From: a virus
Lineage: Duplodnaviria; Caudoviricetes
Length of the DNA stretch: 26,953 bases
Virus record (IMG/VR): IMGVR_UViG_3300012200_000014
Span: 1 to 26,953 of that record
Strand: one strand, 5' to 3'
In this document: in pieces, positions 1 to 26,953 of the stretch
Numbering within the stretch: the first letter of the stretch is position 1
How the letters are laid out: each line of letters begins with the position of its first letter
Notes under the pieces: generated by a model
Told to the model about the DNA's origin: nothing
Database searches by the model: none
Seen by the model: the letters and a program-made list of their open reading frames with translations, nothing else
Program-made: the position numbers and the translations under genes

Positions 1-72
1 CCGGAGAACGCGATGGCGACGATGCTGCGCTCGACCGGCGGTGCTTCGAACGGCGGTGGCGGTGGCTCCTAG
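1..72 (+). CDS. 3' end of an upstream gene (possibly portal), truncated by the window edge
   Basis: Frame +1 is open from base 1 (PENAMATMLRSTGGASNGGGGGS) to TAG at 70-72 with GC-rich third positions. Portal is guessed only from its position before the scaffold and capsid genes. Confidence 0.45.
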   Translation, partial: PENAMATMLRSTGGASNGGGGGS

Positions 73-388
73 ACGGCGCCGGCGCACGCTGACCGAGGCC
101 GAGCAGCGCGAGCAGACAGTCCGCGACGGCAACCTGCAGGCGCTCGCCAAGCACCCGGCCTGGCCCGACCTGGAGGCCTCCGTCGGCCTCAAGGTGGTGG
201 CGATCGAGCGCATCCTGCTCGGCCACGTCCTGGCGCCCAACGAGCCTGTCGACCAGCGCCTCGTCGACCACTGGCGCGGCTTCATCGACGGCATGCAGTG
301 GTTGGTCAGGCAGCCCTTGAGCGCCGAGAACCGGCTCGAGCGACAGCTGCAAGAACGCGGCGTGACCGCGGAAGGAGATAGCCAGTGA
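62..388 (+). CDS. Small head-module hypothetical protein (~108 aa)
   Basis: Part of ORF 41..388. GTG at 62 overlaps the upstream stop and its TGA overlaps the next start. Exact start is uncertain. Confidence 0.7.
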   Translation: MAPRRRRRTLTEAEQREQTVRDGNLQALAKHPAWPDLEASVGLKVVAIERILLGHVLAPNEPVDQRLVDHWRGFIDGMQWLVRQPLSAENRLERQLQERGVTAEGDSQ

Positions 389-1428
389 ACAACCGCGAGG
401 TGACAGAGCAGATCCTTGCCGCCTGGGACGAGGAACAGGAGGAGGAGGCGCCGGAAGAGATCGTCGACGCCACCACCACCGAAGAGATCCCCGAGCCCGA
501 GCCGGGCACGCCGGAAACACCGGAAGCGCCGGAGGAGCCGGAAGAGGCAGAGGAGGAAGCAGAGGAGGGCGAGGACGAGCAGGGTGAGGCCGAGCTCGAG
601 GAGGCAGAAGAGGAGGCCGAGGTCCGCGCCGGCTTCGAAACCGACGACCCGGAGATTCTCGCCTACCTGGCCAAGTACGCCGGCGACCCGCAGGAGGCCT
701 TGAAGGCCGCGGTCAACCTGGAGCGCGTGCTCGGGCGGCAGGGCCGCGAGAACGGCCAGCTCTCACAGCGCGTCCGCGAGCTGGAGGCCCAGGTGCAGCG
801 CCAGCAGGCGATCACCCCGACGATCCTGCTCAACGAGGAGCAGCGCCAGTGGGTGGAGAACGCCGTCGAGTCCGGCGACCCGCAGGCTTTCGTGCGCGAG
901 GCGCTCAACGTCGAGGAGTACGATCTCGCCCGCGCCGTCTGCGAGCAGTGGGCCGAGGAGCGCCCCTACGAGGCGGCGCGGCTCGCCAGCTTCATCGATC
1001 GCTCCGAGCAGCAGACGCAGGTCAGCTTGCAGCAGGCGCAGGAGGACGTGATCGTCGACCACGCGGCGCTGATGGAGGTGCTGGTCGAGCACTTCCCGCA
1101 GATGCCGACCTACGAGCGCCAGATGCTCTCGATGATGGAGACGCTCGGACCCGTGCACCCGCTCGTCCAGGACGCCCGCTCTAACGACCCGGAGACGGCG
1201 GCGCGAGGGATCATCGGCATCTACGAGATCGCCCGCGCCTCCGCGGCGACGGTCAAATCGACCCGCGAGAAGATCACCAGGGACCGGCGGCAAGCGGACG
1301 AAGACGCCCGCGGCGCCGCAGTGGTAAGTTCAGCCCAGACCTCGCCAGGTTCAGACGAGACACCCCGCGCCACCAGACTCGGCCCGGGCCTCACCCTGGA
1401 AGACCTGGACAGGGCCTGGAACCAGTAG
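385..1428 (+). CDS. Putative capsid scaffolding protein
   Basis: 347 aa with a very acidic Glu/Pro N-terminus followed by a coiled coil. It lies directly before the capsid gene and has an AGGA RBS. Confidence 0.75.
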   Translation: MNNREVTEQILAAWDEEQEEEAPEEIVDATTTEEIPEPEPGTPETPEAPEEPEEAEEEAEEGEDEQGEAELEEAEEEAEVRAGFETDDPEILAYLAKYAGDPQEALKAAVNLERVLGRQGRENGQLSQRVRELEAQVQRQQAITPTILLNEEQRQWVENAVESGDPQAFVREALNVEEYDLARAVCEQWAEERPYEAARLASFIDRSEQQTQVSLQQAQEDVIVDHAALMEVLVEHFPQMPTYERQMLSMMETLGPVHPLVQDARSNDPETAARGIIGIYEIARASAATVKSTREKITRDRRQADEDARGAAVVSSAQTSPGSDETPRATRLGPGLTLEDLDRAWNQ

Positions 1429-1513
1429 GCCAGACGGGCCTCCCTCAGCGGAGACACCCCGCGGGCCGAAGGACAACAGATCCGTTCTTCGCAACCCGTC
1501 AGGAGGGCCACCC

Positions 1514-2707
1514 GTGGCCGGCACCATCGCACAGGGCAACGTCTCCACCGAGGAGATCCTGCCCGACGAGCGCGTCGTCGACATGGACGACCGCATCCGC
1601 AAGCTGAAGCCCGACGACGCCCAGTTCTCGACGATGACCGACAAGGCCTCGTCCAAACAGGCCGTCCGGGAGAAGGTCAACTGGCTCGAGGAGGAAGACT
1701 TCCCCCGCCAGGTGACCGGCGATGCCCAGACGAACGTCTCGACGACGCTGAACGTCAGCGCCGGGCAGGGCAAGATCGTCGCCGCGAACGACACGCTACG
1801 CAACATGCGCTCGGGCGAGGCGATCCGCGTCGTCTCGGTCGCGACCGACGCGCTGACAATCGCTCGAGGCGTCGGCAGCGTCGCCGCCGCCGCCACGAAC
1901 GCGGGCGACACCTACCTCGTCGTCGCCGACGCACAGCCGCAGGGCTCCGACTTCCCGTCGCCCCGCTACCTCGGCCGTGTGCTCGGCTACAACTACACTC
2001 AGATCACCCGCACCACCTGGTCGTTCACCGGCACCCAGACCGCGATCGAGCTGTACGGCGGACGGGAGCCGGCGAAGGAGGCGACCAGGAAGGCACGGGA
2101 GCACAAGCGCAAGTGGGAGGCGATCGGCTTCTTCGGACCGCGCTCCTACGCCGCCAACTCCGGCGCGCCCGACAACGAGCCGAAGGGCACCTCGGGCGGC
2201 GCGATCGAGTTCATCTCGACCTACAAGCTGGCCCTGACCGGGCCGCTGACCCCGACCGCGTTCGACAGCTTCATCATGCCGATCATGGCGAACGGCGAAC
2301 CGGGCTCGAAGGTCCTGTTCGCCTCCCCGGTCGTGACGATGTGCATGTCGAACTGGACGAGAGTCGGGATGGGCGCCCAGTGGCAGCCGACCCCGGAGGA
2401 GGTCTTCGGCGTCAAGGTCGACGCCTTCATTTCCGGCGCCTACGGCTACCGGATCCCCGTCGTCGTCAAGAAGGAGTGGTCGGAGTTCCCGTACCTGACC
2501 AGCGTCGGCTACGGCGGCTACGCCTTCCTGCTCGACCTCTCGCTGATCGAGCAGCGGCCGATGCGCGACCGCGACACGAAGCTGATCACCGAACAGCAGC
2601 CGAAGGGCAAGGACGTCTACTCGGCTGAGTACATGCGCGAGGCAACGTACGAGTTCGCCCACGAGCGGGCACACGGAATCATCACCGGCTGCCTGCCGCC
2701 TCCGTGA
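1514..2707 (+). CDS. Major capsid protein (DUF5309/SU10-like, HK97 fold)
   Basis: 397 aa with an AGGAGG RBS at 1501. Motifs VNWLEEE, NYTQITRT, EHKRKWE and EATYEF-HERAHG and the position after the scaffold fit this family. Confidence 0.85.
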   Translation: MAGTIAQGNVSTEEILPDERVVDMDDRIRKLKPDDAQFSTMTDKASSKQAVREKVNWLEEEDFPRQVTGDAQTNVSTTLNVSAGQGKIVAANDTLRNMRSGEAIRVVSVATDALTIARGVGSVAAAATNAGDTYLVVADAQPQGSDFPSPRYLGRVLGYNYTQITRTTWSFTGTQTAIELYGGREPAKEATRKAREHKRKWEAIGFFGPRSYAANSGAPDNEPKGTSGGAIEFISTYKLALTGPLTPTAFDSFIMPIMANGEPGSKVLFASPVVTMCMSNWTRVGMGAQWQPTPEEVFGVKVDAFISGAYGYRIPVVVKKEWSEFPYLTSVGYGGYAFLLDLSLIEQRPMRDRDTKLITEQQPKGKDVYSAEYMREATYEFAHERAHGIITGCLPPP

Positions 2708-2717
2708 GCTCCAGCAG

Positions 2718-2770
2718 TGTGGGGGTGGGTTCGGAACTGACCGTCCTCGCCCGCCCCCACAAACCTTTCT
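2718..2770 (+). terminator. Stem-loop after the capsid gene (terminator or mRNA-stabilising hairpin)
   Basis: TGTGGGGGTGGG pairs with CCCGCCCCCACA. Only a weak T-rich tail follows. Confidence 0.5.
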
Positions 2771-2782
2771 AGGAGGACAGGA

Positions 2783-3355
2783 ATGCGTTTCGCATCCAGA
2801 TACGGCCGCATGGTCGTGGAGATCCAGCGGCTGATCGCGGAGGAGTACGCGACCGGCGGCACCAAGGTCCTGCAGCAGGCCGTGCTCGCCCGCTTCGAGC
2901 CGGTCGGCCTGCAGCCGTTCGAGCGCGAGCTGGTGCTCACCCGCTGGGGCGGCAAGTTCAACGGCTCCTACCAGGAGATGGACGAGGTCACAATCGTCCC
3001 GCCCGACTACCGGATCGGCGTCTACGACAGCGTCCAGCAGCAGGAGCAGAACCAGTGGCCGGACGAGCTGCGGCTGAAGGTCGAAGAGAAGCTGCTCGCG
3101 CTCGAGAAGACCGAGGACGTCATCGCCCTCCCGAAGACGACGGTCCCGGCCCCCTGGCCGGCCTACGACGGCTACCAGGGCAGCATCCGCCAGCTGCTGA
3201 AGAAGCTCGACGAGGACGGCCACAACCTGCAGGACGTGCTCACCTACGAGCGTGCCTCGCAGAACCGGCAGGCCTTGGTCGACGCGCTCCAGTCGAAGCT
3301 CGGCGGCTTCGAGCTCGAAGAGGAGACGCCGAAGGAGGAAGAGATCGTTGCCTGA
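2783..3355 (+). CDS. Hypothetical head-associated protein
   Basis: 190 aa with an AGGAGG RBS and a small helical C-terminal motif (LTYERASQNRQALVDAL). Confidence 0.75.
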   Translation: MRFASRYGRMVVEIQRLIAEEYATGGTKVLQQAVLARFEPVGLQPFERELVLTRWGGKFNGSYQEMDEVTIVPPDYRIGVYDSVQQQEQNQWPDELRLKVEEKLLALEKTEDVIALPKTTVPAPWPAYDGYQGSIRQLLKKLDEDGHNLQDVLTYERASQNRQALVDALQSKLGGFELEEETPKEEEIVA

Positions 3356-3677
3356 GCGCTGGCGCCGGCCGGCGGTCGTGCTGGACAGCGAACACGTCCA
3401 GCAGGGGCTCTGGCTCCCGGACGGACGGGTGCTCGGCGAGGTGCAGCTAACCCTCGACGAGGAGACGATCGGGCGGATGCGGGCCGGCTACATGTGCGTC
3501 AAGTGCCTGGAGCCGTTCGAGCAGGCCTGGCCTGTCCGCTGCAACGTCTGCGGCGCCCCGATCCGCGACAAGCAGGCCGAGTACTTCGCCAGGGAGTACG
3601 CCGGCGAGATCAGGCTCGGCGGTCCCCCGCTCGAGCTCGACGGCATCCACGAACGTGCAGCAAGAGAGGAGCGGTAA
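3348..3677 (+). CDS. Zinc-ribbon hypothetical protein (109 aa)
   Basis: TTG at 3348 with AAGGAGG upstream, in the frame of ORF 3252..3677. Contains CVKC and CNVC. Confidence 0.7.
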   Translation: MPERWRRPAVVLDSEHVQQGLWLPDGRVLGEVQLTLDEETIGRMRAGYMCVKCLEPFEQAWPVRCNVCGAPIRDKQAEYFAREYAGEIRLGGPPLELDGIHERAAREER

Positions 3678-3878
3678 ATGTCGATCTCCGCGACCGGACA
3701 GCAGGACCCCCGCGACGCGCATGCCCTCGCCTACCAGCCCGGCTACTGGCTGCCGCACGAGCAGGCAGATCCGTACGGGGTGATGGACAGCTTCGTCGAC
3801 CCCACCTACGACCCCTACGGGTTCGAGCTCTGGGCAGCGGATCGTTCCGAGGCGAACAAGGGCCTGCAGCCGAAATGA
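3678..3878 (+). CDS. Small hypothetical protein (66 aa)
   Basis: GAGGAG RBS; abuts both neighbouring genes; high GC3. Confidence 0.65.
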   Translation: MSISATGQQDPRDAHALAYQPGYWLPHEQADPYGVMDSFVDPTYDPYGFELWAADRSEANKGLQPK

Positions 3879-4057
3879 GCACGGTGCGGATGCTCAACTC
3901 GGTCGGCGAGCACGTCGCCGGGCAGCAGTACGAGTTCGAGGACGAGTTGGCCGACCGCTTCATTTTGCTCGGCTACGCCGACGGCCGGCTCTCGCGTGAC
4001 TACAGCGTCGACGAGCGCAACGAGCTCCAGGCCGGCCACCAGGAGGTGAGCGTCTGA
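3875..4057 (+). CDS. Small hypothetical protein (60 aa, MSTVRMLNSVGEH...)
   Basis: ATGA overlap at 3875 and TGATG overlap at 4055-4059; 3' part of ORF 3494..4057. Confidence 0.65.
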   Translation: MSTVRMLNSVGEHVAGQQYEFEDELADRFILLGYADGRLSRDYSVDERNELQAGHQEVSV

Positions 4058-4473
4058 TGGCCTCTGCTCATTACAACCTGGCGTTGCAGGAGTTCTGGAA
4101 GGGCACGCACGGCGACCTGACCTCCGCCGGGGTGACGGTGAAGGTGCGGCTGATGCGCGTCTCCGCGTACACGTTCGCGCAGGCCCACCAGTTCCTCTCC
4201 TCGCTCCCGGCAGCGCTCGTCACCGACGTCACCCTCGGCACGAAGACGGCAAACGGCGCCGGCGCAGACCCTGGCTGCTTCGACGCCGGCGACGCCACCT
4301 TCCTCGCCGTCCCCTCCGGGGCCGCGATCGACTGCCTCGGCGTTTTCAAAGACACGGGCGTCGCGGGCACTAGCCCGCTGCTCTTCTACATCGACGGCTT
4401 CACGGTCACCCCGAACGGCGGCGACATCACGATTCAGTGGCAGAACAGCGCACCCTGGATCGCGAAGCTCTGA
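4057..4473 (+). CDS. Virion structural protein (fibre/decoration type)
   Basis: 138 aa, beta-rich, with an AGGAGG RBS. The pattern (DLT..TVKVRL; FDAGDATF; TPNGGDITIQW) is typical of small phage virion proteins. Confidence 0.7.
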   Translation: MASAHYNLALQEFWKGTHGDLTSAGVTVKVRLMRVSAYTFAQAHQFLSSLPAALVTDVTLGTKTANGAGADPGCFDAGDATFLAVPSGAAIDCLGVFKDTGVAGTSPLLFYIDGFTVTPNGGDITIQWQNSAPWIAKL

Positions 4474-4481
4474 GCTAGGTC

Positions 4482-5111
4482 ATGGCGGACACGAAGATCT
4501 CCGCGCTGACCGCCGCCCTGATACTCGCCGACACCGATGAGCTTGTGCTCGCCGCGAGCGGCGCGAACAAGAAGATCGCCGCCGCGAACCTGCGCGCAGC
4601 CCCGGCGGTGGCGACGATCTCCAATCTCTGGCTGCCGCTCTTCCCCTGCGCCTCGCTCGGCACGCAGGTCTATAACCCCGGCCAGCTGCGGGTTACACGC
4701 ACCGTGCTGGCGGCGGCGATCAAGACGGTGCAGCTGGACATCACCGCGGGCGTCGCGAGCACGTTGCGTGTCTGCGTCTACGCCGACACGGCAGCCGGGC
4801 CGGGGGCGCTGCTCTACCAGACAGCCGACATCTCAGGCTCCGCGATTGCCGCCCCGACCGCCGCGCTCGGGCCGGTCCCCGCAGGTACCTACTGGATCGG
4901 CGTGCAGAACACAGGCGCGTCGGGGGGGCCGACGATCCGTTCTTGCAACGGGGCGAACCCGTTCCTGACCGGCCTCGATCTTCCGGGTGCGAATGCGATC
5001 CCGAACGCCTGGTCGAACGCCGGGCAGGGAACGACGATCGCGAATCCGTTCCCGCTGGCCGGTGTGCTGCGTGCGGGGAACGTCCCCGCGATCTTCCTGC
5101 AGGCGTCCTAG
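4482..5111 (+). CDS. Virion structural / fibre protein
   Basis: 209 aa. The N-terminus MADTKISALTAA resembles short fibre-anchoring motifs and the C-terminal domain is beta-rich. Confidence 0.65.
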   Translation: MADTKISALTAALILADTDELVLAASGANKKIAAANLRAAPAVATISNLWLPLFPCASLGTQVYNPGQLRVTRTVLAAAIKTVQLDITAGVASTLRVCVYADTAAGPGALLYQTADISGSAIAAPTAALGPVPAGTYWIGVQNTGASGGPTIRSCNGANPFLTGLDLPGANAIPNAWSNAGQGTTIANPFPLAGVLRAGNVPAIFLQAS

Positions 5112-6025
5112 TGGCCGACTACATCGTCCTTGACGATGGCAGCGGCAAGCTGCTGCTCGAGGATGGCAGCGGGCTTCTGCTCGAGGCCCAGACGAGCTTC
5201 GTCGCCATCACTGCCCCGGTCTACCCGCCGGACTTCAACGCCTCGATCACCGGGCAGGTCGTCGCAGGCGACGGACATCTCGCGCTCGGCACACCCGGCG
5301 TCCAGTTCGGGACGCCGCAGGCGATCAACAACTACCCAGTGCTCGGGGTTGCGAGCGCGCAGGCCTTCGGCGCTCCGAGCGTCAGGGCGACGGTCACACG
5401 CACGGTCGGCTCGGTTGCCTCCGCGCAGAGCTTCGGGGCGGTGCGAGCGAACGTCCGCCTCGCCGGCGGCGGTCTTTCGACGGCGCAGGCTTTCGGCGTC
5501 CCCACGACCGCCTACCGGATCACGGCGCCGGGTGTCGCGAGCGCACAGGCCTTCGGCGCCCCGGCGGTCAGGCTCACCACCGCCGTCACCGTGCCGGGCG
5601 TCCCGAGCGCACAGAGCTTCGGGACGATCCGTACGCGCTTCACGGTCGCAGCCGGCTCCGTTCCGAGCGCGCAGAGTTTCGGGACACCGAAGGGCTCCTA
5701 CCGCGTCCGGATCGGCGGCGTCTCGACGGCGCAGGCCTTCGGCGCAGCGGCTGCCTGGCGCGTCTACCTGCGCACGGAAACGTGCCTGGAGGAAGACCTC
5801 GAGCAGCTGTACTGCCTGGAGACCGCCGCCGCGCCGATCTGCGGCGAGCACATCTGCGGCGAGGTCGTCGCGGGCAAGGTGATCGTCGTCGGCGGCAGCG
5901 TTGTCTTCATCCATTCGCAACCGACGCCGACCGAACTGACACTCGCGCCATCCGTCGCCAGCACCAGCACCTTGGCCGGGGCGGCGGCCAGCGACCTCGA
6001 CCTCACACCGACAGTCCCGCAATGA
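5111..6025 (+). CDS. Repeat-containing virion protein (304 aa)
   Basis: GTG at 5111 overlaps the upstream TAG. Has an N-terminal LLLEDGSGLLLE motif and seven ~20-aa repeats with core [GS][VL][APS][ST]AQ[AS]FG. Confidence 0.7.
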   Translation: MADYIVLDDGSGKLLLEDGSGLLLEAQTSFVAITAPVYPPDFNASITGQVVAGDGHLALGTPGVQFGTPQAINNYPVLGVASAQAFGAPSVRATVTRTVGSVASAQSFGAVRANVRLAGGGLSTAQAFGVPTTAYRITAPGVASAQAFGAPAVRLTTAVTVPGVPSAQSFGTIRTRFTVAAGSVPSAQSFGTPKGSYRVRIGGVSTAQAFGAAAAWRVYLRTETCLEEDLEQLYCLETAAAPICGEHICGEVVAGKVIVVGGSVVFIHSQPTPTELTLAPSVASTSTLAGAAASDLDLTPTVPQ

Positions 6026-6036
6026 AGGAGGACGAA

Positions 6037-6330
6037 GTGACAGACAAGAAGCAGGAGGAGCCGAAGCAGACGCTCCCAGCAGGGCACCCGCAGGCCGGGT
6101 ACCTGTCGCCCGACACCTCGCTCGAGGACGGCGTTGGCCTCCGGCCGGAGGTCGAGCAGAAGCGCGTCGACGAGGCGAACGAGGCGCGTGAGAAGGAGGC
6201 CGAAGCGATCGTCGAGCACGAGCACAAGGTGGCGACCGAGGAGCAGGAGGCTGCTCTCAAGGCGCAGGAGAAGGCGCAGCAGGAGACGAAGACAGCCGAG
6301 CCCGCGTCGAAGGCCGCGGCCTCGAGCTGA
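6037..6330 (+). CDS. Charged hypothetical protein (97 aa)
   Basis: AGGAGG at 6026 precedes GTG 6037; Glu/Lys/Ala-rich helical sequence. Confidence 0.7.
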   Translation: MTDKKQEEPKQTLPAGHPQAGYLSPDTSLEDGVGLRPEVEQKRVDEANEAREKEAEAIVEHEHKVATEEQEAALKAQEKAQQETKTAEPASKAAASS

Positions 6331-6333
6331 GGC

Positions 6334-6384
6334 TCGCAGTCAGGAAGGCCGGCCGTTTTGCAGAGCGGCCGGCCTCGACTGCGA
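6334..6384 (+). promoter_or_regulatory. Strong intergenic hairpin just 5' of the endolysin RBS
   Basis: TCGCAGTC-AGGA-AGGCCGGCCG pairs with CGGCCGGCCT-C-GACTGCGA. No U-tract follows. Confidence 0.55.
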
Positions 6385-6398
6385 CAGAAGGAGGACGG

Positions 6399-7319
6399 AT
6401 GAAGCAGTGGTGGGAGACCGGCTACCCCGGTGGGCCGATGGTCGCCGTGCGCGGATTCCCACGACCCTGTTACCCGCCCGACGCAGCGCCCGGGCGCAAG
6501 CCGTCGGCGCCCGGCTCCGACATCGAGGCCTACAAGCGCACGATCTCCCGCGCCGGACGCTGGAAGTGGCAGGCCTTCGACCAGGCGTTCTCGAACGCCT
6601 TCAGCCACGGCAAGGCGGGAGGCAACGTCGGCGAGTCGGGCGTGGCCGGCGTGCAGCGCCAGCAGCAGATCCAGCCGACCGGCTTCATCGGGCAGGAGAC
6701 GTTCAACCTGCTGCGCTCGATCCGCATCCCGCAGGGGCTGCCGCACGCCGGCGAGGCGGCGATGGACGCTCGCTCGGTCGAGTTGATCAACGCCGCCTGG
6801 GACCGCTTCGGCGGCGCAGAGCAGCCGGAGCCGCAGGCCGGCAGCGCAGCTCAGGCGCGGCTCGCGACCGCCAAGAACGAGATCGGGAACAAGGAGTCGC
6901 CCGCCAACTCGAACCTGACCAAGTACGGCGACTGGTACCGGATGAACGGCGTCCCCTGGTGCGCCATCTTCTGCACCTGGGCCGACCAGACGGGCCGGGA
7001 TCCGTACTCGGATTCGTTCGCCAGGGGCAGCCAGTGGAGCTACGTGCCCTACATCGTCGACGACGCCCGCAACGGGCGGAACGGCCTGACGATCACCTCG
7101 GGCCCGAAGCCGGGAGACCTGGTCTGCTTCGACTGGCAGCGGGACGGAGAGTTCGACCACATCGGGATCGTCCTGACCTCGCCAGACGGGAACGGCGACT
7201 TCGAGACCGTCGAAGGCAATACCAGCACCTCGGACAACTCGAACGGGGGCCAGGTAATGCAGCGCACGCGCAACAAGAACGGCCAGGGCACCGTCTTCGT
7301 GCGCGTCGCCGAGCCGTGA
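6399..7319 (+). CDS. Endolysin with a C-terminal CHAP domain and a probable N-terminal cell-wall-binding domain
   Basis: CHAP motifs PWCAIFCTW (catalytic Cys), KPGDLVCF, DHIGIV (His) and VEGNT. The N-terminal VQRQQQIQPTGFIGQETF resembles PG_binding_1. Confidence 0.85.
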   Translation: MKQWWETGYPGGPMVAVRGFPRPCYPPDAAPGRKPSAPGSDIEAYKRTISRAGRWKWQAFDQAFSNAFSHGKAGGNVGESGVAGVQRQQQIQPTGFIGQETFNLLRSIRIPQGLPHAGEAAMDARSVELINAAWDRFGGAEQPEPQAGSAAQARLATAKNEIGNKESPANSNLTKYGDWYRMNGVPWCAIFCTWADQTGRDPYSDSFARGSQWSYVPYIVDDARNGRNGLTITSGPKPGDLVCFDWQRDGEFDHIGIVLTSPDGNGDFETVEGNTSTSDNSNGGQVMQRTRNKNGQGTVFVRVAEP

Positions 7320-7492
7320 TCGCGAACCTGACGACCGCCGAGACGATCACGGGCGGAGTGATCGTCTTCTTCGCGCTGCTCGCGCTCGTGACGATCATTC
7401 GGGTGATTCTGCGTCGTGAGGACGCGACCTGGCGCGGGCTGCGCGTCGGCTTCTTCGTCGAGCGTGACCGGAAGGAGGATGAGAGGAGCTGA
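7316..7492 (+). CDS. Small single-TM protein, candidate holin (58 aa)
   Basis: GTGA overlap with the endolysin stop. Hydrophobic GGVIVFFALLALVTIIRVIL followed by a charged tail. Confidence 0.55.
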   Translation: MIANLTTAETITGGVIVFFALLALVTIIRVILRREDATWRGLRVGFFVERDRKEDERS

Positions 7493-8142
7493 TGACCAGG
7501 AAGGAGATCGCCGACCGCGTCCAGGCCTGGCTCGGGCTGCAGCAGATCGACGACTACAACGAGCTGCCGCTGGTGCAGGACATGATCTATCGCGGCACCA
7601 TCGACCTGCTTGCTCGCACCCGCTGTGTCGCTCGCTGCGTGCATCTGCACACCCAGGCGAACGTCGACACCTACACGCTCGACCATTCGATCCTCGCCCT
7701 GGTCGACGTCGACGACGGGGCGACGCGACGCGCACAGCGGAGCGACAGTCTCACCAGCCCGTCCTTCGCGCTGATCCGCTCCGACATCCTGCGCGTCAAC
7801 CCGACACCTTCGGTGGCCGGCGAGCTCGACGTCTGGGCGGTCCTGCGTCCGCAGAAGATGCAACTGGACGGCGACTCCCCCGGCGACGAGAACTACGGGG
7901 CGATCCCGGAGGAGTTCCAGGACGCGATCGAGCTCTTCTGCCGCTGGCAGTGCGCCGACTACGGCGACGACGCCTCGAGTCAGATCGGCGAGCGCTACCG
8001 CGTCCTCTACGAGGGGCCGGACGGGCGCGGCGGCAAGCTGCAGCAGATCCGGATGATGGTGAACAAGCGCGGCACGAGCCGTGCGGCCTCACGCCGGGTC
8101 AGGCTGAGCCCGGTCTCCGACCACGACGCCTGGGTCGGCTAA
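7492..8142 (+). CDS. Putative head-tail adaptor protein
   Basis: 216 aa with a helical N-terminus, beta insert and IPEEFQDAI motif; precedes the nozzle-like gene. Confidence 0.6.
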   Translation: MTRKEIADRVQAWLGLQQIDDYNELPLVQDMIYRGTIDLLARTRCVARCVHLHTQANVDTYTLDHSILALVDVDDGATRRAQRSDSLTSPSFALIRSDILRVNPTPSVAGELDVWAVLRPQKMQLDGDSPGDENYGAIPEEFQDAIELFCRWQCADYGDDASSQIGERYRVLYEGPDGRGGKLQQIRMMVNKRGTSRAASRRVRLSPVSDHDAWVG

Positions 8143-9606
8143 GTGGCTGCGCCCAGCTCGCTGCTCGGCGAGGCCCGCGCCTTCGCCCGCGACTTCCCCC
8201 GCGACCGGATGCCGCAGGGCTACCTGTGGGACGTCGTCGACTACGTGCCGCTGATCATCGACGCCGGCCTGACCGGGCGCGGCGGCTGGCAGTGGGGCTC
8301 CGACCTGATGGGCGGCGACCCCGTCGCCGGGATCCTCGGCGGCTTCACCAGCGGCGACAAGCTGCTCGTAATCGGCTCGAACAACCAGTGGTACGAGGTC
8401 GGCCAGAACCCGCCCTACCCGGTGACGGCGAAGGGCGGCTCCTACGCACCGAAGCAGCATCCGATCCAGGCGACGAACATGGTCGTGGCCTTCGACGGCG
8501 CCGCTGCCGGCGTCCCGCAGCTTCTGACCGCCCCCGGCGGCAACCTGGCGATCGTCGGGATGGATGCGAGCGCGCCGCATGCGCCCTTCGGGACCGCCTA
8601 CCACGAGTACATCGCCGTCGGCGGCGTCCCCGGCAATGAGAACGTCGTCTACTTCTCCTACCCCGGCCAACCGGCACACGCCTGGGACGCGCTCTCGAAC
8701 AAGCCGACCGCGAGGGCGATCACCGCGATGGCCTCCACCCGCTCGGTGATCCTCGTCTTCCACGCCGGCGCCGTCTCGCGCATCCGCGGCTCCACCCCGC
8801 CGCACAGCGGTGCCTCCGACGACGACCTGATCGAAGAGGGCCTGTTCGACCGGGTCGGCTGCACGAACCCGTTCACGATCGCTTACTGGAACGACAACTG
8901 CATCTTCGCCGATGAGCACGGCGTGCACGTCACCGACGGCGCCGTGATCCGCAACCTCGTCTCGCAGGGCGGCATCCTCTACTACTGGCGGACGCTCTAC
9001 CAGAACATGATCTCGCTCGCCGCCTGCACCTTCCTCGACTACTACCAGATCACGATCCGCCGCTCCGACGGGACGGCCACCACCCTGATCTGCGACCTGA
9101 ACAAGCGGCAGTGGTTCAGGTTCGCGAACATCTACGCGCTCTCCTACGTCGCCTCCTCTGGGGGGATCGGGATGGAGCGCGTCTGGGCGGGGATGGCCGG
9201 CACGAAAAGACTGGCCCGGATCGGCCCCTGTTTCTTCCCGGTCACCTCGGGCTCGACACCGGTCGCGGACGACGACGGCGTCTCGGTGCTGCCGGTCTTC
9301 GAGACGCCCTGGTACCGGATGGGACGCGAGGGCCACAAGCGGCAGCGCTTCGGCTACCTCTCCTACGACGCTCGTGCGTCCGCCACGGCGCCGGTGCTTT
9401 CGCTCGGCTACGTCGCCAACCCGAACGACCCCGCCTACACCTCGGTGGGCAGGCTGCCGCCGACCACGCGCTACAGCCGCTACAAGCTGCCGATCAACCG
9501 CGGCAGCTACGGGATGGCCTTCCAGGTCAAACAGCTGGCGCCGACGACCGTCACCCGCGTCTACGACCTAGCGGTCGAGGGCTGGCCGCTCGAGCCGTCC
9601 CGGTGA
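8143..9606 (+). CDS. Putative tail nozzle / stabilisation protein (P22 gp10- or T7 gp12-like position)
   Basis: 487 aa, beta-propeller-like (VYFSYPG..AW; VGCTNPFTI; FADEHGVH). Gene order fits a podovirus tail. Confidence 0.65.
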   Translation: MAAPSSLLGEARAFARDFPRDRMPQGYLWDVVDYVPLIIDAGLTGRGGWQWGSDLMGGDPVAGILGGFTSGDKLLVIGSNNQWYEVGQNPPYPVTAKGGSYAPKQHPIQATNMVVAFDGAAAGVPQLLTAPGGNLAIVGMDASAPHAPFGTAYHEYIAVGGVPGNENVVYFSYPGQPAHAWDALSNKPTARAITAMASTRSVILVFHAGAVSRIRGSTPPHSGASDDDLIEEGLFDRVGCTNPFTIAYWNDNCIFADEHGVHVTDGAVIRNLVSQGGILYYWRTLYQNMISLAACTFLDYYQITIRRSDGTATTLICDLNKRQWFRFANIYALSYVASSGGIGMERVWAGMAGTKRLARIGPCFFPVTSGSTPVADDDGVSVLPVFETPWYRMGREGHKRQRFGYLSYDARASATAPVLSLGYVANPNDPAYTSVGRLPPTTRYSRYKLPINRGSYGMAFQVKQLAPTTVTRVYDLAVEGWPLEPSR

Positions 9607-10391
9607 GCACGCTCGACGCCGGCACCGCCTCAGCCGGGAACGTCGGCCCCGCCGACGAACGGCCGCTCACTCAGCAGGAATACCAGCTGCTGCAGCGGCT
9701 GCTCTCCGACCCCTTCTCGCTCCCGATCCAGTTCAAGACCTGGCTGATCTCCTTCCTCGAGACCTCCGACATGAACCTGCCGCTCTCGGCCGTCGCCGGT
9801 CTGACCGCGATGCTCGGGATCAGCGGCCTCGGCTCCGGCTCGCTGGGGATCCTGCCCGCCGGAATCATCCTCCCCTACGGCGCCGACAGCGCCCCGGCGG
9901 GGGCGCTGATGTGCGACGGAGCTTCCTACTCGCGCACCACTCAGAGCAGGCTCTGGAACGCGATCGGCTCTCGCTTCGGCACGCCGGATGCGAACACGTT
10001 CAACGTGCCCGATCTACGAGAGCGGATCCCGGTCGGCAAAGGCACCAAGAGCGGGGTCAGCCAGATCAGTCAGAACGAGGGCAGGCCGCTCGGGCAGCGC
10101 GGCCCAGTGCACGGGCACAGCAAGAACGGCACTGTCACCAAGACGGGCACGGTCAACCTGATCGACCCCACCCACCACCACGGCCTGAACGCGGCCGGGG
10201 GCACGACCGGGGTGACGGCGGGAGGAACTCCGGTGCCCGACCTGTCGGGAGTGAATACAGCCGAGTCGGCGACCGGGATCACGATTCAGGACACGATCGC
10301 CATCAGCGACACGATCAGCGTCGGCCCACAGTCGGGCGCGCCGATCGACACGCCCGCCTTTCTGGTCATCACCTTCATCATCATCGCCTGA
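9603..10391 (+). CDS. Tail fibre protein with a phage tail collar domain (262 aa)
   Basis: GTGA overlap at 9603. Collar signature PAGIILPYGADSAPAGALMCDGASYSR...LWNAIG...FNVPDLRERIPVG, a His-motif tip and a terminal ITFII. Confidence 0.8.
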   Translation: MSTLDAGTASAGNVGPADERPLTQQEYQLLQRLLSDPFSLPIQFKTWLISFLETSDMNLPLSAVAGLTAMLGISGLGSGSLGILPAGIILPYGADSAPAGALMCDGASYSRTTQSRLWNAIGSRFGTPDANTFNVPDLRERIPVGKGTKSGVSQISQNEGRPLGQRGPVHGHSKNGTVTKTGTVNLIDPTHHHGLNAAGGTTGVTAGGTPVPDLSGVNTAESATGITIQDTIAISDTISVGPQSGAPIDTPAFLVITFIIIA

Positions 10392-10401
10392 GGAGGCTTT
10401 C

Positions 10402-11517
10402 ATGCCGCTCACCAAGGTCAAGCCGCCGCAGGCGCGAGCTGGCTACGGCTACGCCCCCGGGTTTTTCTCGCCCAAGGTGCCGAAGGGCGTGCTCGTCGAC
10501 CCGGTCAACCGCGCCGTCCCCTCGAGGAACCAGCCCTACCTACAGGAGACCCCCGGCGCCGTGATCGGTCAGTCGACCGGCGACTACCGGCCGATCCCGA
10601 GCGTCTACCGGGGCAACCCGATCGTGCCGATCGGGCCCAACGTGACGACCATCCCGCCACCCGGCGGAGGCGGCGGCGCGGCCGGCACGACGGGCGCGAC
10701 CGGTGGCGTTCCGCCCCCCGGCTACGCAACCGACATTGAGTCCGACCCGGCCTGGATCACGGCGATGCGCGACTACAACGCGAGAGTCCAGCAGGGTTCG
10801 AATCTGCTGCGCGACCAGCTGCGCGCCTCGGTCAGGTCGTCCGGCTACATCCCCAACTTCAGCGAGCTCGACCTGACCGACCCCGACCTGCAGGGCTACG
10901 CGGCTGCGCTCGACGACACGACGATCCAGGCGGCGCAGGGCAACCAGATGTCGCAGAAGGCGCAGCTCGAGCGCGGCTACCGGCAGGGGCTGACGAACCT
11001 CGACTACGCGCTCGCCGCCCGCGGCAGCGGACTCGACGTGCACGGCGGCGCGAGCACGATCCGTACCGGCCTCGCCAGCGACCAGTTCAACACCGCCTCC
11101 TACCAGCAGGCGCAGGGACTGCTGGACGCGCTGCGCGGCAACATCGGCGGCTTCCTGACGACCCGCAGCGGCGCGCTCGACACGCTGCGCGGCGCGCAGA
11201 GCGCGGTCGCACAGCGGCTCGCCGCGATCCCGGGGCCGGTCTACCCCGCGGCGACAGCAGGCGCAGGCGCCGCCGGCGCGGCAGAGGCCGGGGTCACCGG
11301 CGGTTATCCCACCATCGATCGGGGCGTCTATCCGGGCGCGACGGCGCCGACGACGCCGGCAACGCAGGCGCCGGTGCAGTGGGGCGGGCAGTCGTTCACG
11401 ACCAGGGCGGCACTGACGCGCTACCTGAACCAGATCCGGGCTAAGAACCCACGCACCGCGATCACGGCGGCGCAGTTCGCCGCCCAGCATCCGCAGGCCT
11501 GGGCGAGGCTGACATGA
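10402..11517 (+). CDS. Putative internal virion (ejection) protein 1
   Basis: 371 aa, Gly/Ala/Gln-rich, with an AGGAGG RBS; follows the tail genes. Confidence 0.55.
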   Translation: MPLTKVKPPQARAGYGYAPGFFSPKVPKGVLVDPVNRAVPSRNQPYLQETPGAVIGQSTGDYRPIPSVYRGNPIVPIGPNVTTIPPPGGGGGAAGTTGATGGVPPPGYATDIESDPAWITAMRDYNARVQQGSNLLRDQLRASVRSSGYIPNFSELDLTDPDLQGYAAALDDTTIQAAQGNQMSQKAQLERGYRQGLTNLDYALAARGSGLDVHGGASTIRTGLASDQFNTASYQQAQGLLDALRGNIGGFLTTRSGALDTLRGAQSAVAQRLAAIPGPVYPAATAGAGAAGAAEAGVTGGYPTIDRGVYPGATAPTTPATQAPVQWGGQSFTTRAALTRYLNQIRAKNPRTAITAAQFAAQHPQAWARLT

Positions 11518-13073
11518 GTCCGCTCCTGACCCGCGCACAGTTCGCGAAGACCGACGCCGCCAAGAAGTCAGGTGCCTCCTGGAACGGCTACGTCCACTGG
11601 GTGACGAAGACCCACGCCGCCCGCGTTGCCGCCCGAGCGCGCAACCCGCTCGGCGCGCTGACGCAGCAGCTGACCGCTTCGATCCTGACGCCGGCGGAGC
11701 AGATCGCGCAGGCCAACAAGGCGGTTACCGGCCAGATCACGACTGCCGAGGCGGGGATGGACGCCGCCAGCAAAGCTCAGCAGCTCGCGACGCAGAACCA
11801 GGCGACGAGAGCTCAGGGCTATGCGACGGCGCTCGCCCACCTAACCGAGAACACCCCCGAGGCGGTCAAGGCGACCTACCAGGACGCCGCCGACCGGATG
11901 CGTCTCTACGGGACCGGGCTGACCGGCGCAGTCGAGGCCTCGCAGCAGGCGGCGGCGGGCGCAGCGGCGGAGCATCTCGCTGCTCAGGGCGCGCCCGCGA
12001 TGGGCGCGCCGACCTACGACCCGGCGAGCATGCGCAACACGCTGCAGATGGCCGGCGTCGTCGCCCCCGGGATGAGCCTCGAGGAGGAGGCGGCGAACGC
12101 CGCCACGCTCGCCCGCGGCCAGAACGTCGCCAACGTGATGCAGGTCGGCGGGATCGCCCAGCAGTACCTGCAGAAGACTCAGGACCTGAGGGATCAGCTA
12201 GCGCTGCAGAAGACGGCGCTCGAGAAGACGAGGCCGGGGCTGTACCAGACGGCGATCGGCGCGCTCCGCGGCGAGGCGGCGAAGACGCAGATGTCGCTGC
12301 TCGACCAACAGCGCCAGCAGCGCGCCCTCGACGTGCAGGTCGGGACGCTGCAGCTGCAGCAGGCCAAGACCCTCGCCGACCAGGCCGTCGCCTGGACGAA
12401 CCTGACCGGCAGCGTCTTCACCGTCGCCGGCCAGGGCGCGAAGGCGCACCTCGTCAACACCCACGTCCCCGCCCCCGGCTCCGACGCTGCCCAGATCGCA
12501 CAGACCGCCGCGACCGCAGCGGCGGGGCAGACGGCGATGAACATACGGGCAGCGGCCGACCGCAAGGTGCGGATCGAGATTGCGAACGCGGCGAACGCGG
12601 CCAGGGTGACGGCCGCGCAGACGACGGCGACGGCGAAGGTCACAGCGGCCGGAGTTGCAGCGGCGGCGACCAAGGCTGCAGCTCGGATCAAGGCGCAGGC
12701 AGCGAGAGATCCGAACAAGCCAGCGTCGCTGAAGGATCGCAGGGCCATCCTCAGCGGCACCAACACGCAGGGCAACGATCTCGTGAAGACGTCGCTCAAC
12801 CGGATCTGGTCGCTGGTGCCGCGGAGCGAGCCACAGCAGAAGGGCGAGGATCTGGCGACGTACCAGGCGCGCCATCAGCAGGCCATCAACATCTTCCAGG
12901 CCCGCCAGCAGGAGCATCGCGCCGCGATTGTCGCCCGCGTCAACCACCTGATCACACCGCAGCTGCAGCTGCTCAAGTACGGCCCCGACCAGATCGCCGG
13001 CATGGCCGACGCGATCGTCTCCGCCTACATCCCGAAGAGAGGCAGGTCCACCTGGGTGGGCTTGCTGCACTAG
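11514..13073 (+). CDS. Putative internal virion (ejection) protein 2
   Basis: 519 aa, Ala/Gln-rich and helical; ATGA overlap with the upstream gene. Confidence 0.55.
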   Translation: MSPLLTRAQFAKTDAAKKSGASWNGYVHWVTKTHAARVAARARNPLGALTQQLTASILTPAEQIAQANKAVTGQITTAEAGMDAASKAQQLATQNQATRAQGYATALAHLTENTPEAVKATYQDAADRMRLYGTGLTGAVEASQQAAAGAAAEHLAAQGAPAMGAPTYDPASMRNTLQMAGVVAPGMSLEEEAANAATLARGQNVANVMQVGGIAQQYLQKTQDLRDQLALQKTALEKTRPGLYQTAIGALRGEAAKTQMSLLDQQRQQRALDVQVGTLQLQQAKTLADQAVAWTNLTGSVFTVAGQGAKAHLVNTHVPAPGSDAAQIAQTAATAAAGQTAMNIRAAADRKVRIEIANAANAARVTAAQTTATAKVTAAGVAAAATKAAARIKAQAARDPNKPASLKDRRAILSGTNTQGNDLVKTSLNRIWSLVPRSEPQQKGEDLATYQARHQQAINIFQARQQEHRAAIVARVNHLITPQLQLLKYGPDQIAGMADAIVSAYIPKRGRSTWVGLLH

Positions 13074-13076
13074 CCG

Positions 13077-16000
13077 ATGGCACGCCACGAGACACTGGCG
13101 CATGCGAAGGCCCGCATGCGCAGAGAGGGCTGGTCCGAGGCAGCAATTCGGGGCCAGGCCAACCGCTGGCGCACCCAGCGTCTCGGCGTGCCCAAGCCCG
13201 TTGTCTCCCTTCCTGTCGCGACGGTGCCGCGGCCGACAGTCAAGGTCCCGAGTCCGCACGCGGACACCGGCTTCCGCGCCGTCTCCATTCCGAGGCCGAC
13301 GGGCGACCCGCACGTCCGCAGCGTGCAGCGGCGGCTGAACGCGGCCGGCTACAACGTCGACGTCGACGGCGTGCTGGGCCCGCAGACGAGAGCTGCGATC
13401 AGCCGTCACAACAAGGAACTCCCCGGCCGGCAGGCGGCGGCGAACCAGGCTTTCGCGAACACGGTGCGCACCCAGTACACCGAGCCGGTCCCGAAGGTCG
13501 ACTCGCCGCACCGGAGGAGAATCGCAGCCAGGGGTCTGCCCGTGCCTAGGAGCAGCGGTGGCTCGGCGCTCGGCAAGTACGAGCCGCACGACCCGTACGC
13601 GCTCGGGAACATCCCGGGGCTACGGCCGCGCCGTCAGTTTGCTCCCACGCCCGACCTGCGCACCCCCTTCGACAAGCAGGTCGGGAACATCGTCGGCTCG
13701 ATCATCTCCGACCCACTCGGCGCGCTCGCGTTCGGCAAGGCCGGCGTCCATTTCGTCAAGCACCCGTCGATCGGCGCCGGCACCGCCGCCGCCGCCGCCG
13801 GGCTCGGTGTCGTCCCGGTGCTGCGCGGGCCGCGGGCGGCAGCGGCGATGTTCACCGCACTGCGTGACGGAGCGGCGCTCCGCGAGGCGGCGCAGGCCGG
13901 CGCCAGATCGTTCGGCGAGCGGGGCCCGATCGCAACGGCACGCGAGACGCTGAAGCTGAAGCGGATGAAGGCCGACGTGATGCCGGTGCTAAAGAACGAC
14001 CCGGTCAGGCGGGTGATCTTCCAGGAGATCGACGCCGCCGGTCTCGAGCCTGGGCGCGCCAAGCAGCTGAAGAGCGACCTCGACGCCGCCGCCGCCGAGC
14101 ACGCTGACACGCTCGCCCGCGGGGTCAAGGGTGGGACACTCGCGAACCGGCGGGCGATCCACGCTCCCGCCTACTTCCACGACATGCACTCGACGGCGGC
14201 GAAGCTGCACGGCTCGATCCCCGACTTCATCCACCAGATCTCGAAAGAGGAAGCCGACGCGCATCTGCGGTCCTTCCTCGACCCGAAGAACATCGCCAAA
14301 GGCCACGCTCAGAACCCCGCTCGGGCCTCGACACACCCCGATCTGGGCGCGCTCGTCGCGACGGGGAGGATCACCCCAGAGCAGTGGTGGGCGCGCACCC
14401 AGCACGCCTTCAACTACAACCAGGCGGACGGCCTGAAGGCTGCCTACTGGTACCGCCAGCTCGGGCCGATCTTCTACCACTTCTTCGGCGACGACGCGCC
14501 GGCGATCCTCAGAGGCTTCGCCGTCTCGCAGGCCAACGCCTCCCCCTCCGGAGGCCTGCAGGCGGTGCTCGAGGTCAGAGACCTGCTCCTGCGCGGCCAG
14601 CCGGTCCCGGAGGACAAGATCTCGACGGTCGTCAAGTCGATCGAAGCGGCCTACCAGGGACAGCCGGTGACCGCGGGGATGGCGGCGAAGCTGCACGACT
14701 TCGCCAACAGCCTGGAAGGCAAGTCGACGAGAACCTGGACGGGCGATGACATCCGCGGCGGCGCCCCGACGGCGATCGACATCCACGCCCAGCGCGACCT
14801 GGGCCGGATCGACCCGAAGATCCTCGCCACCCTGCGCGATCGGCACGGCCTTCCCGTCGCGCACCTACAACTCGAGGCCTTGAACCGCGAGCTGAAGCGG
14901 CTGCAGGGGACCGACGTGATCGAGCTCAACAGCAGGACGAAGATCCGCAAGGGCGCCGAGGGGTTCGAGGAGGCCAAGGCGAACGTGCTGCGGAGGCAGC
15001 GGGGGCGGATTAGGTCGTTCAAAAAGGCGAACGGGGATGAGATCAAGGCCGGGCGCAAGTCGGGGCTGAAGCTCGACAACCCCGGCGCGGCAGCGAGCGG
15101 GATCAACTACGACCAGCCGCTGCGCGAGTACGCCGCGATCACCAGGTACCTGAACGACAACAAGGCCTGGGGCAAGACCTGGGGGACGAACGAGTGGACG
15201 CCGGCCGAGGTACAGGCGCTCGGCTGGTCAGGGATCCAGCGCTTCCACGGCGAGGTGCCGGAAGACGCACTGGCTGCGATCGAGCGCAACACCCACCACA
15301 TCTCGCTCGAGGTTCTGAGCGGCGCCAACGACTTCGCCAAGGCGCCCGCAAGCTACCGAGCGGCGCTAGGCCTGACCAAGCGCGAGCAGGCGAACGTGCT
15401 CCGGATCATCGGCGAGGAGAACGGGATCCTGCGCGCCGTCGACTACGGGCCGGGGATCTACCAGAACGTGTTCACGCCGTCGATGAACCTGCAGATCCTC
15501 GGCTCACCGAACCAGGTCGACAGGATTGCGGCGCGGCTCGCCCGCGAGTACCAGCAGTGGGAGGTCTGGGCGACACGGCCCGGTCTGCAGAGCAGCGTCA
15601 AGGGCAGGAAGAGCAAGTTCGCGATCGAGCTCGAGGCGCCGCAGTTCGCGAAGGTCTCGGAGATCAGGAGGTACTGGGCCGACCTGCAGGCGCACGCGAC
15701 CCCGAAGCAGCTCAAGCAGCTGACGGGGGCGACGACCTACAGCTACAAGAACGAGGCCGGCGAGACGGTCTACGGGCTGCGGATCGTCACCGGGCACGCC
15801 TCCGGGAAGGAAGAGAAGATCAAAGACTTCCTGCGCAGGAACTACGGGGAGCTGCTCGAGGGGGTCAACAAACGCAGCGGCTACCATGTCAAGGTCGATC
15901 CCAACAACGTCGAGGTCAGAATCCATGAAGGACAGCCAGCAGGAACCGCAGAAGCCGGAAGGGTCTACGACCTGGGGGGACATGAAGCCCCCGGACCACC

Positions 16001-19000
16001 CGGCGAACCGGCCGTCCATCCATATTCGGCCGAAGCCGCCGGCGCCCTCGGGCCCGCCCGCCCAGCAGTAAGCGCGGCCGTTCCGGGACTCGACGTCCCG
16101 CACCCCGGCGACGCCTTCCCGCTCCGCGACGAGTACGGCAACGTCGTCCCCTCGGCACGCTTCGTCTCCGGCGCGGAAGAACCCTTCACCTTCCCCGCCC
16201 ACTGGACGGACACCGGCGCCGGCCCGGGCCTGGGCGAGGTCTACGACGATGCCCGCAGCTGGCTCGCCGACGTCGCCTGGTCGAACATGGAGCCGGAGCA
16301 GATGCAGGCGCTGCCGGACGCGGTCGTCGCGAACGCGATCGACAAGTACTACGACGGCGGCATGGAGCAGTTCATCAGCGACTCGCTCTACGTCGATCCG
16401 CTCGCCCCCGCCGCCGAGAACATCAAGAACGTCCCGGAGGTCTTCCGGCTCGAACGGCCGCTCTACGACAACGGCTCCACCCTCGCCGACAGGCATCTGA
16501 CGGAGGAGGCGAGAGCCTGGCAGAACAAGCTGCGCGACGAGTTCGGCAACCCCGTCCCGTCGGCGCGCTTCGCCACCGGCGCCGCCGAGATCCCCCCGAC
16601 AGAGATCAACCCGGCCGTGCGGGCGGCGCTCGACGACCCCTACGTGGCGCGAGAGATGAGCATCGGCGGGCTGACCGCCCAGTTCCTGAAGCCGCGCTCC
16701 GGGCTCTCCCGCTTCGGCGTGCACTGGATCGACGAGGCCTCGAAGGCGCTCGACCGCTCGCCGCTCGTCCACTCGCTGCCCGGCGTTCGCCACGTCACCT
16801 CGTCGGAGCGGGTGATGAAGGCGGCGGGTCGCGAGCAGCGAGCTGCCCAGGAGGAGCGGCTTTCGAGGATGGCCGGCGCGATCCGCACAATCGGGAACCT
16901 GAAGGAGGGATCGGCGGAAGACGTCGCGCACTTCTGGTATGCCCAGCTACCGAAGAGCCACCGCAACGCCGAAGGCCTGCAGGCCGTCATGGATCTGCAG
17001 ACCGGCCACCTGAGGGAACTGCTCGACGGCACCATCGACGCCCGCCTCGACGCTCGCGAGACCGAACTCAAGGAGACCGCGAAGCTCGCCGAGACGAAGG
17101 GCGAGGTGATGGAGATCTACGACGAGCTCGGTCGGCTCAACCTCTACCGCCAAGACCTGCCCTTCCAGAAGGAGGATGTCAGCGCCTCGATCGCGGTCAT
17201 GAAAGATCTCGTCGCGAACGCACCCGAGGTCGACGACAAGGTGATCGGCGCGATGCGCAAGCTGGCCGAAGACCGCAAGCGGATCATGGTTGAGGGCGGC
17301 AGGCTCGAGGAGGGACGCGCCGCCGGCCGCGAAGGCCTGCTCGCCCGCCAGCTCGGGCTGGAGGAGGACGGCAGCGAGGTCTACGTCGGGCACCGGCTCG
17401 CCGAGCCCGACCCGCAGGGCGCCTATACGCCACCGTCGGGAGGGACGGGCCGGCCACGCTCGCCGAAGGGCGCCGGCAGCCGCAACCAGCTGATCCTCGC
17501 TCGCAACGGCAGGCTGCGCGCCACCACCCGCGTCAACTACGAGGACTGGAGCTCGAGCCAGGTCTTCCAGCAGGCGATCATCGACCGCACCAACCTCGGC
17601 CAGACCGGGCCGCGCTGGACGGGCGGCGCGGTCCCGGCGGACAGCCTGCTCGTGAACATGAAGGGCGAGGTGATCCCGAAGCACTGGCGCTCGGACGAGC
17701 TGGCGCAGTTCACCGACGACGCCGTCGAGCGGGAGGAGATCCGCAAGAAGGCCGACGACATCGTCAAGGGGTTCATCGCCCAGACCCATGACGAGCAGGT
17801 GGCGATGATCGCGAAGGTCAGGCAGATGTCGATCGAGGCGGGCAAGCCGGTCGGCGACATCCGGGTCGTCAAGCGCGCCCACGTCGACCGCTACTACAAG
17901 CAGTTCCGCCCGCCGGGCGCCCGCGGCGAGGCGCTGAAGACCTACGACCACATCATCGACGGGGTCTCGACCTCGATCATCTTCGCCCGCATCGGCTACA
18001 TCCCGAAGAACGCCGTCCAGAACCTGATCATGGCGGCGCCGCACCAGGGCGTCTTCCTGCCCCAGAACCTGGTGCGCGCAGCGCAGGTCCTGAACGACGC
18101 GCAGTTCAGGGACATGAAGGAGCTCAAGGATCTACTCAAGGGACAGGTCTCCTCGTCGGGGGGGACGGCCGCGATGGGCAAGGAGATGGTCGCGGGCAAG
18201 GTGCACCGGGTCGTGACGGGGACGGTGACGGCGTTCGCGGACGACCCCGGCCGGATCGCCGCCTTCCTGCACGAGGCGGCGAACGAAGGAGTGATCCCGC
18301 GCTACGGCGTCCTGCTCAGCACGAAAGACAAGCGCGCCCTGATCGACTTCCTGACGAACCCGCGCCACGAGAGGCAGCGCTTCGATGTCAGACGGCGGGC
18401 CGTCGAGGCGATGGGCGACTTCACGCGCATGACCCCCTCACAGGCCCGCTGGGCAAGGCGCTACTTCATCATCCCCGGCTGGCTCGTCGCCGGCTCCCGC
18501 TACCCGTTCCACTTCGCCGCCACCCACCCGATCCGCACGGCGCTGATCGCCTACGCGCTCGCCGGCGAACCGGGCGCGCCCAAGGAGCTGCAGTTCAACC
18601 AGCCGGTCACGCAGTACCTGCACGGCGACAAGTACATGATCGGCTTCGACACCCGCTGGGGCAGGCTGCGGGTCGCGTCGCTGAACCCGATCTCGACACC
18701 GGAGGAGTTGGCGCTCGCCGCCGCCGGGTCCTTCAGCGGAAAGAAGAACGCCTACGACTACCAGACGCCGACGATGTTCGACGTCGCGAACCCGCTCGGC
18801 GCAGCGATCCTGAAAGTGGCCCGGGGCGAGGCCAACCTGCGCACCTACAAGGGCTGGGAGAAGGCGGTGATCGCGCCGCTCGTCCCGAACTACTCGCTGA
18901 TCAGAGACCTGATCACTAAGCAAGCGCACTCGCCGCACTACCCCGATGACAACACCTGGTGGCGGCGGCTCGAGCGCGAGCTCGGGATCCTCCCGATACG

Positions 19001-19172
19001 CGTCATCGATCAGCCAGTGAGGGGTGGGACAGCAGGCCCGCTGTACGGCGGCGGCGGATCGAACCTCGCACCTGGCCTCGGCGGCGGCAGCGGCGGGGCT
19101 CCGGGGGTCGGCAGTAGCAGCGGCAGCTTCCCCGGCGGCGGCGGTGGTGGTGGCTCGGCTCCAGGGCTATGA
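13077..19172 (+). CDS. Large multidomain virion/ejection (polyvalent-type) protein, 2031 aa
   Basis: Has a PG_binding_1-like motif (VRSVQRRLNAAGYNVDVDGVLGPQTRAAI), a central HhH-glycosylase-like motif set, a helical C-terminal region and a Gly-rich tail. Confidence 0.75.
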   Translation: MARHETLAHAKARMRREGWSEAAIRGQANRWRTQRLGVPKPVVSLPVATVPRPTVKVPSPHADTGFRAVSIPRPTGDPHVRSVQRRLNAAGYNVDVDGVLGPQTRAAISRHNKELPGRQAAANQAFANTVRTQYTEPVPKVDSPHRRRIAARGLPVPRSSGGSALGKYEPHDPYALGNIPGLRPRRQFAPTPDLRTPFDKQVGNIVGSIISDPLGALAFGKAGVHFVKHPSIGAGTAAAAAGLGVVPVLRGPRAAAAMFTALRDGAALREAAQAGARSFGERGPIATARETLKLKRMKADVMPVLKNDPVRRVIFQEIDAAGLEPGRAKQLKSDLDAAAAEHADTLARGVKGGTLANRRAIHAPAYFHDMHSTAAKLHGSIPDFIHQISKEEADAHLRSFLDPKNIAKGHAQNPARASTHPDLGALVATGRITPEQWWARTQHAFNYNQADGLKAAYWYRQLGPIFYHFFGDDAPAILRGFAVSQANASPSGGLQAVLEVRDLLLRGQPVPEDKISTVVKSIEAAYQGQPVTAGMAAKLHDFANSLEGKSTRTWTGDDIRGGAPTAIDIHAQRDLGRIDPKILATLRDRHGLPVAHLQLEALNRELKRLQGTDVIELNSRTKIRKGAEGFEEAKANVLRRQRGRIRSFKKANGDEIKAGRKSGLKLDNPGAAASGINYDQPLREYAAITRYLNDNKAWGKTWGTNEWTPAEVQALGWSGIQRFHGEVPEDALAAIERNTHHISLEVLSGANDFAKAPASYRAALGLTKREQANVLRIIGEENGILRAVDYGPGIYQNVFTPSMNLQILGSPNQVDRIAARLAREYQQWEVWATRPGLQSSVKGRKSKFAIELEAPQFAKVSEIRRYWADLQAHATPKQLKQLTGATTYSYKNEAGETVYGLRIVTGHASGKEEKIKDFLRRNYGELLEGVNKRSGYHVKVDPNNVEVRIHEGQPAGTAEAGRVYDLGGHEAPGPPGEPAVHPYSAEAAGALGPARPAVSAAVPGLDVPHPGDAFPLRDEYGNVVPSARFVSGAEEPFTFPAHWTDTGAGPGLGEVYDDARSWLADVAWSNMEPEQMQALPDAVVANAIDKYYDGGMEQFISDSLYVDPLAPAAENIKNVPEVFRLERPLYDNGSTLADRHLTEEARAWQNKLRDEFGNPVPSARFATGAAEIPPTEINPAVRAALDDPYVAREMSIGGLTAQFLKPRSGLSRFGVHWIDEASKALDRSPLVHSLPGVRHVTSSERVMKAAGREQRAAQEERLSRMAGAIRTIGNLKEGSAEDVAHFWYAQLPKSHRNAEGLQAVMDLQTGHLRELLDGTIDARLDARETELKETAKLAETKGEVMEIYDELGRLNLYRQDLPFQKEDVSASIAVMKDLVANAPEVDDKVIGAMRKLAEDRKRIMVEGGRLEEGRAAGREGLLARQLGLEEDGSEVYVGHRLAEPDPQGAYTPPSGGTGRPRSPKGAGSRNQLILARNGRLRATTRVNYEDWSSSQVFQQAIIDRTNLGQTGPRWTGGAVPADSLLVNMKGEVIPKHWRSDELAQFTDDAVEREEIRKKADDIVKGFIAQTHDEQVAMIAKVRQMSIEAGKPVGDIRVVKRAHVDRYYKQFRPPGARGEALKTYDHIIDGVSTSIIFARIGYIPKNAVQNLIMAAPHQGVFLPQNLVRAAQVLNDAQFRDMKELKDLLKGQVSSSGGTAAMGKEMVAGKVHRVVTGTVTAFADDPGRIAAFLHEAANEGVIPRYGVLLSTKDKRALIDFLTNPRHERQRFDVRRRAVEAMGDFTRMTPSQARWARRYFIIPGWLVAGSRYPFHFAATHPIRTALIAYALAGEPGAPKELQFNQPVTQYLHGDKYMIGFDTRWGRLRVASLNPISTPEELALAAAGSFSGKKNAYDYQTPTMFDVANPLGAAILKVARGEANLRTYKGWEKAVIAPLVPNYSLIRDLITKQAHSPHYPDDNTWWRRLERELGILPIRVIDQPVRGGTAGPLYGGGGSNLAPGLGGGSGGAPGVGSSSGSFPGGGGGGGSAPGL
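15925..16071 (+). CDS. Candidate nested (+1 frame) 48-aa gene inside the 2031-aa gene
   Basis: GAGG at 15912-15915 precedes the ATG. By hand count 43/48 codons end in G/C in this frame versus 27/48 in the host frame. Confidence 0.5.
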   Translation: MKDSQQEPQKPEGSTTWGDMKPPDHPANRPSIHIRPKPPAPSGPPAQQ

Positions 19173-20293
19173 GAACTCCCTACCTCCGGGCCGCGAAGCA
19201 GGCGGCGAAACGCAACGGGATTCCGATCCCAACCTTCCTCAAGCTGGTCAACCAGGAGTCCGGCTGGCAGGCTGGCATCGTTTCGTCAGCAGGGGCGCAG
19301 GGGCTGACGCAGCTGATGCCCGGGACTGCCCGTTCGCTCGGCGTCACGGATGCCTTCGACCCAGTGCAGAACCTCGACGCCGGCGCCCGCTACCTGCGCC
19401 AGCAGCTCGACAGGTTCGGCTCGATGCGGCTCGCGCTCGCCGCCTACAATGCCGGCCCCGGCAACGTCGAGAACGGCGACTGGGAACGGATCCCGGAAAC
19501 GAAGCGCTACGTCCAGTCGATCCTCGGCTCGCCGCCGGGCAAGACGATCTCACCCTCCGGTGGTATCACCCGCGAGCATGCACAGCCCACGCCGAGCCCG
19601 CGCAGAACCCGCGCAGCCCTGGCGGCGGTCCCGGTCAGCGCAGCGCTCTCATCGACGCCGGTCGATCCGCTCTGGGGCACCGACCTGCTCTCGAAGACGG
19701 CCTACGAGAACCTGGGCAAGATCGCTCAGGGCTGGAGCCCGACCTCGACGATGGACGCCCTCGTCCAGGCCTCCCAGGTGCCCGTCGTCCCGCCCTCAGC
19801 GCTCGCGCCGGCGGCGCCGGGCCGGTCGCTGCTGCCGGCACCGCCGCTACCGCCGGTTGTCTCACAGCTCCCAGCGCGAGCGCCCACGCAGCCGCCTCGA
19901 GCTGCCGGCCCCAAGATGGGCAAGATCGTCATCGCCCCCGGCGCTGACCGGCCCGGTGTGCCGACCCAGAAGGCGGTGCTCGACTTCGCCGCCCGGATCG
20001 CAGAGCTCTACGGCAGGCCGCTGACGATCGGGACAGGCTCGAACCACAATCAGTTCGTCGTCGGCACGCACCGCCAGTCGGCGCACTGGACAGGCCGCGC
20101 CGCCGACATCCCGATGGCCGGCGACGCGCTGACGAAGCTCGGCCAGGACGCCCTGATTGCCGCCGGCATGGGCCCCGCCGAGGCGCGCCAGCAGAGAGGC
20201 GGCGTCTACAACATCGGCGACTACCAGATTCTCTTCAACACCTACGTGGGCGGTGATCACTACAACCATCTGCACATCGGTCTGAGAGGCTAA
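19169..20293 (+). CDS. Virion-associated peptidoglycan hydrolase: SLT lytic transglycosylase + Pro-rich linker + M15-like Zn peptidase
   Basis: SLT motifs NQESG, GAQGLTQLMPGTA and ALAAYNAGPG. The C-terminus has SAHWTGRAAD and HYNHLH. Confidence 0.85.
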   Translation: MRTPYLRAAKQAAKRNGIPIPTFLKLVNQESGWQAGIVSSAGAQGLTQLMPGTARSLGVTDAFDPVQNLDAGARYLRQQLDRFGSMRLALAAYNAGPGNVENGDWERIPETKRYVQSILGSPPGKTISPSGGITREHAQPTPSPRRTRAALAAVPVSAALSSTPVDPLWGTDLLSKTAYENLGKIAQGWSPTSTMDALVQASQVPVVPPSALAPAAPGRSLLPAPPLPPVVSQLPARAPTQPPRAAGPKMGKIVIAPGADRPGVPTQKAVLDFAARIAELYGRPLTIGTGSNHNQFVVGTHRQSAHWTGRAADIPMAGDALTKLGQDALIAAGMGPAEARQQRGGVYNIGDYQILFNTYVGGDHYNHLHIGLRG

Positions 20294-20476
20294 GCGCCAA
20301 TCCTCACCCGAAGAGAATGAGCAAACGTCCGCTCTTTGCGGCCAGGAAGGGGCTCGGCTTAACCTCGCTGGGGCTTGACGGCAGAACTGAGTGGCCTAAG
20401 GATGGGCGTCGGCTTCTTGTGGAAGCACGCAGAGGTTCTGCGGCGAAGGCCCAGACGTCAGCGTGTAGGGAAGCTC

Positions 20477-20515
20477 GCGGGGGTCGACTGCAGAGTCGGT
20501 CCCCGCTGTTTTTTT
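20477..20515 (+). terminator. Intrinsic terminator closing + strand transcription
   Basis: GCGGGGGTCGACT-GCAG-AGTCGGTCCCCGC followed by TG and T7. Confidence 0.8.
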
Positions 20516-20526
20516 GTGGTCCCGTT

Positions 20527-20773
20527 CTGGCTATGGCTGGCTATGGACCCTCTTGCCGCACCCCTGCCGGGGGCTTGCCGCCCAGTTGCTTTTGGCTTGC
20601 TTAAGCCATTCTTCTGCCCTGCAGCGCCCCAAATCGAATTTCGAGACCGCCGCAATAGACCGCTCTGCCACCCCTCCGAGTCTTGAAACTCCCTGCTAAT
20701 CGGCTTTTTTTAGCTCCTCTCTGTTTGTGACATTTGCAACAGTGGCTAGGATCTGGCTAGGAACTGGCTTGCA
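20527..20773. other. attP: attP site: tRNA-derived core with integrase arm-type repeats
   Basis: Left arm: CTGGCTATGG twice (20527-20546) and TGGCTTGC (20593). Core at 20639-20677. Right arm: TGGCTAGGA, TGGCTAGGA and TGGCTTGCA at 20743, 20754 and 20765. Adjacent to the integrase 3' end, with phage genes on both sides. Confidence 0.8.
20639..20677 (-). pseudogene. 5' half of tRNA-Ser(CGA) forming the attP core; not a complete tRNA
   Basis: The minus strand reads GGAGGGGTGGCAGAGCGGTCTATTGCGGCGGT-CTCGAAA: acceptor 5' strand, D arm, anticodon 5' stem and loop. The expected ACCG... 3' half is replaced by TTCGAT. Confidence 0.85.
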
Positions 20774-20784
20774 AGCGGTACGAG

Positions 20785-20828
20785 AAAAGGCCCGCCCCGT
20801 CGCCTCTAAGGACAACGGTAGCGGGCCT
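20785..20828 (-). terminator. Intrinsic terminator after the integrase
   Basis: Minus strand AGGCCCGC...CGTTGTC...GGCGACG...GCGGGCC followed by TTTT. Confidence 0.7.
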
Positions 20829-20852
20829 CGGTCCCCGTGCGCGCCGGTGATT

Positions 20853-22094
20853 TTACCGTGCCCCGAACCTTGCCTGGCGAGCCTTGGTGGCGGTGCTCTT
20901 CTCGAGGTGCCCGTAGATCGTGCGGGCGACCTCCGGGTCGTGGCCGGCGGCTTCGCCGATCATCGCCCAGTCGACGAGCTCGCCGGCGTCGGTGTACGAC
21001 TTGATCGCCGAGGAGACGTAGGTGTGGCGGAAAAAGTGCGCGGTCACGCTGCGTCCGATTCCGGCTCCTTCGACGGCCTCCTTGATCTTTTTGGAGATGA
21101 AACTCGCCTGCCGCGGCGTCTGCTTCGACGTCGGAAAGAGCAGCCCGCCGCGGTGGAGCCAGCCGGCCTCGATTCCCGCGTCGATATATGACTGCAAAAC
21201 CTTGGCCCCGAATTCGGAGACAGAGACGGTGCGCACTTTGTCGCCGATCGTCGAGTCCTCACCCTTCAGCGCCTTGAACCAGGTCCTGTCGTCGCTGACG
21301 TCGCGCTTGCGCCGCAGCTGGCGCTCGACACGCAGCTCGCCGTAGAAGCCGACGTGCTCGTCGCCGTGCGGGCGCACCATCGGGTTCCAATCCTTCAGCT
21401 GCAGCGCGAGCATCTCGGACAGCCTCAGCCCGAGCAGCGGCAGCAGCAGCACGATCACCCGCATCTGCGCACCGACGATGTCGCCGTTGATGTTGTCGCG
21501 GCTGAGCACGGCGGCGACGTCCGCGATCCGGTCGACCTCAGCCATGTCGACGACCAGCCCCTGCTCCGACTGGCTGCGCTTCTTCCGCTGCGGGATGTTG
21601 ATCTCCGAGATCCCCTGGACGGGGTTCGTGGTGCAGTAGCTCTGCTCCCCTTGCGTGCACCATTTGAAGAAGGCGAGCATCGCGCTGTAGACGTTGGCGC
21701 AGCTGTTCTCCGTCAGCCCCCGTCGCTTCGCGTTCTTCAGCACCTGGGTGATCTGACGCGGCTGCACCTTGTCGACGCGGAGGTGCCCGATCGCCGGCAG
21801 CACGTCCATGCGGAAGCAGCTGGCGTGGCGGTCAATCGTGTCGACGCCGGCGCGGTGCTCGGCGCCCTTGAACTCCTCCCATGCCTTGCGCACGGTGATC
21901 TTCGAGTCGGCGGCGAGCGGCTGGCCATAGTCCTCGTGGTAGAGCCGCTGTGCTTCGCCGAGCTCGGTCGTCCCGAACGAGCGCTTGACCGGCCGCTCGT
22001 CGCGCCAGCCGTAGAAGTACCAGACGCCGCTGTCGATGCGCTGCCGCAGACCAGGGAAACCCTGTGGGTCTACAGCGGGATGAAACTCTGCCAT
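20853..22094 (-). CDS. int: Tyrosine integrase (413 aa)
   Basis: AAGGAGG RBS before ATG 22094. Catalytic set LGLRLSE (R), ALKG (K), HFFRHTY (HxxR), AAGH and IYGH (Y). Also has an arm-binding-like N-terminus and a SAM-like core-binding region. Confidence 0.93.
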   Translation of the reverse strand: MAEFHPAVDPQGFPGLRQRIDSGVWYFYGWRDERPVKRSFGTTELGEAQRLYHEDYGQPLAADSKITVRKAWEEFKGAEHRAGVDTIDRHASCFRMDVLPAIGHLRVDKVQPRQITQVLKNAKRRGLTENSCANVYSAMLAFFKWCTQGEQSYCTTNPVQGISEINIPQRKKRSQSEQGLVVDMAEVDRIADVAAVLSRDNINGDIVGAQMRVIVLLLPLLGLRLSEMLALQLKDWNPMVRPHGDEHVGFYGELRVERQLRRKRDVSDDRTWFKALKGEDSTIGDKVRTVSVSEFGAKVLQSYIDAGIEAGWLHRGGLLFPTSKQTPRQASFISKKIKEAVEGAGIGRSVTAHFFRHTYVSSAIKSYTDAGELVDWAMIGEAAGHDPEVARTIYGHLEKSTATKARQARFGAR

Positions 22095-22188
22095 GCTGAC
22101 CGTCCTCCTTGCAGTGAGATGCACTGGTTGTGCATAGCCAGTCTAGCCACCTCGCTCTGACCCATTCGGGTGGTTCTGCTCGATATGA

Positions 22189-22214
22189 GGGAGCCGGGCC
22201 GAGACCCGGCTCCC
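22189..22214 (-). terminator. Perfect 10-bp hairpin at the 3' end of the array
   Basis: GGGAGCCGGG-6 nt-CCCGGCTCCC. It has no U-tract, so it may be a processing or stabilising stem. Confidence 0.5.
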
Positions 22215-22424
22215 CGTCGTTCCCAGCCTTCCAGCCTGCTCCCCTCTGGCCCATCCAACCGCTTCTTCCACCCAGTTCGCCAGCCTGCTCCCCTCGGCGC
22301 CACCCAGCTCGCCTACCACGCGTCCTGCCGGCCGACCACTCCCCCAGCCACGCAATCCAGCAACCACCCTCGCACCCGCCAACCCATCCTCCAGACCTCC
22401 CACCTCTCCTACTCACCCCGAGAT

Positions 22425-22475
22425 CGATGTCTCTGGGCGGCTCGACCTTTCGACTCGAGCCACCCGCAGACATCG
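22425..22475 (-). repeat. Array hairpin repeat 2
   Basis: CGATGTCTGCGGGTGGCTCGA...TCGAGCCGCCCAGAGACATCG; homologous to 22580-22632. Confidence 0.85.
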
Positions 22476-22579
22476 CCAACCAGCCTCCAACCCGCTCACC
22501 CATCCTCCAGACCTCCTACCTCGCCTAGCCTGCGTCCTCCCGACTTCCCATCCCACAATCCAGCTCGCCTTCCTCCAGT

Positions 22580-22632
22580 CAACGTCTCTGGGCAGCTCAG
22601 CCCATCTCGGACTGAGCCACCCACAAACGTCG
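22580..22632 (-). repeat. Array hairpin repeat 1
   Basis: CGACGTTTGTGGGTGGCTCAGTCC-GAGAT-GGGCTGAGCTGCCCAGAGACGTTG; several mismatches resolve as G-U pairs only on the minus strand. Confidence 0.85.
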
Positions 22633-22768
22633 AACTCCTTCCGTCCTGTTGTCCATCCAGATCGCCGCTCAGCCGTCCTCCTGTCCGACCACCGGCCCAG
22701 CCAGCCTCCCGCCCCGCCGTGCTCCCTTGCTCCCGGCCTGGCCTCACTGCAGCCCTACCATCTTCCCT

Positions 22769-23416
22769 TTATGTCCATGCGATCTCGTGCGGCTCGGAGA
22801 CTTCGACGACGACAAAGCGGCCCATCCCGATCCGGACGGCGTCGCCGATGCCGCGCTGCCCGGCGCGGTTCACGAGCATGACGGCGTCGGCCGGCGAGAA
22901 GACCTCGGGCCAGATGCAGAGCAGCGTGAAGCTGGTCGTCCAGCCGGCGTGCAGAATCGGCCGGCGGACCGGGCCCATCTTGGTGCCGAGCCGGCCGAGG
23001 CGTTCGTCGATCACGTCCCACTCAAGCACCGGCTCAGAGCCGTTGCCGTTGCGCGTCGTGAAGGAGCAGAACTCCTCCTTGACGCTGAACGCAGTCGGGA
23101 TGATCGGGCGCATCGACTTCGCCCCCGACTTGGTCGGGTCGGGCAGGCCGCGGGCCATCTCGGCAATCGCCTTGATGAACTGCGCGCCGTCGACCGCGAG
23201 CGCTCCGTCCTGCCGCCAGACCTTGTCCTCGTAGTTCGGCGTCTGCAGTCTCTTGACGCCGGCCTTGCGACGTTCGTCGGCGGCGACGTAGGCATCGACA
23301 TTCGGGGCGTTGAAGAAGAAGGCGCGCACGCCGCGGACCGTGAAGCCGATTCCGAACGGTGTGATGGCGTCGTCTCCGAAGACACGGAGCTCGTCCTTTT
23401 TCTTGGTTGTTGGCAC
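22769..23416 (-). CDS. Stand-alone RAMP/Cas7-like RNA-binding protein (Vipr-like), 215 aa
   Basis: GGGAGG RBS before GTG 23416. RAMP-like motif order: FTVRGVRAFFFN, LAVDGAQFIKAIAEMAR, VRRPILHAGWTTSFTL and the C-terminal Gly-rich loop GIGDAVRIGMGRFVV. No other cas genes in the window. Confidence 0.75.
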   Translation of the reverse strand: MPTTKKKDELRVFGDDAITPFGIGFTVRGVRAFFFNAPNVDAYVAADERRKAGVKRLQTPNYEDKVWRQDGALAVDGAQFIKAIAEMARGLPDPTKSGAKSMRPIIPTAFSVKEEFCSFTTRNGNGSEPVLEWDVIDERLGRLGTKMGPVRRPILHAGWTTSFTLLCIWPEVFSPADAVMLVNRAGQRGIGDAVRIGMGRFVVVEVSEPHEIAWT

Positions 23417-23612
23417 TTGACCGTCCTCCCTTGTTTTTGGGTGTGTCTGACTCTTCCCTTGATAGGTGACCGGCCCAGCGAGCGCGACGGCGACGCCGGG
23501 GTGCTCTCTCGGCCACATGTCTGAGGTTCCCAGCCTTCCCACTGCTTGCGCTCGCCGTCCCCCACTCGGCTCGGGGGCTCGAGGTGCGCGGTGCTGCCCA
23601 GCCTGGATAGAT

Positions 23613-23667
23613 AAAAAAACGGGGCTGGCGCGGTCCGCTGTCGGCCTGCGAGTCCTGAGCCCCACCG
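23613..23667 (-). terminator. Probable intrinsic terminator between the early genes and the RAMP-like gene
   Basis: Minus strand GGGGCT...CGCAGGCCG-ACAG-CGGACCGCG..AGCCCCG followed by T7. Confidence 0.55.
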
Positions 23668-23751
23668 CTGCCGGTACCACCTATGCTTACGGTGCCCCCG
23701 AACGGTCGAGACTGGTGCTCAGCTCTCATGTGGCATGTATCGGGGGCTTCT

Positions 23752-23982
23752 CTATTGCATCGCCTCCTTGCGCATCGGCGCGAGCTTCTCGCGGCGCCAG
23801 CGCAGGGCAAAGCGGCGCGGGTCCTCGCCGCGTTCGAGCGCGAGCTCGTGCAGCGCCGTATTCAGCAGTGCTTCTTCGCGCTCGAGCGTGGCCCGGAGCG
23901 CGACGATCCCGCGCTTCAGCTTCGCGTGCTCGTGCGCGAGCTGCTGCAGTTCTTCCAGCCGAAAGGTGTGCAGACGTTTCAC
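23752..23982 (-). CDS. Hypothetical coiled-coil protein (76 aa)
   Basis: GTGA overlap with the upstream gene; high GC3. Confidence 0.65.
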   Translation of the reverse strand: MKRLHTFRLEELQQLAHEHAKLKRGIVALRATLEREEALLNTALHELALERGEDPRRFALRWRREKLAPMRKEAMQ

Positions 23983-24251
23983 AGGTATCCCTGCTCGCGC
24001 AGCCAGCGCTCGTACTCTTTGTTCAGTCGGCGGGCGGTCAGCCTGGCGGTCAGCTCGCCGGGGACAAGGCGGCGGTAGCCCGAAATCTCGAGCACCGGGC
24101 GGTAGTTGTAGGCGCGGTCGTAGACGTACCAGTCGGTGGTCGGCCTGCTGTTCCCGCTCCCGCGCTCCGACGGGTAGCGATCACCCTTGCGGTGCATGAA
24201 GCGGAAGCCGGTGATGGAGCCGACCGTGTAGCGGGGGAAGAGGACGCTCAC
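23979..24251 (-). CDS. Hypothetical protein (90 aa)
   Basis: 4-nt overlaps at both ends; high GC3. Confidence 0.7.
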   Translation of the reverse strand: MSVLFPRYTVGSITGFRFMHRKGDRYPSERGSGNSRPTTDWYVYDRAYNYRPVLEISGYRRLVPGELTARLTARRLNKEYERWLREQGYL

Positions 24252-24430
24252 AGGCGGAGCCCGATCTCGCTCAGCAGCTCCTTCAGGCTGCGCAGCTCCG
24301 TCGCCTGCAGAAGCAGCGCCGCGATCAGAGCCGTGCTCCCCGCGTCCAGGCCCGGGCTCGTCTCGTACAGCCGGCGCTCCAGTTGTCGCTGCTCCTCGAG
24401 CAGCTCTTCGTGGACGCTGCGCAGTGTCAA
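24248..24430 (-). CDS. Hypothetical protein (60 aa)
   Basis: TTGA overlap with the upstream stop and a GAGGAG RBS. Confidence 0.65.
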   Translation of the reverse strand: MTLRSVHEELLEEQRQLERRLYETSPGLDAGSTALIAALLLQATELRSLKELLSEIGLRL

Positions 24431-24909
24431 AAGGGAATCTCCTCGTCCTCGACGCTGCGCTCGAGCTGGCGCTGCACGTCGCGGTTGAATTTCTCGTTGC
24501 CCTTGCCGTCGTCCTCGAAGTTCGACTCGATCACGACGCGCTGGCGCAGACGGGTGATCTGCAGGCGCGTGTCGCGGAAGCCGTCGACGCCGAGGAAGCA
24601 GGCGAGCTGCGGCGACTTCTCGCCGCCCTCGTAGATGCGCAACGCCGTCGTCCTCATCGTCTGCCCGCCGGGCCCCTCGATGCTGCCGTACCTGTTGCGC
24701 TCCGGCGCGGCCGGGTTGAAGTAGCCGAAGGTGACACGCGACTCGGTCGGGACCTCGAGCTCGAAGTCGCCGCGCCCCTTGTCGTAGACGCGGATCGTGC
24801 GCGTGCCGCCGGGATCGCCGCCCTCGGAGACGTCGGTCACGACTTCGGTCTCGACGGTGTCCTGGTCCTGCTTGGCCATCTGAACGCTGTGCTGGTCCTG
24901 CTTAGTCAT
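24427..24909 (-). CDS. Hypothetical protein with an SSB-like acidic C-terminal tip (EDEEIPF)
   Basis: 160 aa, beta-rich, with a GAGG RBS; ends in EDEEIPF. Confidence 0.7.
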   Translation of the reverse strand: MTKQDQHSVQMAKQDQDTVETEVVTDVSEGGDPGGTRTIRVYDKGRGDFELEVPTESRVTFGYFNPAAPERNRYGSIEGPGGQTMRTTALRIYEGGEKSPQLACFLGVDGFRDTRLQITRLRQRVVIESNFEDDGKGNEKFNRDVQRQLERSVEDEEIPF

Positions 24910-25366
24910 CTGATCGTCCTCTCTCTTTCTGTTCGAGCAGCTTCGCGACCGCCACCGAGTGCTCCATGTCGCCGTCGGTTGCGACGAACAGCCGCGCCAG
25001 GCGACGGGGGTCGATCTTGGTCGCGAGCGTCTGCTCGATCTCTTCCAGCTGACGGTCGTTCCAGACGTGCATCTCGACGCCGGCGTCGCGCAGCGATTCG
25101 ATCCAGTCGACCTGCGTCGCCGTCGGCTTGTTCGGCGCCAGCTTCAGCTCGGCGCAGAGCAGCCGTTCGCGCACGCAGACCATGTCCGGGAAGCCGGCCG
25201 CGTCCTTGTCGGGGATCGCGACCGCCTGATCGCCGCGGCGCACGAACTTGATCGTGTTGCCGAAGTGCGCGACCTTCCAGTCGTGGAAGAGGGCGCACTC
25301 GATGAACCAACGGGTGAACTCGCGCTCGGTCCGGAAGGGCCGCTCCTTCTTCTTCTTCGCGGCCAT
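24902..25366 (-). CDS. VRR-NUC (PD-(D/E)xK) nuclease, 154 aa
   Basis: TEREF...AGFPDMVCV...AELK...PTATQVDWIESL...VW; ATG at 25366 in a TGATG overlap. Confidence 0.85.
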   Translation of the reverse strand: MAAKKKKERPFRTEREFTRWFIECALFHDWKVAHFGNTIKFVRRGDQAVAIPDKDAAGFPDMVCVRERLLCAELKLAPNKPTATQVDWIESLRDAGVEMHVWNDRQLEEIEQTLATKIDPRRLARLFVATDGDMEHSVAVAKLLEQKERGRSDD

Positions 25367-25590
25367 CAGTTGTTCTCCGCCGCCTCGGCGGCGACCATCT
25401 TGAAGAAGTCCGCCACGAGCCGGACCAGGACGTCGGTCGCGTGCATGTCGTAGCGCTCGCCGAGCGTCTTGGCGCTGTCGACGATCAGGCACGTCAGGAT
25501 CTCGTCGGAGAGGCCGTCGAGCGCGAACAGGTAGACGTCAGGGAGACCCTCGGCGTGCTCGACCGTATAGCTGAGCTCGAGCTTCGTCAT
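25366..25590 (-). CDS. Hypothetical protein (74 aa)
   Basis: Overlaps both neighbours; high GC3. Confidence 0.65.
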   Translation of the reverse strand: MTKLELSYTVEHAEGLPDVYLFALDGLSDEILTCLIVDSAKTLGERYDMHATDVLVRLVADFFKMVAAEAAENN

Positions 25591-25703
25591 CGGCGCACCC
25601 AGGAAGTCAGCGCTGCCATCCGCTGCGCGGCAGGCTCGCCGCGGACGATGAAGATCGCGCCGCTCCAGACGTTGCGGTAGACGAAGGTCACGCCATCGCT
25701 CAT
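25587..25703 (-). CDS. Small hypothetical protein (38 aa, MSDGVTFVYRNVW...)
   Basis: ATGA overlaps at both ends fill the gap exactly. Confidence 0.55.
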   Translation of the reverse strand: MSDGVTFVYRNVWSGAIFIVRGEPAAQRMAALTSWVRR

Positions 25704-26401
25704 GCCGCCACCTTGATGTCGCGGGCGAACTCCTCCCGCCGCTGCATCACCCAGGCGAGCGTGTGCACGAGCGCCCAGTAGCGCCGGTTGCGCTCGGCCC
25801 AGTCGCCGGCGCCCAGCATCAGCGCCACCTCGTCGACGAAGGTGTCGAGGATGTCGGCACCCCGCTCGGCATCGTCGGGAACGGAGACCGTCCAGGACTT
25901 GCGGCGGCGGCGGGGCTCGAGCGGTCCGGCGGATCGAGCCCCGTGCCGCCGCTTCGTCTGCCCACACAGCGGGCAGTGCTCCGACTCGTCTGAGCCCTGG
26001 CCGAGGGCTCGCTCAGAGAGCGTCTCAGGCGTCGGAGGCTGCGGGTCGAGTGGGCCGACCCTGTGGAAGTCGAGCGAGCGCTCGTCCTCGGTGATCTCGC
26101 ACCACCAGAAGACGCCGCTTGCAACGTCGAGCCGGATCGCAGCCCTGTGCCCGCCGACCTTCCCGGTGATGTCGTCGTGGCAGGAGGCGCAGAGTCCGGT
26201 CAGGTTGCCGCGCCGCACGCCGTCGATCGCCACCCAGGGGAAGGCGCCGGCGAGCATCGAGCGGCGGAAGATGTGGTGGGCGTGGTCGGCGAAGTGCCGG
26301 CAGCCGGGCTTGGCGCAGTAGGGCCCGACCTTGTACGGGCTGCCCGCGACCCCGACGGCGAGATGATGGCGGTCGGCGACCGCGAGCGGCGAGAGCGTCA
26401 C
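25700..26401 (-). CDS. HNH-family endonuclease with an extra C-terminal domain
   Basis: CAKPGC...DHAHHIFRRS...NLTGLCASCHDDI, with a later CPLC and basic stretch. Confidence 0.75.
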   Translation of the reverse strand: MTLSPLAVADRHHLAVGVAGSPYKVGPYCAKPGCRHFADHAHHIFRRSMLAGAFPWVAIDGVRRGNLTGLCASCHDDITGKVGGHRAAIRLDVASGVFWWCEITEDERSLDFHRVGPLDPQPPTPETLSERALGQGSDESEHCPLCGQTKRRHGARSAGPLEPRRRRKSWTVSVPDDAERGADILDTFVDEVALMLGAGDWAERNRRYWALVHTLAWVMQRREEFARDIKVAA

Positions 26402-26754
26402 AGCAGCAGCTCCGCTTCGAGTCGGCCGCGCTCGGTCAGGACGTAGACGAACGACTTCGCCTTGTGACGCGCCGGCCGTCTCGAGGCCCGCAGCACCGTC
26501 GGGCGGATCAGGTAGCGCTTCTGCAGCGTGTTGAAGGCGATCCCGATCCCGTTCGCTTTCGTGATCGGAAGGTGGTCGACGTCATCGGCGTGCACCTCGC
26601 CCTGCCTGATGCAGCGGCGGAGGATCGTCTCGCGCAGCATCTGCTGCTCGTTCGGATACCAGTCGTCGTAGAGCGTCCTCGCCGAGTCGACGGTGTTCGG
26701 GGGCTTGGGCCCACCGCGTCCGCCGACGCCGTAGTCGGAGGCGTCGAGGCTCAT
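26398..26754 (-). CDS. Hypothetical protein, possibly winged-HTH (118 aa)
   Basis: ATG at 26754 with GGAG upstream. The helix IGIAFNTLQKRYLI and wing-like VYVLTERGR suggest a winged HTH. Confidence 0.6.
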   Translation of the reverse strand: MSLDASDYGVGGRGGPKPPNTVDSARTLYDDWYPNEQQMLRETILRRCIRQGEVHADDVDHLPITKANGIGIAFNTLQKRYLIRPTVLRASRRPARHKAKSFVYVLTERGRLEAELLL

Positions 26755-26861
26755 CGGTCCCACTTCTCCCGCCGTGATTGCCCGTACAGGTTCGCCGCCC
26801 AGTCGAAGACCGAGACGAAGAGGACGCCGATCGCGATCCCGACCAGGAGCGCCCAGATCAC
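26751..26861 (-). CDS. Small membrane protein (36 aa; not in the ORF track)
   Basis: GGAGG RBS, GTG start, MIWALLVGIAIGVLFVSVFDW...; 4-nt overlaps at both ends. Confidence 0.6.
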   Translation of the reverse strand: MIWALLVGIAIGVLFVSVFDWAANLYGQSRREKWDR

Positions 26862-26953
26862 TCGTCCCCCTCCGCCGGACGAGAGAGCACACTCACGATG
26901 ATGCGCGGGCAGTCGTCGTCGGTGCAGACGAGAACCCTGTCGTCGTCGCAGTC
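26858..26953 (-). CDS. 3' end of a gene truncated by the window edge
   Basis: Open frame DCDDDRVLVCTDDDCPRIIVSVLSRPAEGDE* overlapping the next start. Confidence 0.45.
   Translation of the reverse strand, partial: DCDDDRVLVCTDDDCPRIIVSVLSRPAEGDE

Follow-up and report, generated by a model that had tools for sequence, protein, structure and literature searches.

VIPR systems consist of a Vipr protein and a vrRNA; seven types have been described, including the SUSP1 and P. fulva type II systems (10.64898/2026.04.26.720920, 10.64898/2026.04.26.720927). In the accessible text of these papers, all types are built on pentanucleotides, with the motifs YNNGG, NNNGG, YNNNG and NNNNG (10.64898/2026.04.26.720920), and in the published structure the three bases of the repeat are held by two neighboring subunits. 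In SUSP1 Vipr, the two Gs are read by the essential residues D177 and R138, with W178 stacking on G2, and the Y pocket consists of E71, M72 and R179 (10.64898/2026.04.26.720927). The SUSP1 system is reported to silence the excision recombinase of a satellite, and an array caller that allowed periods of 4–8 in E. coli satellites learned a five-base motif (accessible text of 10.64898/2026.10.15.759431). VIPR clusters in the COMPASS paper, canonical or not, likewise have period 5 as far as its accessible text goes, which also mentions 66 off-band clusters, not all of them itemized there (10.64898/2026.10.21.760802). We found no four-base VIPR in the text of this literature, of which the figures, data files S1–S4, supplements and off-band clusters could contain one.

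Here we describe a four-base GG-NN array beside a Vipr-family gene, which we consider likely to encode a guide RNA for silencing the excisionase-like gene of a rival element. The locus resembles VIPR in that a minimal, phage-borne RAMP gene adjoins an array of G scaffold and NN with structured tails, in its one-base wobble skip (here by profile decoding and not by direct target matches), in the G-reading Asp and thumb Arg, and in having regulators of mobile elements as predicted targets. Unlike published VIPR, to the extent of the accessible text, it has units of four bases instead of five, replaced Y-pocket and stacking residues, tracts of 25–38 in-phase units (seemingly joining several targets) instead of 9–16, simple long hairpins instead of a pseudoknot tail, and a conserved upstream element of ~290 nt. 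As in the available account of SUSP1 silencing (10.64898/2026.10.15.759431), guides to excision functions are read at codon positions 1-2, but guide decoding here predicts genes of the HTH_17 excisionase-like class and box II of tyrosine integrases as targets. The non-canonical VIPR clusters with GAC/NN, CAC/NN and other repeats (10.64898/2026.10.21.760802) also place a divergent scaffold beside a Vipr-like fold; according to the accessible text, however, they alter the trinucleotide letters at period 5, whereas the scaffold here is one base shorter. With the Cas7/Csm3 RAMPs of Class 1 CRISPR the protein shares the RAMP fold, but at 9–14% identity, and pairing here would be gapped rather than near-contiguous; no cas operon was recognized among the scanned ORFs. 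Since a Vipr-family protein and a VIPR-like code occur together with no five-base repeat, we class the locus as a variant outside published types I–VII.

The four-base array and the adjacent Vipr-family gene

The window, that is, the whole stretch of DNA analyzed (26,953 nucleotides, or 27 kb), is a soil-phage record of ~58% completeness in which an ORF scan found capsid, adaptor, tail-collar and tyrosine integrase genes. On its minus strand, small ORFs are followed in order by a 76-aa ORF, a non-coding stretch of ~330 nt, a 215-aa ORF, a G-rich array, a hairpin and the integrase (Table 1). The array (22766–22225, minus strand, ~550 nt) lies directly 3′ of the vipr-like gene and repeats GG-NN at a 4-nt period, in in-phase tracts of 33, 25 and 38 units plus nine register-shifted units. 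Autocorrelation of GG had maxima at lags 4, 8, 12, 16 and 20, and the in-phase/out-of-phase ratio at period 4 was 2.38, where 200 base shuffles reached at most 1.14; at period 5 it was 1.02. G was found at unit position 1 in 76 of the 96 window units and at position 2 in the same number, positions 3 and 4 being mixed; 60/96 units start with GG. After a unit ending in G, the first scaffold G was kept in 8 of 18 cases vs. 65 of 75 otherwise (p 4e-4), a bias that we also observed across the clade of related loci described below (76/130 vs. 278/371, p 5e-4). The substitute was mostly A. Replacing the first G in this way may shorten runs of G or prevent ambiguity in the register. The array is identical in contigs from four soil DNA runs, which are possibly not independent of source sample. 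Tandem Repeats Finder does not detect it, Rfam gave no above-chance match for the array or the upstream element, and neither a sigma-70 promoter nor an intrinsic terminator was found.

Table 1. Positions of the array, its gene and neighboring features in the window
Feature	Position	Strand	Remarks
vipr-like gene, 215 aa, RAMP fold and C-terminal G-loop	22769..23416	-	without Pfam or PHROG match
Tract 1: 33 four-base units, beginning directly after the vipr stop	22635..22766	-	
Hairpin 1, predicted guide tail	22579..22633	-	-42.9 kcal/mol, z -9.1
Tract 2: 25 units, target class without recognized match	22474..22573	-	
Hairpin 2, related to hairpin 1	22422..22477	-	-37.6 kcal/mol, z -6.3
Tract 3, 5′ part: 17 units in register with the 21-unit stretch; variant of tract 2 guide	22350..22417	-	
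Tract 3, 3′ part: the 21-unit stretch of GG-NN, predicted HTH_17/excisionase-like guide	22266..22349	-	
Nine extra units following a one-base register shift	22225..22260	-	
Hairpin 3, closing the array	22188..22215	-	-26.7 kcal/mol, z -3.4
Conserved non-coding element 5′ of vipr, probably structured	23451..23739	-	also in L001, L006, L009
76-aa ORF, candidate accessory gene	23752..23982	-	similar-looking ORFs in L001, L006, L007 (by eye)
Tyrosine integrase, directly 3′ of the array	20853..22094	-	context

The 215-aa protein has 18 homologs at 57–85% identity, plus more distant ones; no clade member was present in 401 genomes, a sample of one phylum. Comparison of its profile with that of the canonical Vipr sister family gave a probability of 99.9 (E 6e-36), and a member of the sister family matched the SUSP1 gene at E 6e-5; the link of the window's protein to SUSP1 thus runs through the sister family. 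A tblastn search with the window's protein alone found no match among annotated phages, as was the case for the integrase, and a PDB sequence search found none either. Its structure model (pLDDT 76) matched Csm3 in Foldseek (E 2.8e-4), and a VIA fold search returned CRISPR-Cas chains in all of its top 30 rows (Z 7.5, rmsd 4.6, 149 aligned); no Vipr structure was among the matches of the fold searches. An Atlas comparison gave 0.96–0.97 for viral clusters and 0.76 for a RAMP cluster, which we take as a lead only. Judged by sequence comparison and modeling, the protein is a stand-alone RAMP homolog of the Vipr family with a predicted RRM core, G-loop and thumb.

Decoding of the predicted guide tracts

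An earlier note on this DNA had proposed that 21 consecutive in-phase units hold an NN series which, read as codon positions 1-2, spells an HTH_17/Xis-like segment. We recovered exactly this series on the minus strand at 22349–22266, as the final two bases of 21 in-phase 4-mers that belong to a longer in-phase tract of 38 units (22417–22266). Fifteen of the 21 units start with GG and the rest with AG (two), GA, GC, CC and AA; the best 21-unit stretch elsewhere in the window has a GG count of 8. For scoring we built our own HTH_17 profile, using 22 unrelated genes of other genomes that match PF12728 and leaving out two seed-matched genes and four near-duplicates. The decoded series fits this profile at 38.8 bits, ungapped over all 21 units (profile columns 11–31), in agreement with the proposed family. 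Shuffled units had a mean of 8.5 and a maximum of 21.0 bits, and 0 of 5,000 reached 38.8 bits. Held-out real HTH_17 genes (n = 4) scored 42–57 bits across the 32-column profile, and the antisense reading stayed at background (8.4 bits).

The note had further equated the skipped base with the codon wobble position, and this was supported too: scores were 9.8 bits at skip 0, 38.8–38.9 at skip 1, and 11.0 at both skip 2 and skip 3, and when all frames and strands were scored the signal appeared in the wobble frame at skip 1 alone. Positions 1-2, 2-3 and 4-1 of the unit, tried as alternative codes, yielded 8.2, 9.2 and 16.7 bits; when NN plus the next G was read as a codon, a stop fell at the Tyr position. 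The wobble-skip code described in the note is the already published VIPR code and is not new. What is new, and absent from the note, is the four-base period together with the adjacent remodeled Vipr protein.

Because the family was chosen after the sequence had been seen, one might suspect that the excisionase decode is a chance pick from all families, and that the array is either the remains of a gene or low-complexity DNA rich in G. G-run-preserving shuffles of the array reached 15/21 GG in 56 of 2,000 trials, so this stretch on its own is no more than moderately unusual, and it is the array as a whole that serves as evidence. We nevertheless regard the suspicion as extremely improbable: the extrapolated shuffle P is ~2e-10, or ~3e-4 after about a million choices of family, strand and segment, the array contains a second guide of the HTH_17 class, and period 4 is also present in six other loci. 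Stops are present in all three minus-strand frames across the array, and a 4-nt period is not what a gene remnant would show.

The second guide is in tract 1, where 15 units decode to HTH_17 columns 8–22 (22.2 bits, 0/5,000 shuffles). The nine shifted units (22225..22260) gave a weak HTH_17 signal (9.3 bits, 92/5,000 shuffles) and have 5/9 NN in common with the end of the 21-unit stretch. Guides from two related loci, L006 and L007, matched a profile of tyrosine-integrase box II with scores of 18.6 and 19.3 bits, respectively (0/1,000 shuffles each), both on the sense strand, in the wobble frame and at skip 1 only; that profile holds 12 sequences selected by motif, and the matches are modest once 48 tract-by-model tests are counted. 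Across all tracts, scanned with 60 shuffles, profile decoding gave a skip-one signal in 4/24, and 20/24 fit neither profile. The last 15 units of tract 2 and the first 15 of tract 3 (22474–22533 and 22358–22417) are alike in 11/15 NN, and one of the differences is CG vs. AG, both of them Arg prefixes, suggesting two guide variants for one, probably coding, target.

Four and five bases across the Vipr family

We counted periods in seven clade loci at 38–73% identity to the window's protein (the window, L001, L004–L007 and L009), dropping L003, a duplicate of the window, and L008, which has 2 bases downstream. Period 4 was present right after the gene in 7/7 loci with downstream DNA (ratios 1.58–2.38, shuffle maxima 1.13–1.34); period-5 ratios were 0.89–1.25, and the published five-base repeat feature is absent. 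A cruder GG count gave a tie in L004 (9 vs. 9) and preferred period 5 in L006 (10 vs. 9). The sister set, comprising the best 80 of 560 matches and including some near-duplicates, had at least 10/16 GG at period 5 in 77/80 loci and at period 4 in 0/80, and 75/80 passed the ratio test for period 5. Three sister vipr loci, L021, L022 and L047, showed no clear array of period 5 in the DNA examined, which is incomplete for L047. In a FastTree phylogeny of 106 sequences rooted on SUSP1, which took in one in four of the period-5 loci, the period-4 loci grouped in a single clade of 35 members (support 0.92) that contains none of the period-5 loci. Searches for five-base repeats overlook this branch of the Vipr family.

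Residue comparisons were anchored on the SUSP1 gene, in which 12/13 checked residues were found at the positions of the structure paper; residue 175 is Val in the record and Thr in the paper. The equivalents of D177 and R138 are retained in 7/7 clade loci. E71, R179 and the aromatic residue at 178 were found in 0/7, vs. 75, 79 and 75 (as Phe) of the 80 sister loci, and within the clade M72 is changed to Glu/Gln and H17 to Asn/Ser. The alignment register near the clade's one-residue G-loop insertion is uncertain, and because of this insertion the missing Arg may be displaced and not lost; the window's protein has an Arg one position later. Among 28 near homologs of undefined array type, two kept the Arg. 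Seven proteins (P0034, P0036, P0037, P0039, P0049, P0066 and P0074) have intermediate G-loops that combine the insertion with a retained Arg, and from their array periods one could tell in which order the change from five to four bases took place. With seven loci in one clade, the scaffold and residue changes count as one evolutionary event.

Loss of the Y pocket would allow GGY to be shortened to a scaffold of GG, giving 4 RNA bases per 3 DNA bases vs. 5 per 3; four-base guides, if true, would be 20% shorter per target base. A natural four-base clade with an unchanged one-base skip uncouples the length of the scaffold from that of the skip, and the clade comparison names residues that likely set scaffold length. 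It is conceivable, although we propose it with considerable reserve, that these loci form a separate VIPR type with a lost Y pocket, a GG scaffold, multi-target tracts against excisionases and integrases, and the 290-nt upstream RNA as a third component; the multi-target guides and the third RNA are speculative.

Targets, strand and accessory elements

By analogy with SUSP1, the G-rich strand would be transcribed together with vipr, and Vipr subunits would assemble on the guide, one per four-base unit; GG would flip into the protein, where the G-loop Asp and the thumb Arg would hold it. Base pairing through NN, with the wobble base skipped, would be to the template strand of the rival's excisionase or integrase gene, and guide binding would block transcription of that gene and so its element's excision, by silencing and not by cutting. 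All four recognizable guides have the sense of the coding strand; the partner of the G-rich RNA would accordingly be the template strand of the DNA, not the mRNA. A C-rich RNA pairing with excisionase mRNA seems to us very unlikely. SUSP1 VIPR does pair with ssRNA in vitro (accessible text of 10.64898/2026.04.26.720927), and the transcribed strand here is a prediction; but vipr and the G-rich strand run in the same direction in 7/7 clade loci, the protein retains the Asp and Arg that read G, and published guides, in the text available, are the G-rich strand.

A natural near-match to the predicted target, which the earlier note had offered as a check, was not obtained: the best agreement was 13/21 NN among 81 seed matches and 120 HTH_17 proteins, below the published 80%. 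The 81 matches to one exact 16-base seed (5 in the viral and 76 in the GTDB collections) were mostly chance. Among them, the best three HTH_17 genes agreed at 13, 12 and 11 of 21, the first of these being xis-like, and three ORFs resembling regulators of a different type agreed at 12/21; the 120 HTH_17 proteins compared with the guide likewise reached 13/21 at best. The seed of the L006 guide had 11 matches, with no integrase among them. When the 24 tracts were searched against 11 related loci and the window, nothing was found at skip 0, 1 or 3 save the seed-selected locus, and skip 2 returned the arrays themselves.

The lack of a close natural target in the searches made, together with the GG start in only 60/96 units and the absence from the protein of several SUSP1 contact residues, would also suit a real guide store that is now degenerate or inactive, or a family-wide approximate guide that binds no single target well. 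We consider this improbable. The gene is intact and conserved at 57–85% identity, the register is maintained across 38 units, the scaffold departures are non-random in both the window and the clade, and canonical arrays are likewise degenerate.

The earlier note's statement that the window holds no target gene stands, in a record ~58% complete: there is no HTH_17 gene, and the best self-match is 9/21. The incompleteness means that the phage's own xis could be missing, and the array lies directly upstream of the phage integrase, where L007 has an excisionase-like ORF. The same four-base VIPR might then control the phage's own excisionase or regulator, and hence lysogeny. We think this rather improbable as well, given the poor self-match and the absence of a skip-1 match between any guide and the record that carries it or a related one, including G001 (96% complete) and G002 (89%); the accessible text on published systems also reports no self-targets (10.64898/2026.04.26.720920). 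A guide against a rival's gene is the reading that we prefer. In L007 and, judged by eye, in L009, the array is likewise followed by an integrase. In L007, the excisionase-like ORF (2908–3318, weak PHROG match) and an integrase (3379–4602) come directly after the array; in the window the integrase stands alone.

Predicted tail hairpins had z scores of -2.4 to -9.1 in 12/13 folded segments; the L004 segment does not fold. Hairpins 1 and 2 of the window are mutually related and separate the tracts, and hairpin 3 ends the array. A segment of L009 (5760–5812) is nearly identical to window hairpin 1 (22579–22633); the two proteins are 38% identical. The upstream element has counterparts with invariant blocks in L001 (4635–4910), L006 (4666–4923) and L009 (4636–4894), and two-sided changes were seen in 16/48 predicted pairs among these four sequences. 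By itself it folds no better than shuffles (z 0.1), and no counterpart was detected in L004, L005 or L007, nor in loci of the sister family. A small ORF lies 5′ of vipr in 4/7 clade loci, as compared by eye, and had no family match.

We observed no nuclease gene adjacent to the vipr-like gene and a weak HNH match (E 0.009) ~2.3 kb upstream of it. Elsewhere in the window, a virion-like protein of 2,031 aa (13077–19172), which has a peptidoglycan-binding domain at its N terminus, is followed by an SLT and peptidase M15-like lysin (19169–20293), and a 30-nt tandem duplication (24854–24913) lies at the start of an ORF.

What the first reader, a model, noticed from the sequence alone, without database searches (positions are those of the whole stretch)
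22635..22738. Tract 1 independently decodes to a second HTH-like motif
Seen: 26 slip-free units. Units 7-21 (22714-22655) give GC GA CT CT GC GT TC AC GA AC CT GC CG CT AT, which decodes to A-[ED]-L-L-A-V-S-T-[DE]-T-L-A-R-L-[IM]. This resembles the HTH pattern AELLGVSxxTLxRL, although the nucleotide sequence differs from tract 3. Inference: separate guides converge on one class of small DNA-binding regulator genes.
Basis: partly seen in the sequence, partly recalled or inferred. Interest (0 to 1): 0.8.

Follow-up and report, generated by a model that had tools for sequence, protein, structure and literature searches.

The report
Four-base VIPR-like phage guide array
A soil phage carries a CRISPR-ancestor-like protein gene followed by likely guide RNAs built from four-base repeats instead of the five-base repeats of all described VIPR systems, and this guide likely aims at a small DNA-binding gene of a rival virus, although no such target gene was found.

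Summary
The 26 units are real: 19 of 26 start with GG at period 4, and 0 of 10,000 shuffles reach that. Tract 1 is the first of three hairpin-capped GG/NN tracts directly behind a 215-aa RAMP-fold gene related to Vipr (profile match to a SUSP1-family Vipr, probability 98.3). Published VIPR guides use five-base units. Here, and in 5 of 5 related loci with downstream DNA, the unit is four bases; of 80 sister-clade loci, 67 use five and none four. The G-loop residues that hold the missing pyrimidine in SUSP1 Vipr are changed or deleted in this clade. Read as codon positions 1-2, tract 1 matches an independently built excisionase-type HTH profile (20 of 50,000 shuffles), in the same register as tract 3 (0 of 50,000). 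The signal persists where the two tracts differ (p about 0.003). No target gene was found: the best natural match is 12 of 26 units, and relatives' guides do not decode to HTH. The main novelty is the four-base code.

The parts
22635..22738 (-). Tract 1: 26 GG/NN four-base units, predicted guide 1; units 7-23 decode to an HTH-like stretch
22578..22634 (-). Hairpin tail 1 (predicted 3' cap of guide 1)
   Evidence: -43.9 kcal/mol, z -8.0, 0 of 200 shuffles; similar to tail 2
22474..22577 (-). Tract 2: 26 units, 15 GG; no HTH signal; target unknown
22420..22473 (-). Hairpin tail 2
   Evidence: -37.6 kcal/mol, z -5.0
22350..22409 (-). Tract 3a: near-duplicate of the 3' half of tract 2
   Evidence: 18 of 18 variable bases over 9 units, scaffolds differ
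22262..22349 (-). Tract 3b: 22 units decoding to a canonical excisionase-type HTH
   Evidence: 32.6 bits, 0 of 50,000 shuffles; 5 of 8 exact 8-unit matches lie in Pfam HTH domains
22221..22260 (-). Tract 3c: 10 units after a one-base slip; resembles the end of tract 3b
   Evidence: 12 of 18 variable bases over 9 units, chance level; HTH score at chance
22188..22215 (-). Hairpin tail 3
   Evidence: z -3.0
22769..23416 (-). Vipr-family RAMP protein, 215 aa, with altered G-loop
   Evidence: model pLDDT 74.8; Cas7/Csm3/Cmr hits; hhalign to Moogle Vipr 98.3
23417..23750 (-). Upstream non-coding stretch, similar by eye in L001 and L006
   Evidence: no Rfam match
23752..23982 (-). 76-aa ORF upstream of vipr; candidate accessory gene
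   Evidence: homolog in the same place in L001, 17 of 34 identical, E 1e-5; no Pfam or PHROG family
20853..22094 (-). Tyrosine integrase directly downstream of the array (context)
   Evidence: PF00589, phrog_1

Best explanation
Tract 1 is likely a guide RNA of a phage VIPR-like system whose repeat unit is four bases (GG/NN) rather than five, and it is predicted to direct the neighbouring RAMP-fold protein to a small helix-turn-helix gene of a competing phage or other mobile element. Shown: the four-base period, the hairpin caps, the adjacent Vipr-family gene, the same layout in five relatives, and loss of the pyrimidine-pocket residues. Inferred from VIPR: each protomer would bind one unit, tuck away GG and expose NN; the NN pairs would read double-stranded DNA two bases in three, skipping the wobble base; the bound filament would silence transcription of an excisionase- or repressor-type gene and so block a rival's excision or lytic switch. 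My odds: guide of a four-base VIPR-like system 0.9; one-base skip 0.85; tract 1 aimed at an HTH gene 0.7-0.75.
For: Period 4 in the window and in L001, L004, L005, L006, L007 (GG autocorrelation at lags 4+8+12: 0, 0, 0, 1, 3 of 1,000 shuffles; no lag-5 signal; three five-base controls show the reverse). RAMP fold. Sequence link to five-base VIPRs: L079, 67 of 80 sister loci, Moogle Vipr. Aligned to SUSP1 numbering, D177, R138 and K82 are kept (D192, R152, R89), while the Y3-pocket positions are not: a gap opposite C173, V194 for R179, A78/Q79 for E71/M72 (residue roles). R two residues after the G-loop D occurs in 66 of 67 five-base loci and 0 of 19 close homologs. NN composition fits sense codon positions 1-2 best (+18 bits, 96 window units; +7 bits, 328 relative units; the other five readings negative). 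HTH scores: tract 1, 20 of 50,000; tract 3b, 0 of 50,000; 1 of 272 tests on canonical guides reaches 19.3 bits. Natural HTH genes carry the same alanine-turn motif in register (L047 HTH_17, L039 DeoR). Known VIPRs target lysis-lysogeny regulators and an excision recombinase.
Against: No target was found for any tract; the best natural match to tract 1 is 12 of 26 units. Most short-pattern hits are not HTH: 2 of 13 scanned GTDB hits and 0 of 8 scanned viral hits had a Pfam HTH, although the 9-unit pattern was chosen with HTH positions in mind. Units 5, 6, 18, 24 and 26 of tract 1 score badly against the profile. The HTH family was chosen after looking; over the 66 tract tests the corrected p is about 0.03. 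The profile rests on 23 sequences. Scaffolds are degenerate (GG in 163 of 328 relative units), and a simple 14-unit count left L004 and L006 uncalled (8 at period 4, 9 at period 5). W178, which stacks on G2 in SUSP1, and H17 are also changed (A193, N36). Tracts are longer than the published 9-16 units. The skip rule rests on codon likeness only.
Confidence: 0.68

Rival explanations
1. Tracts 1 and 3b descend from one duplicated anti-HTH guide that was later retuned, so this is divergence rather than independent convergence; this is compatible with the main mechanism.
For: The array holds clear duplicates (tract 2 and 3a). Tracts 1 and 3b share 18 of 28 variable bases in register and have non-GG scaffolds at three shared positions.
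Against: Their best 9-unit likeness (13 of 18) equals that of unrelated pairs from different loci. Tract 1's differing positions fit the HTH profile better than neutral drift from tract 3 (331 of 100,000). The non-GG scaffold letters differ.
Confidence: 0.25
2. Tract 1 is a real guide, but its HTH likeness is chance and it targets some other gene.
For: No HTH target found. The motif also occurs in RuvA and other proteins. The family was picked after the fact, and 4 of 272 canonical-guide tests also reach 2 or fewer of 2,000 shuffles.
Against: p 4e-4 in the register that tract 3b nominates independently; reversed-profile and antisense controls are at chance; 0 of 910 real coding windows score as high.
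Confidence: 0.2
3. The protein reads the array with another geometry, for example an eight-base double unit per step, or pairs with RNA rather than DNA.
For: Autocorrelation at lag 8 exceeds lag 4 in the window (0.24 against 0.16) and in L005 (0.31 against 0.05). G2-contact residue W178 is lost. The closest solved folds include RNA-targeting Csm3 and type VII Cas7.
Against: Every successive NN contributes to the 21-codon HTH match of tract 3b. The non-target-strand clamp K82 is kept as invariant R89. Sister proteins are canonical VIPRs.
Confidence: 0.1
4. The tracts are decaying G-rich repeats with no guide function.
For: Many non-GG scaffolds and slips; no targets found.
Against: The layout recurs in five diverged loci with different NN content; strong hairpin caps; protein well conserved; tract 3b carries a strong protein-family signal.
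Confidence: 0.05

Closest known systems
VIPR systems (Vipr + vrRNA; SUSP1 type II; bioRxiv 10.64898/2026.04.26.720920 and .720927)
   Same: Phage-borne small RAMP gene, downstream array of GG-scaffold/NN tracts each ending in a structured tail, NN content that reads as codon positions 1-2, conserved G-loop D and thumb R.
   Different: Unit of four bases with no pyrimidine; Y3-pocket residues changed or deleted; tracts of 22-26 units or more; long simple hairpin tails; more degenerate scaffold; no recognisable vap.
Non-canonical VIPR arrays (NNNGG, YNNNG, NNNNG; GAC/NN, CAC/NN, WGT/NN, TGH/NN; bioRxiv .720920 and 10.64898/2026.10.21.760802)
   Same: Vipr-like protein with a changed scaffold.
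   Different: All described variants keep period 5; this one changes the period.
Five-base sister clade found here (L079, L087-L166)
   Same: Nearest sequence relatives (representatives about 25-35% identical), phage-borne, GG scaffold.
   Different: GGY/NN units in 67 of 80 loci, D-x-R G-loop in 66 of 67.
Class 1 CRISPR backbone RAMPs (Csm3, Cmr, type VII Cas7)
   Same: RRM fold with thumb and G-loop (Z 8-9, rmsd about 4 A).
   Different: No cas operon or repeat-spacer array in the window; CRISPR guides pair contiguously with every sixth base flipped.

Membership tests
VIPR | Stand-alone RAMP-fold Vipr protein with thumb and G-loop | tested here: met
   hhalign probability 98.3, E 1.7e-14 of alignment A2 to Moogle Vipr
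VIPR | Minimal, mostly viral locus without cas genes | tested here: met
   head, lysis and integrase genes among 21 ORFs scanned, no cas family; virus record
VIPR | Pentanucleotide repeat, GGY/NN or a published five-base variant | tested here: not met
   period 4, no lag-5 signal in window and 5 relatives
VIPR | 9-16 repeats per guide | tested here: not met
   26, 26 and about 47 units between tails at DNA level; processed RNA lengths unknown
VIPR | Structured 3' tail after each tract | tested here: met
   three hairpins, z -8.0, -5.0, -3.0; hairpins between tracts in relatives seen by eye
VIPR | One-base skip rule, skip on the wobble position | tested here: inconclusive
   indirect support from HTH decoding and codon composition; no natural target to test skips 0-3
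VIPR | Natural targets in competing mobile elements | tested here: inconclusive
   no near-perfect match
VIPR | Accessory vap gene | tested here: inconclusive
   76-aa ORF shared with L001, no family assignment
VIPR | Small RNAs expressed and bound by Vipr; transcriptional silencing | not testable with these tools
   needs bench work
Class 1 CRISPR-Cas | Repeat-spacer array and multi-gene cas operon | tested here: not met
   no such array among tandem repeats; no cas family in scanned ORFs; the record is 58% complete
Excisionase-type HTH (PF12728) as target class of tract 1 | Decoded units fit the family profile better than shuffles | tested here: met
   20 of 50,000
Excisionase-type HTH (PF12728) as target class of tract 1 | A real gene of the family matches the gapped pattern | tested here: inconclusive
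   best 12 of 26 units in L047; collections may lack the target

The most novel reading that the evidence does not exclude
A distinct clade of phage Vipr proteins has evolved a four-base guide code (GG/NN, four RNA bases per three DNA bases) by remodelling the G-loop pocket for the pyrimidine. Guide period would thus be set by a few G-loop residues, and this phage uses two such guides against rival excisionase-type HTH genes.
Probability: 0.6. Interest if true: 0.85.

Novelty: new variant of a known kind. Interest (0 to 1): 0.76.

Why it matters
The VIPR code is described as strictly pentanucleotide, with five RNA bases per three DNA bases built into the filament geometry. A natural four-base version, matched by loss of the pocket for the missing base, would show that the period of a RAMP-guide filament can change. 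It gives a direct test of what sets that period, a question that bears on how RAMP filaments moved between VIPR (5) and CRISPR (6). It would also give 20% shorter guides per base pair recognised. Searches for five-base repeats would miss this clade.

Tried and rejected
Target searches, all without a near-perfect match. Tract 1: window, up to 3 mismatches; viral contigs, 12 units exact; metagenome and genome collections, 15 units exact; 0 of 401 genomes of the class of G006 at up to 3 mismatches. Tract 3b: viral, 11 units; 0 of 401 genomes of the order of G115, 13 units, up to 3 mismatches. Tract 2: viral, 9 units. Self-targeting with skips 0-3 in the window, six related loci and the sister phage G001: chance-level only, apart from each array matching itself; the window is a 58%-complete linear record, so the missing part is untested. 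No HTH_17 gene in the window. Antisense and reversed-profile readings are at chance. No Pfam, PHROG or Rfam family for the protein or array; no match of the protein in annotated phages; no close homolog in the genomes sampled (one distant five-base VIPR; 0 of 401). No RNA holder listed. No promoter- or terminator-like site. The idea that the scaffold encodes the skipped base was dropped because it would put a stop codon inside the tract-3b reading (by eye). Tract 2 looked like an excisionase wing by eye but scored at chance. Three relative tracts were entered off-phase and corrected. The tree is the quick search only.

Full report
OBSERVATION. The finding lies in a C-rich intergenic stretch between a 215-aa ORF (23416-22769, minus strand) and a tyrosine integrase (22094-20853). 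The record is a 26,953-base linear virus contig, 58% complete, with head, lysis and integrase genes. GG opens 19 of 26 units; 0 of 10,000 dinucleotide-preserving shuffles reach this (maximum 15). The array is identical over 619 bases in a second assembly and shows no variants in four soil runs, so it is not an assembly artefact.

ANATOMY. Three tracts follow the gene, each closed by a strong hairpin (z -8.0, -5.0, -3.0): tract 1 (26 units), tract 2 (26 units) and a composite tract 3. Tract 3a repeats the 3' half of tract 2 (18 of 18 variable bases over 9 units). Tract 3b has 22 units, and 3c has 10 after a one-base slip. The protein has no Pfam or PHROG match. Its model (pLDDT 74.8) matches Cas7-group RAMPs (Foldseek E 1.5e-5; Z 9.3, rmsd 4.1 over 152 residues) and three viral RAMP-like models.

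RELATIVES. Nineteen homologs at 58-84% identity were found and 63 representatives in a wider search. All five show GG autocorrelation at lags 4, 8 and 12 (0-3 of 1,000 shuffles) and none at 5, 10 and 15; three controls show the reverse. A cruder 14-unit count called three of the five as period 4 and left L004 and L006 uncalled. The more distant homologs are canonical VIPRs: of the best 80 of 124 viral loci, 67 have period-5 tracts, 13 no call and 0 period 4; the third base is a pyrimidine in 2,664 of 2,875 GG units. A distant hit in a bacterial genome, L079, also has five-base repeats. A quick tree keeps the 19 close proteins together (SH-aLRT 98; careful search unfinished).

A MATCHING CHANGE IN THE PROTEIN. 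The Vipr of phage Moogle has the residue numbers that the structure paper cites for SUSP1 (H17, K33, R39, E71, M72, K82, R138, C173, D177, W178, R179; T175 is V). Alignment A2, which includes the window protein, matches it with probability 98.3. The G1 reader D177, the thumb R138 and the non-target clamp K82 align to D192, R152 and R89. The pocket for the pyrimidine Y3 is not kept: there is a gap opposite C173, valine for R179, and A78/Q79 for E71/M72. Arginine two places after the G-loop aspartate is present in 66 of 67 five-base loci and 0 of 19 close homologs. W178 and H17 are also changed, which may relate to the looser scaffold (GG in 163, AG in 61, GC in 44 of 328 relative units). That these changes cause the period change is inference.

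THE HTH CLAIM. I built a profile from 23 natural HTH_17 sequences that were not picked by any tract pattern, converted it to codon positions 1-2, and scored tracts against unit shuffles. Tract 1 scores 19.3 bits (20 of 50,000) and tract 3b 32.6 bits (0 of 50,000), in the same register; antisense, reversed-profile, tract 2 and tract 3c readings are at chance; 0 of 910 real coding windows reach 19.3. Among 272 tests on 136 canonical guides, 1 reaches 19.3 bits. Over my 66 tract tests the corrected p for tract 1 is about 0.03, and the family was chosen after looking, though tract 3b nominates it independently. At the 11 positions where tract 1 differs from tract 3, the score is +6.0 against null means of -9.4 and -10.2 (320 and 331 of 100,000). 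So tract 1 is not simply a decayed copy, but shared ancestry with retuning remains possible. Natural HTH genes with the same alanine-turn motif exist (L047, L039), yet they match only 12 and 11 of 26 units, and most short-pattern hits are other proteins: 2 of 13 and 0 of 8 scanned had a Pfam HTH, against 5 of 8 for tract 3b. None of 18 tract segments from relatives decodes to this family. No target was found for any tract (see Tried and rejected).

MECHANISM. By analogy with VIPR, the array is likely transcribed and cut into tract-plus-hairpin RNAs; protomers would coat each RNA, one per unit, bury GG and present NN; the NN would pair with DNA two bases in three and silence the bound gene. A 21-unit fit to a protein family can arise only if successive NN are successive codon starts, which is the indirect evidence for the one-base skip; NN composition agrees. 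Excisionase- or repressor-type HTH genes are plausible targets: P. fulva-clade guides concentrate on lysis-lysogeny regulators and a SUSP1 guide hits a satellite's excision recombinase. Related phages carry such genes: G001 has two HTH_17 genes, and L007 has a small HTH-like ORF right after its array (Pfam E 0.15 only). Expression, binding, silencing and targets are untested.

COMPARISON AND NOVELTY. It works like VIPR and the protein belongs to the Vipr family, but the defining five-base unit was tested and not met, so I file it as a variant. What I read.720920, parts 1-3 and 6 of 6, term searches, and a term search of its supplementary PDF.720927, parts 1-2 of 6 and a term search; 2026.10.15.759431, abstract, section 6 and a term search; 2026.10.21.760802, passages only. 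All repeats named there are five-base, and 'tetranucleotide' has 0 hits in each. Four library searches listed no other VIPR paper; subscription journals, figures and the data tables were not visible, so a member of this clade may sit unremarked in them. This scan's notes hold nothing for this genome or protein, and one five-base VIPR elsewhere.

VERDICT. Observation confirmed; interpretation partly supported; new variant of a known kind; interest 0.76, mostly for the four-base code and the matching G-loop change.

Noticed in passing
window 20640-20677: Reads by eye as the reverse complement of the 5' half of a tRNA-Ser gene, next to the integrase and short repeats: a likely attP core. It matches 21 of 151 genomes of the class holding Solirubrobacterales with 2 mismatches; other classes were barely tested, so the host hint is weak.
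   Followed up: partly
window 23417-23750 (-); L001 5610-5945; L006 6900-7260: A non-coding stretch of about 330 bases upstream of vipr looks conserved in three loci, has no Rfam match, and shares a 14-base word with the end of tract 3c.
   Followed up: partly
window 22350-22413 and 22474-22529: Tract 3a duplicates part of tract 2; scaffolds differ at several units while NN are kept, and one flanking NN change (CG to AG) can be read as synonymous arginine.
   Followed up: partly
window array and L005 2049-2460: GG autocorrelation is stronger at lag 8 than at lag 4, hinting at alternating strict and loose units.
   Followed up: no
P0031-P0040: Intermediate homologs differ in the G-loop: P0036 and P0040 keep the longer loop and the arginine, while P0031, P0032, P0034, P0035 and P0038 have the short loop; their DNA was not fetched.
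   Followed up: no
L079 and L087-L166: Many canonical five-base VIPR loci; L113, L131 and L127 hold guides that also score against the HTH profile (0-1 of 2,000 shuffles).
   Followed up: no
window 13077-19172: A 2,031-aa ORF with only a short peptidoglycan-binding match near its start.
   Followed up: no
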